A DNA stretch of 64,000 nucleotides from an uncultured Gemmatimonadaceae bacterium (GCA_963781585.1 CAWAGQ010000007.1:224001-288000); one strand, 5' to 3'. Positions 1-64,000 are shown, counted from the stretch's first letter. The notes: generated by a model from the sequence alone, not told the origin. Translations and numbers: made by a program.

Positions 1-714
1 GAAATCGTGGACAGCGAGACCCCGTTTGTGGAGGCCCGTGATGTCTTCCATCCGCTCCTCAAGGCACCCGTCCCGAATGACCTTCTGATGGGCGTCGGCA
101 CGCGCGTGAGGTTCATCACTGGCCCAAACATGGCGGGGAAATCGACGCACCTGCGGGCGTGCGGCGTGCTGGTGCTGCTCGCGCAGATGGGCGCGGCCGT
201 GCCCGGGAAGCGAGTCCGCCTGGGGGTCTTTGACCGAATCTTTGCGTCCATTACGGTGCGTGACTCCCTCCAACGCGGTGAGAGCTTCTTTCTCGCTGAA
301 GTGCGACGCCTTCGCGAACTGGTCAACGCGCTGGGACGGGGTGAGCGTGTGTTCGCACTGATAGACGAGGCCTTCAAGGGAACGAACGTGCACGACGCGC
401 TGGAAGGGACGGAACTCATCGTGAGGGGTCTCGCAGCCTGCCCGCGAGGCGTCACCCTCGTGGCCTCGCACCTCACGGAACTGGCGGATCGGCTGCAGCA
501 CGCGGCTCCGGTCGATCTCTACTATTTCGACGCGGTTCTGGAGAGCGGGATGCTGAGTTTCGATTACCGTCTCCATCCGGGCGTGTCGCACACGCGGCTG
601 GGCATGCACATCATCAAGAGGGAGGGCCTGGAGTCGTCGCTCCAGGCGATCGCTGATGGCGGCATGGCTGATGCTGAACCGGCGGGTGGCAGTGCGCGTG
701 TGAGCCCCGTGTAA
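1..714 (+). CDS. MutS-related ATPase (domain V), 5'-truncated by window edge
   Basis: Walker A GPNMAGKST, GESFFLAE, LIDEAFKGTN and ASH motifs of the MutS ATPase domain; frame open to window start. Confidence 0.85.
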   Translation, partial: EIVDSETPFVEARDVFHPLLKAPVPNDLLMGVGTRVRFITGPNMAGKSTHLRACGVLVLLAQMGAAVPGKRVRLGVFDRIFASITVRDSLQRGESFFLAEVRRLRELVNALGRGERVFALIDEAFKGTNVHDALEGTELIVRGLAACPRGVTLVASHLTELADRLQHAAPVDLYYFDAVLESGMLSFDYRLHPGVSHTRLGMHIIKREGLESSLQAIADGGMADAEPAGGSARVSPV

Positions 715-739
715 CCCGGACTCCGGTGCCTTCGCACCC

Positions 740-1831
740 TCACCGCCGCAGCCACACCACCGCCGCCCGCGCTCGATTGTCCATCGGCTCACGCTGGTCC
801 GGGTTCCCCAGGCTCCCGGCGAGACCGGCCTGGCCCGACCGCAATCCAAAGGGATGGCTGCTGCGCGGCGTGGACGTCTCGCCGCTGCCGCACGGCATGT
901 TTCGCGGCCACCGGTCCATCAGCGTGTTCGAGTAATCCTGATACAGCCCGTAGATCTCGACCGCCTCCACCTCGCCCGCCTGAAAATCGTTGAGCGTCGC
1001 CCCCGCCTTCGCGATCCCGTCCACGAACACGCACACGACACTGTCCACGACGATCAGACCGGAGCGCAGGAAGGACTGCGAGTAGCGCAGTGCGTCCTTC
1101 AAGTTGATGCCGTAGTGGCCGGCGAACTCCTGCCGCGCGATCACCGTCGACCGATTGCCCCGACGTAGCGCGCGTTCATCGAACTCCGACAGCACCATCG
1201 ACATCTGCTTGAATCCCGTAATGCCGCGCGCCGAGTCCATCGCCACCGCCAGCTCGATCGCGCCGTCGTGCGGGACGAACACCGACAGCATGCGTGTCTG
1301 GAACCCCGGCCGGTGCACGTTCACCACGTACGCCCCTTCCTTCACCGCACCGAAATTGAACCGGCCGGTGGCCGGTGTTTTCGCGGATGCATGCGCGCCG
1401 ACGACGTCGACATTGACCCCGTCGAGCGGATGCAGATCGCCCCGCGTGAAGACGGTTCCGAAGATGCCGGTGCGCGCGGCACGAATCGGGACAGTGTCGA
1501 GCTGCGTGAACCGCAGCAGCGCGATCGTGACGTCGAGGCCTTCGGCCGGCAGGTCGATGGACTGCTCGTCGGACTGGTATCCGCTCTTGACGGTGCGGAG
1601 GATGTGCGCGCCGCGCGAGACACCGGTGAGGCGGAATCGACCCGCCGCATCAGTATCGGTGCGCCTGGCGAAGTCGCCGGGATCGACGACCACCGTGGCG
1701 CCCTGAAGCGCGCGACCGGTCATGTCGCGCACGATGCCGGAGATCGTTCCGGGGCGCGCCTGCGCATCCGCCGTCCGCAGCGCAATCGTCCCCAGAGTCA
1801 GCACGGCGGCGATGGTTCGACCGATTCTCAC
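740..1831 (-). CDS. Secreted protein with two carboxypeptidase-regulatory-like domains and a TonB-plug-like C-terminus
   Basis: Signal peptide ending ADA-Q; GTISGIVRD..TDAAGRFRL pattern twice; VFVDG..VEAVEIY; GTG start at 1831 after GGAG. Confidence 0.7.
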   Translation of the reverse strand: MRIGRTIAAVLTLGTIALRTADAQARPGTISGIVRDMTGRALQGATVVVDPGDFARRTDTDAAGRFRLTGVSRGAHILRTVKSGYQSDEQSIDLPAEGLDVTIALLRFTQLDTVPIRAARTGIFGTVFTRGDLHPLDGVNVDVVGAHASAKTPATGRFNFGAVKEGAYVVNVHRPGFQTRMLSVFVPHDGAIELAVAMDSARGITGFKQMSMVLSEFDERALRRGNRSTVIARQEFAGHYGINLKDALRYSQSFLRSGLIVVDSVVCVFVDGIAKAGATLNDFQAGEVEAVEIYGLYQDYSNTLMDRWPRNMPCGSGETSTPRSSHPFGLRSGQAGLAGSLGNPDQREPMDNRARAAVVWLRR

Positions 1832-2043
1832 GGCGTACTCCCTCGCTGAGATCCGCGGCCTGCCGGGACCACGATCGTTACCCGTCTCCGGCGCACAAGT
1901 GCCCCCCATCTTCGCTCAGAATACCGGGCAAGTCACCCCCTTAACACCCCTTCCCAGCGCCCCGTCCGACCATCGCGTAATCTACGACGGCCCGGTGTGG
2001 CCGCGTCGGCCATCGGGCGTCGGCGCAACCGCGGAGCCCCTAT

Positions 2044-3006
2044 TTGAAGCGACGAAAGCACGAGGTCTCAACGAGAGGGCTATCTCCAGCGGAATCGTCC
2101 GGGAACTTCAGGACGGACGCCACTGCCGCCACCGACGCGAGGGGGGCGACCGGCGAGGGCGGTGCGACCAAGGGCGCGACTGGTGGTTCGGGCAAACGCA
2201 GGAGCAACAGCCTGATCGCACTGGGGTCCGCGGCAATAGTTGCCGTCTACGCGGCGGGCTACCAGCGCACCCGCGCCGCGGCGCAGAGCTTTTCCGATGA
2301 AGATGCTCGACGAAGGCCGGCTGCCCACGCGGCGCCAACCCCGTCCGCGACCGCGCCCGAGTTGGCGCTGAGCGCCTCGGCGAAGGTACCAGCCGCGAGC
2401 GAGAGCTCGACGGAGCACGACAGCGCAACACCAGCACCGAAGCAGGAATCCCGTCCTGATCCCCGAGCTGATGTCGCTCGAGCGGCGAAGGGGTCAACGC
2501 ACTTTTCCTCCGCTCCGTCTGTACCGAAGGTCGCCGACGCACCGGTGGCCGCGGCCGCGAAGTCCGCCGATCACGCCACTCCGCCCGGCTCGGTCGCGAA
2601 GGTGACGACGTCGCTCGACACGGCGCGCGCGCCGGCACCGGGGACTTCTACAGTCGTGGTGGCGGTCGACACACCGAGGACCAACGGAGTTCCCGACTCC
2701 ACGCAATCTGCCGATTCCGCCGCGAACGCAGCGCAGGAAGAGGCGAAGCTCAGGGATGGCACCTACACCGGATGGGGTACATCGCGGCACGGCGACATCC
2801 AGGCGGCGGTGCAGATCGAAGGCGGCCGCATCGTTCGCGCGTCGATCGTGCAGTGCCTCACGCGATACTCCTGCTCCTGGATCGCCGCGCTCCCGCCGCA
2901 GGTCGTGAGCCGCCAGAGCCCGGAGGTGGACTACGTGTCGGGCGCTACGCAGAGCACGAACGCGTTCTACTATGCCATCGTCGAGGCGCTGTCGAAGGCC
3001 AGGTGA
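2044..3006 (+). CDS. Membrane-anchored FMN-binding (flavinylated) protein with long Ala/Pro/Ser linker
   Basis: N-terminal TM helix; C-terminal DGTYTG...VDYVSGATQST with the [S/T]GA[S/T] flavinylation motif; exact start uncertain. Confidence 0.85.
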   Translation: MKRRKHEVSTRGLSPAESSGNFRTDATAATDARGATGEGGATKGATGGSGKRRSNSLIALGSAAIVAVYAAGYQRTRAAAQSFSDEDARRRPAAHAAPTPSATAPELALSASAKVPAASESSTEHDSATPAPKQESRPDPRADVARAAKGSTHFSSAPSVPKVADAPVAAAAKSADHATPPGSVAKVTTSLDTARAPAPGTSTVVVAVDTPRTNGVPDSTQSADSAANAAQEEAKLRDGTYTGWGTSRHGDIQAAVQIEGGRIVRASIVQCLTRYSCSWIAALPPQVVSRQSPEVDYVSGATQSTNAFYYAIVEALSKAR

Positions 3007-4226
3007 GTCGCGTCTACGTGCACAGCGTGGCCGCCATGGGGACGGTGGTCACCATCCAGGCGATCGGTGACGGCAATGTTCTCGAGCGCTCGTCCGCGGG
3101 CGGAGGTGCTACTCGTCAGGCGGACATCCGGGCGCCGATTGTCGGGCGTGCCCTCGACTGGTTTCTCCGCATCGAGGAGGTCTGCTCGCGTTTCGATGAG
3201 ACGAGCGAGCTGCGCCGGCTGTGCGCGCAGGTTGGTACGCCGGTTCCGGTGAGCGAGCTGCTCTTCCAGACAGTGCAATTCGCGCTGGCGGTGGCCGCCG
3301 AGACCGACGGCGCGTTCGATCCGACCGTCGGGCGTCGCATGGAAGAGATGGGATTCAACGCGGACTTCCGGACCGGCGCCGTGACGGATTCGACCGGAGC
3401 CGCAGGCGACGCACTGGGTGCACGCGATCTTGCCGAAGGCACCGCAGGGTCGCGCCCTGCAGCCGGCGCCCCCGTGACGTTTCGCGACGTCGTCCTCGAT
3501 CCAGCCGCGCACACCATCACGCTGCTCGAGCCACTCATGCTCGACCTTGGCGCCGTGGCCAAGGGCCTCGCGATCGACCTCGCGGCGCGGGAGCTGCGTC
3601 CGATCGCCAACTTCGCGATCGATGCCGGCGGCGACCTGTACCTCGGCGGATGCAACGAAGAGGGCGTACCGTGGCGGGTGGGGATCCGCCATCCGCGTCG
3701 CGAGGGTGAATTGATCGAGACGCTCCACGTCTCCAACATCGCCGTGTGTACGTCGGGCGACTACGAGCGGCGCGCGGGAAATCAGAACACGGCCGGTTTC
3801 CTGGCGAGTGACGATGCCGAGCGAGATAGGCGTACTACGGAGGGCGTCGCGCGACCTGTCCGTGCGGGACTTCTCGCAGAAGATGTAGTGCGTGAAGCGA
3901 TCGGGCAGACTGAGGGCGATCAGGACCGACAGGGCAAGAAACGGCCTGCGCACGCCGGCGCCGGCACCGCGCACCATATAATAGATGCGCGCACCGGCCA
4001 ATCGGCGTCAGGCGCGGTGAGCACGACCGTCGTCGCCGACTCCGCCATGGTGGCTGACGCACTGGCGACAGCGGCGTTCGTTCTGGGCCCGGAAGCCGGA
4101 ATCCGGCTGCTCGAGTCGCACGGCGTGGACGGGCTGATGGTGACGTCCACGCTCGAGCGATTCGCGACCCGTGGAATGCAACAGGAGTACGTGAGGCCGC
4201 GGCCGGAGACGATCGGTGTGGAGTGA
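3003..4226 (+). CDS. apbE: FAD:protein FMN transferase ApbE
   Basis: AMGT, TDGAFDPTVG, LDLGAVAKG, DAGGD, TSGDYER, HHIID, ADALATA motifs; GTGA overlap with upstream stop. Confidence 0.93.
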   Translation: MSRVYVHSVAAMGTVVTIQAIGDGNVLERSSAGGGATRQADIRAPIVGRALDWFLRIEEVCSRFDETSELRRLCAQVGTPVPVSELLFQTVQFALAVAAETDGAFDPTVGRRMEEMGFNADFRTGAVTDSTGAAGDALGARDLAEGTAGSRPAAGAPVTFRDVVLDPAAHTITLLEPLMLDLGAVAKGLAIDLAARELRPIANFAIDAGGDLYLGGCNEEGVPWRVGIRHPRREGELIETLHVSNIAVCTSGDYERRAGNQNTAGFLASDDAERDRRTTEGVARPVRAGLLAEDVVREAIGQTEGDQDRQGKKRPAHAGAGTAHHIIDARTGQSASGAVSTTVVADSAMVADALATAAFVLGPEAGIRLLESHGVDGLMVTSTLERFATRGMQQEYVRPRPETIGVE

Positions 4227-5028
4227 ACTCACGCGGTTCTTTCGCCGGCCAAAGGGATTGCTCATTCTCGCGCTCCTGCTCGTGCTGGGTATCGCGGCGC
4301 CGGCCGAGGGCGTAGTGCGAGTCGTCCCCGGTCTCCTGAGCGCGGTGCTGGCGGCCATGGTTGTCGATGCACCAATGCTCAGGTGGCGAGAGGGTGCGTG
4401 GGTCTTTCCCGATGGAGCGCTGCTCACGGGGCTCATCGTGGCGATGGTGCTGAGCCCGTTCGAGCCCTGGTACGTGCCGGCCGTCACGTCGGCGCTCGCG
4501 GTCTCGAGCAAATACGTCATCCGTACGCGATCAGCCAACGTCTTCAATCCGGCGGCGCTTGCGCTGGTGGTGACGTTCTATCTGTTCGACACGCAGCAGA
4601 GCTGGTGGGGGGCGCTGCCTGAAGTGGCGCCGGCGGCGCTGGTCGCGCTGTTCGCGACGGGGCTGTTCATCACGCAGCGTGTGAACAAGCTGCCGGTGGT
4701 GCTCTCGTTTCTGGGCGTCTACTACCTGCTGTTCACGGTGGCTGCGTTCGTTGGCGATCCGCGGGGCGTGGCGGAGGTGTATCGCGCCCCCGATCTGCAG
4801 GCCGCGCTGTTCTTCGCGTTCTTCATGGTCACCGATCCGCCGACTTCACCACCCAAGCATCCCGATCAGATCGTGTACGGCGCGATGGTGGCGGTGGTGA
4901 GCTTCGCGGTGTTCGAGTTGCTCGGCGCCGCCTATTTCCTGCTCGCCGGACTGCTCGTGGCCAACGCGTGGGAGGCGTGGCGCCGTGTGCGGGTCAGGCG
5001 GCCGAGGTGGGTGGGGGTGGTGGCGTAA
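4216..5028 (+). CDS. RnfD/NqrB-like integral membrane protein (stand-alone)
   Basis: Highly hydrophobic; ALLTGLI, SK..NVFNPA, FFAFFMVTDPPTSP motifs; overlaps apbE stop. Confidence 0.85.
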   Translation: MWSELTRFFRRPKGLLILALLLVLGIAAPAEGVVRVVPGLLSAVLAAMVVDAPMLRWREGAWVFPDGALLTGLIVAMVLSPFEPWYVPAVTSALAVSSKYVIRTRSANVFNPAALALVVTFYLFDTQQSWWGALPEVAPAALVALFATGLFITQRVNKLPVVLSFLGVYYLLFTVAAFVGDPRGVAEVYRAPDLQAALFFAFFMVTDPPTSPPKHPDQIVYGAMVAVVSFAVFELLGAAYFLLAGLLVANAWEAWRRVRVRRPRWVGVVA

Positions 5029-5063
5029 GGAGAGGTGTGGGCCGACGGATCCCGGTAACTCCC

Positions 5064-5444
5064 TCATGCGGCGGCGGCGTCCACCGGTCCCGCATCAACG
5101 AGCACATGTCGGACGGGATCAACGCGAAGATTGAGACCTTCGAGGGTTCGCGCGCCCAACAGGACCATGTCACCCGGCTCCGCGAACACGACGTCGTCCG
5201 CCGTTTGCGAACCCGCAACGTGAATGATCGCGAAGCCGGCCTGCCGCTCGATCGCGCGTCCGTCTGCGACGCGGAAGCGCACGGACTTCTCGGGCTGAAT
5301 GCCCAGTGACTGGAGGACGGTCCGTGGCACCCACGTGGCCTCGCCGCCGGTATCGATGAGCACATTCGGCAACTCGCGGAACTCGCCGCGCCGGGTGTGG
5401 CTCTCGACAAGGATGGTCGTGCGGAATGTTCCCACATCGGACAT
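5064..5444 (-). CDS. Clan AA (retropepsin-like) aspartyl protease
   Basis: LIDTGG catalytic motif, ADGR and LLGARTLE; CAGGAG RBS before ATG 5444. Confidence 0.8.
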   Translation of the reverse strand: MSDVGTFRTTILVESHTRRGEFRELPNVLIDTGGEATWVPRTVLQSLGIQPEKSVRFRVADGRAIERQAGFAIIHVAGSQTADDVVFAEPGDMVLLGARTLEGLNLRVDPVRHVLVDAGPVDAAAA

Positions 5445-6071
5445 GTTAATCTCCTGCATGCTGAAGCCCGCCATCATTCTATTTCGAACCGCATCACGCG
5501 CACAACCCGACAGCAGAACGGCGGGATCAGCGCAACGCATCCTCAGGGACAGGATGACAGTCGGACGACCCGGGTGCGAGTGGGATTGCGCCGTACTGCG
5601 CGCCGCAGCAATGTGCGAAGGACGCGAGGCAAAGCGTGAGGCATGACGGAGCCGTCGGCAGAGCTGGATCTCATCGTGCAAGTATCTGATCGGATGCAGC
5701 ACGCCACGGCGCGGCGGTGTGTTCGGCGACTGCTCATCCGGCTCGCGACCACACTGGCTGCGTGCCGGTCGCCATGTGAGGGCACGCTGATGTCGGCGCT
5801 GGGAACATTCCGTCTGCGGGTCCCGGTCAACATGGGGCGGGGCCGCGAGAGACTGGCCCCCGCGGCATCAAACACGTTCAACGTGTACTGAGATGACGTG
5901 AGGGCGTCCATGGCGGGCCCTCTTGAGTGCGACGCGCGAGCGACGGCCGTCGTGATCGCACTTCTCACTGGAGCGGTAGCGCGTGCGCAGGAGCCGGCGC
6001 ACGCAGGCCGGGCGCAGGAGGCGGCCCCAGTGACTCCACCTCCTCCCGCCTAACGCGTGTTGGTCAGCGGG

Positions 6072-7256
6072 TCACCGCGGCGACGGCTTCTTCGTGCATC
6101 CGTCCCGCAGCTGGAGCCGGACCACCGCGTCCGAGCTACGGATTTCCATCCAGCAGTCGCGATCTGCGATCGTCACGGTTGTGTTGCCCGCGCCGCGCAC
6201 GGTGATGTCGGAATTACCGAAGGATCCTGAGAAGCGGACGGGCTGCTGCGCCGGCGGAAGGGTCCAATCCATCCGCGCCTTCTGAAGGACCATTTGCGCG
6301 CGGTCAAGTTCTTCTCGCGAGACGGCTCCGCGCTCGTACTGGCGCTGGGTTTCTTCGACGTCGGCCTGAGCGGCAAGCATCTGTCGGGTGCGAGCCTTTA
6401 CCAACGCCAGTCGCGCCCTCTCCAAATCCTGGCGTGCGAGTAGGCCGTTCTCATACAGTTGCTCGGCCCGATCCAGCTCGCGCTGCGCATCCGTCAGTTC
6501 CTGCGCGACATCCGGCTCGCGGGACCGCGCGACCTCTCCCTGCGTCGTTTTGCGCGCCTCGACTACCGACGTCTTTGGCGTAGCGTCGGCGACGACTGTC
6601 TTCTCGAAGCGCGACGGAACGACCTTGTCGACGGAAACGTCGATGCGCTCGGGCTTGACGACCCGCACGCCCGCCGTGTCCAGGTTCACCCGCTCCGACT
6701 TGAGGACGATGGTGTCGCCGACAACCTTCGGGGGTGAAAACTGGATGAGCTTCGGTGTCACCGCTATCTCCCGATACGAGCCGGCGGTCACGGAGATGCC
6801 GAGGGTCTGCTGGCCGCGCTGCACGGTGAATCGCACGGTCTGACCGATGCGCGCGGTTGCCAGCCGGTCGGCACCCGCATCGCTGGTGAGGTCGAGACCG
6901 TCGATGCGCGCGAGGACGTCACCCGAGCGAAGCCCCGCTCGCTGCGCCGGGCCATCCGGCTCGACGGCACGGATGCTTGGAGGAGTGGAGAACTCCCAGC
7001 GGGTGCCGCTCCTGGTCTCGGTCATCGTGCAGCTGCCACACATGATGCTGAACCCGAACCAGACACGGTCGCCCTGGAGCTTGATCGCGTCCCCTGAGAA
7101 TTGGAAGTGCGGTGTTGAGTCGATCACCGCGCCCTTGTCGGGTGGACGACGTATCTCCTGCGCGGTCAAGCCGTGTGAAGCGAGTGAGGCGACTGCAACG
7201 ATCCCAGCCACGCGTAGCCAGGGGCGACTTCTGGGACACTTCGAGTTGGACGTCAT
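6072..7256 (-). CDS. Secreted PDZ-domain protein with duplicated helical repeat
   Basis: Signal peptide; VEPDGPAQRAGLRSGDVLARIDG PDZ signature; two ~35-aa helical repeats. Confidence 0.75.
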   Translation of the reverse strand: MTSNSKCPRSRPWLRVAGIVAVASLASHGLTAQEIRRPPDKGAVIDSTPHFQFSGDAIKLQGDRVWFGFSIMCGSCTMTETRSGTRWEFSTPPSIRAVEPDGPAQRAGLRSGDVLARIDGLDLTSDAGADRLATARIGQTVRFTVQRGQQTLGISVTAGSYREIAVTPKLIQFSPPKVVGDTIVLKSERVNLDTAGVRVVKPERIDVSVDKVVPSRFEKTVVADATPKTSVVEARKTTQGEVARSREPDVAQELTDAQRELDRAEQLYENGLLARQDLERARLALVKARTRQMLAAQADVEETQRQYERGAVSREELDRAQMVLQKARMDWTLPPAQQPVRFSGSFGNSDITVRGAGNTTVTIADRDCWMEIRSSDAVVRLQLRDGCTKKPSPR

Positions 7257-7371
7257 GGTGACCTGCTCCCGGAATGGCAGCGCATCGTGGACAACCGATC
7301 GCTGATAATTGCGGACCGCTGATGACTGACGGTTCATCCTGATAGCTGACCGCGGAACGCTGGCGAATGCT

Positions 7372-7716
7372 TCACAGCCACCCCACCAACTTGCCGTCGG
7401 CGGGTGCGGCGATGGTGCGAACATTGGGCGACGGAGACGGCGCCGCGCTGGACTCCGTATGCGGCATGAGCGGAAGCAGCGTCGCGCCGGCCGCCGCGCC
7501 CGCGGCGAAGAGCACGAAGCCCGCAGCGGCGGCTAGCGGGACCGGAATGGCCCGCCGATACCAGCGGCGCCGGGTGAACGCTTCCTCCACACGGAGCGCG
7601 TGGACCACGCGGTCCTCGACGGCGGGGTCGGGGGCGAGCGCACGGGGCAGGGCCAGGAACGCGGCGCGTTCGCTGTCGGTGAGTTCGAATTCGTCGTGGG
7701 TATCCATGGTATCCAT
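7372..7716 (-). CDS. Putative membrane anti-sigma factor
   Basis: Starts 2 nt after ECF sigma stop; single TM helix. Confidence 0.6.
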   Translation of the reverse strand: MDTMDTHDEFELTDSERAAFLALPRALAPDPAVEDRVVHALRVEEAFTRRRWYRRAIPVPLAAAAGFVLFAAGAAAGATLLPLMPHTESSAAPSPSPNVRTIAAPADGKLVGWL

Positions 7717-7718
7717 CC

Positions 7719-8282
7719 TCACTGCATGCCGGTGGCACATTCTGCATCCTGTTCGCTGACCGCGAGCAGACGTCTCACGGCGCGGCGTGCCTCGAACAAC
7801 TGGCTCTTGGACGTGCCGGGGGCGATGCCCAACATCTCTGCGATGTCCCCGTGGGTGAATCCTTCCACGTCGTGCAGGACGAGCACCGCGCGATATCCGG
7901 GGGGGAGCAACGCGATGGCCGCCTCGAGATCACCGGCTACGGGTTGCGGCGCGGCTTCCATCGCCAGCTCATCCGGGTCGAGATCGACGACCCGCGACTC
8001 TTCACGTCGGTGCGCACGCAACCATTCGCGTGCCACGTTCACGGCGATGCCGCGCAGCCAGGCCGCGAGGTTGCCGTCGGGCCGAAAATCGGCCAGACGG
8101 CGGACCGCGCGGAGCCAGGTCTCCTGCAGCAGATCCTCGGCCTGGGCGACATCGCCACCTGCGAAGCGCAAATGAAGCTGATACATGCGTGCGGAGTGTC
8201 GTCGGTAGAGTGTCCGGAATGCCCCCTCGTCGCCGAGCGAATGCAGACGCGCGATGAGCGTGGAGTCGGGTTCGGGAGGCAT
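7719..8282 (-). CDS. ECF RNA polymerase sigma factor
   Basis: AEDLLQETW, WLRGIAVN, LPPGYRAVLVLHDVEGFTHGDIAEMLGI..GTSKSQL. Confidence 0.93.
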   Translation of the reverse strand: MPPEPDSTLIARLHSLGDEGAFRTLYRRHSARMYQLHLRFAGGDVAQAEDLLQETWLRAVRRLADFRPDGNLAAWLRGIAVNVAREWLRAHRREESRVVDLDPDELAMEAAPQPVAGDLEAAIALLPPGYRAVLVLHDVEGFTHGDIAEMLGIAPGTSKSQLFEARRAVRRLLAVSEQDAECATGMQ

Positions 8283-8608
8283 GCCGGGAAAGAAGTGCGG
8301 GATCTGGAGCGCCGCAACGCGGAGTCGGGCGGTCGGTGCCGTCCTCTATATGGTATTGGCCGCGGTGGCTCGAAAGGTTGGTCCGCTCGGCCAATCGTCG
8401 CGCATCCCCGTCGGCTGATCACCTATGCTGAACCCGGAGACGGACGGCGGTGGTCCCTCGGGGCCTCACGTGGGCGACTTTCACCGGTGGACCTGTCAGC
8501 ATGCAGGCCAGCCGCCTGCGTGGGCGCAAGCGGCTGGTGGTGATCCGGGCCGGCTCTCCAAGGTGAAGCGAACGCGGCGCTTGGCGCGCCGGTGTGGCGG
8601 CGTGTTTC

Positions 8609-9163
8609 TTATGGAACGTAGTAGGCCGTGAAACACTGGCCGGAAGCGCCCATCAGCTGGCTACCTCGCTCCATGGCCGCAATCGTGCCGTTGAACGCAT
8701 CCACTGCGAGCTGGCTCTTGTGATAGGCCGCGCTGATCGTGGACCAGTGCGCGGCAGTGGGGAGCCAGCCGAGGATGGTCAACAAGTAGGCCTTGAAGTT
8801 GCCTGCCTCCACGTACGTGGTGACGTTGGGATTGCGGTTCCCCGAGTTGTTATTGAAGTCCACCATCTGGGTAGCGCGATCATACGAACGCTGCAGCAGG
8901 TCGCGCGAGTTGGTGGCTGCCACGGCGTACGCTCCGCTGGTGCCGTTCGCCTGCGCGTCGGCGCGCGCCGAGGCGAGCGCCTTTCCGATGAGGTTTCGGT
9001 ACCCGTCGATCGACGATGCGGTGAGCTGCGTGCAGGCACTGGCCGCGAGCGCGGCATGCGTGGTCACCAGGACGGCCTGCTGCGCGAGGGCGACTGGCGG
9101 CACCACCGCGCGGGCGGCGAACAGGGAACAGACGAGCAGGATCGAAGGGGGATTGGCGCGCAT
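8609..9163 (-). CDS. Secreted helical hypothetical protein
   Basis: Signal peptide ALA-QQ, GGAG RBS, good codon bias, terminal Cys pair. Confidence 0.6.
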   Translation of the reverse strand: MRANPPSILLVCSLFAARAVVPPVALAQQAVLVTTHAALAASACTQLTASSIDGYRNLIGKALASARADAQANGTSGAYAVAATNSRDLLQRSYDRATQMVDFNNNSGNRNPNVTTYVEAGNFKAYLLTILGWLPTAAHWSTISAAYHKSQLAVDAFNGTIAAMERGSQLMGASGQCFTAYYVP

Positions 9164-9291
9164 CGGTGGCTCCATCGAGGGTTCCTGCTCTCAAACGCCA
9201 TCCACCCCGGAAATCCGCCATTCCGCGTCGGTCAGCTGCCGTCGCGCCACCGCCAGGTTCTGCAACTTCCCATCGAAACCACAGGAGCTCG

Positions 9292-9897
9292 TCAGCCGCC
9301 ACCGTCGGTCCCCTCCGTCCCCCGCGCGCCGGTGTCCAGCTGCTCGAGCAGGTACGCCTTGGCGCGCGTCCACTCGCGCTCGACCGTGCGCACCGACGTG
9401 CCGAGGATGTCAGCCGTCTCCACGACGTTGAACCCGCCGAAGAAACGAAGCTCCACGATCTGGGCCATGCGTTGGTTTCGCTGCGCCAGCCGGTCGATCG
9501 CTTCGTCCACCCCAAGCACATCACCAGCCGCGTCGTCCCCGGGCGACCTGATGTCATCAAGCGCGATCTGCACCGCCGAGCCGCCGCGCTTTTCGGCCCG
9601 CGCGCGACGGGCGTGATCCACCAGAATGTGGCGCATGGCCCGGCTGGCGAAGCCGAAGAACTGCGCGCGGCCCTCCCACTGTCCGCCGGCGTGTCCCACG
9701 AGCCGCAGATAGACCTCGTTCACCAGGGCGGTGGTGGCGAGCGTATCGTCCGGTCGCGACGCCAGCAGGCGCCGGTGCGCGATGGCACGCAGGTCATCGT
9801 ACACCAACGTCACCAGCGTGGAAAAGGCAGCCTCGTCCCCCTCGCTCCACTGGGCCAGGAGCTGGGTGACCTGCCCCGGGGAAGTGTCCATTGGCAT
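9292..9897 (-). CDS. ECF sigma factor, TIGR02999-like
   Basis: VTQLLAQW..VYDDLRAIA..TTALVNEVYLRL..RAMRHILVDHAR..KRGG..VELRFFGG..VEREW; start 9897 or 9891. Confidence 0.9.
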   Translation of the reverse strand: MPMDTSPGQVTQLLAQWSEGDEAAFSTLVTLVYDDLRAIAHRRLLASRPDDTLATTALVNEVYLRLVGHAGGQWEGRAQFFGFASRAMRHILVDHARRARAEKRGGSAVQIALDDIRSPGDDAAGDVLGVDEAIDRLAQRNQRMAQIVELRFFGGFNVVETADILGTSVRTVEREWTRAKAYLLEQLDTGARGTEGTDGGG

Positions 9898-10122
9898 CGG
9901 TGGCAGGGTGGCCGGAATGGTCGCTTCGGCCAACTTACCTACAGCCCACCTCGCCGCAATCCCCGCCGCTGAGCCCCATCCGTTCTTCCCCGCGAAGAGG
10001 GCTCGCCGGGCGTTGTCGCACGGGACGGCATTGGTCCGCCACGCCAGTGGCGGATGCCCCTCGCCGAGTGCGTTCAGGTATCAGCGCGGCACGCCGCCGT
10101 GATGAATTCCTGAAGGAGGTGC

Positions 10123-11439
10123 ATGATGCTCCTCACGTCGCGCCTGACTGCGATCGCCGGCCTGCTCGCCGGCGCGCTGACGGTCACCGCTTCTCCCGCC
10201 CACCTCGAGGCCCAGATCCTCAAGGGCCTGAAACAGGTCGCGAAGGATGCCGCCAAACGCGAGTTGCGCAACGAGGTGGATCGCATGGTGACCGAAGCGA
10301 TCCGGTGCAGCGTACGCGACCCGGCGTGCGTGAAGCGCGCGGAGGAAAAGGGGCAGCCGGTGGTCTTCACGGATGATTCCGGCGCGGTGATCACGGATGA
10401 CACGGGCAATCCCATCGGCGACGAGGAGACCGCCGCGGCGACAGTGGAAGGCCCCGGCGCAGACGTGTGGGCGAACTACGACTTTGTCCCGGGCGACCGG
10501 GTGCTGTTCACCGAGGACTACACCAACGACAATGTGGGCGACTTTCCCAAGCGGCTGCGCTTCCTCGACGGAAACATGGAGGTGGTGGAAGCGAAGGACG
10601 CGCGCTGGCTGCGGGCGACCTCCGGATCGGCCTTCGCGATCGAACTGAGCGACACACTGCCCGATCGCTTCACTCTGGAGTTTCCGGTGTTATGGAACCA
10701 CCCGAATCAATGGATGCGGGTGCTGTTCGCCGTCCCCGCCAAGCTGACGGTGAAAGCCCGTGGCGTGAACGGGTACAAGCGGCCGCACCTCCAGATCGAT
10801 GAGCGCAACACGGGGATCTACAGTTTCGACCACTCCACCCCGACGGCGTTGACGCCGATCAAGGGGAGAATCCTGCACGGTCCGGCGATGATCCGGCTCA
10901 TGGCAGACGGCCAGTACGTGAAGGTGTACGTGGGAGAAAAGCGAGTCGCGAATATTCCGCAAACCGACCTGGGCCGCGCCGACAAGCTGTGGTTCACCAT
11001 CGCCGACGCCACTGACAAGAATCCGATGTACGTGGGCCCGATTCGCGTGGCGGCCGGTGGCGCCGATCTCTACGACAAGCTCGCGGCCGACGGGCGGGTG
11101 ACCACGCGCGGTATCCTGTTCGACATCGACAGCGACCATATCCGTCCCGAGTCGACGCCGACGCTCGACGAGATCGGGACGATGCTCCAGGGCCACGCGG
11201 ACCTCCGCATCGCCATCGAAGGACACACCGACGACACCGGCGATGACGCGCACAACCAGGACCTGTCCGAACGGCGCGCGGCAAGCGTGAGGCAGTACCT
11301 GGTGGATCACTATGGCGTCGTCGCGACCCGTCTCGAAGCGCACGGCTATGGCGAGACCAGGCCCGTGGACACCAACGATACGCCCGAGGGGCGGCAGAAC
11401 AACCGGCGGGTGGAACTGGTGAAGCTGACTTCGGGCTGA
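10123..11439 (+). CDS. OmpA-family peptidoglycan-binding protein with N-terminal beta domain
   Basis: AGGAGG RBS; signal peptide; IEGHTD..NQDLSERRA..GYGETRP..NRRVE. Confidence 0.9.
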   Translation: MMLLTSRLTAIAGLLAGALTVTASPAHLEAQILKGLKQVAKDAAKRELRNEVDRMVTEAIRCSVRDPACVKRAEEKGQPVVFTDDSGAVITDDTGNPIGDEETAAATVEGPGADVWANYDFVPGDRVLFTEDYTNDNVGDFPKRLRFLDGNMEVVEAKDARWLRATSGSAFAIELSDTLPDRFTLEFPVLWNHPNQWMRVLFAVPAKLTVKARGVNGYKRPHLQIDERNTGIYSFDHSTPTALTPIKGRILHGPAMIRLMADGQYVKVYVGEKRVANIPQTDLGRADKLWFTIADATDKNPMYVGPIRVAAGGADLYDKLAADGRVTTRGILFDIDSDHIRPESTPTLDEIGTMLQGHADLRIAIEGHTDDTGDDAHNQDLSERRAASVRQYLVDHYGVVATRLEAHGYGETRPVDTNDTPEGRQNNRRVELVKLTSG

Positions 11440-11456
11440 GACCGGGAGGAATCGCG

Positions 11457-12209
11457 TCAGCCAGCCGCCAGCAACTCGCGGGTGGCCGGATGGGTGGGAT
11501 GCGCAAGAACGTCCACCGCCGGCCCGTGCTCCACCAGCGCGCCGTCGGCGAGGATCACCACCCGGTCGGCCGCGGCACGCGCGAATTCCACGTCGTGGGT
11601 GGCGATCAGCAGCGCCCGGCCGCCGCGAGCCAGTTCCCGCAGCGTGGCGCCTAACGCACTGCGCCGCGCGGGATCGAGCGCCGACGTGGGCTCGTCCATC
11701 AGGAGCAGCAGGGGGCCCGGCGCGAGCGCCCGGGCGATGGCCACCCGCTGGGCCTCGCCGCCCGAGAGCTGGCGGGGATAGGCCCGGGCGCGCTCCGCCA
11801 CCCCCAGCGCCTCGAGGAGCCCGGCGGCCACCGATTCGGCGCGCGTGCGACTCCAGCCCAGCGCGTGCACCGGCGCCAGGGTGATGTTATCCATCGCCGT
11901 GAGGTGGTCGAACAGCGAGTGCGCCTGAAACACCATCCCCACCTTGGCGCGCAGCGCCCTGAGCCGTGACTGCGGAGGCACCGGGCCCGGATGCAGCGAG
12001 ACGTCGTCGATCGTGATGGTGCCGGTCTGGAACGGCTCGAGCGCGGCGATGGCGCGCAGCGCGGTCGTCTTGCCGGCCCCCGACACTCCCATCAGCGCGC
12101 AGACCTCGCTGCGCGCGACCTCCAGATCGAGTCCCCGCAGGACAGCACGTGGACCGCGCGAGATCGACAGGCCCTGCACCGCGAGCGCGGTGCCGTTGCT
12201 CGCGTTCAC
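11457..12209 (-). CDS. Polar amino acid ABC transporter ATP-binding protein
   Basis: GVSGAGKT, LSGGEAQRVAIARAL, DEPTSALDP; GTGA coupling to upstream gene. Confidence 0.9.
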   Translation of the reverse strand: MNASNGTALAVQGLSISRGPRAVLRGLDLEVARSEVCALMGVSGAGKTTALRAIAALEPFQTGTITIDDVSLHPGPVPPQSRLRALRAKVGMVFQAHSLFDHLTAMDNITLAPVHALGWSRTRAESVAAGLLEALGVAERARAYPRQLSGGEAQRVAIARALAPGPLLLLMDEPTSALDPARRSALGATLRELARGGRALLIATHDVEFARAAADRVVILADGALVEHGPAVDVLAHPTHPATRELLAAG

Positions 12210-13747
12210 GTGACGCGCAGCCGCTGCTCGAGACGGCGCGCCGCGTGCGAGAGCGGCAGCGACATTGCCAGATACACCAGCCCGCACAGCAGACCAGGCA
12301 CCAACCAGCTCCCGATATTCGTGGCGTAGATCGCCGTCTGCTTGGTGAGCTCGACCACGGTAATGACCGAGACGAGCGATGAATCCTTGAGCAACGCCAC
12401 GAAGTCGTTCGTCATCGGGGCCAGCGCGAGGCGCAGCGCCTGCGGCCCCCGCACCAGGCGCAGGATCATGCCTTCCGACAACCCCAGCGTGCGCGCCGCC
12501 TCCAGCTGCGACCGCGGGATGGCTTCGAGGGCGCCGCGATAGATCTCCGACTCATATGCGGCGTAGTTGAGCCCGAGGCCCACGACCGCGGCGACAAACG
12601 CGGGGAGCCGGACCACGCCCGACAGGCCATAGTAGATGACGAACAGCTGCAGCAGGACCGGCGTCCCCCGCATCACCTCGACGAACGCGTGCAGCAGGAC
12701 GCGCACGGGCCGGGGTCCGTAGATCCGCCCCGCGGCAATGCCGATGCCCGTCGCTACCGCCAGCGCCATCGAAAGACACGACAGCACCAGCGTCACCACC
12801 GCCGCACGCAACAGCGCCGGCAGATAGTTCGAAAGACGGCGCACCTGCACGCCGGTGGGAGCGCCAGGCGTTGCCGACGCCAGCACCGTCTGGAAGTACG
12901 CGGCCTCGCGATCGTCCCAGACGTTCCAGGCGCGAAACGTCTTCTCCAGCGATCCGTCGCCCATGCGCTCGCGCAGGATCGCATTGATCGAATCCCGAAG
13001 CGCGAGGTTCGACCGCGCCAGGACGCCCACGTAGTGCGCGACCGCGACCGGATCCGGCTGGATCACGAAGCCGCCGGTGCGCCGCAGCGATCGCTCGGCG
13101 ATGATGTGATCGAGCAGTACCGCGTCCACGCGACCGGCGACCAGATCGCTGTAGGGATGAACGTCGTCGTCGTACGAGACCGGCTGGAGCCCCAGACTGT
13201 CGCGGGCCGCAAGCAGGATCTCGTAGGCGGTGGTGGCGCCGAGGGTCGCGACGCGATGTCCCCGGAGATCTGCCAGGCGACGAAAGCGGCTGCTGTCGGC
13301 CGGGCGCACTGCGAGCACCTCGCGAAACTCGAAGTACGGTATGGTGACCGCGTGCCGCGCCCGGAGCTGCGGCCGATCCTCAACGCCGGACATGCCGATG
13401 TCGAAGTCGCCGCGCTCCACGGATGCTTCTATGGAAGACCAGGCGACCTGCACGAACTGCGGCTCCCGTCCCAGCCCTGCAGCGATCATGCTGGCGATGT
13501 CGACGTCAAAGCCCCGAACCTTCGTGGGGTCGGCCGGATCGGCCTCCACGAAGGGCGCCCCACCTTCGGCGTCACCGCCCCAACGGAGGAGAGGACCGAG
13601 CGCCGTGGCCGGGGCGGTGGTGCCCGCCTGTACACCCGGCGCCCGCTGGGCCGGCAGGGAAACGGAAGCGAGCACGATTGTGGCGGTGCCCACCAACACG
13701 CCGATCGGGCGGGCTCGCAGCGCTGTGTGCTGACCGCTGGCATACAT
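12206..13747 (-). CDS. Amino acid ABC transporter, fused substrate-binding + permease
   Basis: GFDVDIA SBP_bac_3 pattern followed by RGTPVLLQLF and EAARTLG..LLKDSSL permease motifs. Confidence 0.9.
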   Translation of the reverse strand: MYASGQHTALRARPIGVLVGTATIVLASVSLPAQRAPGVQAGTTAPATALGPLLRWGGDAEGGAPFVEADPADPTKVRGFDVDIASMIAAGLGREPQFVQVAWSSIEASVERGDFDIGMSGVEDRPQLRARHAVTIPYFEFREVLAVRPADSSRFRRLADLRGHRVATLGATTAYEILLAARDSLGLQPVSYDDDVHPYSDLVAGRVDAVLLDHIIAERSLRRTGGFVIQPDPVAVAHYVGVLARSNLALRDSINAILRERMGDGSLEKTFRAWNVWDDREAAYFQTVLASATPGAPTGVQVRRLSNYLPALLRAAVVTLVLSCLSMALAVATGIGIAAGRIYGPRPVRVLLHAFVEVMRGTPVLLQLFVIYYGLSGVVRLPAFVAAVVGLGLNYAAYESEIYRGALEAIPRSQLEAARTLGLSEGMILRLVRGPQALRLALAPMTNDFVALLKDSSLVSVITVVELTKQTAIYATNIGSWLVPGLLCGLVYLAMSLPLSHAARRLEQRLRVT

Positions 13748-14124
13748 CAGACCGACACTAAGGGCTGGGCGCGCCGCGTCAACGGCGATCCCAAGACAGC
13801 GATCAGCAATCAGCGGTCGAGCAAAGCGGCCGCGAAAGCTGATCGCCGATCGCTGTCGTCCTGTGACGAGTCGACAAGCGAGCACGAGCATAGAGCCGCG
13901 ACACGGCGCTGTGCCCGCGGGCAGCTGCAAGGCCCTGAACGATGACCGGCCTCTGTCCCGGGGCCCTTGCCCCATGGCCGATGACATCCATGACCTGTGG
14001 CCTGTCTCGATTGTGACCGCGGCCCGGCAGCCGGGGTCTCCACCTCACCGAGCGCACAGTTGCCAGTTCGCACCGCGCCGCCTACTTTCGTGAGCGTACC
14101 CCCGAACGGGGATCAATCCTGATC

Positions 14125-14259
14125 ATGTACTCCAGCTTCCTCACCTCCTCACTGCTTCGTGATCACGCGCCGCGTGCCTTTGCGCGCATGGGCGAAGTGT
14201 GCCCAATCGCGACGCGGATTGCGGTCGGCGACGTCACCGCCGGAGGACGAGCACCCTAG
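14125..14259 (+). CDS. Putative 44-aa leader peptide ending RAP-stop
   Basis: ATG 14125 to TAG 14259: MYSSFLTSSLLRDHAPRAFARMGEVCPIATRIAVGDVTAGGRAP; below ORF-track cutoff; RBS weak. Confidence 0.5.
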   Translation: MYSSFLTSSLLRDHAPRAFARMGEVCPIATRIAVGDVTAGGRAP

Positions 14260-14285
14260 GGGAACAGGATTCGAGGTCGTGATCC

Positions 14286-14324
14286 GGCCTTTCGGGTGCA
14301 GCAGACCCGAAAGGCCTTTTTGTT
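14286..14324 (+). terminator. Intrinsic terminator in 5' leader of ABC exporter (attenuator)
   Basis: Perfect 12-bp stem GGCCTTTCGGGT/ACCCGAAAGGCC, 7-nt loop, then TTTTTGTT, just upstream of ATG 14350. Confidence 0.85.
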
Positions 14325-14349
14325 GCGCCTCACTCAACGGATCACGGAC

Positions 14350-16656
14350 ATGAATCAGGTTCTCATCGATCGCGAAGTCATCGAGCGGTACGCGGGCCAG
14401 CCTTCGCGTCTCCCTCCGCACGTTCGCGCGCAGATCGAGCGGGCGTGGGGCGGCGAGCCGGTACAGCTGTACGCCCTGGCCGATCTCGACGGTGCCCTCC
14501 GACTCGGCGAGTCGTGGCTCGCGTTAGGCCCGCGGCACCTGGCGATTGCCAGACGCGGCGATCATCCGTCGGCGATTCGGCTTCCCGACCGGGCGGCGGA
14601 TCGCGCTCCGCGCGCGCACGATGTGCAGATCGTCGATCGCTCACGGATCCAGGCGGTCCAGCAGGCGCCCGGGCTCAGCGCGAACACACTGATCGTGCTC
14701 GGCGCTCCTGACGACCCGCCGCTGGCGGTGGTGCGCTACACGCAGCGCCAGCGGGGAGCGTTCGAGAACATCCGCTTTGTCCTCGAGGAGGCGCTGGCGG
14801 GGCGCACGGTCACGGCCAGCGACGGCGACCGCATGTACGCCGAGTCGGTGGCGCGCCCGGTGCGGGACGCACAGGCGCTGGTGGCCAGGCGGCGGTCGGC
14901 GGTGCTGCTCCGCCTGCTGGGCTATCTGCAGCCATATCGGCGTCAGCTCCTGCTGGGCCTCTCGGCGGCGGCCGTGATCACGCTGGCCAGTCTCGTTCCT
15001 CCGTATCTGGCCGGCTTCATCATCGACCGCGCCGTGCGACCGGTGCAGGAGGGAACGCTGTCGCGCGGCGCCGCCGGCACGATGGCGTGGCTGGCGGTGG
15101 CGACGATGGCGGTGCTGTACGTGATCCGTCAGGCGGCGGCGCACGTGCGGCTGCGGCTCATGTCGGTGCTGGGCGAGCTGGTCGCGCGCGACCTGCGAGC
15201 GGAGTTGTACGAGCACATTCAGCGGTTGAGCCTGTCCTTCTTCTCGCGAAAGAAGACGGGGAGCCTGATCACGCGGGTCACATCGGACACCGACCGCCTG
15301 TGGGACTTCCTGGCGTTCGGCGTGGTGGACGTGTCGCTGTCGCTGATCATGATCCTCGGCCTGTCGATCGTGCTGCTCGCGCTCGACTGGCGGCTCGGCC
15401 TGGTCATGACGCTGCCGGTGCCGGTGTTCTGCTGGCTGATCTACTGGCACGGCGAATCGCTGCAGCGGCTCTTCCTGCGCGCGTGGCGCAAGTGGTCGCG
15501 GGTGACCGACGTACTGTCGGACACCATCCCGGGCATCCGGGTGGTGAAGGCGTTCAACCAGGAGGCGCGCGAGATCGGCCGGTTCGGCGAGCGCAACGAC
15601 GCGGTGACCGAGGAATTCAACCGCATTCACCGGATGTGGACCCTGTTCTGGCCGTTGCTGATGTTCGCGGTGCACGCCACCACGATCATGGTGTGGGTGT
15701 TTGCCGTGCCGCGCTTGTTAGGCGACGGCGATCCGTTGTCGGCCGGCGTGTTCGTGTCGTTCCTGCTGTACACCACCATGTTCGTGGCCCCGATCGAGGT
15801 GATCGGGCAGATGGCGCGGACCATGAACCGGGCCACGTCGTCGGCGCACCGCGTGTTCGAGGTGCTCGACAGCCAGCCCGAGGTGCGGGACGCCCCGGAG
15901 CCGGTGCGGCTGATGCCGGTGCAGGGCGAGGTGCGGTTCGAGAACGTGACCTTCGCCTACGACGGCGTGCGGCAGGTGTTGCGCGGGATCTCGTTCGCGG
16001 TGCAGCCGGGGGAGCTGATCGGGCTGGTGGGTCCATCGGGAGGCGGAAAGTCCACGGTGGTGAGTCTGATCGCGCGATTCTACGACGCCTCGGGCGGCGT
16101 GGTGCGCATCGACGGGGTGGACGTGCGCCGGCTGGACACCGGGCACTATCGCCAGCAGCTGGGGATGGTGCTCCAGGATCCGTACCTGTTTCACGGGACC
16201 GTGCTGGAGAACATCCGGTACGGTCTCCCGGAGGCGTCGTTAGGTGAGACGGTGGCGGCGGCGCAGGCGGCCAACGCCCACGACTTCATCTGCAAGCTGG
16301 GACAGGGCTATGACACGGTGGTGGGGGAACGCGGGCACACGCTTTCGGGCGGGGAACGCCAGCGGATCTCGATCGCGCGCGCGATTCTGCACAATCCCCG
16401 GATTCTGATTCTCGACGAGGCGACCAGCAGCGTGGACACCGAAACCGAGCGTGAGATCCAGGAAGCGCTGGAACGGCTCATTGCCGGGCGGACCGTCTTT
16501 GCCATCGCGCACCGGCTGTCGACGCTGCGCCGGGCATCACGGTTGTTCGTGATGGAGCAGGGACGGCTCACGGAATGCGGGACGCACCACGAACTGTTAC
16601 AGAAGCACGACGGAACGTACCGAAGGTTGTATGAGATGCAGCTTCAATTGCAGTGA
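14350..16656 (+). CDS. ABC exporter (fused TMD+NBD) with N-terminal soluble extension
   Basis: TM helices; GPSGGGKST, LSGGERQR, LDEATSSVD, IAHRLST. Confidence 0.92.
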   Translation: MNQVLIDREVIERYAGQPSRLPPHVRAQIERAWGGEPVQLYALADLDGALRLGESWLALGPRHLAIARRGDHPSAIRLPDRAADRAPRAHDVQIVDRSRIQAVQQAPGLSANTLIVLGAPDDPPLAVVRYTQRQRGAFENIRFVLEEALAGRTVTASDGDRMYAESVARPVRDAQALVARRRSAVLLRLLGYLQPYRRQLLLGLSAAAVITLASLVPPYLAGFIIDRAVRPVQEGTLSRGAAGTMAWLAVATMAVLYVIRQAAAHVRLRLMSVLGELVARDLRAELYEHIQRLSLSFFSRKKTGSLITRVTSDTDRLWDFLAFGVVDVSLSLIMILGLSIVLLALDWRLGLVMTLPVPVFCWLIYWHGESLQRLFLRAWRKWSRVTDVLSDTIPGIRVVKAFNQEAREIGRFGERNDAVTEEFNRIHRMWTLFWPLLMFAVHATTIMVWVFAVPRLLGDGDPLSAGVFVSFLLYTTMFVAPIEVIGQMARTMNRATSSAHRVFEVLDSQPEVRDAPEPVRLMPVQGEVRFENVTFAYDGVRQVLRGISFAVQPGELIGLVGPSGGGKSTVVSLIARFYDASGGVVRIDGVDVRRLDTGHYRQQLGMVLQDPYLFHGTVLENIRYGLPEASLGETVAAAQAANAHDFICKLGQGYDTVVGERGHTLSGGERQRISIARAILHNPRILILDEATSSVDTETEREIQEALERLIAGRTVFAIAHRLSTLRRASRLFVMEQGRLTECGTHHELLQKHDGTYRRLYEMQLQLQ

Positions 16657-16704
16657 ACTCCCGGCGCTTTTCCTGAGAGCTGACCGATGATGATTGGAGG
16701 GCCA

Positions 16705-17247
16705 ATGCAAACGATGGAGTTTCCTGAACTGACCGAACCGGTGGAGCGGGCATCGCCTCCCCCGGTGCGGCATCCGACCGTCTTCGCTCCCGGTCCGTTT
16801 CTGCGGATCGGGGCCGACGGCCGCCTGATATTCCACGGCGCGGGGGCGCCGGTCGCCGTGCGGCTCCGCCAGTGCTTTCCGTGGTCGGAGCCACACCGGT
16901 ACGTGTCGCTGCGCGATGCCGACGATCGCGAGATCGCGCTGGTCGACGATCCGGCATCGCTGGACGAACACTCACGTCAGGCGCTGGAACAGGCGCTGGC
17001 CGAGGCGGGCTTCGTGCTGGACGTGACAAGGGTCGTCGACGTCGACGAGGAGGTGGAGATCCGCCACTGGACGGTGCACACGGAACAGGGCGAGCGCACG
17101 TTCCAGACCCACCTCGACGACTGGCCGCGCGTGCTGCCGGATGGCGGGCTGCTCATTCGCGACGTGGCTGGAGATCTGTACCGACTGGACAATCCGGCCA
17201 GCCTCGACAAGCGGAGCCGCGAGCTCTTGTGGGCGTTCGTGGACTGA
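16705..17247 (+). CDS. DUF1854-like protein
   Basis: CFPWSEPHRYVSL, WTVHTEQGERTF, LIRDVAGDLY..LDKRSR pattern; GGAGG RBS; follows ABC exporter as is typical. Confidence 0.75.
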   Translation: MQTMEFPELTEPVERASPPPVRHPTVFAPGPFLRIGADGRLIFHGAGAPVAVRLRQCFPWSEPHRYVSLRDADDREIALVDDPASLDEHSRQALEQALAEAGFVLDVTRVVDVDEEVEIRHWTVHTEQGERTFQTHLDDWPRVLPDGGLLIRDVAGDLYRLDNPASLDKRSRELLWAFVD

Positions 17248-17252
17248 TCGGG

Positions 17253-18503
17253 TCAGGCCCGCTCCGCCGCGGGCCCGGCAGGGTCGGCGACGCGCGAGCG
17301 CGTCGCCGACCAGTACAGGCCAAAGCACCCCACCGTCAGCAGCGCCGCGGTGAAGAACGCGGCGCCGGGCACCTGGACCGGGGAGTCCGCCGCGGTGAAG
17401 TGGCCGAATAACCCCGTCATGATCGGCGGTCCGATAATCGAGCTGAGCGAAAACAGCGCGGCCACCGCGCCCTGCAATTCACCCTGGGCGTCAGGCTCCA
17501 CCCGGTGCGACATGATGGCGTTGGTCATCGGCATGACGATGGCGCCGACCAGCCAGGTGGTGAGCCACGCGAACATCATCCACCCCGCCGTCGCCGCGCC
17601 GTATCCGGCATAGCCTAACGCGGCGACGAAGACTCCCAGCAGTCCGGCACGGCGCTCGCCGACCCGTCGCACCAGCAGCCGCGGCATCGTCGTCTGGGCC
17701 AGCGTCATCACCGCCCCGGCCGCCGCCAGCGACAGGCCGATCATCGCTTCCGACCAGCCGAAACGATACCTGGTGTAGAAGCTCCAGGTGGTGGGCATCA
17801 CCTGGTTGGCGAGCATCCAGAGAAACATCGCGCCGAGCAACCCGGACACCAACGGCTGCCGCCGCATCTGGCGCAGCGTGCCGAGAGGATTGGCGCGCGT
17901 CCAGTGAAATGGACGCCGTCGCTCCGCTGGCAGCGATTCCGGCAGCACGAAAGTGCCGTAGAGAAGATTGAGCCCGCCCAGGATCGCGGCCGCGAAGAAG
18001 GGCGCCCGCGGTCCCAGTCCGCCCAGCAGGCCGCCGATCGCCGGCCCGGCAATGAACCCCACGCCGAACATCGCGCTGATCACCCCGAAGTGCTGCGCGC
18101 GCTTTTCCGGTGGACTGATGTCGGCCACGTACGCGTAGGCGGGCGTGAACGAGGCGCCGGCCATTCCCGAAATCGTGCGTCCAAGAAAGAGCCAGCCTAA
18201 CGTGGGCGCCAGCCCCATGATCAGGTAGTCCACGCCCAGGGCACCGATGGCGATCAGCAGGACCGGCCGGCGGCCGAAGCGGTCTGAGAGATTTCCCAGC
18301 ACCGGCGCACACAGGAACTGCATGGTGGCATACACGAACGCCAGCCACCCGCCGTCGACCGCCGCCTGACTCACCCCCTTGCCCGTCAGCTGCACGAGCA
18401 ACGTCGGCAGCACCGGGATGATCAGCCCGAAGCCGACGGTGTCGAGCAGCAGCGTGATGGCGACGAAGGCGAGTGCGTGGCGCCCGGGCGCGCGCGTCGG
18501 CAT
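17253..18503 (-). CDS. TCR/Tet-family MFS efflux transporter
   Basis: LLDTVGFGLIIPVLP, GNLSDRFGRRPVLL, LPESL, QGELQG. Confidence 0.9.
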   Translation of the reverse strand: MPTRAPGRHALAFVAITLLLDTVGFGLIIPVLPTLLVQLTGKGVSQAAVDGGWLAFVYATMQFLCAPVLGNLSDRFGRRPVLLIAIGALGVDYLIMGLAPTLGWLFLGRTISGMAGASFTPAYAYVADISPPEKRAQHFGVISAMFGVGFIAGPAIGGLLGGLGPRAPFFAAAILGGLNLLYGTFVLPESLPAERRRPFHWTRANPLGTLRQMRRQPLVSGLLGAMFLWMLANQVMPTTWSFYTRYRFGWSEAMIGLSLAAAGAVMTLAQTTMPRLLVRRVGERRAGLLGVFVAALGYAGYGAATAGWMMFAWLTTWLVGAIVMPMTNAIMSHRVEPDAQGELQGAVAALFSLSSIIGPPIMTGLFGHFTAADSPVQVPGAAFFTAALLTVGCFGLYWSATRSRVADPAGPAAERA

Positions 18504-18658
18504 GGAGTTCCTCCGGCCCGGATACTGACCCCGAGGCCACGCCCGAGCAACGGTCCGGCGGCCGCCGGCCGGTCGCGATCCCAATGGCCCGGCTCCACTT
18601 GCCTCGCCGCAGGGTGCCGTTGAGATTGACCACGTAGACCCTATCCCCCGGCGTCGAT

Positions 18659-19558
18659 ATGCAAACATCATTCTCAGCTCCGGCCCGCGTACGTCTCGCC
18701 GCGCCACTCTTCTGTGCGGCGACGCTCTTCCTCGCCGTACCCGATCTCCAAGCGCAGCGGGGCGGCGGAGGTCGCGGTGGATCGCCCGAACTCCGCCAGG
18801 CCGCCAGCCTCGACACCGACGGAAAGACAACCGAAGCGCGCGCCATCTATCAGCGGCTCGCCGATCAGGCCACCGACCCGGCCACCAAGGCCAACCTCCA
18901 GCGGTCCGTGGCGATGTCGTACGCGTTCGACGGTGACTGCGCGAATACCGTCAAGTACGAGGAGATGGTCATCGCTTACTGGATGACACGCGAACAGGCC
19001 GAGCCGCAGAACGCCTTCTATCAGGAAGGCGAGATGGCCGATGAAGGGGCCCGCGTCTGCATCGATGCCGGCGATCTCGCGATCTCGGAGCGGATGTATC
19101 GGCGAGGCTACGAACTCGGCACCCGGGAGCCCGACCCGAAGACGCATCCGAAGAGCCTCTGGGACTATCGGCTCGCGCACGCCCTGGGGCGCATCGCCGC
19201 GCGTCGCGGCGACAAGGCCGAGGCGCAGCGCCAGATCCAGGCCGCGCGAAAAGCCCTGGACGGCGACCCCGCAATGGCCGAACAGCAGGAGCGGTTCTTC
19301 CCGTACCTCGTCGGCTACGTCGCCCTTTTTACGAATGACCTCAAGACCGCGGAATCGGAATTCACGAAGATGCTCGGCATGCAGGGAAACCAGAACGATC
19401 CCTTCATGAACTGCCTGCTGGCGATGACCTACGAGAAGATGGGCAATGCGGACAAGGCGAAGGAGCTGTACCAGAAAGCCTACGACCTCGCCACCGCGCA
19501 CAATCCGCCCGCGGCATTCGTGCGCCCTTACGCGCGCAAGAAGATCGCCACGTCGTGA
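18659..19558 (+). CDS. Secreted TPR-like helical protein
   Basis: Signal peptide; LAMTYEKMGNADKAKELYQKA TPR pattern. Confidence 0.7.
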   Translation: MQTSFSAPARVRLAAPLFCAATLFLAVPDLQAQRGGGGRGGSPELRQAASLDTDGKTTEARAIYQRLADQATDPATKANLQRSVAMSYAFDGDCANTVKYEEMVIAYWMTREQAEPQNAFYQEGEMADEGARVCIDAGDLAISERMYRRGYELGTREPDPKTHPKSLWDYRLAHALGRIAARRGDKAEAQRQIQAARKALDGDPAMAEQQERFFPYLVGYVALFTNDLKTAESEFTKMLGMQGNQNDPFMNCLLAMTYEKMGNADKAKELYQKAYDLATAHNPPAAFVRPYARKKIATS

Positions 19559-19588
19559 ACCGGCGGTCTCCCGACTCGTCGATCCCCG

Positions 19589-19750
19589 GATCTGAACCGA
19601 CCCCTCCCCTGGATCGCCGGTGACGACTGGCAGGGTCGGGTGTTCGTAGGGTGTTTCGCGAAGGTCGCGTTCCTCCACAAGCCCTTCACCACGGAGCGAC
19701 TGCTACGGGCCGTGCGTACCGCACTCGACGGGCAACGACACACGCCGTGA
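19589..19750 (+). pseudogene. Remnant of a response-regulator receiver domain C-terminus
   Basis: Frame reads ...KVAFLHKPFTTERLLRAVRTALDG..stop; no N-terminal receiver half. Confidence 0.55.
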
Positions 19751-19822
19751 CGCCGAAGGCGCAGTGACCGTCCGGGAAAGGCGTTCATCCGCCCACGCCT
19801 TTCTCACGCGACAGGAGTCAAA

Positions 19823-20368
19823 ATGCCGACATTGCCGTGTTTGAGCCACGCGAAACGCTGGCTGCGCTGGCTGGCCCCGGTCGCGATCATCGCCTGCAAG
19901 TCGGACAGCGGCCAGAACCCGGACCCCGGCGTCACCAGCTTCTCCGGCAACTACGACTGGACCTGCGTAGACGGTGTGACGTGCCAGGATGTGTACGACC
20001 TGGACCTGACCGCGGGCTCGGTGCTGACGATACGGGTGAGCAATGTGAGCATCGGGTCGGTGTCCCAACTGGCACTGTACGGGCCAGGTGTGGCGCTGGG
20101 AGGGATGAATCTGCTCACCGGAGACACCAACGAGCTGCGCTGCACGGACATTCACGATTGCTCCGCATACACGGCGGGCGAGCATGTCGACGCGTTCAGT
20201 GCAAACCAGAGCGGCACGTACCGGTTGGCGGTGACGCGAGACTGGGGCGCCAGCTGCGGAGGGGCTGGCACCTATCGCCTGGACGTGGAATCGACGCAGG
20301 CCTTCCACGTCCGTGGCCAGACTGTGAACGACCAGCCGTCAAACGCAACCGGATACGTCTGCCGCTGA
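19823..20368 (+). CDS. Cys-rich lipoprotein, PPC-like beta domain
   Basis: AGGAG RBS; lipobox IIAC; DVYDLDLTAG..SGTYRLAV pattern. Confidence 0.65.
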   Translation: MPTLPCLSHAKRWLRWLAPVAIIACKSDSGQNPDPGVTSFSGNYDWTCVDGVTCQDVYDLDLTAGSVLTIRVSNVSIGSVSQLALYGPGVALGGMNLLTGDTNELRCTDIHDCSAYTAGEHVDAFSANQSGTYRLAVTRDWGASCGGAGTYRLDVESTQAFHVRGQTVNDQPSNATGYVCR

Positions 20369-20437
20369 TGGGGTGAGGACCCCACCCCGTACGCCGACCG
20401 CAGTACTGCCCGGGGACGCGAACCGATCCGCTCGCTG

Positions 20438-20737
20438 CTACGCAGCGACGGTTCCGTCTGCCTCGGGCTTTGGGGTGGAGACACCGGGCGGCCGTCCGCG
20501 CTGGTGTCGTGCCGCCGCCGGTTCAGCAAGCCGCGCGAGCCGGTTGGTATAGAAGCTCAGCACGCGCGAGCGAACTGACGCTTTCGTGTCGTTCGACGCG
20601 GCCCGGAACGGCGCATACCACTGCTGATCACCAGACACCTCGAACCACCACCACGAATCGGGCACCGCCCCCGCGGGGACGCGGACCTGGCAACGGTAGG
20701 TCCGTCCGCCCTCCGCAAACTCGAAAGCTTCAATCAA
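20438..20737 (-). CDS. Hypothetical protein
   Basis: 99 aa, globular-looking (WWWFEVSGD..YAPFRA), TTG start. Confidence 0.55.
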   Translation of the reverse strand: MIEAFEFAEGGRTYRCQVRVPAGAVPDSWWWFEVSGDQQWYAPFRAASNDTKASVRSRVLSFYTNRLARLAEPAAARHQRGRPPGVSTPKPEADGTVAA

Positions 20738-20970
20738 TTAGCGCTCCGGCAACGTGAGCCGAAATCTAACCAAATGCAGGCCATGGTCATAGGCTTGGGG
20801 CAGGCCAAAGGCCAAAGGTCATGGGCCGAAGGCTGCAAATTCCGCTCCTTCGCCCAGCGTGGTATCATCCATCTCCACGCATCAGTACGGAACCGGGCCA
20901 CGCTCCCGGCCTGGACAGCCGCGCGTCCTGGTGTTTTTCCGGGGAGCCTGCCTGCCTTGCGGAGACTGCC

Positions 20971-22707
20971 ATGATGTTTCGGCTCACTCGGCGCCTCACA
21001 GGCGCCACGGTCGTAACGCTGGTCCTGTCCGGCTGTTCCGGCACCGGGACCCGGGCCGATCTCGTGCTGCTCCATGGCACAGTCGTCACCGTCGATTCCA
21101 CCCACCCCGACGCGCAGGCGCTGGCCGTGCGCGGTGACACCATCGTCGCCGTGGGGACGGACGCCGAGATCCAGCGATACGTGGGGAGCCAGACTCGCGT
21201 CATCGACTTGCACGGCGCCACCGCTGTGCCCGGATTCAACGAAGCGCATGGGCACTTCATGGGACTCGGCGAATCCAAGATGCAGCTGGATCTCACCAAG
21301 GCCACGAGTTGGGACGACATCGTCCAGATGGTAGCGGCGGCCGCGAAGGCCGCGAAGCCGGGCACATGGATCCAGGGGCGCGGCTGGCACCAGGAGAAGT
21401 GGGACAAGCCTCCCCAGCCGAACGTCGAGGGACTGCCGCTGGGCGACAAGCTCGCGGCTGCGTCGCCGAACAACCCCGTGATTCTCACGCACGCCAGTGG
21501 CCACGCCATCTTCGTGAATCGCAAGGCGCTTGAGCTCGCCGGTATTGGTGCAGCGACGAAGAGTCCGCCGGGTGGCGAGATCGTACGTGACCACCAGAGC
21601 CGCGCGATCGGCATGCTGCGCGACCGGGCAATGGGACTGGTGACCCGCGTACTCGCCCAGGCGCTGTCAAGTCGCACGCCTGAGGAAGTGCGCGCGCATG
21701 ACGAGAAGGCGGTCGAACTCGCCGCGCAGGATGCGCTGACCAAGGGGATCACCACGTTCCAGGATCAGGGCGAGTCGTTCCGCACCATCGCGTTCCTGAA
21801 GGACCTGGCTGCCAATGGCAAGATGCCCATCCGGCTGTATGCCATGGTGCGCGGAGAGCCCGCCGACAGCATGGCCGCGCATCTCGCCGAATTCCGCACG
21901 ACTGACTTCGCCAACGACCATTTCGTGGTCCGCGCCATCGGGGAAGTGTCGATGGACGGCGCCCTGGGCACGCACAGCGCGTGGTTCCTGAAACCGTTCA
22001 CGGACCTGCCTTCGAGCACCGGATTGAGCGTCGTCACGCCTGACGAGTTGCGGCAGATCACCGAGCTGGCCGTGAAGTACGATTATCAGGTCGCCGCGCA
22101 TGCCATCGGCGATCGCGCGAATCGCGAGACCCTCGACGTGTACGAAGCAGCGTTCAAGGCGCATCCCGAACTGAAGGATGGCCGGTGGCGGATCGAACAT
22201 GCGCAGCACCTCGACCCCGCAGATATCCCGCGCTTTGGACAGCTCGGCGTCATCGCGTCCATGCAGGGCATTCACGCCTGCTCCGACGGCCCCTATGTGG
22301 TGAAGCGCCTGGGCGAGCAGCGCGCAAAGGACGGCGCCTACGTGTGGCGCAGTCTGCTTTCATCCGGCGCGGTGATTGCGAACGGCACCGACGTTCCGGT
22401 GGAAGACGAAGACCCGATTCCGAACTTCCATTGCTCGGTCACTCGCCAGCTCAAGGACGGCTCGCTGTTCTATCCCGACCAGAAGATGACGCGCCCAGAG
22501 GCGCTCAAGTCGTACACGCTCAACGCCGCGTACGCGATGTTCCAGGAAGACCGCCTCGGTTCGTTGAAGCCTGGGAAGCTGGCTGACATCACCGTGCTCG
22601 ACCGGAATATCATGACGGTGCCTGATGACCAGATCCTCGGAACAAGGGTGCTTTACACCATCGTCGGCGGCACGGTCGCGTACGAGCAGGGCGAGAACAA
22701 GAACTAG
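20971..22707 (+). CDS. YtcJ-like amidohydrolase (lipoprotein)
   Basis: Lipobox LSGC; PGFNEAHGH, DGALG, HAIGDRAN, RIEHAQ, GTDVPV, GKLAD. Confidence 0.9.
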   Translation: MMFRLTRRLTGATVVTLVLSGCSGTGTRADLVLLHGTVVTVDSTHPDAQALAVRGDTIVAVGTDAEIQRYVGSQTRVIDLHGATAVPGFNEAHGHFMGLGESKMQLDLTKATSWDDIVQMVAAAAKAAKPGTWIQGRGWHQEKWDKPPQPNVEGLPLGDKLAAASPNNPVILTHASGHAIFVNRKALELAGIGAATKSPPGGEIVRDHQSRAIGMLRDRAMGLVTRVLAQALSSRTPEEVRAHDEKAVELAAQDALTKGITTFQDQGESFRTIAFLKDLAANGKMPIRLYAMVRGEPADSMAAHLAEFRTTDFANDHFVVRAIGEVSMDGALGTHSAWFLKPFTDLPSSTGLSVVTPDELRQITELAVKYDYQVAAHAIGDRANRETLDVYEAAFKAHPELKDGRWRIEHAQHLDPADIPRFGQLGVIASMQGIHACSDGPYVVKRLGEQRAKDGAYVWRSLLSSGAVIANGTDVPVEDEDPIPNFHCSVTRQLKDGSLFYPDQKMTRPEALKSYTLNAAYAMFQEDRLGSLKPGKLADITVLDRNIMTVPDDQILGTRVLYTIVGGTVAYEQGENKN

Positions 22708-22996
22708 CGGCGCACCATGGAGCTCCTGAGGGAGTTCCAATAATCGCGGCTTGCCGACCGGACGCCTCCGGGCCGGCAACGAATTTCCGGTAATCCCCAT
22801 CACACCGCCGACCCCGGCCCGCAGCGCCCGGGGGGAACCTCGGCACGGTGGCAAAGGCGGTCGACCGGCTGGTCCCCGTCGGAGTCGGGTGGGGGCGTCT
22901 CAAGACCTGACGTGTGAGGCCGATACTCTCAGGGCAGGCTCCGCCGTTCCACGCGCGGCGCGGGCGACGGCCCTCCATCATGAGTACCGGGTCCTC

Positions 22997-25690
22997 ATGC
23001 ATTCCGTATCGACACGTCTCCGCTGGCGACTCCTGCTCATCGCACTTCTCGCGGTAGTGCCGGCACTCGTCGCGATCGTCTATCTCCGGTCGGTCGAGCG
23101 TGCGCGCATCCGGGAGAGCGTATTTGCCGACAACCTGCGTTTGGCGCGCCTCGCCGCGAGCGAGCAGGCCAGCGTCTTCGACGGCGCCGGCCGCCTCCTT
23201 GAGACGCTCGGTGCCATTCCCGCTCTCCTGGCGGATGATCGACCCGGCTGTGACGCGATCCTGACCAACGTCCTGCGCGGCCACGCGGACTTCGTGAACC
23301 TCACCATGGCCAGCCGGGACGGGGAATTGCTTTGCGCCGCGGCCCCACTCGATCCGCGACTCCTGCGTTCGGAGGAGGCACGCGCCTGGTACCAGCGCGC
23401 GCTGGCGACCCGGTCCGCCGTGCTGGGAGAGCCTCAACTGAGCGCCACCACGGGCAGGGAGGCGATCATTGTCGCGCTCCCGCTGCTCGACGCGGACGGC
23501 GCTGTGGACCGCATCGTCGCGGCGACCATTTCGCTCGATCAGCTCAATCGCACGGCGTCGCAGGTGCAGCTCCCGGCGGGCGCGACCCTCACGCTGTTCG
23601 ACCGGTCGATGAGGATCCTCGCCAGATGGCCCGACGGGAGGTCGTGGACCGGCAAACTCGTGCCCGACTCCGCGGTACAGCGGCGGCTCGCGGCCGGTGC
23701 GCCCGAAGACGTGCGCGAAGCGACCGGCGTCGACGGCGTGCTTCGTCTGTACACGACGGTTCCGGTTGTCACCAGCTTCGACGCCGGCCTCTACCTCGGC
23801 ATCGGTGTGGACGACGCCACCGCGTTTGCAGCAAGCCGCGGAATCCTCCGGCAATATCTCGAGCTGCTCGCCATCGTATTGCTTGCTGGTGTCGGCGCCG
23901 CGGCGATCGGAGGGCAGACATTCGTGGTGGGGCCTGCCAAGGTCCTGAAAGACGTCGCCAACCGGCTCGCTGCCGGCGACCTGAGCGCGCGGGCGCAGCT
24001 TGCGGGCGGTGTGGGCGGAATCAGCGAACTCGCCGAGTCGGTGAATGCGATGGCGGCGGCGCTCGACGAGCACCAGCGTGAGCGCGATCAGGCCGAGGCG
24101 ACGTTGCGTGACGCGGAAGAGCGCCTGCGCTTCGCGCTGAACGCGTCGGGGATGGGGGTGTGGGAAGCGAATCTCCAGAAGGACGAGGTCCACTGGTCCG
24201 AGACGTGTGAGTCGATGCACGGACTTGCGCCCGGCACGTTCGGCGGGACCCTCCAGTCATATCTCGATCTCATCCTGCCCGACGACCGGGAGGCGGCTGA
24301 GCAGGCCATCAGCCAGGCGATCGCGTCGCACAGCGCCGCGGATCTCGAGTATCGGACGGTCTGGCCCGACGGCAGTATCCACCGTATCAGCACGACCAGT
24401 CGTTTCTTCTATGACGCCGACGGAGTCCCGGTGCGCGGCGCCGGCGTCTCGATCGACGTCACCGAGCGTCGACTCCTCGAGGAACAGCTCCGGCAATCGC
24501 TGAAGATGGAGGCAGTCGGGCAGCTCGCGGGAGGCGTGGCGCATGACTTCAACAACCTCCTGACCATCATCACCGGCAACACGGAGCTGGCGCTGGCGGC
24601 GTTGCCGGCGGAGGGCGAGGTGCGCGAAGACCTCGAGCACGCGCAAGCGGCCGCGGATCGCGCGGCCCAGCTCACCAGGCAGCTCCTGGCCTTCAGCCGC
24701 AAGCAGGTACTGCGGGTGGAGCCGGTGCACGTGAACGGCCTGGTGGAGGAGATCGCGCCGATGCTGCGGCGCCTCATCGGTGAAGACATTTCGATGGAGT
24801 TTCTCAGCGATGGATCCGACGCCGTGACGGTTGCCGATCACTCGCAACTCGAGCAGGCGCTCATCAACCTCGCAGTCAACGCGCGCGATGCCATGCCGAG
24901 TGGTGGATCGCTCCGGATCGTCACGGAGATCGTCGAGCTCGATGGGGCGACCGTTTCGCGGAAAGGGTACGATGTCGAGTCGGGGTCATTTGTGAAGCTG
25001 ACCGTAGCCGACACCGGGATCGGGATGAGCCACGAAGTCCTGGAGCGGGCCTTCGAGCCGTTCTTCACCACGAAGGCCGTTGGGAAGGGGACGGGTCTTG
25101 GTCTTCCGTCGGCGTACGGGACGGTGAAGCAGTTTGGTGGGCACATCGGCATCGAGAGCGCGCGCGGCCGCGGCACCACGGTCACGATCCTGCTGCCCTG
25201 CGTGTCGAACGACCAGTCTCCCGCGCAGGCTGGTGTCCCGGGGGCGAGCAGTGCCACTGTGTCAGGGTCGGCAACCGTTCTGGTGGTCGAGGACGAGGAA
25301 TCGGTGAGGCAACTGGCGGGTCGCATGCTGTCCCGGGCGGGGTTCACGGTGTTGCACGCAGCCAATGGTGAAGAGGCTCTGGAGCGCACACGGTCATATT
25401 CCGGGGAGATCCACCTGGTGCTGAGCGACGTGGTGATGCCGGGCATGTCGGCCGCGAAGCTGATTGCCGAAATCCGATCCGAGCGTCCTCGTATCGCGAC
25501 GTTGCTGATGTCCGGCTACCCCAACGACGAGATCCTGCGCAAGGGTATTCGGCGCCAGGATTTCTCGTTGATCGAGAAGCCTTTCACGGGTGAGGCGCTG
25601 GTGGAGAAGGTGCGGCAGGCGCTGCGCGAACACGGCCTCCGGCAGCGGGACTGGTCACTCATGCGGCCGATGGCAGCGGAAGTGGCGTAG
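22997..25690 (+). CDS. Hybrid sensor histidine kinase (Cache-HAMP-PAS-HK-REC)
   Basis: Two TMs; AGGVAHDFNNLL H-box, NARDAM, FFTTK..GTGLGL; receiver VEDE..DVVMPG..KPF. Confidence 0.93.
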   Translation: MHSVSTRLRWRLLLIALLAVVPALVAIVYLRSVERARIRESVFADNLRLARLAASEQASVFDGAGRLLETLGAIPALLADDRPGCDAILTNVLRGHADFVNLTMASRDGELLCAAAPLDPRLLRSEEARAWYQRALATRSAVLGEPQLSATTGREAIIVALPLLDADGAVDRIVAATISLDQLNRTASQVQLPAGATLTLFDRSMRILARWPDGRSWTGKLVPDSAVQRRLAAGAPEDVREATGVDGVLRLYTTVPVVTSFDAGLYLGIGVDDATAFAASRGILRQYLELLAIVLLAGVGAAAIGGQTFVVGPAKVLKDVANRLAAGDLSARAQLAGGVGGISELAESVNAMAAALDEHQRERDQAEATLRDAEERLRFALNASGMGVWEANLQKDEVHWSETCESMHGLAPGTFGGTLQSYLDLILPDDREAAEQAISQAIASHSAADLEYRTVWPDGSIHRISTTSRFFYDADGVPVRGAGVSIDVTERRLLEEQLRQSLKMEAVGQLAGGVAHDFNNLLTIITGNTELALAALPAEGEVREDLEHAQAAADRAAQLTRQLLAFSRKQVLRVEPVHVNGLVEEIAPMLRRLIGEDISMEFLSDGSDAVTVADHSQLEQALINLAVNARDAMPSGGSLRIVTEIVELDGATVSRKGYDVESGSFVKLTVADTGIGMSHEVLERAFEPFFTTKAVGKGTGLGLPSAYGTVKQFGGHIGIESARGRGTTVTILLPCVSNDQSPAQAGVPGASSATVSGSATVLVVEDEESVRQLAGRMLSRAGFTVLHAANGEEALERTRSYSGEIHLVLSDVVMPGMSAAKLIAEIRSERPRIATLLMSGYPNDEILRKGIRRQDFSLIEKPFTGEALVEKVRQALREHGLRQRDWSLMRPMAAEVA

Positions 25691-25733
25691 GTCGCGATCA
25701 GTTCTCAGTCGTCGGCGGGCGTCGCCGGGGCGG

Positions 25734-28238
25734 CTACTCGTAGCGCAGCGCCTGCATCGGATCGACGCGCGAGGCGCGCAGCGCGGGGATCTCGCCTGCC
25801 GCGAACGCGACCACCGCCAGGAACACTGCCGCCATCGCGACCACCAGCGGATCGGTGGACGACAACCCGTACAGCAGCGACCGCGCCACGCGTGCCAGGG
25901 CGAATGCCGCCCCAATGCCCACCACTCCGCCGATCACGGTCATCACCGCCACCTGACGCAGTACCATCCGTCGGACCCGGCGCCCATCGGCGCCTAACGC
26001 CATGCGGACGCCGATCTCCCGCGTCCGCTGCGCCACCGTGTAGGCCAGCACGCCGTAGAGCCCCACCGCCGCCAGGATCGTGGCCAGCACCGCAAACGCG
26101 CTGGAGAGGGTTCCGATCATCCGGTCGAGAAAGACGTTGTCCTGAACCTGCTGGGGCATCGTCTTGAGTTCCTCCACCGGCAGGTTCGGATCGAGCCGGG
26201 ACACCACGCCGGGCACGGTGCGCAGCAGCAACGCCGGATCCTGCGAGGTCCGCACGTAGAACTGGAGGTACCCGAGATCGTCATCCTGACGGTACGGCCG
26301 GAAGAACAGCGGCGGCACGTCCTGTTTCACGTCGGAGTACTTGGCGTCCTTCATCAACCCGACGATCTCGGTGTCGAGCTCGCGGTTCGGGCCACCGCCG
26401 GTGGCCAGGTGCTTGCCCACCGCGTCGGCGCCGAGGTGGAACTTCTTCGCGAACGCCTCGTTGACAATGGCGACCTTGGGCGATCCGGACACATCGGCCC
26501 GGGTGAATTCCCGCCCCGCGAGCAGGGGGATGCCGAGGGTCGTCAGGTATCCCGGACCGACCTCGTTGAACCGCGAGTTGGAGTCGATGTCAGGGCCGGA
26601 CTGGAATCCTTCCACCGAGACGTCGTTCCCCCAGTTGCTGCCGGCCAGCAGCGCCACCAGCCCACCGCTCACGCCGGTCACCCCGGGGAGCGCGGTGAGC
26701 TCGTCCTCCAGACGGGTGAACAGCACTCGCGAGCGCGCCGGATCGTAGCCGTTGAGCGCTGGTGAAATGCCGAAGGTGAGCACGTGGTCCACCTTCACGC
26801 CGAGATCCACGCGACTCACGTTGAGCAGGCTGCGAACGAACAGCCCGGCCACCACCAGCAGCGTCATCGACAGGGCGATCTGCGCGGTGACCAGTGAACT
26901 GCGAAACCGCGCGGCGGAGCGCGCCCCCGACATCTGGCCGGCATTGGCCCGGATGGTCGACACCAGGTCGGGTCGCGTGCTGTGCAGTGCCGGGAAGAGC
27001 CCGAACAGCATACCGGTGCCTAACGAGAGCAGGCCGGCGAACAGAACGGCCGAGGAGTCCATATGGAACTGCAGCGTGGTCGCGACCTGGGCCGGCAGCA
27101 GCGACATCACCAGTCCAAGCGTCCACTTCGCCATCACCAGGCTCACCACGCCGCCCAGCACCGCCAGCAGCATGGACTCGGTCACCAGCTGCGAGAGCAA
27201 TTGCCGGCGTCCGGCCCCCAGCGACAGGCGCACCGCCATCTCCATCGACCGGTTCGCCCCCCGGGCCATCAGCAGATTGGCGATGTTGGCGCAGGCGATC
27301 AGCAGCACGATGCCGGTGATCGAGAACAGGAAGACCAGCGGCGTACGTGCCTCGTGGTGCACCGAACTCTGGCCCCGCCGCCCATCCGACAGCGCGACCT
27401 CCTTCGCCTTGAAGCGCGCCATCGTCTGGTCGCTCATTCCCTTCTGAAGCGGCGACTCGACGTCGTTGATGATCGGGTGGTAGATCCGGTTGATCCCGGC
27501 CTGGGCCTGCTCGATCGACACGCCCGGCTTCAGTCGCGCGAACAGATACACCCAGTAGCTGCGACGATTCTCGAATCCCTGCCAGGTGGGCATCAGGACC
27601 TGGCGCATCGTGATCGGCACGAACACGTCCGGCTCCGCACCCAGCGTCGTACCCGTGAAGCCGGGTGGGGCCACGCCGATGATCGTGAACGACTGCCCGT
27701 TCACCACCAGCGTCTTGTTCAGGACCGAGGAGTCGGCGCCAAGCTTCGTCTCCCAGTACGGATAGCTCAGGACCGTCACGAAATGTCCACCGATGTTCCT
27801 GTCGTCATCGACCGTGATCAGCCGTCCCAACGCCGGGAGAAGGCCGAGGACCGGGAAATACGACCCCGACACCATCACGCCCTCGGCGTTCAATGTCTGA
27901 CCGTTGTAGGCCAGGTTGGCGCCGAACAGGCGATGTGCCGCGAGGCCGGTAAAGGGGCTTTGCGACGCGCGCTCGAGGTCGCGGAACATCGGATAGCTGA
28001 ACACCGTGTTGCAGTCGCCGGCCTGGCTGCACGACTGCGACCCGGGGTTCGGACCCGGCGCCGCGAGGTTGACCAGCCGCTCGGGCTCGCGAACCGGCAG
28101 GGGACGGAGCAGGATCTGGTTGAACATCGAGAAGATGGCGGCATTGGCCCCGATACCAAGCGCCAGCGAGAGCACGGCCACGCCGGTGACGAACGGCGTT
28201 CTGAACAGCGTTCGGAGTGCGAGCCGTGGATTCACCAT
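25734..28238 (-). CDS. Duplicated orphan ABC permease (MacB/FtsX x2, ADOP family)
   Basis: LALGIGANAAIFS, LLIACANIANL, QRTREIGVRMALGA, RASRVDPMQALRYE. Confidence 0.92.
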   Translation of the reverse strand: MVNPRLALRTLFRTPFVTGVAVLSLALGIGANAAIFSMFNQILLRPLPVREPERLVNLAAPGPNPGSQSCSQAGDCNTVFSYPMFRDLERASQSPFTGLAAHRLFGANLAYNGQTLNAEGVMVSGSYFPVLGLLPALGRLITVDDDRNIGGHFVTVLSYPYWETKLGADSSVLNKTLVVNGQSFTIIGVAPPGFTGTTLGAEPDVFVPITMRQVLMPTWQGFENRRSYWVYLFARLKPGVSIEQAQAGINRIYHPIINDVESPLQKGMSDQTMARFKAKEVALSDGRRGQSSVHHEARTPLVFLFSITGIVLLIACANIANLLMARGANRSMEMAVRLSLGAGRRQLLSQLVTESMLLAVLGGVVSLVMAKWTLGLVMSLLPAQVATTLQFHMDSSAVLFAGLLSLGTGMLFGLFPALHSTRPDLVSTIRANAGQMSGARSAARFRSSLVTAQIALSMTLLVVAGLFVRSLLNVSRVDLGVKVDHVLTFGISPALNGYDPARSRVLFTRLEDELTALPGVTGVSGGLVALLAGSNWGNDVSVEGFQSGPDIDSNSRFNEVGPGYLTTLGIPLLAGREFTRADVSGSPKVAIVNEAFAKKFHLGADAVGKHLATGGGPNRELDTEIVGLMKDAKYSDVKQDVPPLFFRPYRQDDDLGYLQFYVRTSQDPALLLRTVPGVVSRLDPNLPVEELKTMPQQVQDNVFLDRMIGTLSSAFAVLATILAAVGLYGVLAYTVAQRTREIGVRMALGADGRRVRRMVLRQVAVMTVIGGVVGIGAAFALARVARSLLYGLSSTDPLVVAMAAVFLAVVAFAAGEIPALRASRVDPMQALRYE

Positions 28239-28614
28239 CGTCAGTTCCCCTTTGCAAGCGGTAGCCGGAGGCAAGTGTCTGCGCCACGCCGGTCATCGCG
28301 GCGGCGACGCCGCAGATCGTGGCAGCAGAGGTCTCGACTCCTCGACGCTGCTCACGACGGTACTTGGACAGGCCGCCGCGACCAATCGTTTGCCTGCGGC
28401 CGATCGCGCGGCGCCAACGAACGCTCTACGGGAGCCGGTGTGCGGAAGGTTTCGTTCCTGGTGGCGCCGGGATGGATCGCGCGCTTGCGGGGCCAGGAGG
28501 ACGCGACGAGTGGCGTGGGGTGCGCTGTTGTGCGCCCGAGGCACAACTCCGATGTGTGCGCGGATCACCCGGGAGGGAGAGTGTGCGCCCTCCCGGGGCT
28601 CCCGCGCGATGCGG

Positions 28615-29442
28615 CTACGGCTTCACAACCCAGAAGCCCGGGTCCTGATCGGTGAAATCCTTGGGCAGATAGCTCATCCGCGGGGCGAACTGCAGGATGA
28701 TGTCCGTGGTCGAGATGACGCCCGCCGACGAGAGCTGGTTGAACATCTTCTGGCGGTCCGCGGTCATGGCCTTCTGCATGGCCGCATCGTCCGGTCCGGG
28801 ATCCAGTTCGGTGAGCGACTTCATCAGCCGGAACACCATGAACGTGGGCCCCGGCATTCCGGACATGACCTGATAGGTGGTCCAGTTCGCGGACGCCTTT
28901 GCATCGGTCACCACGGTCCGATACAGTTTGGCCGCCTGCTCGAAGTCGGTCTCGTGACCCGGACGCACCCGGAATATGATGACAGCGAAGTAGCGACCGT
29001 TGGGCACGGACATGCCGCCGGGCAGACTGAGATCTTCCCGGTAGCGCGCGATGAACGATCGTGTTTCACTCACGTTCTCGGCGTCGGAGTGGTTCAGCAG
29101 CCCGCTTGCCGCCTCGAGCCCGGGTGAATCAGTGACCGCCTTGTCCTGCGCCTCGAGTTCACCCATCGAACCCAGCGGCGTGAAGTACCACGCCTCGTTA
29201 GGCCCGGTTTCGGTCGTGGTGCCGAGCCAGTACACCGGCACGTTGGCCTGGCGGAACGTCTGGGCCCACTGCTGCTCCAGCGCGGTATGGGCGCCGGCCC
29301 GCCCCGCACGGACGGTTTCGATCCCCACCTGAATCACCGGCGGCGGGGCGTTCGGATTCTGCGCGGCGAGGTGGGCCGACGCGCACAGCGACAGCAGGGG
29401 GACCGCGGCCAGCGGCCGCATCCAGCTCATTCCAGGGTGCAT
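28615..29442 (-). CDS. Secreted protein with two NIPSNAP-like/dimeric alpha-beta barrel repeats
   Basis: GGAGG RBS; signal peptide; VRAGRAGAH and VRPGHETDFE half-repeats. Confidence 0.6.
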   Translation of the reverse strand: MHPGMSWMRPLAAVPLLSLCASAHLAAQNPNAPPPVIQVGIETVRAGRAGAHTALEQQWAQTFRQANVPVYWLGTTTETGPNEAWYFTPLGSMGELEAQDKAVTDSPGLEAASGLLNHSDAENVSETRSFIARYREDLSLPGGMSVPNGRYFAVIIFRVRPGHETDFEQAAKLYRTVVTDAKASANWTTYQVMSGMPGPTFMVFRLMKSLTELDPGPDDAAMQKAMTADRQKMFNQLSSAGVISTTDIILQFAPRMSYLPKDFTDQDPGFWVVKP

Positions 29443-29695
29443 CGGAACCTCCAGGGGATGTGGGGAGAAGAAGCGCCCTGAGTGCGACTCCAGGAGCTTG
29501 CCCGAAGCCACTCTCGGCGCGGCCGCCAGAGGGATAGTGCTCGCGCGGCACGCCGTGGCAGCGCCCCGCAGGACGCAGCACTTCGCAAAGGTGCACAATC
29601 CCGAGCCGCGCGCAAGTGCCGCCGCTTGAACCGCACGGTGCGGCGACCGAAGTTCACGCCATCCGCCTCGCCGGATTCCTCGCCACGGGCTGACC

Positions 29696-31669
29696 ATGTC
29701 CCACCACTCAATTCGCGACGTTGCGCTGCGCGGTGTCCGGATCCTGTACGCCCGACTCCTGCCGCGTCGAGCAGGGTACGCGTCGCGCGCCACGGTGGTC
29801 CTGCTCGCGACCGCGGCGCTGTTCGGCGCTGTGCGTCGGGGTCGCCGATCGACGGACGCGGTGGGCGGTGCCCACGCCGCGTCCGGCGTCGGCCTCGGCG
29901 CTGGTCCATCCGCCGGGGTGCGACGCGGTGCGCTTGTGCGAAATGCGGTCGCGCACGATCTCTCGGCGCGCCTCGGTCCGATCGGGACAGCGGGCGGTTT
30001 CGACGGCGAACGACAGGGCGCGACTGCGCCGCCGCCGCCGGCCATCACCGTACCGGCGGGATCGCGAGACATCGAACAGACGTCCCAGGGCACGCGCCCC
30101 GCGGCGGAGTTCGTGGCGCGGTTCGATGGCCTCGGCGCCGGGTTCGCCGGGCCACAGGGCACCGTCACCGCGCGCAATCCATCCGACAACAGTCTGGCCG
30201 TGGGTCCGGACCACATCGTCCAGATCGTGAACTCGCGGATGGCGATCTTCAGCAAGGCGGGGCACCGATACGATTCCACCGGCCAGGTGCTGTACGGGCC
30301 GGTGCCTACCAACAACGTCTTCCGGGGCTTCGGCGGGTCGTGCGAGGCACGGAACAACGGGGACGCCGTGGTCCGCTACGACCAGCTGGCGGGGCGGTGG
30401 CTGATCGTGATGCCGATCTTCTCGCGCGGAGACGTTAGGCAGGACGACCAGCCGCCCGGCCGCTCGGGTGAGCCGGCCCGGCGCAGCCGGCCCGGCCAAC
30501 CCGGGCAGCCGGGAGCGTCGGTCCGCCTCTTCGAACCGCCGCCGCCGGACCCCGCCGACTCGGGACGTGGCGGGCGCCCGGGGCGGGGTGGGGGTCGCCA
30601 GACCGGCCGCGGCTCGCCAGGTCCCCAGGGGCAGTACGCGATGTGCTACGCCGTGAGCGTGGGCGACGACCCTTTCGGACCGTACTACCGCTACGAGTTC
30701 GTACGGCCGCTCTTCCCCGACTATCCGCGGCCCGCCATCTGGCCCGACGGCTACTACGTGCCGACCAGCACCGGCGATGACGTCATCCAGAAGCACGCCT
30801 GCGTGGCCGACCGCGTGCGGATGCTGAATGGGCTGGATGCCACCGAGCAGTGCGTGGTGATCGACCGCGTCAACTTCCTCAACAACGCGGACCTCGACGG
30901 CATGGCCCTTCCGCCGCGCGGCGCGCCGAACATCATGATGGCCACCGGCGGCACGCAGTTGAAGAAGGAGTTCGAGGGAGCCGCGATCTACGTCTGGACC
31001 TTTCACGTGGACTGGGCGGATCCGGCCGGAACGCGCGTCGCGGGGCCGACCCGGATTCCGGTGGCGCCGTATCACTATCTGTGCGACGGGCAGCTCACGA
31101 GCTGCGTGCCGCAGCCCGGCACCGATCGGCGGCTCGACGCCCAGGGCGACAAGCTGATGGCGCGGCTGGTCTACCGTCGGGTGGGGAACCGCGAGTGGAT
31201 CGTGGCCGTGCATTCGGTGAATACTGCGGCCGGCGGGGGCGGCGTGCGCTGGTACCAGTTCACGTTAGGCAGGGGACGCCGGGTGGCGCTCACCCAGCAG
31301 GGCACCTACGCCCCCGACAGCTTCTTCCGATGGATGGGCAGTCCGGCCATCGACCGCCGCGGCAACATCGCCATCGGCTACTCGTTCGGCGGGACGCCCA
31401 ATTTCGCCGGGCAGCGGTTCGCGGGACGCCTGGCTGACGATCCGAAGGGCCTCCTCACCCTCCGTGAGGCAGTGCTCGCGGAGGGTGAGGAGGTCCAGAC
31501 GAACACCCTGCGCTGGGAAGATTACGCCCAGACCGCTGTCGACCCGAGCGACGACTGCACGATCTGGTACGTCGGTGACTATATAATGAAAGGCGCCGCA
31601 GGCTATTCCACCCGCATCGGCGCCTTCCGGATGCCCGGATGCGGTTCCGCGCGAGACGCACGACGCTGA
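29696..31669 (+). CDS. Large secreted hypothetical protein (beta-propeller-like)
   Basis: PSDNSLAVGPDHIVQIVN, YDQLAGRW, FPDYPR, WMGSPAID, RWEDY..VDPSDDCTIW; start uncertain. Confidence 0.7.
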   Translation: MSHHSIRDVALRGVRILYARLLPRRAGYASRATVVLLATAALFGAVRRGRRSTDAVGGAHAASGVGLGAGPSAGVRRGALVRNAVAHDLSARLGPIGTAGGFDGERQGATAPPPPAITVPAGSRDIEQTSQGTRPAAEFVARFDGLGAGFAGPQGTVTARNPSDNSLAVGPDHIVQIVNSRMAIFSKAGHRYDSTGQVLYGPVPTNNVFRGFGGSCEARNNGDAVVRYDQLAGRWLIVMPIFSRGDVRQDDQPPGRSGEPARRSRPGQPGQPGASVRLFEPPPPDPADSGRGGRPGRGGGRQTGRGSPGPQGQYAMCYAVSVGDDPFGPYYRYEFVRPLFPDYPRPAIWPDGYYVPTSTGDDVIQKHACVADRVRMLNGLDATEQCVVIDRVNFLNNADLDGMALPPRGAPNIMMATGGTQLKKEFEGAAIYVWTFHVDWADPAGTRVAGPTRIPVAPYHYLCDGQLTSCVPQPGTDRRLDAQGDKLMARLVYRRVGNREWIVAVHSVNTAAGGGGVRWYQFTLGRGRRVALTQQGTYAPDSFFRWMGSPAIDRRGNIAIGYSFGGTPNFAGQRFAGRLADDPKGLLTLREAVLAEGEEVQTNTLRWEDYAQTAVDPSDDCTIWYVGDYIMKGAAGYSTRIGAFRMPGCGSARDARR

Positions 31670-31754
31670 TCCGGCCGCAGGAGCGGGCCGCGGCTGGCGC
31701 GTCGGAACCTCGTGATACACCACGCGTAGGGAGGATCATGATGGAGCGGCTCTC

Positions 31755-32504
31755 GTGACTCCGTGGGTTCTCAGGCTGCTGTTCGCCAACGTCGCGGTCT
31801 TCTTTCTGCAGATGACCATGCCGTCGCTGGCGAACAGCCTGGTGTTCGTCCCGGCACTGGTGCTCGTGCGCCCGTGGACCGTGGTCACGTACATGTTCCT
31901 GCACGGGAACTTCATGCACATCGCCTTCAACATGCTGGCCCTGTACTTCTTCGGGCCGCAGGTGGAGGCGCGGCTTGGATCGCAGCGCTTCGTGACGTTG
32001 TATTTCGTGAGCGGTATCTCGGGCGCCCTGCTGTCGATGGTGCTCGCGTTCAACGCGCCGATCATCGGTGCGTCGGCGGGCGTGTTCGGCGTGATGCTTG
32101 CCTTTGCGTACTTCTGGCCACACGCCCCGATCTACATCTGGGGCATTCTGCCGATTCCGGCACGCATCCTCGTGATCATCACGACGATCTTCTCGCTATG
32201 GAGCGGGCTGGGAGGTTCACGCGGCGGGATCGCCGACTTCGCTCATCTGGGCGGATACGCTGGTGCGTATCTCTACCTGCGGTGGCTGCAGCGCGCGGCC
32301 GGCGCGCCGCGCCGGCGCGCCGAGCAGGTCGCAAAGGCCGCCGCCCCATCGGTGGCCAACTGGCGCTCGATCGACACCAGGCGGGTGCACGAGATCAACC
32401 GCGACGAAGTGAACCGGATCCTCGACAAGATCAATGCTTCGGGGATCGATTCGCTCACCGCGGCGGAACGGACATTCCTCTCGAACTTCGTGCCGCATGA
32501 ATAG
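31755..32504 (+). CDS. Rhomboid intramembrane serine protease with C-terminal helical domain
   Basis: TYMFLHG..HIAFNM, GASAG, AHLGG; VNRILDKINASG tail. Confidence 0.92.
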   Translation: MTPWVLRLLFANVAVFFLQMTMPSLANSLVFVPALVLVRPWTVVTYMFLHGNFMHIAFNMLALYFFGPQVEARLGSQRFVTLYFVSGISGALLSMVLAFNAPIIGASAGVFGVMLAFAYFWPHAPIYIWGILPIPARILVIITTIFSLWSGLGGSRGGIADFAHLGGYAGAYLYLRWLQRAAGAPRRRAEQVAKAAAPSVANWRSIDTRRVHEINRDEVNRILDKINASGIDSLTAAERTFLSNFVPHE

Positions 32505-32582
32505 GGAGAGGAGGCCGGAAGTCACAGGCCACAGTACGTTGTGAGCCATGACCGGTTAGCCGTGAGCTTGTGGTTCCGCCCT

Positions 32583-33245
32583 TCACGCCCCGCTGTGCTG
32601 TAGCTCCGACGCCCGCCGCAGCAGCTCCACCACCTCTCCGTCGCTGGTCTCCGAAAAGTCGTCGTACCACATTCCGACGCCGTAGAACGGCTCGGGCGTC
32701 GCGGCGCAAATGCAGCGATCCGCGACCTGCCACAGCATCTCGCACGCCTGAGTGGACGCCACCGGTGTTGCCGCGACGACCTCGCGCGGGGTCCTGGTGC
32801 GCACCGCGTGCACGGCGGCGAGCATCGATGAGCCGGTGGCCAGTCCGTCGTCGACGAGAATCACGGTGAGCCCGGTGAGGTCCGGGAACGGCCGGGCCCG
32901 CCGATAGAGCTGCTCGCGGCGCGCCAGCTCGCGCGATTCCATCTCGACGATGCGCTCGATCTCTGCCTGCTCCACGCCGATTCGTGTGACGGTGTCGCGA
33001 TCGAGGTAGACCAGGCCTCCGCTGGCGATGGCGCCGAGGGCGAACTCCTCGTTCCACGGAGCGCCGATCTTGCGGACCATGAAGACATCGAGCGGCGCAT
33101 GAATCGCGGTCGCCACCTCGAAGGCGACAGGCACGCCGCCGCGAGGCAGCCCGAGCACGATCACGTCCGGGCGACCCCGGTATTCCACGAGGTGCTGCGC
33201 GAGTACCCGCCCAGCCTGTCGCCGGTCGCCGAATAGTTTCATCAT
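32583..33245 (-). CDS. Phosphoribosyltransferase family protein
   Basis: LGLPRGGVPV, VILVDDGLATGSS. Confidence 0.9.
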   Translation of the reverse strand: MMKLFGDRRQAGRVLAQHLVEYRGRPDVIVLGLPRGGVPVAFEVATAIHAPLDVFMVRKIGAPWNEEFALGAIASGGLVYLDRDTVTRIGVEQAEIERIVEMESRELARREQLYRRARPFPDLTGLTVILVDDGLATGSSMLAAVHAVRTRTPREVVAATPVASTQACEMLWQVADRCICAATPEPFYGVGMWYDDFSETSDGEVVELLRRASELQHSGA

Positions 33246-33554
33246 GCGCCGTCTCCGCGAGTGTGCCGCCGCGGCCCGCTGGTTGATCTCCTGGCACGTA
33301 CACCAACGTCAATGTGCACACCGGTTCCGGTCGCTTCAATCGTGCGGGCCGATGCGGCGACACACAATCAGGGAAGGGCAGGCGTCTGTGGGGGAAAAGC
33401 ACAGCGGAAGAATCCTCACGCAGCGGCGACACTCCCCGGATAGACCATCGGCGCCGGGGCCGGCAGCTTCATCACACGATGCAGAACCGCCTGCCACTCA
33501 CGCGGGTAGGACCAACGTTGTGCCGCGAGCCAGATCCGGATGGAGGAAACGCCC

Positions 33555-34238
33555 ATGATCACCAGGGACACGATTCAGGAATTGCCGGTGCGAATTGGCA
33601 TCGCCGGCAAATCTCTCGACGGCGATCTGTCGATGGTGCCGGATGCGGACGGACTCATCATCTTTGCGCATGGGAGCGGCAGCAGCCGCTTCAGTCCACG
33701 CAATCGCGCCGTGGCGAGCGCGCTGTGGAATGCCGGCTTCGATACGCTACTCCTCGACCTGCTGACGAGAGAAGAGGAGAGCATCGACGTGTTCACGGGA
33801 AGACTCCGCTTCGACATCGGATTGCTTGCCGATCGGGTTGTGGCCGCCGTGGACTACGCCCGCCTCGAGCCGCGGACGCGGGAGCGCCCCATCGGGCTCT
33901 TCGGTGCCAGTACCGGCGCCGCGGCCGCGCTGGTTGCCGCAGCGCATGTGCCGGACTATGTGGGCGCTGTCGTTTCACGCGGAGGGCGTCCCGATCTCGC
34001 GGATGGCTCGCTGGCCAGAGTGCGTGCACCAACGTTGCTTATCGTGGGTGGTGACGACACCGAGGTGATCACGATGAATCGGGAGGCGCTTGGCCACCTG
34101 CGATGCGAGAAGCAGCTCACGGTGGTGCCGGGGGCCACGCATCTCTTCGAGGAGGCCGGTGCACTCGAAACGGTGTCGACCCTCGCCGCGCAATGGTTCG
34201 AGCGTTACCTCGCGCCCAGGATCGTGCGTCCGGCGTAG
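33555..34238 (+). CDS. Dienelactone-hydrolase-like alpha/beta hydrolase
   Basis: FAHGSGSSR, GASTG, SRGGRPDLA, HLFEE; GGAGG RBS. Confidence 0.9.
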   Translation: MITRDTIQELPVRIGIAGKSLDGDLSMVPDADGLIIFAHGSGSSRFSPRNRAVASALWNAGFDTLLLDLLTREEESIDVFTGRLRFDIGLLADRVVAAVDYARLEPRTRERPIGLFGASTGAAAALVAAAHVPDYVGAVVSRGGRPDLADGSLARVRAPTLLIVGGDDTEVITMNREALGHLRCEKQLTVVPGATHLFEEAGALETVSTLAAQWFERYLAPRIVRPA

Positions 34239-34275
34239 CCACAAAAAAGGCGAGGAGCGGGCGCTCCGCCTCTAG

Positions 34276-35492
34276 GGAAGCTCTGCACAGGGTGCTGCGT
34301 GGACGGCATGCATGAGTGATCGACTGGTTAGGCGGATAACAGGGTTGGGGCGACGCCCGGTTCGGATCGGTCCCGACCATCGGTTGGCGTGCGGCGGCTC
34401 CGTCGCGAGTGCGCGGGAGGTCTTACGTCAGGCATGGGCGGAATCCTCGGGGGAGCAAGCGGCGCCGCATCCGATAGAGATTGGCCAACCCGAACATGGT
34501 GTACGCACGCGCCGCATTCTTCGCGAGACCGCGGTACCGCACTTTCATGAAGCCCCAGAGGTATTTCACCACCTGAAAGGGATGCTCCCCGAGGGCCCGG
34601 CACTGGGACCGCGTCCGGTTGACTGCCTTCTGGTGCGGGGTCAGCGGGTGTGTCGTCGTGCCGCGCCGGTTCACCCGATAGGTCCCACCTGAGAGCTGCC
34701 ACTGCTGGCGATGATCTTCCTTCCAATAGGCTTGATCCCCGTAGACCACCCGCTCCGTCCCGAGCAGCAAGGCCGGCAGTTGGGTGATATCCGCCACCGC
34801 GGCATCCGTCGCGATCACGTGGTGCACCACCCCGTGCGTGTCGGTCCCCACGTGGAGTTTCATCCCGAAGTGCCACGACTTGCCCTTCCGGGTCTGGCGC
34901 ATCTCGGGATCCCGCGCCTTGTCGGCGTTCTTCGTCGACCCCGGCGCCGCGATGATCGTCGCATCCACGATCGTCCCCGCCTTCAAGAGCAACCGTTTCT
35001 CCGCCAACAGCGCGCGGATCTCGGCGAAGATCGCTTCCGTGAGCTGATGCCGCTCCAAGAGGTGCCGGAACCGCAGGATGGTGGTCTCGTCCGGGATCAC
35101 GTCCTCGCCCAACTCCACCCCGGCGAAGCGCCGCATCGACTCACTATCATAGATGGTGTCCTCGGCCTGCGGATCGGACAAGTTGAACCACTGCTGCAGA
35201 AAGTAGACGCGCAACATCCGCTCCAGCCCGATCGGCTGCCGGCCGTTGCCGGCCTTCGGGTAATGCGGGGCAATCACCGCGAGCAGCCGCTGCCAGGGGA
35301 TGACGGCGTCCATCTCCGCAAGAAAGCGTTCGCGCCGCGTCACCCGTCCCTTCATACTCCACGCCATCGACGCCAAGGTCCGCTGCTGTCCCATGGGAAG
35401 GCCTCCGATACGGGAACCAACCGGTCAGGAGATCACGCCTCGCCTAACGAGACAGCAATATAGCATCATTCCTTCACTTGTGCAGAGTTTCC
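34276..35492 (-). mobile_element. Complete IS5-family insertion sequence (1217 bp)
   Basis: Imperfect TIRs GGAAGCTCTGCACA / TGTGCAGAGTTTCC; CTAG duplicated at 34272-34275 and 35493-35496. Confidence 0.93.
34423..35394 (-). CDS. IS5-family DDE transposase
   Basis: MLRVYFLQQWFNLSD, PDETTILRFR, IVDATII, GMKLHVG, YGDQAY, EHPF, RYRGLAKN. Confidence 0.96.
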   Translation of the reverse strand: MGQQRTLASMAWSMKGRVTRRERFLAEMDAVIPWQRLLAVIAPHYPKAGNGRQPIGLERMLRVYFLQQWFNLSDPQAEDTIYDSESMRRFAGVELGEDVIPDETTILRFRHLLERHQLTEAIFAEIRALLAEKRLLLKAGTIVDATIIAAPGSTKNADKARDPEMRQTRKGKSWHFGMKLHVGTDTHGVVHHVIATDAAVADITQLPALLLGTERVVYGDQAYWKEDHRQQWQLSGGTYRVNRRGTTTHPLTPHQKAVNRTRSQCRALGEHPFQVVKYLWGFMKVRYRGLAKNAARAYTMFGLANLYRMRRRLLPRGFRPCLT

Positions 35493-35849
35493 CTAGGAGT
35501 GGCCAGCTACCTCACTCGGCATGCACGCCTTCCCGCCTTCGGCGCGCTGCCCCCGGCTGGCACGGCTTGGGGGCTGCATTCGCGGAGCGCCCGCTCCTCG
35601 AATCAAGCGAATCTCGCAGCACGGCGGGGATCGCGAAGTCCTCCAGGCCCCCCGGTTTCTGTCAGGGAGTCGCCGCATTGGTTAGCTTCCGGTTCTCGCC
35701 TGGCCCGCGTTTCGGCCCTGGAAGACGCATCCTTCAGCCCCTTTGGGAGCGCCTGACCTGCTGAGGGTAGTTTGCCTACAGACGCACTGCACGGCCGCCG
35801 GTAGGCTGCGTTTGTCAAGGCGAGACGTCGTCTACGGAGAGGAGGTCAT

Positions 35850-36461
35850 ATGATCAGAATCCGCGACATCATGACCAGGGAAGTGGTCAGCGTCAGTCCC
35901 GACCTTTGCATTCGGGACGCCATGGACCTGCTCTCCTCACGGCATCTGAGTGGCGTCCCTGTGCTGGAGGGGCGTGAGGTGGCAGGTGTGGTGACCGGCA
36001 CCGATCTGATGGCCTTCGCCGCGGGACTTCCCGGCACGCCGGTGGAAAGGGAGGTGTTCGAGGAGGCGGAGGAGGAAGAGGACGCCTCGAGCGAGATGGA
36101 CGAAGACGACGTGGAATCCAGTGGCTCGTATTTCACGGAGATGTGGTCTGATGCCGGGGCTGACGTGGACGTCCGGTTCGCCAACGTGTCGGGACCAGAG
36201 TGGAATGCTCTGGATGAGCACACGGTCTCTGAGGCGATGACCCGCTCGCCGATCATCAAGCTGCCGCCCGATACGCCGGTTGAGGCCGCCGCCGCGTTCA
36301 TGAAGGAGCACGGCGTGCACCGGGTGCTGGTCACCGACGGGCCGACGTTGCTCGGCGTCGTGACGGTAACGGACGTGTCGAACGCGGTGGCCGAGCACAA
36401 GCTCACCAGTCGCACGTACGTGTTCGGCAAGGACCGCCGGTTCGACAACCGGGGATGGTGA
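35850..36461 (+). CDS. CBS-domain protein with acidic insert
   Basis: IRDIMTREV..SGVPV; VHRVLV..GVVTVTD; GGAGG RBS. Confidence 0.88.
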   Translation: MIRIRDIMTREVVSVSPDLCIRDAMDLLSSRHLSGVPVLEGREVAGVVTGTDLMAFAAGLPGTPVEREVFEEAEEEEDASSEMDEDDVESSGSYFTEMWSDAGADVDVRFANVSGPEWNALDEHTVSEAMTRSPIIKLPPDTPVEAAAAFMKEHGVHRVLVTDGPTLLGVVTVTDVSNAVAEHKLTSRTYVFGKDRRFDNRGW

Positions 36462-36464
36462 CGC

Positions 36465-36941
36465 TCACGACACTGGGTGCTGGTGGCTCGCCGCAGAAAC
36501 AGCCGGGTCCCCGTGACGTCGTCTGCGCCGGTGAACCGGTCGCGGCCCGACGACAACGCGAGGCCGCAGGCGCTCGATGACGTCTGCCTCCCGCAGCATG
36601 CCCAGCAGCTCCCCCTCACGGGTGACGACGGGAATCCGCCGTACGTCGGCCGCTTCCATCTTCCGCCACGCGTCGCCGATGCTGTCGTCAGGACTCACCG
36701 TATGCAGAGGTGCCGGCGTCATGTGGTCGCGCGTCAGGCATCCCGGTAGATGCCGTCTCGCGACGCAGCGTGCGGCGATGTCGCGCGCCGTGATGATGCC
36801 GACCAGCACCGGATGCTCCCGATCGAGCACTACCGGCACGCAGGCGTCGGTGTCGTAGTGCATGACCTCCGCCGCGCTCGCCACCAGGTCGTCTGGGGTC
36901 ACAACGAACGGGTACCGCTTCATGATATCGCGGGCTTTCAT
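36465..36941 (-). CDS. CBS-domain protein
   Basis: MKARDIM..VGIITARD..VRRIPVV. Confidence 0.85.
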   Translation of the reverse strand: MKARDIMKRYPFVVTPDDLVASAAEVMHYDTDACVPVVLDREHPVLVGIITARDIAARCVARRHLPGCLTRDHMTPAPLHTVSPDDSIGDAWRKMEAADVRRIPVVTREGELLGMLREADVIERLRPRVVVGPRPVHRRRRRHGDPAVSAASHQHPVS

Positions 36942-37242
36942 GACCCACCTCCCGCACGGACAACGGTCCGCACCCTGACATGATGCAGCCCCTGGCGCTG
37001 CCCAGCAATCGGGGAATGTACGGAGCGTTGCTGACGAACCGCTGATGCAGCGGAACGATCGCGATCTCCTTCCGTGAACGCGTGCGTTCTCCCTGACGCG
37101 TCGGGGTGCTTGGTCCGACAGACAAAGGACACTGGCGCGTTGCACCTTGACTCCGCATGAAGGGGGCCGGGCCCCACCGTCGCGCCGCGGCGGTGACCTA
37201 ACGCCCGGCCCGGAGCCGAGCCTGGACTGGCCAGGAGGAACG

Positions 37243-37899
37243 ATGAAAACCGATTCGCAACTCAGACAGGATGTCGTCGATGAGCTCCGGTGGGAGCCCA
37301 GCATCAACGAGAAGGCGATTGGCGTGGCCGCGAAGGACGGGATAGTCACGCTCGCCGGGTTTGTCGACAATTACGCTCAGAAATTCGCGGCCGAGCGGGC
37401 CACCGAGCGGGTCAGTGGCGTACGAGCGCTGGCCGATGACCTCACGGTGAAGATTCCGAACGCACTGCAGCGCTCTGATACCGATATCGCCGCGGCCGCC
37501 ATCAAGGCGCTCGACTGGGATATCGAAGTGCCCGACAAGAACGTGAAGGTGCGAGTGGAGAATGGCTGGGTGTGGCTGGACGGGAACGTGGAGTGGCAAT
37601 TCGAGAAGACGGCGGCGGAACGGGCAGTCCGCTACCTCATGGGGGTGAAGGGCGTTACCAACATGATCCGTCTGATGCCCAAGGCGGCTTCCCCGGTCGA
37701 GGTGAGCACCAAGATCAAGGACGCGCTGCGTCGCACCGCCGAGTTCGATGCCGGCCGGATCGAGGTCGAGGCGCTGAACGGCAAGGTGACGCTGCGCGGC
37801 GCCGTGCGATCGTTCGCGGAGCGGGAGGATGCGGAGAGGGCTGCGTGGGCGGCGCCGGGAGTGACTGCGGTCGAGGACAAGCTGATGGTGGGTGTGTAG
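37243..37899 (+). CDS. Triple BON-domain protein (OsmY-like)
   Basis: DGIVTLAG, NGWVWLDG, GKVTLRG..AAWAAPGV; AGGAGG RBS. Confidence 0.92.
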   Translation: MKTDSQLRQDVVDELRWEPSINEKAIGVAAKDGIVTLAGFVDNYAQKFAAERATERVSGVRALADDLTVKIPNALQRSDTDIAAAAIKALDWDIEVPDKNVKVRVENGWVWLDGNVEWQFEKTAAERAVRYLMGVKGVTNMIRLMPKAASPVEVSTKIKDALRRTAEFDAGRIEVEALNGKVTLRGAVRSFAEREDAERAAWAAPGVTAVEDKLMVGV

Positions 37900-38188
37900 C
37901 GACGGTCTGTCGCCTCACGTGAGGCGCTGCCGATTGGCTGCAAACGCGGGTCGGCGGGGGAGAGGCGGAACGCCATCGGAGGAAGGCTCCGACGCTGGAG
38001 CCGGGGGGGGTGCGCTCATCGTGCGCACCCCCCTCGCGCGTCAGGTGTTGCGACCGGGCGAGGCGTGTGTATGGACGACGGTGGGTCCGAGGGGCACGGA
38101 CAGACGACGGCCTGCCCGACCTGTGCGTTGCTCCACGAATCGACGAGACAGGCGGCGAAGACGGGCCTGACCGACTCACTTACTCGCG

Positions 38189-39452
38189 CTAATCGTCGCG
38201 CAGCACCGTGACCGGATCCACGCGCGCTGCGCGCAACGCCCAGCGCCAGTCGGATGGCAATCTCGCGTCGGCGTCGCAGGGCCCGGATGAGCAGGAGGTT
38301 CGCAACGTTCGCGCAGGTGATCAGCAGCAGCGCGAGAGCAACGCCCGCCAGCCTGAGCGCGATGGACAAGTCCTGCGGCACCGTCCCAGGCCCACGATTG
38401 GCGATGACGGAACCCAGGCGGAGTGGCCGAACGGAATCGGCTGGCGACTCCCGGTAGTAGCCGGCCCGATATGCCGCCGCGATGCGTGGAGCGAGGTGCG
38501 CGTCCGTCACGCCGTCATTCGCCCGAATGAGTATCGGGAGGTGGATGTCCTGCGTGCGGTACCAGGGGACTCCGTCGTGTCCGTGAACACTCGCCGCACT
38601 CAAGGGCATCCAGAGGTCGACTGCCGGCGCATCGAGTCCGACAAACCCGCGTGGTGCGACTCCGATCACCGTGTACGGGGCATTCGCAACCCGGATGCTC
38701 CGCCCCACGACACCAGGATCCCCGCCGAACGCGCGCTTCCAGAACGCGAAGCTCAATACGGCAACCGGACTCGGGGCCGCGACGTCGTCCTCGTCTGGTG
38801 TGAAGAAGCGGCCAATGGCCGGACGTTCAACCAGCAACGGGAGATACCCGGCGGTGACGAACTGTCTGTAGACGGGCACGTCACCGCCGGTGTGCGCCAC
38901 GGCTGTCGACTCGGGATACAGTTGCGTGGCCACGCGGGCCGCTCCGCGCACGCCGTCGCGGATGCCCACGAAGTCCGGATAGCTGAAGATCGCGTTGAAG
39001 GTCGTGCCACCGGACCACTGTCGGGGATAGGCCACCCACAATCGATGGACCTGTTCCGGGGCGACGACACCCTCGGGCGGCAGGAGCAGCAGGCGAGCGA
39101 CGACGCTGTAGATCGCCGCGTTGGCGCCGATGCCGAGTGCGAAGGTCGCGACGACTATCGCCGCAAGACCCGGCGCGCGACGCACTCCTCGCCACGCGAA
39201 GGTCAGGTCCTGCCGCAGGCGGTCGCTGATGGCGAATCCCGCTGCCTGCCGCGTCTGCTCCTGATATGCGGACTGGTTGCCGAACCTGCGACGCGCGGCG
39301 AACACCGCCTCGTCAGGGGCGGCGCCGGCGTGCGCCTGTTGCATTGCCTCGAGCGCGCGATGGAACCGTTGCTCCTCGGCCATCTCCCGCGCGTACATGT
39401 CGCCGCGCATGAGTACGAGGAGCCGATGACGCAGGCCATGGAGAAGCGACAC
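38189..39452 (-). pseudogene. Duplicated orphan ABC permease with large internal deletion
   Basis: Normal N-half to RRREIAIRLALG, then directly, in another frame, the family C-terminus LRAARVDPVTVLRDD-stop. Confidence 0.85.
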
Positions 39453-39623
39453 GGAGCGACGCCTCACATGGACAGAGTATTCGTAATATGAAGTCCATCT
39501 ACCTATATGGGGGCCGCGTCCCGGGGTCAAGACCGCGGCCTCTGGCCGGGTGGCGGCAGCTACGTTCTCGGCCCAAAGAGCCACGCGCGTCGATCCGCTG
39601 GTCCCCTTCCGGGAGGGGTGAGG

Positions 39624-42119
39624 TCAGGTATCCGTCCGCAGCACGGTCATCGGGCTCACCCGGGTCGCCTTCCACGACGGCAACGCCGCCGCGCCGATGG
39701 TGACGGCGAGGAGCATCGCGGCCGCGATCGCCGCGCTGGCCGGCTCGCGCGCGGGAATCTGGAACAGCACGGCCTGGGCGAGCGGGGCCGCCGCTTCCGC
39801 GATCACCAGCCCGATCAGCACCCCCGCCCCCGCCATGCGCAAGGCGTCGCCCACCACCAGTCGCGCCACCGCGCGGCTCCCGCTGCCTAACGCGATACGC
39901 ACGCCGATCTCAGGGGTGCGCTGCCTGACGAGATACGACACCGCGGCAAACAGGCCGACGGCCGCGATCCCGAGCGCCAGCACCCCGAACACCGAGAACA
40001 GCGTCGCCCCCAGACGCCACGACCGGAGTTGCGGATCGATCAGGTCCTGGTACGGACGCACCCGCGCGTACAGCGGCACGCGACCGGTGCTCTGGACGAT
40101 CCGCTGCACGGGCAGCGTCAGCCGGTCGGGCAGGCCGCGGGTCTCGACCAGCAGAGCGTGCACCATCGACGGATCGGGACCGGGCGATGACGGAAGCTGC
40201 TCGAAGGGGACATAGTACTGCATCAACCTGTCCTCGCCACCGCCGGCCCGTAGCGATCGCGCCCGCGAATCGCGCACCACGCCGACGACCTGCCGGCAGG
40301 GAAGTGATGCCGCCGCCGCCATCGGGTCGCCCTCGAACGAGGCCCCGTACCCCGCGCGCACACAGCGCCCGATCGGGCTCTCTCCGGGCCACGCCGTGCG
40401 TGCCATCGTCTCGTTGACCAGGACCACCGGTGGTGCGCCGCGTCCGTCGGCATCGGTAATGAGCCGTCCCTCGATCAACCGGACCCCCATCATCGCGAGG
40501 TACTTCGCGGTGGCGCCGTACATGATCGGGAGTTGCTGTACGTTCGGTGGCGGCAGCACGTACCCGGGAATGTTGATGGGCGGAATGTGGTGCGATGAGA
40601 ACGGCATCCCCTGCACGACGGTCGCCGCGGCCACGCCGGGCACCGCCTCGATCCGCCCGACCGCGTCTTGGTACGCCGCATCGCTCTCGACGCCGTGGAG
40701 CTGCCCGCGGAAATCCAGCGTGACGTACAACAGATGCGCCGTGGAAAAACCAAGGTCCTGCGATCGCACCCGCTGCAGACTCCGCACGAACAGCGCCGCT
40801 CCCACGAGCAGGACCATGCTCAGCGCCAGCTGCACCACGATCAGCAGGCGCTGGAGCACGAATCGGCCCGACGATCCGTGCCCTCCGCCGGCGCGCAGAT
40901 CGGCCAGCACGTCGTGCCGGCCGATCTGCGCAAGCGGGCCCACACCCGCGAGGATCCCCGCGCCGCAGGCCGTGAGAATCGACACCCCCAGCATCCCCCG
41001 GCTCGCCATCGACGCAGACAGCGCCAAATTGGGCAGCAACGTGACCCGGACCACCTGGTCGAACCAGCGGCCCAGTACCAGACCCGCGACCGCACCGGCC
41101 ACCGCCAGCAGCACGCTCTCGACCAGCGCCTGCCTGACGAGATGCCCGCGGCCGGCGGCGAGTGCGAGGCGCACCGCCTGATCGCGCCGCTTGCGCGCCG
41201 CACGAAGCTGGAGCAGCGTGCCGACGTTGGCGGTGGCGATGAGCAACACGACCAGCGACACCCCGGAGAGCCAGAGGGCAATCTGTCCCTGGGCAGACTG
41301 CCGCGCTTCCCGGCCCGGGACGACGGATTCCAGCGGCACCGCTGAGAGATTGTCGTTCACCAGGCCCGTGGCATCGGCGCGCAGCGTTGAGGCGACCATC
41401 GCCCCGGCGGCAGGCGCGGTGACGCCCTGACGCAGACGCCCCACGACCGACACCACGTGCATGCCCGGGTTGCTCCACCAGAACGCATCGTGCGAGCGAG
41501 ATGCGGTGGTCAAGGGGACGAACAGGTCGACCGGAGCGAGGTCGGTACCGGTGAAGCCGCGCGGGGTCACGCCCACGACCGTCAGCGTCTGCCCGTCCAC
41601 AACGAGATGAGTCCCGATCGCCGCGACGTCGCCCCCGAACCGGCGCTGCCAGTACGCATAACTGACCACGACGACGTCGTTGCCGCTGGGGAACTCGTCG
41701 TCCGAGGGACCGAGCAGACGTCCGGCCGCGGGACTGACGCCAAGCATGGCGAAATAGCGTCCCGACGTCTCTACCACGGCAACCTCGGCAAGGTCGGCGC
41801 CGACGCCAACCGTCAGTGTGTCCGCGCGCACCGCCGCCACGGCGTCGAACGCCGCGGCGGTGGTGACCGCCTGAAAGAGCGGATACGATGTGGTGGAAAG
41901 CGTGTACGGCGGTCCGTCTTCAGCTTTGAACGTGAGCGAGAGACGCACCACGCGCTCGGGGTCGCGGATGCCGGGCGGCGATGCAAACATCAGTTGATCG
42001 ACCAGCCCGAACATGGACGTATTCGCGCCGATGGCGAGCGCGAACGTGAGCACGGTTCCGGCCACGAAAGCCGGTTCGCGCCGGAACGCGCGCAGGGCGA
42101 ATCGCAAGTCGCGCAGCAT
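39624..42119 (-). CDS. Duplicated orphan ABC permease (ADOP family)
   Basis: DLRFALR..LAIGANTSMF, LLIATANV, QRTPEIGVRIALG, ATRVSPMTVLR. Confidence 0.9.
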   Translation of the reverse strand: MLRDLRFALRAFRREPAFVAGTVLTFALAIGANTSMFGLVDQLMFASPPGIRDPERVVRLSLTFKAEDGPPYTLSTTSYPLFQAVTTAAAFDAVAAVRADTLTVGVGADLAEVAVVETSGRYFAMLGVSPAAGRLLGPSDDEFPSGNDVVVVSYAYWQRRFGGDVAAIGTHLVVDGQTLTVVGVTPRGFTGTDLAPVDLFVPLTTASRSHDAFWWSNPGMHVVSVVGRLRQGVTAPAAGAMVASTLRADATGLVNDNLSAVPLESVVPGREARQSAQGQIALWLSGVSLVVLLIATANVGTLLQLRAARKRRDQAVRLALAAGRGHLVRQALVESVLLAVAGAVAGLVLGRWFDQVVRVTLLPNLALSASMASRGMLGVSILTACGAGILAGVGPLAQIGRHDVLADLRAGGGHGSSGRFVLQRLLIVVQLALSMVLLVGAALFVRSLQRVRSQDLGFSTAHLLYVTLDFRGQLHGVESDAAYQDAVGRIEAVPGVAAATVVQGMPFSSHHIPPINIPGYVLPPPNVQQLPIMYGATAKYLAMMGVRLIEGRLITDADGRGAPPVVLVNETMARTAWPGESPIGRCVRAGYGASFEGDPMAAAASLPCRQVVGVVRDSRARSLRAGGGEDRLMQYYVPFEQLPSSPGPDPSMVHALLVETRGLPDRLTLPVQRIVQSTGRVPLYARVRPYQDLIDPQLRSWRLGATLFSVFGVLALGIAAVGLFAAVSYLVRQRTPEIGVRIALGSGSRAVARLVVGDALRMAGAGVLIGLVIAEAAAPLAQAVLFQIPAREPASAAIAAAMLLAVTIGAAALPSWKATRVSPMTVLRTDT

Positions 42120-42142
42120 GACGCCCGCCAGGCGCGGACCCG

Positions 42143-42649
42143 TCAGCGCGAAGCGGCGGGACGACGCACCAGCCCGAAGGTGCCGGACGGATCCTTCGCA
42201 GGCTTCCACGGTGCGCCGCGAAGGACAACGGTCCCGGCAATGCTGTCGCGCCCCACGAGTTTCGCGGAGTACACCCACTTCCCGCCGCCGCTGTTCGCCT
42301 GCTCCCAGACCAGCTTCGATTGGGCGAGCGCGGCGTCGCGAAATGGAGCCCGTCCGCCATCAGGGAAAAGCAGCGCACCCGAGTACGTCTGCCTGGCGGT
42401 ATCGGCCACGCTGAACATCAGGCCAATCGGCTCGGGCGCGTCCGACCCGGGGCCGTCGTTCATGACGCGGGAGCCGGACCAGACGCCGGCAAAGGGAAAG
42501 CGACGCAGCATCGGTGCGCCGGCCGGCATTGCACCGCCGCTGGCCGGCGGCGTCGTGCTGCGCGGTAGCTGGGCGCGTACGCGTGGCGCGAGCGTAACGC
42601 CCGCGGCGACGACCAGCATGGTGGCAACGGAAACGTGTCGGATGCCCAT
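42143..42649 (-). CDS. Secreted beta-rich hypothetical protein
   Basis: GGAGG RBS; signal peptide VRA-Q; FAGVWSG. Confidence 0.6.
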   Translation of the reverse strand: MGIRHVSVATMLVVAAGVTLAPRVRAQLPRSTTPPASGGAMPAGAPMLRRFPFAGVWSGSRVMNDGPGSDAPEPIGLMFSVADTARQTYSGALLFPDGGRAPFRDAALAQSKLVWEQANSGGGKWVYSAKLVGRDSIAGTVVLRGAPWKPAKDPSGTFGLVRRPAASR

Positions 42650-42809
42650 GATGCCCTCCGGGAATTTCGTGGGCCGGATTCTCGCGGCGTGTGATCGATA
42701 CGCTGGTCCAGCCCATTCGCCCAGAGGGGAGGGGACCAACACACGGAACGTGGGGACAGACGCGCTGGACTTGGGGGGCGCCGCCGGGTATCCGTTCCTC
42801 CGCAACGCT

Positions 42810-43973
42810 ATGGCCGATACGCTCCGACCCCATGGTCTTGCCGACTCGATGGCATCTCTTCCCGTTCCGCCGCGTCTGTCGCGCGCCGCTCCGATCACGA
42901 TCGGAGTCGTCGCCATCGCCATCGTGACGTTCGGCGTACTGGTCGGCCCGGCGGCCGCGCCCCTCGTGTCGCGAGGCGCGCGGGCCTTCCCCCGTGTGCC
43001 CGGCCCGCCCGCCGACGCACGCGGTCTCCTCCGGGCGTTAGGCGTAGGCTCGGTCGCCTGGTACGCCTGCGCGGCCGCGCTGCCCGCGTGCTGGTGGCTG
43101 GCGCGGCGCCTGCCGCTCACCCTGCAGCGCGTCTGGCGCTCGCTCGTCCTGCAACTCGGTGCGGTGCTGGCGCTCATCGCCGTCACGTCATTGGTGCACT
43201 ACGCCGTGACGTATCACGGTGCGCCGTCGGCTCCGTCGTTCGGCTCGTTCGTACAGGTGGCGCTGGTGGCCAACGCCCTCCCGCTGCTCGCGGTCGCGGC
43301 GCTGGCGAACGTGTTCGAGGCCCGCCGGCGTGCGGTGCACGACGCGCTGGACGCCCAGCGGCTGCGGGCCGAGCTGGCAGAGTCCCGGCTGATCGCGGTC
43401 ACGTCGCAGCTGCAGCCGCATTTCCTGTTCAACACGCTCCAGAGCATCTCGACGCTCATTCATCGCGATCCGGTGGCGGCAGATGCGATGCTGGCCAGGC
43501 TGTCCGACCTGCTGCGCGATGTATTGCGGCGCTCCCACCGTGCGCTGGTACCATTCAGCGACGAGCTGCGGATGACGAAGACCTATCTCGAGCTGGCGCA
43601 GGTGCGGTTCGGGGATCGATTGCAGGTAACCATCGATGCGCCGGACGACGCACAACACGCGATGGTGCCGATCCTGCTGCTGCAGCCGCTGGTGGAGAAC
43701 GCGCTCAAGCACGGCGTGGGACGCCGGGCGGCAGGTGGATGCGTGGCGATTGTGGCGCGGAAGGCCGGGGACCGGTTGATCGTCACCGTGCGTGACGACG
43801 GCGCGGGCACCGACGAGATCGGGGGCGACGGCGAGGGCATCGGACTCGCCAATACCCGCGAACGGCTGCGACATGCCTTTGGTGACGACCAGTCGCTCGT
43901 GGTGCGCGAGCGCGCGGGCGGCGTGGAGGTCACGATCGACGTACCGATGCGCGTCGACACGCCCCCGGGCTGA
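42810..43973 (+). CDS. LytS-type sensor histidine kinase
   Basis: TM helices; QLQPHFLFNTL, LQPLVENALKHG, DDGAG..GIGLAN; start 42810 or 42849. Confidence 0.9.
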   Translation: MADTLRPHGLADSMASLPVPPRLSRAAPITIGVVAIAIVTFGVLVGPAAAPLVSRGARAFPRVPGPPADARGLLRALGVGSVAWYACAAALPACWWLARRLPLTLQRVWRSLVLQLGAVLALIAVTSLVHYAVTYHGAPSAPSFGSFVQVALVANALPLLAVAALANVFEARRRAVHDALDAQRLRAELAESRLIAVTSQLQPHFLFNTLQSISTLIHRDPVAADAMLARLSDLLRDVLRRSHRALVPFSDELRMTKTYLELAQVRFGDRLQVTIDAPDDAQHAMVPILLLQPLVENALKHGVGRRAAGGCVAIVARKAGDRLIVTVRDDGAGTDEIGGDGEGIGLANTRERLRHAFGDDQSLVVRERAGGVEVTIDVPMRVDTPPG

Positions 43974-44743
43974 TGCGGCCGGTACGCGTGCTGGTGGTCG
44001 AGGATGAGGCGCTCGCGCGCGAACGGGTGGTCGCGCTGGTCGGGGCCACGCCGGAGCTGGAGCTGGTTGGCGAAGCGACCCACGGGCTCGAGGCGCTCGA
44101 CCGTATCACCACACTGCTCCCCGATCTCGTCCTTCTCGACATCGAGATGCCGGAACTGAGTGGATTCGAGATCGTCGCCGCGCTCGACGAGTCGTCGATG
44201 CCGGGAATCGTCTTCATTACCGCGTTCGAGGACTACGCGCTCAAGGCGTTCGAGGTGGACGCGATCGACTATCTGCAGAAGCCGGTGACCCCGGAGCGCT
44301 TCGCCGCCGCGGTACAGCGGGCAATCGGGCGGCTGGCGCAGGCACGTGTCTCGCGCGAGAGCATCGCGCGGGCGCTGACGACGCGGCGTCGCGAGGGTGG
44401 AGGATGCCGCACGCGTTTCGTCGTCCGCACCGGGTCCACTCATGCGTTCGTGCCTGTACGCGAGGTGGTCTGGATCGACGCCGCGGACAATTATCTGCAA
44501 CTCCACGCCGGGGGTCGTGCGCGCCTGGTGCGCGGAACCATCAAGGACGCCGAGGCGGAGCTCGATCCCGCCGCGTTTCTCCGCATCCATCGCTCGGCGA
44601 TCGTGAGCATCGGGCACGTTGTCGCGATCGAGGCGCAGGCTGCCGGCGGCTACGTGCTGCGCATGACGGACGGAACCCGGCTGCGCACGAGCCGGCAGTA
44701 TGCCGCCGGGGTGCGGGCGCTGGTGGAGCCCCGACGGCGCTGA
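43973..44743 (+). CDS. LytTR-family response regulator
   Basis: VEDE, LDIEMP, TAF, KP; FLRIHRSAIV; TGATG coupling. Confidence 0.93.
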   Translation: MRPVRVLVVEDEALARERVVALVGATPELELVGEATHGLEALDRITTLLPDLVLLDIEMPELSGFEIVAALDESSMPGIVFITAFEDYALKAFEVDAIDYLQKPVTPERFAAAVQRAIGRLAQARVSRESIARALTTRRREGGGCRTRFVVRTGSTHAFVPVREVVWIDAADNYLQLHAGGRARLVRGTIKDAEAELDPAAFLRIHRSAIVSIGHVVAIEAQAAGGYVLRMTDGTRLRTSRQYAAGVRALVEPRRR

Positions 44744-44943
44744 GGGGCGCGTGCGGCGGTGAACTCCGGACCCGATCGGTGGTCGCCTGCGGCAGCGTGA
44801 CTGGCGATCTCAGGGGTACACCATCCACGACGGCCGATGGCACGTCGTCCCGCCGATTGCGGCGAAGATGCCTGACTTGTATGCTGCGTACGCACATCAC
44901 TGCAGTGGACGATTGATCATCCTCGCGCGACTCGCCCCCGCGC

Positions 44944-45573
44944 GTGTCGCGACCCCGCACGCCCAACGACGTGAATCGCCGCCGCGCCGTATCCTTGATC
45001 GCCGGACTGGTCGCCCTGGCGGCGGCGGCAACCGGCTTTCCGATCGCCCGACGCACGCGTTCGCGTCTGTTGCACCTCAGGCATCGCAAGGGCCCGCCGG
45101 ACCCGTCCCCGCTCGATCGCGCGATCGCCGACAACACCGCGCTCCTGGCCGGCGCCCTGTTCGGCCACTCCCTGCGCGACCAGGAACTCAGCGACGTGCG
45201 CAATAACGTGGAGTTCATCGCGCAGGTTGACGGCGGCTGGCGTTCCGATTTTGCCATGATCGCCGCCTACGTCGACGACCTCGCCCACTCGTACGGCGCG
45301 GTGTCATTCGGCGGTGCCTCGGACGACGTCCGGGAACGCATCGTCGACGACATCATGCGCCCCCCGATCGATTCGCAGCGCTCGGAACTCTCCGCTCTCA
45401 TCTCCGCGCGGGAGCGCACTCGGCGGTTCCTCCGCTCCGACGCCATCCCGCTTCTCGCACACGCCTATACCTCATCGGGCGCAGCATGGCGCCGGCGCGG
45501 TTACACGCGCTGGCCCGGCATCCCCGGCGATCCGCGCGAGTACACGCGACCTGGACCAGCCTATAGATGCTGA
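44944..45573 (+). CDS. Gluconate-2-dehydrogenase subunit-3-like / Tat-exported partner of GMC oxidoreductase
   Basis: NRRR + hydrophobic stretch; C-terminal YTS..W...GY..WPG pattern; overlaps GMC start. Confidence 0.55.
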   Translation: MSRPRTPNDVNRRRAVSLIAGLVALAAAATGFPIARRTRSRLLHLRHRKGPPDPSPLDRAIADNTALLAGALFGHSLRDQELSDVRNNVEFIAQVDGGWRSDFAMIAAYVDDLAHSYGAVSFGGASDDVRERIVDDIMRPPIDSQRSELSALISARERTRRFLRSDAIPLLAHAYTSSGAAWRRRGYTRWPGIPGDPREYTRPGPAYRC

Positions 45574-47159
45574 TCGGCCATGAAGCGGACCTCTGTGTTA
45601 TCGGATCGGGGGTCGCGGGCGCGCTGATCGCCCACCAATGCGCCTCTCGCGGGATGAAGGTGCTGGTCCTCGAAGCAGGCCCGCGGCTGGCGCGCTCTGA
45701 ACGCCTGGCTCAGGAGCGACGGTTTCTCGTGATGGGGGAAGATCCCTGGCCCACCGACCCGGCGCGCGACGCATACGTGAATTCGTCCGACTTCCCGTAT
45801 CCACTCAATGCAATGCGGCTTCGCGCGGTGGGCGGATCGACGCTGCACTGGACGGCGGCTTCGTTCCGCCTTCGCGAATCGGATTTTCGCGCGAGATCGC
45901 GTTTTGGTCTCGGCACGGACTGGCCCATCGCCTACGACGATCTCGAGCCCTACTACACTCGGGCGGAGCTTGAACTCGGTGTCGCTGGGGAAGCATCGGC
46001 GAATGGTCCACGTCGCAGCGCTCCGTTCCCGATGCCGGCGTTTCCCGATTCCCACGGCGATGCCTTGTGGCGCCGGATGGCGGCGACGCTCCGTGTGGAA
46101 CTCGAACCCACGCCGTACGCACGAAACAACCTGCAGGAATACGACGGGCGCCCGGCATGCCAGACGTTTGCGACCTGTCAGATCTGTCCCATCGGTGCGC
46201 AGTACAGCGCCGACTGGCATGTGCTGAAGGCCGAAGCGACAGGACGGTGCCAGGTGCTCGCCGATACCGCCGCTCGGCGCATCGACCTGGATGCCGATGG
46301 GGGCGTCCGGCTGGTGCACGCCACCGGTCGGGACGGAAGCTCGCACGAGGTTTCGGCGAAGGCCGTGGTCGTGGCGGCGCACGCGGTCGAGACCGCGCGA
46401 CTCCTCCTGCTGTCAGGTGTCGGCAACCAGTCGCACGTGGGTCGCAATTTCATGGAGCATTGGGAACTCGTGGGCTTCGGCAGGTGCGATCAGCCCAGCT
46501 GGCCGCGCCGGATCGGGTTTCCAATCCTGACGTCGTTCCACCAGTACGAAGGCGCCGATCGCGATCGTCGCGGCGCGATCAAGATCGAGTTGCGTGACTC
46601 GACTCGTCCCCTCCAGGCGTTCGGCAAGTTGCCCGGCATGTGGGGTCGTGAGATGGCCCGCCGCGATTGCGAGCGCTTTGGCCGGCACCGGATCATCGAG
46701 GTCATGACGGAGCATCAACCGAATCCCGAAAGCCGGGTGACGCTCGATGCACAGGTGCGTGACGTCTTTGGCGACCCGGCGCCCAACCTGCGCTTCGTGC
46801 TGACCGACGTCGACCGGAACACCCACTCTGTAGCCCGCAGTGCTCTGCGAGTCATGCTCCAGGCCGCGGAGCTCTCCGACATCGTTGTTCCCCAGGATTT
46901 TTCGGGCGCGGCGCACCACATGGGGACGTGTCGGATGAGTGACCGGGAAGAGGACGGGGTCGTCGATCGCGACTGCCGCACGCACGGGACGAAGAACCTG
47001 TATGTAGCCGGAAGCGCGGTCTTTCCGACCGGAGGCGGAGTGAATCCGACGCTGACGATCGCCGCTCTGTCGCTGCGGCTCGCCGACCACCTGGGTGAGT
47101 CTACAGGTCACGACCCCGATCGCTCGTCCGCCGCCGATCGGCGGGTTCCGCGACAGTAG
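45567..47159 (+). CDS. GMC-family flavoprotein oxidoreductase
   Basis: VIGSGVAG, VGGSTLHW, CQTFATCQICP cluster motif, HHMGTCRM, NPTLTI. Confidence 0.93.
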   Translation: MLIGHEADLCVIGSGVAGALIAHQCASRGMKVLVLEAGPRLARSERLAQERRFLVMGEDPWPTDPARDAYVNSSDFPYPLNAMRLRAVGGSTLHWTAASFRLRESDFRARSRFGLGTDWPIAYDDLEPYYTRAELELGVAGEASANGPRRSAPFPMPAFPDSHGDALWRRMAATLRVELEPTPYARNNLQEYDGRPACQTFATCQICPIGAQYSADWHVLKAEATGRCQVLADTAARRIDLDADGGVRLVHATGRDGSSHEVSAKAVVVAAHAVETARLLLLSGVGNQSHVGRNFMEHWELVGFGRCDQPSWPRRIGFPILTSFHQYEGADRDRRGAIKIELRDSTRPLQAFGKLPGMWGREMARRDCERFGRHRIIEVMTEHQPNPESRVTLDAQVRDVFGDPAPNLRFVLTDVDRNTHSVARSALRVMLQAAELSDIVVPQDFSGAAHHMGTCRMSDREEDGVVDRDCRTHGTKNLYVAGSAVFPTGGGVNPTLTIAALSLRLADHLGESTGHDPDRSSAADRRVPRQ

Positions 47160-47227
47160 ACTGGGTCCCCGTCGCAGGAGCCCGTGCGGCGTGCGAGGCC
47201 GCGTCACGGCGGCCCGGCAGCTCTTCC

Positions 47228-49033
47228 CTACCGGTTGCGCTCCAGCAGTGCGTGCAGCGCCTGCAGGATCGAGTCCTGACTGGCGTCGCCCGCCAGATTG
47301 GTCCGCTCGAGCGAGTCCGTAGAGATCCGGTAGAGCTCCGGCTCCCCGTGCTGGTGCTCGATATAGTGCCAACCGCCGAACACGATCGCGCGCATGTCGC
47401 CCTGGTAGACGGGATCGCGCGGGTCGTACTCGCTCGTCTGCTGGACTTCGGTGATGACCGGGGACCGCGAGGAGCGGGCCGCGGAATCGCCTGGTTGTTG
47501 CCACAATGGGGCGAGCGAAGTGCCGGGAAGCCCCGCCGCTCGCGCGTGCGCCACGTCGAGAATCGTGGCGGCGAGGTCGCGGAGCGATACCGGATCACGC
47601 ACGGTGACGCCGCGCACCGCTCGCCCCGGAAGCAGCACCAGGAGCGGCACGTGGGTCTGCGGGAGATACAGAGTGCTGCCGTGCCCGAGCGGCCCATGTT
47701 CACCGAACGCCTCGCCGTGGTCGGCAGTGACGATCACCAGGGTGTTGTCCAGCACCCCACGACGTCCGAGTTCTCCGAGCAGTCGATCGATCTCGCTGTC
47801 CGCATAGCGAATGGCACCATTGTAGGCGAGGTGCAGATCGCCGACCGTGTCAGGATCCGACAGGTATTCGGACGTGACCCGTCGCAGCCTCGGCTCACGT
47901 CCCAGGAACAGCGTGTCAAACGGTGCCGGGGGCTGATACGGATCGTGCGCGTCGAAGTAGTTCAGGAAGGCGAAGAACGGACGGCGTCCCAGCGTCGCCT
48001 GCCATGCCAGGAATTCGTCGGTGACCAGCCCCCCGTTCCGGTGCTGCGTATCGCGCAGGTGGCCGGTCCTCCTGTTCCAGCGGGTCTGCAGCCAGCGTCC
48101 GAGGGTCGTGGCGGTCACCGCCTGTGCGACATCGATCGGATAATCGCGGTAGCGCATGAACCCGCGGTTGAGGCCGTACAGATGGCTCGTGTAGATCAGG
48201 TTTCCCACGAAGCCGCCGGTCGCGTAGCCGCTGGCGCTCATTCGCTCCGCCAGCGTGCGGTGCTGATCATCGAGCGGCGAATACCAGCCGGTTGAAAGGT
48301 CGTGAGGATAACGGCCCGTGAAGATCGAGGCATGGCTGGGAAGCGTCCACGGCGCGGTCGAGACGGCATGCTCGAAGAGAATTCCCTCCGCGGCCAGGCG
48401 TTCGAGCGTCGGCGTCGTCCGCAGGTGGTATCCGTACAGGCTGAGGTCCCACGCGCGCACCGTGTCCAGCACCAGCAGCAGCACACTCGGCGCGTTGGAT
48501 GAGATATCCGGGAGCTGCGCGATGTGCTGCCGCTCGAGCAGCCTGTCGCGCACGTTCCAGGCCAGACCGCCCACAATCGATACTGCGGACAGCGTGATCG
48601 CGGTGCCGCGCACCAGCCGCGGGAGCGAGCGGCCGAGTCGCATCGCAAGCCAGGAGAGCTGGACGCCGAGCCCCAGGGCAAGCACCAGAAGCGCGAGCTC
48701 TGCCACGCGACGGGTAATCAGGGCAACTTCCAGAGCATCCAACGCCACGACGGCCGCAATCGCCCAACGCGTGCGCGCTGGCTCGCGTCGCACGCAGACG
48801 GACACCACACCGACCGCCACGAGAAAGATCGGGAGGTTGGCGAGCGGTGCCATCCAGATGGCCTGGGGATCGAGATAGAACGTGCGATCGATCGCCGCGG
48901 AGACGCGACGCAGCGTGATCCGCGCCAGCAACTCGCCGAGTCCGCCAGCCGTGGCTCCCAGCAACGCGAGCCACCACAGAGTCAGTCTCTCCCTCGCGAC
49001 CGGAGATCGCGGCGACTTGTCAGTGTGTGTCAT
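47228..49033 (-). CDS. Membrane-anchored sulfatase-like (alkaline phosphatase superfamily) protein
   Basis: About 5 N-terminal TMs; LDTVR, WTLPSHASIFTG, DAHDPY, TADHGE, HG. Confidence 0.88.
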   Translation of the reverse strand: MTHTDKSPRSPVARERLTLWWLALLGATAGGLGELLARITLRRVSAAIDRTFYLDPQAIWMAPLANLPIFLVAVGVVSVCVRREPARTRWAIAAVVALDALEVALITRRVAELALLVLALGLGVQLSWLAMRLGRSLPRLVRGTAITLSAVSIVGGLAWNVRDRLLERQHIAQLPDISSNAPSVLLLVLDTVRAWDLSLYGYHLRTTPTLERLAAEGILFEHAVSTAPWTLPSHASIFTGRYPHDLSTGWYSPLDDQHRTLAERMSASGYATGGFVGNLIYTSHLYGLNRGFMRYRDYPIDVAQAVTATTLGRWLQTRWNRRTGHLRDTQHRNGGLVTDEFLAWQATLGRRPFFAFLNYFDAHDPYQPPAPFDTLFLGREPRLRRVTSEYLSDPDTVGDLHLAYNGAIRYADSEIDRLLGELGRRGVLDNTLVIVTADHGEAFGEHGPLGHGSTLYLPQTHVPLLVLLPGRAVRGVTVRDPVSLRDLAATILDVAHARAAGLPGTSLAPLWQQPGDSAARSSRSPVITEVQQTSEYDPRDPVYQGDMRAIVFGGWHYIEHQHGEPELYRISTDSLERTNLAGDASQDSILQALHALLERNR

Positions 49034-49384
49034 GATGGGAACGACCCCGGACGAACCACGTCGCCGCGCTCTGTGGTGCATGGGTCAACCGACACCGGGT
49101 GTCAGAAGGACGAGTTTGGCGCGGCAGAAGTACTCCATGGCGGAGTCTGGCAGGCAAAAGGTCCGTAAACGCGCGTGCCGGGGCAAGCGAAACGGCTGGC
49201 CTGTGAGGCCTGAGGCGCCCCTTGCGGCCGTGGAATCCGCGGTGTGATCGCCGTCACCACCTGTGCCACCGACGCGCAGGGACCGGTGTACGTCATGGCG
49301 TCCGAGGCCGCGCGGTGTCTGCTTGAAGGGGCATCCTCCGCCCGGTAGCATTCTAAAGAGGGGGCAATGGGGGAGCAGCGTTCG

Positions 49385-51040
49385 ATGAAGACATTTCGAA
49401 CAGGAGTGAACGGCGGGGTTGCGGCGCTTGCCTGCCTCGCGATGGCGCTGGCCGGATGCCAGGACGCCACCGGAGACGCCGCGAAGGGAGTGGCGCGCGT
49501 GGAAGTGGCTCCTGCCGCCGTCTCGCTCGATGTCGGTGAGACCAGACAGCTGGAGGCCACCGCCTACGACGCCTCTGGCCAGCGGCTGGACGGGCGGCAG
49601 TTCACGTGGAGCACCACCGACGCATCGGTCGTGACGACCACGCCGGGCGGCCTTGTCAGCGCGGTGTCCCCAGGGACGGTGACCGTCACCGCGTCGACGG
49701 GGGGACGTAACGGGCAGGGGAGCGTGGTAGTGATGCCGACGGCGCCGGTGGGTCCGGTCATCGATGTGTGGCCGGCCGTCACGTATCAGACCATGACCGG
49801 CTGGGAGGCGAATGCCTATATCGGGCAGGGGGTCTGCAGCGCCCTGCCGTACTATCGTGACGAGGTGATCGATCGCGCGGTGAACGAGCTGGGGTTGAAC
49901 CGCGTGCGGCTGGAAGTCCCCAGCGGCGTGGAGAACCCGGACGACTGGTGGGCGCCGGTTGTCGACGGAACGAACACCCTCGATCTCGACCAGATACCGC
50001 GCTTCCAGATCGTCAACGACAACAATGATCCGTTCACCATCAATCCCGCCGGGTTTCATTTCACGTTCGTGGACTTCAAGGTCGACAACGTGGTGAACCC
50101 GATGCGCCAGAAGCTGGCGGCTCGCGGCGAACATCTGTTCGTGAATCTCACCTATGCCGGTGGCAAGACCGCATTCGTGCACTCCTCGAATCCGGAGGAG
50201 TATGCCGAGCTGCTGGTGTACACCTTTCAGCATCTGCAGACGAAATACGGGTGGGTGCCGGATGCCGTCGAAATGGTCCTGGAGCCCGACAACTCGACCA
50301 ACTGGACTCCGGACGCCATCGGCCGTGCGATGGTCGCAACCGGCGACCGACTCGCGGCGGCCGGCTTTCATCCGGCATTCATCGCTCCCTCCAACGTGGA
50401 CGCATCCGCGGCTTTGACCTATTTCGACGGCATCCGCCTGGTCCCCCGCGCGTCCGAGTACCTGACGGATCTGTCGTATCACCGGTACCGCGGGGTCTCT
50501 GCGGGCACGATTCAGGCGATTGCCGATCGGGCCGTCTCGGCCGGCGTGCGCTCCGAGATGCTCGAACACATCGGCAGTGGCTACCAGGATCTCCATCAGG
50601 ATCTCGAGCTCGGCAGAAACTCCGCGTGGGAGCAGTACTCGATCGCGGGGTGCGCCACCACCGATCTCGGGGGACTGTACTACGTGATCGACAAAACGGA
50701 CGTGACGCACCCGGTGGTGCACATCGGCTCGCGGAGCAAGTACCTGCGCCAGTACTTCCTGTTCATCCGGTATGGGGCGATCCGCCTGGGCGCGGTCAGC
50801 GGCGACGCCAGGTTCGATCCGCTCGCCTTCAGGAACACCGATGGCGGGTTCGTCGTGGTGGTGAAGGCGAGTGCCGGCGGGTCGTTCCAGGTGCACCAGC
50901 TCCCGGCCGGCAGGTACGGATTGAAATACACCACCGACGCCCAGTACGGGGTCGATCTGCCGGATGTCACGATCGCCGCCGGCGCACCGCTCGCGGCCTC
51001 GATTCCGACGGCCGGGGTCATCACGATCTATCATCGCTGA
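49385..51040 (+). CDS. Lipoprotein with Ig-like (Big_2) domain and putative clan GH-A (GH30-like) hydrolase domain
   Basis: Lipobox LAGC; FTWSTTDASV..GLVSAV; YQTMTGW, LEPDN, LSYHRY, EMLEH, LAFRNTDG. Confidence 0.65.
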   Translation: MKTFRTGVNGGVAALACLAMALAGCQDATGDAAKGVARVEVAPAAVSLDVGETRQLEATAYDASGQRLDGRQFTWSTTDASVVTTTPGGLVSAVSPGTVTVTASTGGRNGQGSVVVMPTAPVGPVIDVWPAVTYQTMTGWEANAYIGQGVCSALPYYRDEVIDRAVNELGLNRVRLEVPSGVENPDDWWAPVVDGTNTLDLDQIPRFQIVNDNNDPFTINPAGFHFTFVDFKVDNVVNPMRQKLAARGEHLFVNLTYAGGKTAFVHSSNPEEYAELLVYTFQHLQTKYGWVPDAVEMVLEPDNSTNWTPDAIGRAMVATGDRLAAAGFHPAFIAPSNVDASAALTYFDGIRLVPRASEYLTDLSYHRYRGVSAGTIQAIADRAVSAGVRSEMLEHIGSGYQDLHQDLELGRNSAWEQYSIAGCATTDLGGLYYVIDKTDVTHPVVHIGSRSKYLRQYFLFIRYGAIRLGAVSGDARFDPLAFRNTDGGFVVVVKASAGGSFQVHQLPAGRYGLKYTTDAQYGVDLPDVTIAAGAPLAASIPTAGVITIYHR

Positions 51041-51074
51041 TCCCTCGTCAGGCGCGGTGCGGGACAGGTGAGGC

Positions 51075-51110
51075 AGAAAAGAACAGGGCTCCGGTTTCCC
51101 GGAGCCCTGT
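51075..51110 (-). terminator. Intrinsic terminator after lipoprotein paralog A
   Basis: 12-bp stem ACAGGGCTCCGG/CCGGAGCCCTGT; U-tract on minus strand. Confidence 0.8.
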
Positions 51111-51137
51111 CGTCGTGCACCAGCGTGGTCGTTCAGA

Positions 51138-52049
51138 TCACTCCCCCCCGCAGTGCGGGAAACCCGTCAGCGTCCCTTCGTTAAAGTTGTCCAGCGACGT
51201 GATCAGGCCGCTCACGCCACCATTGCTCAGGTTGGTCGTGATCGCGGTGCCGCCGGCGATGAAGATGTGCGCGTTGGCGCTGTTGATGGCGGTTTGCACG
51301 GACGCTGGCCCCGATGTGCCGCCGTTCAGGATCGCGCTGATCAGCTGCTGCACGAGATTGAGCAGGTTGTTGCTGGAGAACGTGATGTTCCCCGGCTTGC
51401 CGGGCGTGGCGTTCAGGATCGCCTGCGCCTGCGCGCCAGTCAGGTTCGCGTTGCCGACGTGGATCGTGGTCGGGATGAGCGACGCCGTGTATGCCTGATG
51501 ATTCCGATAGTAGCCCTTCGTGAACGTGCAGCCGGTTGACGGGGGCGTGTACGTGTTTGTGAATGTCACCGTCGATCCGCCGTCGTTCCCGAACTTGCCG
51601 TCCGCCGGGTTCGCGTTGATGGTGCCCTGATTGCCGAGATACGTAACGCTCGTCAACGCCCAACCCGGCTGGGTGGTCTCGGTGATCGTGCCGGTGTATT
51701 TGTCGGTGCCGCTGGTGGGCGTTGTTGCGGCGAGCCGGCACGTGCCGACGTCGATGTTCAGGGAGGTCAGCGCTCCAGCAGGCACAGCAGGCCCGCCTCC
51801 TGGCCCGCGGTGCACGTAGGAAACGTCGAAGTGGAACGTCCCTGCGGCGTTCCCGCTCTTGCATATCCACAGCTCGCCTTCGACCGCCGCCTTGTTGGCG
51901 ATGTCGATCACGTCGCCGACTACAGAGGCCATTGGCTGGATGCTGCCGCGCAGGTTCACGGCGGGAGCGCTGGGTGAATCGGCGCAGGCAGCGAATGCTG
52001 CGAGAGCGCCGAGCGCCAGAGACGCGCGCATAACGCGATTACACAACAT
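51138..52049 (-). CDS. Surface lipoprotein paralog A (pilin/CnaB-like domain + CTxTxGYYRNH domain)
   Basis: GGAGGAAGG RBS; lipobox FAAC; LWICK..TITE..VTFTN; C-terminus nearly identical to paralog B. Confidence 0.75.
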   Translation of the reverse strand: MLCNRVMRASLALGALAAFAACADSPSAPAVNLRGSIQPMASVVGDVIDIANKAAVEGELWICKSGNAAGTFHFDVSYVHRGPGGGPAVPAGALTSLNIDVGTCRLAATTPTSGTDKYTGTITETTQPGWALTSVTYLGNQGTINANPADGKFGNDGGSTVTFTNTYTPPSTGCTFTKGYYRNHQAYTASLIPTTIHVGNANLTGAQAQAILNATPGKPGNITFSSNNLLNLVQQLISAILNGGTSGPASVQTAINSANAHIFIAGGTAITTNLSNGGVSGLITSLDNFNEGTLTGFPHCGGE

Positions 52050-52100
52050 GGTCCTTCCTCCGGAATGGGTAGCACTCGTACGCGACCTGGCTGGTCGATG

Positions 52101-52184
52101 CCCTTCTTCGGCAGCGGGACGATCTCGCCCGGAGACTCCGCGCTTTGCGCGCCGGCCTGGTGGCCGGGTAGCCATTTCGGAAGG
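52101..52184 (-). ncRNA. c-di-GMP-I (GEMM-I)-like riboswitch, copy A
   Basis: Minus strand CCUUCCGAAAU-GGC-UAC-CCGGCC-ACCA-GGCCGG-CGCGCAAAGC...GUCUC..GAGAU..CGCUGCCGAAGAAGG. Confidence 0.75.
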
Positions 52185-52447
52185 TGCTGAATGAGCTGGC
52201 ACTCGTAAGAGCAACTGACATGCCGTTCGAGCTGGTAGCGGTGCCTATCCCAGTGATGCGGAACGGCGTTGGTCGGCCGCTCATCCCAATCCGCGCAGGG
52301 CGCTTCGCGTGTCCCTTGTCGCCTGTTCGCCGCGGCGGTTGCAGCCACGGCGGGCGGTCGCCGTGCGGACATGGCCCAGCCTCAACGGTGATGGCGGTCA
52401 AATTACTTCGGAACCGGGCGAGTCATGACGGCTGTGCCCGGATGAGC

Positions 52448-52497
52448 GCAGGGAAAGAACAGGGGCCCGGTTTCCCGGGCCCCTGTTCCTTCCCTGC
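52448..52497 (-). terminator. Terminator hairpin after lipoprotein paralog B
   Basis: GAACAGGGGCCCGG-TTTC-CCGGGCCCCTGTTC with extended stem; homologous to the paralog A terminator. Confidence 0.75.
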
Positions 52498-52516
52498 GGT
52501 GCCGCCGCGCGGACGA

Positions 52517-53413
52517 TCAGTCGTCGCCGCAGTGCGGAAAGCCCGCGAATTTCCCGGAGTTGAAGTTGTCCAAGGCAGTGATCAGGCTGCTGATGCCGGT
52601 CTGGGTCAGGTTCGTCGTGATCGCCTTGCCGCCGCTGATGAAAATGTGTGCGTTGGCGGAGTTGATGGCAGTTTGCACGGACGCCGGCCCCGATGTGCCG
52701 CCGTTCAGGATCGCGCTGATCAACTGCTGCACGAGGTTGAGCAGGTCATTGCTGCTGAACGTGATGCCACCGGGCTTGCCGGGTGTGGCGTTCAGGATCG
52801 CCTGTGCCTGCGCAGCAGTGAGGCTCGCGTTGCCGACGAGAATCGTGGTCGGGATGAGCGCGGCGGTAGCCGTAGCATGATTCCGGTAATAGCCCTTCGT
52901 GAAGGTGCAGCTGCTAGCCGGTGGGGTGTAGGTATTGGTGAACGTCACGATGCTGCCGCCATCGTTACCGAATCGAACAGCCGAAGCGGTTGCCGCGTTT
53001 TTGTCGACCGTTCCCGGTTCGCTAGTGCTTGTGGCGACGACGATATCCGTCAGCCCCCAACCCTGTGGAGGCGTCTGCTCAGTGATCGTGGCGTGGAAGA
53101 CGTCGCTCCCATTGACATCGGTACTGGCCACCAGATTGCACTCGCCGCTGTTCACATGCACAGTCGTCGGGCCGGAGACCACTCCGTTCTCGTCTGTGAT
53201 GGTGAGGCTGAAGTCGAACTGCACACCGTTCGCCCCGTTGACCGCAACTTTGCACACGGTTAGTTCACCGTCTTTAGGGGCGGTGGCGGACAATCCGCCA
53301 GACCTGAGGGAGGCGGCCGTACTGCGCGCGGCAGTGGGTGGTTCGGCGCAGGCAGCGAGTGCCACCACTGCGCCGAATGCGAGAAACGTGTGTAGCCCGC
53401 TCTTGGTCAACAT
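52517..53413 (-). CDS. Surface lipoprotein paralog B
   Basis: GGAGGAAG RBS; lipobox LAAC; LTVCK..TITE..VTFTN; CTFTKGYYRNH..GFPHCG. Confidence 0.75.
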   Translation of the reverse strand: MLTKSGLHTFLAFGAVVALAACAEPPTAARSTAASLRSGGLSATAPKDGELTVCKVAVNGANGVQFDFSLTITDENGVVSGPTTVHVNSGECNLVASTDVNGSDVFHATITEQTPPQGWGLTDIVVATSTSEPGTVDKNAATASAVRFGNDGGSIVTFTNTYTPPASSCTFTKGYYRNHATATAALIPTTILVGNASLTAAQAQAILNATPGKPGGITFSSNDLLNLVQQLISAILNGGTSGPASVQTAINSANAHIFISGGKAITTNLTQTGISSLITALDNFNSGKFAGFPHCGDD

Positions 53414-53467
53414 GTGCGTCTTCCTCCGATGTATGTGGGCACTCGCCACCCAACCAGCCTGGTCGGG

Positions 53468-53553
53468 CCCCTCTTCGGCAGCGGGACGGTCTCACCCGGA
53501 GATTCCACGCTTTGCGCACCGACCTCGCGGCCGGCTGGCCTTTCTCGGAAGGG
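53468..53553 (-). ncRNA. c-di-GMP-I (GEMM-I)-like riboswitch, copy B
   Basis: Minus strand CCCUUCCGAGAAA-GGC-CAG-CCGGCC-GCGA-GGUCGG-UGCGCAAAGC...UCUC..GAGA..CGCUGCCGAAGAGGGG. Confidence 0.8.
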
Positions 53554-54067
53554 AAGAATCGATTCGCTATTGCGACAACAGCACGCATGCGCTCGCTATG
53601 AGCGCGGCGGAAGTTAGCGTACACTAATCTGAATTGCAATCTGCAAGTCCAAGCACCCCAAATACTTCGGAACCGCGACGACTGACCAGGCTGCTTCGAT
53701 GGGGCGCGTCTGGCGGCTTGTCCTGCGGTCTCACCGCTCGCAGTGAGGTGGTTTGTCGCGGCGATTGCCGCGGCCACGCAACGCCGATCAGGGCCTCTCA
53801 GTCAGTCGCGAGATCGCAGGGATCCCCTCCGTGAGATCGCGACCGCGGTGCCGTCAGGCGGGCTGGTCCGGCGCGCCGTTAGGCCGGTCGGTCACGGCGC
53901 CGTCAGGCCGGTCTGTCCGCCGCGCCACCGGGTCGGGTCGCCCGGCTCCCTCGGCGGTGGTCAGCGCCTCTGGAAGGGGCCAGTTTCGCGCGGCAGTATT
54001 CCACCATCCGCGCGATGATGCCGATGGCGCTCTTGTGGCCGGATTCCCGCCGCGGCTGCCCGCTGCG

Positions 54068-55198
54068 CTATCGGGCCGGTCGCTCGCGGAACACGAATCG
54101 GCTCAAGAAGGCCTGGGCGAAGGGCGACGTTTCAATCGCCGCAGTGTCCAGCGGGTTGTTCCACCACACGCCCTCGCCATTGGCGAGCAGAATGAGGGTG
54201 ACGTGCCGATCGGGCACCTTGAGGAACATCGCCGAGAAGCCGGCCTCCTCATCCCAGGCTGAGTGCCAGAGGAGCCGCTGGCCGCGATACTGCTGGACGA
54301 ACCAGCCGAATGCGTAGGGGAGCGGGGACCCGTCCGGCGCCGTCGCCGGGGTGAAGAGCTTGCGCATGACGGCCGGCGTGCCGAGTCGGCCGTCGTCGAG
54401 GGCGATGTCGAAGCGGGCCAGGTCTTCGACGGTGGAGACGACGCCCGCCCCGCCCTTGAGGGAGCGCTCGGGGCGCACGCGAGCGACGAACGCGTCGTGC
54501 TCCACGCCATATCCCTGCGCCATGTCGAAGAAGACGTCCATCTTCTCGCGTTGCCACTGGCTCGACATGGTGCGCCGCATGCCCGCCGGCGTGAGGATGT
54601 GCGTCTCGACGAGCTGTGCCATCGTGTTCTGGCGTCCCTCCACGTCGCGCACCGAGTGTCCGAACACGTGCTCCAGGTAGCGCGACAGGCGCGAATACAT
54701 CAGCGGGTTGTAGCGAAACCGGGTTCCGGGCTCGCCGTTCACCGTATGGTGCAGGATGTCGCGGATCGTGATGGGCCGATCGCACCGGAGATCGCGGCCG
54801 AAGATGCTGCTCGAAGCCGCCAGGTCGACGCAGAAGGCCCGCTCGTCAGGCACGTCCTGGATGCGATCGTCGAGGTCGACTTTCCCTTCCGCCTCGAGTT
54901 GCAGAAAGAGCAATCCGATGAACGTCTTCGTCAGCGACGCAATCCAGAATGGCGTGTCGGGCGTAACGGGGACCTGGTCACCGACGTCGGCAAATCCGTA
55001 GCCTCTTGCCCAGGCCAGTCGGCCGTCACGAACCACCGCGGCGGCCAGGCCCGGCAGGTGGTGCGTCGCGCGGAGCGAGTCCAGGTCCCGGTCGAACGCG
55101 GCGAACTCGGCGTCAGGCGCGGCGGTCTGGGCGGGCAGCGCGGAGGCTGACGCGGAGCACAGGACGGCCGGGACCAGCAGGACCATGGCAAGGCGCAT
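54068..55198 (-). CDS. Secreted serine hydrolase (beta-lactamase/AmpC-like family)
   Basis: Signal peptide; FWIASLTK (SxxK), PGTRFRYN, YAFGW. Confidence 0.88.
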   Translation of the reverse strand: MRLAMVLLVPAVLCSASASALPAQTAAPDAEFAAFDRDLDSLRATHHLPGLAAAVVRDGRLAWARGYGFADVGDQVPVTPDTPFWIASLTKTFIGLLFLQLEAEGKVDLDDRIQDVPDERAFCVDLAASSSIFGRDLRCDRPITIRDILHHTVNGEPGTRFRYNPLMYSRLSRYLEHVFGHSVRDVEGRQNTMAQLVETHILTPAGMRRTMSSQWQREKMDVFFDMAQGYGVEHDAFVARVRPERSLKGGAGVVSTVEDLARFDIALDDGRLGTPAVMRKLFTPATAPDGSPLPYAFGWFVQQYRGQRLLWHSAWDEEAGFSAMFLKVPDRHVTLILLANGEGVWWNNPLDTAAIETSPFAQAFLSRFVFRERPAR

Positions 55199-55264
55199 CG
55201 GAACCTCGGTCGCCGGTGAGATCAGGGGGCGCCTTCGCAAGTTGGACCGGGCGGTCCGATGGCG

Positions 55265-55993
55265 TCAACCGGCGCCTCCCCATTCCTCGATGATCCTTCC
55301 CAGATCGACGCCGGGCGCGATCAGGCACACGTGTCCATGCCCTTCGAGAATCCGCAGTGACGCGCCCGGCACCCGGCCCGCCATGAACCTGGCCTGGCCC
55401 ACCGACGGCACGAGATGGTCGCGGTCGGCGGCGAGAAAGAGCGCCGGGACGCGAATGTCCGCCAGCCGATCACGCAGGTCGTACTCGGTCAGCATCCGCA
55501 GACGGTCCAGGTATCCTCGACGCGTCGTTAGGCGCGTTTCGGCCAGGAAGCGCCGGATCTCGAGGCGGTGCGTGTGCGGCGAGTGCATGCGGAAGGCCGT
55601 GAGCCGGCGCACCAGCGCCATCGCCCCCCACGGCATCATCCGGATTCCCGCGCGCGCCAGGTGCAGCCGCGCCTGCGGCAGAAACCGCGCGAAGGAATTG
55701 AGCACCACGATGCCCCGCAGGCGCCGGGGATGGGCCAGCGCGTAGCTCAGGGTCAGCGTGCCGCCGAACGATTCGCCCACGAGTACGGCGCGTTGGTCGT
55801 CGGCCGTCACCGCGCGCACGACGCGGTCCAGGTCCCCGACCAGCGCCTCCATGTGCGGCGCATCGTCGCGCAGCGCGTAGGTTACCACGCGAAAGCGGGG
55901 CGCGAGCAGTGGGACCTGGCGATAGAACAGGCGTCCGGTGCCGTCCATGCCCGGCACGTACACCAGCGGCGGACCGGTGCCCGCGATCTGCAT
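55265..55993 (-). CDS. Alpha/beta hydrolase
   Basis: VPGMDGTG, GESFGG nucleophile elbow, D and GH; start could be 56047. Confidence 0.88.
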   Translation of the reverse strand: MQIAGTGPPLVYVPGMDGTGRLFYRQVPLLAPRFRVVTYALRDDAPHMEALVGDLDRVVRAVTADDQRAVLVGESFGGTLTLSYALAHPRRLRGIVVLNSFARFLPQARLHLARAGIRMMPWGAMALVRRLTAFRMHSPHTHRLEIRRFLAETRLTTRRGYLDRLRMLTEYDLRDRLADIRVPALFLAADRDHLVPSVGQARFMAGRVPGASLRILEGHGHVCLIAPGVDLGRIIEEWGGAG

Positions 55994-56051
55994 CCCGGCG
56001 GGCGATGCCTGACTGGCGCCGCGGCTCGTGGAGGGCAATTCTTGCATCACC

Positions 56052-56843
56052 ATGAAAGATATCGGCCGGACAATTCGGGTTGCCTGGGCGGTGGCGTCGT
56101 TCTTCGTGGTGCAGAGCGTGGTGTTCGGTCTGGCGGTCCTGCCCGGAGCCCTGTTCTGGCAGTGGCACCTGCAGTGGAGGCTGCCGTTTCTGTGGATGCG
56201 CATCGTCGTGCTGGCGATGGCGGTCATCCCCGCGTACCTGGTGTTCGCCCTGACCTTGATGGCGCTGTCGGCGTTGTCGATGCGCCTGTTCGGCTGGCGC
56301 ACCCCGCTCGACGCCGAGATGCGCATCGACGCTCTCGACTGGGCCCTGCTCGACTGGGCGCGCTATATGGTCGCCACCCAGATCGTCCGGGTGCTCGTCG
56401 GATCCCCATTCCGGGCCAGTCCGCTCTGGACCCTGTATCTCCGGCTCAATGGAGCGCGAATCGGACGGGGGGTGTATGTCAACACGGTGTCGATCGCCGA
56501 TCACAATCTGATCAAGATCGGCGATCACACCGTGGTCGGGGCGGGGGTCCACATGTCCGGGCACACCGTGGAAGGTGGTGTGGTGAAGACCGCCCGCCTA
56601 ACGATCGGGCGCGACGTGACCCTGGGAGTGGACGCGGTGGTCGGACTCGGCGTGGCGATCGGCGACCGCTGCCAGGTCGGCGCCATCACGTTCATCCCGA
56701 AATTCGCGCGGCTGCCGGCCGGAAAGACTTACGTCGGCATTCCCGCGCATCCGGTGGAAACGTCGGACCACGAGCCGGCCGCCTTGCAGTCGGGCGCGCA
56801 GGGGAGCGGCCCCCACTCAGGCGACCGGTCGGGCGTTGCCTGA
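56052..56843 (+). CDS. Membrane-associated hexapeptide-repeat (left-handed beta-helix) acyltransferase-like protein
   Basis: Two TMs then GARIGRGV, IGDHTVVG, IGRDVTLG, IGDRCQVG, GIPA. Confidence 0.82.
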   Translation: MKDIGRTIRVAWAVASFFVVQSVVFGLAVLPGALFWQWHLQWRLPFLWMRIVVLAMAVIPAYLVFALTLMALSALSMRLFGWRTPLDAEMRIDALDWALLDWARYMVATQIVRVLVGSPFRASPLWTLYLRLNGARIGRGVYVNTVSIADHNLIKIGDHTVVGAGVHMSGHTVEGGVVKTARLTIGRDVTLGVDAVVGLGVAIGDRCQVGAITFIPKFARLPAGKTYVGIPAHPVETSDHEPAALQSGAQGSGPHSGDRSGVA

Positions 56844-56936
56844 CACGGCGGTACCGGCTCACGGACAGACCTGACAATCGACGGCTCGTAGACATGTGAG
56901 CGACAGGGCGGATGACCGCCCGGGAAGGAGGCGACC

Positions 56937-58266
56937 ATGACTACCGCACTCGACACCGCGCCCAGCCCAACGCACGCGGATCCACAGCCGACCACGCACG
57001 AATTCGGGAATCCGGCGCTTCGGGGCCCGATCGTGCTCGCGATCCACGGCGGCGAGATCTCACATGCCCCGATCATTGCCGCACGGCTCGTCGCGCAACG
57101 GCTGAAACGCGCGGTGCATGCAGTCACCGTGATCGAACCGGTGACCGTCTACGGTGGCGTGATGGACATCGTGCCGGCCACCGAGTTGATGTCGCCCTAC
57201 TTCGCGGACGTGCAGGAGGAAGGCGTGAAGCGCCATCTGCGCGAGATCTTCGGCGGCGACGACGGCTGGACGCTCGAGACGCGATTCGGACTCGCGGCCC
57301 GCGAGATCACGCAGGCGGCACGCGACGCCGACGCCACCATGGTGATCGTGGATGCGGCTCCCCGGCGGGCGCTGCGACACTCGGTGTCCGGAATTCGAGC
57401 CCTCCAGGTAGTTCGCGGACTACCCTGTCCGGTCGTATCGGTGACGTCCGATTTCGCCGCGCTGCCGCGCCAGATCGTCGCGGCGGTCGACTTCAGCCCG
57501 GCGAGCATTCGCGCCGTACAGACTGCGATGCTGTTCGCCGGCCAGCACGCCACGATTTCGCTCGTGCACGACCCGTTCCCGATCCACCTCAGGAACAAGC
57601 TCACTGATCGCACCGGTGCGGTGATCGGCGGGGAGGTGGAGGAACTGTTCCACCGTCTGCTCGCCGAGCTGCGCGGCTATGCTCCACCGACGGTCCGCCT
57701 GACGACGGAGGTCCTCGAGGGGCGCGTCGCGCCGGAGGTTCTGCGTGTGGCAGACGCGGTGGGCGCCGACCTGATCGTCGCCGGAACCCACGGTCCCAAT
57801 CCCGCCGAGCGACTGTTCGTGGGCAGCGTTGCCGCGGGGCTGCTCCATCTTGCTCACTGTACGGTGCTCGTTTCGCCGACCCCTCCGGCGGGCGAATTCA
57901 TCCGCCTGGAAGCGCGCATGAGCGACACGGCGGTGACGGTGAATCGCGCCGAATGGAAGGACGTACTCGAAGAGCGTGAGCCGACGGAATGCCGGTCGTC
58001 GCGTCTCCATCGAGGTGGATGATCCGGCCTTCGGGGCCCAGGTGGAGGCGCAGGGATACGTGCTGCACGGGGTGGACTACGACCCGAAGGACGAGCGCGT
58101 GGATATCATGCTCGGTGCCCCCGGTCGCCCCGGTGCGCACCTGACCCGGACCATTGCTCAGGCGGAAACGCTCGCCGTCAATACCACGCCGGAGGGCGCG
58201 GACCGAGCGATCGCAATCGGACACAATCACGGTCACACGCTGGTTCTGTTCGAATGGAGGCCATGA
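56937..58266 (+). pseudogene. Tandem universal stress protein + DUF5335-like domain, split by a frameshift near 57970
   Basis: USP motifs AAVDFS, ADLIVAGTHG..GSVA in 56937-58022; continuation SRRNAGRRVSIEVDD..GAQ in the next frame from 57976. Confidence 0.7.
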
Positions 58267-58279
58267 GGAGCAGGCGATA

Positions 58280-58405
58280 GGCCAAGGGCCAGAGGCCAAA
58301 GGCCAGAGGTCAAAGGCCAGAGGTCAAAGGCCAGAGGTCAAAGGCCAGAGGTCAAAGGCCAGAGGCCAAAGGCCAAAGGTCAAAGGTCAAAGGCCAAAGG
58401 CCAAA
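58280..58405. repeat. Heptamer tandem array, 18 x GG(C/T)CA(A/G)A
   Basis: Read directly; alternating GGCCAGA/GGTCAAA 14-mers in the middle. Confidence 0.95.
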
Positions 58406-58438
58406 GATCGAAGGCCTGAGGAAACCCGAGGTCGGGGG

Positions 58439-61108
58439 TCAGCGTCCGCGCATCACCTTCCACAGCTGACCCAGCGCTGCCGGCACGGCGCTGAGCCCGA
58501 CGATCAGGATCCAGTCGGCGACGTCGAGACGTGCGACGCCAAGCAGGCGCGCCAGCCACGGCAGCCCGGCCGCCGCGACCTGCAGCCCGATCCCGATCGC
58601 GAGCGCACCTAACGCGAATGGATTGGACGTGGCCCGCCGTCGCGACAGCACCGCGCCACGCCCGCGCGCATTCCCGAGGTGGAAGAGCTGCGACAGGGCC
58701 AGCGTCATGAAACACAGGGTGGACGCGTAGCGCGCGTCGTCCGGACGCGCGTACCGGCCCCACGCGAGCGCCGCCAGCGCGGTGCCGCCGATCAACACCG
58801 CATAGGACAATGTGAGCCACACCAGTGGCCGCGACATGATCTGGCCGCGGGGGTCTCTCGGAGCTCGGCGCATCACGTCGCCTTCGGCCGGCTCGAACGC
58901 CAGCGCCAGCGCCGGAAACGTATCGGTCACCAGGTTGAGCCAGAGCAGCTGCAGAGGAAGCAGCGGGAGGGGGAGACCAGCCATCCCGGCGGTGAACAGC
59001 ACCAGCAGTTCCCCCGCGTTGCAGCTGAACAGGTAGAAGACGAAGCGCCGGATGTTCTCGAAGATCACGCGCCCCTCTTCGACCGCGGCCGCGACGGTCT
59101 CGAACCGGTCGTCGGCGAGCACCAGGTCGGCGGCCTCCCGCGCAAAGTCGGTGCCGCGCCGACCCAGCGCGACGCCGATGTCGGCTTTCCGCAGGGCCGG
59201 CGCATCGTTCACGCCGTCGCCCAGCATGGCCACGATCTCGCCGCGTCGGCGCAGCGCGTCGACCACGCGGAGTTTCGTTTCGGGAGTCACGCGGCTCGCC
59301 ACCGCCAGATGTGCCACGCGGCCAATGAGGTCCGCCACCGACAGGCGGTCCAGCTGGGCTCCCGCGATCAACTCGCCGCCGTCGCTTGCGAGCGACAGCT
59401 CGCGTGCCACCGCGGCGGCCGTGGGGAGCTGATCGCCGGTAAGCATGATGATGCGGATTCCGGCGTCGCGCAGGCGCCCCACGGTCTGCTTGACACCCGG
59501 CGCAGGGGGATCCATCAGCCCCACGAATCCCACGAACGAGAGACCCTGGAGGCCCGACTCGTCAGGCGACGTTACTTCCCCGGTCGCCAGCGCGAGCACG
59601 CGCAGGCCGTTTCCCGCGAGGCGTTCATTCTCCTCCTCGAGCTGCCGCCGGGCCGCCGCGTCGAGCGGCACGTCGCCGTCCGCCGTGACCACCCGGTCGC
59701 ACAGATCGATCACGCGTGACGCTGCGCCCTTGACGAATACCGCGTTGGTGCCGTCCGGCCGTCGCCGGAAAGCCGCCGAGAGCATCCGCGCGCTGCTGAA
59801 CGGAAGCAGGCTCACTTGCGGCTCCTGGTGCTCGAGCGCCACCGGGTCGATCCCAATCCGACGCGTCGCGGCGAGCACCGCCTGCTCCTCCGGGTCGATG
59901 CGGGAGTCGGCGCCCTTCGACGCACCGGCGATTGTGCAGGAGAGCGCGGCAACGCGGAGGGCGGCCACCAGCGGATCGCTCGGCTGCGGTGGTGGCGGAA
60001 CGGCCTCCGGGTCGTCGGCCCGCGGTTCCTCTCCTCGCGGCAGTGTCCATTCGCCCTCGAGGCTCCAGACCGTCGTCACCGCCATCTCTCCCGCTGTGAG
60101 CGTCCCGGTCTTGTCGGTGCAGATCACCGTCGTGGAGCCCAGCGTCTCCACCGAGGGCAGATGCCTGACGAGTGCCTGGCGGCGCGCCATGCGACGGACG
60201 CCGATGGCCATGGCAACGGTCACGACGACGGGAAGTCCTTCCGGCACCGCGGCCACGGCCACCGCGATGGACGTCTCGAGGAGGAGCGCGAGCGACGCAC
60301 CCGAGCGCAGATCGACAACCGCCAGCAGCGCGGCGAGCCCGAGCGCTACCACGGCGAGCCGGCGGCCGAGGGTGTCGAGCCGCCGTTCGAGCGGCGTGCG
60401 CTCGTCTCCGGTCTCGCTGACCAGGCGCTGGATGCGCCCCAGCTCGGTCAACATGCCGGTCGCCACCACCACCCCTCGCGCATGTCCGCCGGTGATCGTT
60501 GTCCCCTGAAAGACCATGTTCACCCGGTCGGGCAGGGCGACGCGCTCGTCGAGAATCACCGTCGCCGTCTTCGCGACCGGGAGTGATTCGCCGGTTAGGG
60601 CGGCTTCCATCGCCTCGCCCTCAGTGGCCGTCACCAGCCGCGCGTCGGCGGGAACGCGAGCACCAGCCGACAGCACGATGATGTCACCGGGGACCAGCAA
60701 TGCCGCGTCGACGACTCGCACGGCGCCGTCGCGCACCACCTGCGCTCCCGGTACCACAAGCGAGCGCAGCGCCTCCATCGCCCTCCGCCCGCGCAGTTCC
60801 ACCACGAAGCCGAGCGCCACATTGATCGCGAGCACGGCGATGATGGCGATCGCGTCAGCATCGGCGTCGGTGCCGGCGGCGATCGCCGCGGCGGCCACCA
60901 GCAGGAGGACGATGACGCTCCGGAACTGGGCGACGAAGATGCGCCACGCCGGGGTCGGCGGCAGGCGGCGCAGTTCGTTGGCGCCGTATCGAGCGAGGCG
61001 GCTCCGGGACTCCTCGCTCGTAAGCCCGTCGGCGCTGGAGGCAAGACGAGCGAGCACGTCGTCCGCGGGCAGCGCGTGCCAGGGAGGGGCTGGTGCGGCG
61101 GTCCGCAT
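58439..61108 (-). CDS. Cation-transporting P-type ATPase (type II)
   Basis: LTGES, VPEGLP, DKTGT, MDPP, TGD, GDGVNDAPAL, WLNLVTD. Confidence 0.95.
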   Translation of the reverse strand: MRTAAPAPPWHALPADDVLARLASSADGLTSEESRSRLARYGANELRRLPPTPAWRIFVAQFRSVIVLLLVAAAAIAAGTDADADAIAIIAVLAINVALGFVVELRGRRAMEALRSLVVPGAQVVRDGAVRVVDAALLVPGDIIVLSAGARVPADARLVTATEGEAMEAALTGESLPVAKTATVILDERVALPDRVNMVFQGTTITGGHARGVVVATGMLTELGRIQRLVSETGDERTPLERRLDTLGRRLAVVALGLAALLAVVDLRSGASLALLLETSIAVAVAAVPEGLPVVVTVAMAIGVRRMARRQALVRHLPSVETLGSTTVICTDKTGTLTAGEMAVTTVWSLEGEWTLPRGEEPRADDPEAVPPPPQPSDPLVAALRVAALSCTIAGASKGADSRIDPEEQAVLAATRRIGIDPVALEHQEPQVSLLPFSSARMLSAAFRRRPDGTNAVFVKGAASRVIDLCDRVVTADGDVPLDAAARRQLEEENERLAGNGLRVLALATGEVTSPDESGLQGLSFVGFVGLMDPPAPGVKQTVGRLRDAGIRIIMLTGDQLPTAAAVARELSLASDGGELIAGAQLDRLSVADLIGRVAHLAVASRVTPETKLRVVDALRRRGEIVAMLGDGVNDAPALRKADIGVALGRRGTDFAREAADLVLADDRFETVAAAVEEGRVIFENIRRFVFYLFSCNAGELLVLFTAGMAGLPLPLLPLQLLWLNLVTDTFPALALAFEPAEGDVMRRAPRDPRGQIMSRPLVWLTLSYAVLIGGTALAALAWGRYARPDDARYASTLCFMTLALSQLFHLGNARGRGAVLSRRRATSNPFALGALAIGIGLQVAAAGLPWLARLLGVARLDVADWILIVGLSAVPAALGQLWKVMRGR

Positions 61109-61185
61109 GAATGATCAGATCTCCACGATCATCGGCGTGATGCAGCCGGCCCCGCAGTATCCGTTCAACGGTGGAGCGGGTGCGG

Positions 61186-61677
61186 TCAGCGATCAGCGGT
61201 CGGCCGTCGTGGCAGCCAGCGCCCCACACGACGACAGTATGAGTCATACTCCGGCCCGAACGTCCGTCTGAGGACCGGCTCCTCGTACGTCAGAACGAAG
61301 GTGTGACTGATCAGGAGGAATACCAGCACGTAGCCGAGGAGCGGCAGCGATTGATAGTACGTCGCTGCTCCGGCAAGCGCGGTTGCCGCGCCCACATACA
61401 TCGGATTGCGGACCCACCGATAGGGACCGCGCACCACCAGAGTTCGAGGCGGGTCGAATGGTGCGGGAGTGCCCTTGCCGATCAGGGCGAACGCGAGGAC
61501 GCAGCTCAGCGCCAGCGTGAGGCCCGCCCCCGATACCAGGAGCCCGACGACCTGGAGCACGCCGGTATGCGACGGAGGACGCACGCCGGACGATGACAGG
61601 AGCCGGGAGGGCAGGAAGACCAGCACGAACGCGATGAAGAGCGTCGCGTACGTCACTGCGCGTGCGAGAACGAACAT
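61186..61677 (-). CDS. Isoprenylcysteine carboxyl methyltransferase/PEMT-family membrane protein
   Basis: GKGTPAPFDPP, GPYRWVRNPMY, YEEP.L...FG..Y..Y. Confidence 0.88.
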   Translation of the reverse strand: MFVLARAVTYATLFIAFVLVFLPSRLLSSSGVRPPSHTGVLQVVGLLVSGAGLTLALSCVLAFALIGKGTPAPFDPPRTLVVRGPYRWVRNPMYVGAATALAGAATYYQSLPLLGYVLVFLLISHTFVLTYEEPVLRRTFGPEYDSYCRRVGRWLPRRPTADR

Positions 61678-61856
61678 GGGAGTGCACCCCTCGCGTGTTG
61701 GACGACGACGAGCCGGCGGCACGTCGAGTCGACCATCTCATCAGATCTGAATAGTGCCCGACACCGCGGCTGGCAACGCGAGCAGGGCCGTATGCCTTGA
61801 CACTTCCGGCCCCCGGCTCTAGAGGAGAAGAAGACCCTATCCTGGGAGGCACCGCC

Positions 61857-62816
61857 ATGATGGATCGCTGCCCACGCGCGCTGGCCCTTGCCTTCGTCTT
61901 CGCGCTGGCCGGCTGTGGAGGCACCGGTGAGACGTCCAGCGCCGACCACGGGCGCAACGTCTTTGACGTGTCGGTCCGGGACCGGCTGGCCTTCGACGCG
62001 CCCGATTCGGTTTCCGCGGGATGGGTGACGTTCCGCCTGCATAACGAGTCGGGGATGACGCACTTTGCGCTGATCGAGCGGCAGCCGGAGGGAATCGGCA
62101 TCCGGGAGCAGCAAACGCAGGTGGCGCCGGTATTTCAGGCCGGCATGGATCTGCTGAGCGCGGGCAAGGTGCAGCAAGCGATGGCCAAGTTCGGCGAGCT
62201 GCCGGCCTGGACGAAACAGACCGTCTTTCTGGGTGGTCCAGGTCTGACCGGGCCGCAACACACCTCCGAGACCACGGTCAACCTGCAGCCGGGCAGGTAC
62301 ATGCTGGAGTGCTACGTCAAGACGAATGGCGTATTCCATTCCTACAGCCCGGACTCCACGCAGTACGGCATGGTGCATCAGTTCGTGGTCACGGCGCCAC
62401 CGTCGCCGGCGCCCGCCCCGCAGCCGACGCTGCGTCTGACGCTCTCGAGCACACGGGGGATCGAAGTCTCCGGAGACCCACAGGTGGGCGAGCAGATCGT
62501 GGCCGTGCGATTCGAGGATCAGAAGGCGCACGAAAACTTCGTGGGCCACGACGTGCATCTCGTGCGGCTCGCCGACAGCGTGGACACGAAAGCGCTGGTC
62601 GCGTGGATGGACTGGACCCGGAAGGGCGGACTGCAGACGCCGGCGCCGGCGGAGTTTCTTGGCGGGGTGAACGAAATGCCGGCCGGCTCGACCGGCTACC
62701 TCACGGTGACGCTCGAGCCAGGTCGCTACGCCTGGATCGCCGAGGTGCCGAAGGCGGACGAGCAAGGGATGCTGCGGGAGTTCACGATTCCGGGCGACGT
62801 ACCGAGCGGAGGGTGA
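61857..62816 (+). CDS. Lipoprotein with two cupredoxin-like domains
   Basis: Lipobox LAGC; LQPGRYMLECYV..FH...GM; second repeat LEPGRYAW...GM. Confidence 0.65.
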   Translation: MMDRCPRALALAFVFALAGCGGTGETSSADHGRNVFDVSVRDRLAFDAPDSVSAGWVTFRLHNESGMTHFALIERQPEGIGIREQQTQVAPVFQAGMDLLSAGKVQQAMAKFGELPAWTKQTVFLGGPGLTGPQHTSETTVNLQPGRYMLECYVKTNGVFHSYSPDSTQYGMVHQFVVTAPPSPAPAPQPTLRLTLSSTRGIEVSGDPQVGEQIVAVRFEDQKAHENFVGHDVHLVRLADSVDTKALVAWMDWTRKGGLQTPAPAEFLGGVNEMPAGSTGYLTVTLEPGRYAWIAEVPKADEQGMLREFTIPGDVPSGG

Positions 62817-62998
62817 GGCGGACCGCGACCCGCGCGAGCCGGAGCGCTGGTACGCTCCACGCTGGGTTCCCTCCACGACGAGTGCGTCGCACTGGCGGAC
62901 CAGCGGCACCGCGCTCCTAATTGTGCTGTTGCAGCTCCAGCCCGAGAGGTGCTGGGACGGCCCCGGAGCGCGAAGCCCGAGCGGAGCGAGATGGCGCG

Positions 62999-64000
<1,002 letters not shown>

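Follow-up and report, generated by a model that had tools for sequence, protein, structure and literature searches.

A c-di-GMP-I riboswitch that controls a gene for a surface adhesin is known from Bacillus thuringiensis, where Bc2 precedes cap, the gene for a collagen adhesion protein, and is described as an ON switch; it acts by transcription anti-termination, the host is Gram-positive and the product is wall-anchored (PMC4933901). This is the closest known system to the locus described here, which differs from it in having no terminator in the leader, a predicted translational control, a lipid anchor, a diderm host and two copies of the arrangement. Surface proteins are also placed under c-di-GMP riboswitches in C. 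difficile (CD2831/CD3246) and in Vibrio (Vc1-gbpA), although, as reported for the C. difficile pair, the switches are of class II and the proteins are anchored by sortase, unlike those in our locus (PMC6366702); the likeness noted here is one of regulation.

At the level of the RNA, both copies share with Vibrio cholerae Vc2, the type example of Rfam family RF01051, the two-helix fold, the bases G20, A47 and C92, the C44-G83 pair and a position in the 5' leader; the GNRA loop is shared by copy A only, and the short P3 and the divergent internal loop of P2 set our copies apart. The same scaffold is used by the GEMM-Ib riboswitches for cGAMP, and a GGDEF protein with the Hypr signature, as described for Geobacter GacA (PMC6140456, PMC6456294), occurs in this genome also, but the copies in the window carry G20 rather than A20. 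At the level of the protein, the likeness is to the CnaB domains of Gram-positive pilins (Spy0128, PitB and a Mobiluncus adhesin), both in fold (Z 10-10.7) and in candidate Lys, Glu and Asn residues at matching domain ends; here, however, the lipoprotein carries a single such domain, neither a sortase motif nor a pilus operon was seen and the bond is predicted only. Mfa5 of P. gingivalis is reported as the first Gram-negative surface protein in which such an isopeptide bond was seen, but in that protein the bond lies in a CnaA-like domain (PMC7835359).

The window, by which we mean the whole 64,000-nucleotide stretch of DNA analysed, comes from an uncultured Gemmatimonadaceae bacterium whose genome is 93.5% complete with 7.2% contamination. 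The explanation that best accounts for the aptamers and their ligand-contact bases, the genes, the terminators and the c-di-GMP enzymes found in the genome is one that we hold with somewhat more belief than doubt: two separately transcribed cassettes, products of a duplication, would place surface lipoproteins built of a stalk and a tip under c-di-GMP-I riboswitches that act as translational ON switches, behind promoters that have diverged. The regulatory principle is already known; the tail domain of the proteins is uncharacterised. A literature search returned no paper with a title on these riboswitches in Gemmatimonadota, and subscription journals or Rfam-wide supplements may list such leaders. 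The locus is well suited to testing how cyclic dinucleotides exert control in a phylum that is abundant and has been little studied.

The tandem cassettes and their lipoproteins

Both cassettes lie head-to-tail on the minus strand, and each comprises a leader aptamer, a ribosome-binding site, a lipoprotein gene and a terminator. Gene A (52517-53413, minus strand) encodes 298 amino acids and its paralogue, gene B (51138-52049, minus strand), encodes 303; the two proteins are 62% identical over 255 amino acids, with 81% identity in the C-terminal 138 residues and 42% in the middle domain. Gene A is followed by a terminator hairpin (52447-52498, minus strand), an inverted repeat of 24 bp (-54.8 kcal/mol, z -12.6) whose U-rich 3' arm belongs to the extended stem, and gene B by an intrinsic terminator (51068-51111, minus strand) made up of a hairpin at 51078-51110 and a U-run (z -6.3), with convergent genes on either side. 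This type of hairpin occurs only twice in the genome. The leader, the signal-peptide region, the coding parts and the terminator all recur from A to B at 1364-1379 nt, measured start to start, which bears out the claim of an earlier sequence-only reading that the entire expression unit had been duplicated.

A 16-nt element is also repeated, upstream of cassette A (53660-53675, minus strand) and upstream of cassette B (52401-52416, minus strand); its 13-nt core has only these two copies in the genome. In a second genome of the same genus (G001) a similar element lies upstream of both cassettes, so the unit that was duplicated started upstream of the leader. The element is likely to lie near the boundary of the duplication and is possibly the site of a regulator. 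As G001 contains the same tandem pair, the duplication is older than the split of the two species.

Both products are predicted to be membrane-anchored lipoproteins, with a lipobox cysteine at position 22 (LAAC in A, FAAC in B) after a basic N-region and a hydrophobic stretch, as found by eye and by regular expression. In protein A the lipobox is followed by a flexible linker, a CnaB/pilin-fold domain (residues 48-164) and a helical C-terminal domain (165-298); protein B has the lipobox, a CnaB-like domain and the same C-terminal domain. The AlphaFold model of A has a disordered N-terminus, a beta-sandwich at 48-164 (pLDDT mostly about 90) and the helical domain at 165-298 (pLDDT 95.6). The sandwich, for which Foldseek gave a match at E 1e-4, aligns with the Mobiluncus adhesin 5u6f (Z 10.7, rmsd 2.7, 104 residues aligned) and with Spy0128 (3b2m; Z 10.5, rmsd 3.0, 108 aligned), and the description of these proteins as adhesin-like gains support from this pilin fold in the predicted model. 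In the Spy0128 alignment (model 49-164, chain 173-307) the range ends alone match K55 to K179 and N160 to N303, which are described as the isopeptide pair of Spy0128 (PMC13183583). Conservation makes E112 the candidate catalytic residue. Against our reading, K55 and E112 are each present in only 40 of 65 homologues and N160 in only 46; some of these homologues are Actinomycetota proteins whose middle domain is a different one. A Lys-Asn isopeptide bond is predicted as probable for this domain.

The C-terminal domain has the invariant residues C169, T172, G174, N178 and Q230, with a further cysteine at C295. A search of its fold against the PDB gave no clear match (best Z 5.4), Foldseek gave none at E<=0.001, the Atlas gave unnamed clusters only (best 0.91), and a profile comparison with the tail of the C4 paralogue was weak (probability 19%). 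Neither A nor B reached the cut-off of any family in Pfam or NCBIfam, and a profile of both domains together collected 3650 representatives at E<=0.001. With a confident model, no family model and no clear match in the PDB, the domain is a good target for structural work. Both proteins end in FPHCG-x-x without a membrane tail; there is no sortase among the eight neighbouring genes scanned and no C-terminal sorting signal on A or B, which leaves the features of a sortase-assembled pilin without support.

On fold and architecture, we propose a role in adhesion: an isopeptide-locked CnaB domain would form a short stalk that would present a disulfide-closed helical tip, and this tip would bind a surface, a matrix or a partner as part of a regulon for sessile life. 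To the contrary view, that the protein is a periplasmic or envelope-structural lipoprotein, or that the C-terminal domain serves as an enzyme or an assembly module, we assign a clear minority share of the probability. The missing structural match of the C-terminal domain would suit it, as would the conserved polar residues K173, N178, Q230, N237, N285 and H294 and the secreted enzymes found in the same regulon. However, distant relatives carry stalk repeats (SdrD_B, SpaA_4, HYR, DUF11 and DUF7507), with 9 of the 26 homologues scanned reaching the Pfam cut-off for such a repeat, and these are typical of surface-displayed proteins; isopeptide locking, too, suits proteins that bear force.

Aptamers and putative promoters

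Aptamer A (53474-53550, minus strand) is a member of RF01051, at 45.2 bits against a gathering threshold of 35, and is the only Rfam match at gathering in the 64-kb window. The scan against RF01051 that the sequence-only reading had proposed thus succeeded for copy A but not for copy B (52106-52182, minus strand), which fell below gathering both in the window and in the scan of its own genome, where it was not among the three matches. Copy B was found only in E-value mode, through the clan member RF03167 (42.7 bits against a gathering threshold of 59, E 7e-8); a custom model of short aptamers also matches it, with B in the training set of that model, and its orthologue in G001 passes RF01051 at 38.3 bits. 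RF03167, the c-di-GMP-I-GGC variant, scores 46.3 and 42.7 bits on the two copies, below gathering in each case, and its model has G where both copies retain A47; we take its name to refer to this G, and A47 to be a contact of the ligand.

Read against the Rfam alignment, G20, A47 and C92 fall at 53540, 53513 and 53478 in copy A and at 52173, 52146 and 52111 in copy B, and the C44-G83 pair at 53516 and 53487 in A and at 52149 and 52120 in B. Among 28 aligned short aptamers, hand-picked from relatives and the window so that kinship inflates the counts, 87% of cells are paired, two-sided changes occur in 13 of 23 pairs and C44-G83 is kept in 26; none of 500 shuffles attained that covariation. Neither copy folds with a better energy than its shuffles (z 0.02 and -1.1), so that the evidence for the aptamers is the covariance model and the covariation, not energy. 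On these grounds the c-di-GMP-I/GEMM-I fold assigned earlier holds for both copies. G20 and C92 are reported to contact c-di-GMP, and A20 to mark the binders of cGAMP (PMC6140456); C44-G83 is described as necessary for binding, which the change G83C abolishes (PMC11705072). Since these bases are kept in both copies, together with A47, c-di-GMP is the likely ligand of both. The G, A and C that had been placed at the Vc2 positions were read in each copy, and with G rather than A at position 20 in both, the preference for c-di-GMP over cGAMP is supported.

The leaders had been described as homologous and of about 85 nt. The aptamer measures about 77 nt, and the copies are homologous but not equivalent: copy A has the GNRA loop GCGA, whereas in copy B the loop reads ACCA (GCCA in G001) and the junction is 1 nt shorter. 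Copy B is like a member of RF01051 but fails both the cut-off and the GNRA feature, and it seems, from its sequence, to be a weakened or retuned aptamer.

The promoters of the two cassettes also seem to have diverged, judged against what we take to be the sigma70 and sigma54 consensus sequences. A putative sigma70-type promoter precedes cassette A (53611-53639, minus strand; TTGCAA, 17 nt, TAACTT); it was read from the sequence and was not flagged by the consensus scan, and its hexamers and spacing are identical in G001. Cassette B has a putative sigma54 promoter of the -24/-12 type (52210-52225, minus strand; GG-N10-GC), at which all eight scored flanking positions are identical in G001, and upstream of which the DNA of the two genomes no longer aligns; RpoN is encoded in the genome. 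GG-N10-GC occurs in 22 of 64 lipoprotein leaders, with 3.9 expected from base shuffles. Three further leader motifs were considered and rejected. 'Motif Z', taken for a c-di-GMP-II-like leader in homologues, has no Rfam match, and its conserved part is the same sigma54-type site. 'Motif Y', taken for a widespread RNA, was found as a 19-nt pattern in 12 of 401 genomes and for the rest of the motif in none, and 8 of the 12 matches are one coding frame that reads FFHGGSR. 'Motif X', taken for a structured RNA, has two-sided changes in none of 10 predicted pairs and occurs in none of the 401 genomes.

After the duplication, A would have retained its canonical aptamer behind a promoter of the sigma70 type, and B would have come under sigma54 with a weaker aptamer. 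With promoters and aptamer strengths that would thus differ, we propose that A and B would respond to different combinations of signals. It could instead be argued that only A is a working c-di-GMP switch, the aptamer of B being in decay and its gene mainly under sigma54. The missing GNRA loop, the shorter junction, the scores below the Rfam cut-offs and the folding cost of B, the highest of the leaders, all fit such a decay. The tetraloop and its receptor are described as forming one of two long-range contacts in this fold (PMC11705072). We find it doubtful, however: both species retain G20, A47, C92, C44-G83 and every helix, with about six differences in 80 nt, while alignment is lost in the DNA that lies upstream of the sigma54 site, and the pairing with the Shine-Dalgarno sequence is kept too. 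The locus sets a canonical aptamer beside one without GNRA under the same anti-Shine-Dalgarno logic, and so allows a direct test of how a duplicated riboswitch is retuned.

The proposed translational switch

Two features suggest translational control: neither leader contains a terminator between aptamer and start codon, and about 60 nt separate the end of each aptamer from that codon. The Shine-Dalgarno sequence GGAGG of gene A (53423-53427, minus strand) is predicted to pair with the 5' strand of P1 when the ligand is absent, and the Shine-Dalgarno region GGAGGAAGG of gene B (52053-52061, minus strand) is complementary to the P1 5' strand CCUUCC. We folded the leaders, cut at the predicted transcription starts, with and without the aptamer as a constraint. 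In the free state this pairing had a probability of 0.98 in A and 0.84 in B, and forcing the aptamer raised the unpaired probability of the Shine-Dalgarno sequence from 0.02 to 0.50 in A and from 0.12 to 0.61 in B; among downstream windows the Shine-Dalgarno sequence ranked 3 of 49 in A and 1 of 46 in B. Without c-di-GMP, then, the pyrimidine-rich strand of P1 would hold the Shine-Dalgarno sequence and block translation, and binding of c-di-GMP would close P1 and release it, such that the proteins would be made at high c-di-GMP.

Several results bear on this direction, which we regard as fairly likely. The same folding pattern was obtained for both orthologues in G001 and for G027, and was absent in three of eight cassette-type leaders: those of the C4 paralogue and G047 were unchanged, and that of the C5 paralogue in G001 was reversed (0.31 to 0.05 with the aptamer forced). 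Against the ON direction also stand three further leaders in which no anti-Shine-Dalgarno strand was found, and the tendency of a forced structure, whichever it is, to open bases elsewhere. The duplex was not significant against shuffles (p 0.48 for A, 0.10 for B), and when the strand was randomised the free Shine-Dalgarno sequence opened only to 0.22 (A) and 0.33 (B). Formation of the aptamer has a modelled cost of 9.0 (A) and 12.5 (B) kcal/mol. The binding energy reported for Vc2 is roughly -9 kcal/mol (PMC11705072), and with costs at or above it the switch would need kinetics or tertiary contacts outside the model.

It is quite unlikely, in our judgement, that c-di-GMP is bound but turns expression off, or acts on mRNA stability or through Rho in place of release of the Shine-Dalgarno sequence. 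The C5 paralogue leader does fold towards OFF and two others are unchanged, and among 12 other G20 lipoprotein leaders, where opening rose by at least 0.1 in seven in a test biased towards rises, the remaining five were flat; yet none of those 12 showed a clear fall, and all four leaders of the tandem cassettes, in two species, have the ON pattern.

Distribution, ligand and regulon

The relatives of the locus are, by name, Gemmatimonadaceae, Gemmatimonadales and Actinomycetota MAGs, with the nearest homologues in Gemmatimonadaceae. RF01051 matches occur in 45 of 61 related genomes, often before lipoprotein genes, and in none of 14 controls, and a model trained on the short variants matches in 116 of 151 family genomes, tallies that include the unpublished genomes G008, G035 and G460, none of which is the sole basis of a claim. 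The proposal of an uncharacterised c-di-GMP-switched system is upheld as to the c-di-GMP-I assignment; with RF01051 in 45 of 61 relatives, the arrangement is common within the order and not a rare system. Rfam partly misses a sub-group of Gemmatimonadales whose aptamers share the short P3 and the divergent internal loop of P2; besides copy B here, the leaders of G009 and G047 were missed, these two at E<=1.

The genome itself gave profile matches to 14 GGDEF, 6 EAL and 1 RpoN, and one GGDEF has Ser at the Hypr position with the spacing (N+9, D-26) of N339/S348/D374 in GacA. Two further aptamers in this genome each precede a lipoprotein gene, one for a third paralogue, which shares the middle domain of A and B but not their tail, the other for a Big_2 repeat lipoprotein. 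When 26 chosen proteins downstream of aptamers were scanned, 12 had Big_2 domains at the threshold used and 3 had STAS, with several secreted enzymes (S8 peptidase, GH39, alginate lyase, beta-helix). In a set of 27 short aptamers, 10 of them from the training set of the model, every G20 copy with a called ORF precedes a lipobox protein (12 of 12, by a permissive regular expression; four G20 copies were without a called ORF and one row was unparsed), and the 10 A20 copies, with an ORF called for five, precede one lipoprotein.

That 3',3'-cGAMP is the physiological ligand, or that the switches are promiscuous, is very improbable: the genome has its one Hypr-signature GGDEF, A20 variants are common in relatives and the P2 internal loop deviates from the Rfam consensus, but both copies here have G20, wild-type Vc2 (G20) is reported to bind cGAMP only at 10 uM as against pM for c-di-GMP (PMC6140456), and the A20 copies of relatives mostly precede other types of gene. 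More tentatively, we suggest that Gemmatimonadales may run two circuits on one scaffold, with G20 aptamers and c-di-GMP controlling surface lipoproteins, and A20 aptamers, before STAS anti-anti-sigma genes, served by cGAMP from a Hypr GGDEF. The tandem pair would then give an output tuned in two steps, one from the canonical aptamer with sigma70 and one from the weakened aptamer with sigma54, and the isopeptide-locked stalk would carry at its tip a fold that has not been described and that soil Actinomycetota share.

The survey of homologues for upstream GEMM motifs, also suggested by the sequence-only reading, found the aptamer in relatives but not at 93 other homologue loci. Ten matches in the 61 relatives span both protein domains, and in eight of them (G000 twice, G001 twice, G009, G023, G027 and G047) at most about 130 nt separate the aptamer from the start; in G004 it lies about 390 nt upstream, and one match is without an aptamer. 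At these 93 loci, found by a scan for the C-terminal motif and including 67 distinct leaders of at least 120 nt, there was no aptamer (best score of the custom model, 14.4 bits), and an Rfam search of 20 of these loci gave no riboswitch. This rules out that the riboswitch regularly accompanies the gene family and, set against the eight of ten matches in the relatives, makes it a lineage-limited layer of control on a family of lipoproteins. In a tree of 66 rows, from which the filter left out several aptamer-bearing rows (G001 A, G009 and G023 among them), those with aptamers were unresolved at the base, such that the tree does not order gain and loss of the riboswitch. In five of the genomes that host the 93 loci, RF01051 is present elsewhere in the genome.

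Relatives of genes A and B and the surroundings of their cassettes

The lipoprotein genes A and B have a third paralogue on contig C4 of the genome from which the window was taken (locus L001, 1638-2507; G000:C4); it shares their riboswitch and their CnaB domain. Its tail domain has been swapped for one distantly similar to that of genes A and B, and a paralogue with this swapped tail is also present in G001, the same-genus genome that carries the same tandem. The tail domain of genes A and B itself also occurs, after a poly-proline linker, on Sec-type secreted proteins of soil Actinomycetota that have neither lipobox nor riboswitch (L038-L040, L042, L044-L046, L049 and L050).

Within the window, an inverted repeat, TTGCA-N3-TGCAA (53634-53647), overlaps the predicted -35 element of cassette A, is kept in G001, and is a possible operator. 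The convergent neighbour of gene B (49367-51040, plus strand) encodes a lipoprotein with a Big_2 domain, and the two genes have a terminator region in common. This lipoprotein has a catalytic-looking core, and a NEP-like motif was not among its Pfam matches.

Leader motifs in homologues

In 14 leaders of divergent homologues, an almost invariant 29-nt imperfect palindrome (motif X; L036, L058-L061, L063, L065, L067, L068 and L072-L074) lies about 60-90 nt upstream of the start codon, in the slot held by the riboswitch in the window cassettes. Genome G416 has two copies, each upstream of a member of the gene A/B family. No Rfam match to the motif was found in the loci scanned, and it showed no covariation; it may be an operator, or else an uncharacterised RNA element. 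Five other homologue leaders share two stems and a conserved 9-nt bulge (motif Y), with two-sided changes in 5 of 27 pairs; this motif occurs in L093, L107, L115 and L124, the last with two genes, and was found nowhere else.

Aptamer variants and a GGDEF protein with a Hypr signature

GEMM-I aptamers with A20, the base that marks cGAMP binders, are frequent among relatives (L030, L032, L157, L159, L160, L168, L169 and several of L198-L219; also L025, L028, L029 and L031). STAS proteins often lie downstream of short A20 copies; in family f2, Big_2 lipoproteins follow another type of A20 aptamer, which has G at position 48. In G039, a genome of that family, RF01051 aptamers stand in triple tandem, spaced by about 157 nt (G039:C3:4761-5163 and G039:C36:1983-2385).

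Outside the window, the genome from which it was taken encodes a GGDEF protein with a membrane domain (G000:C4:1035677-1036126, minus strand) in which Ser replaces Asp at the Hypr position; it is the 1 such protein among the 14 GGDEF matches in this genome. This protein is a candidate 3',3'-cGAMP synthase; its residue spacing equals that of Geobacter GacA.
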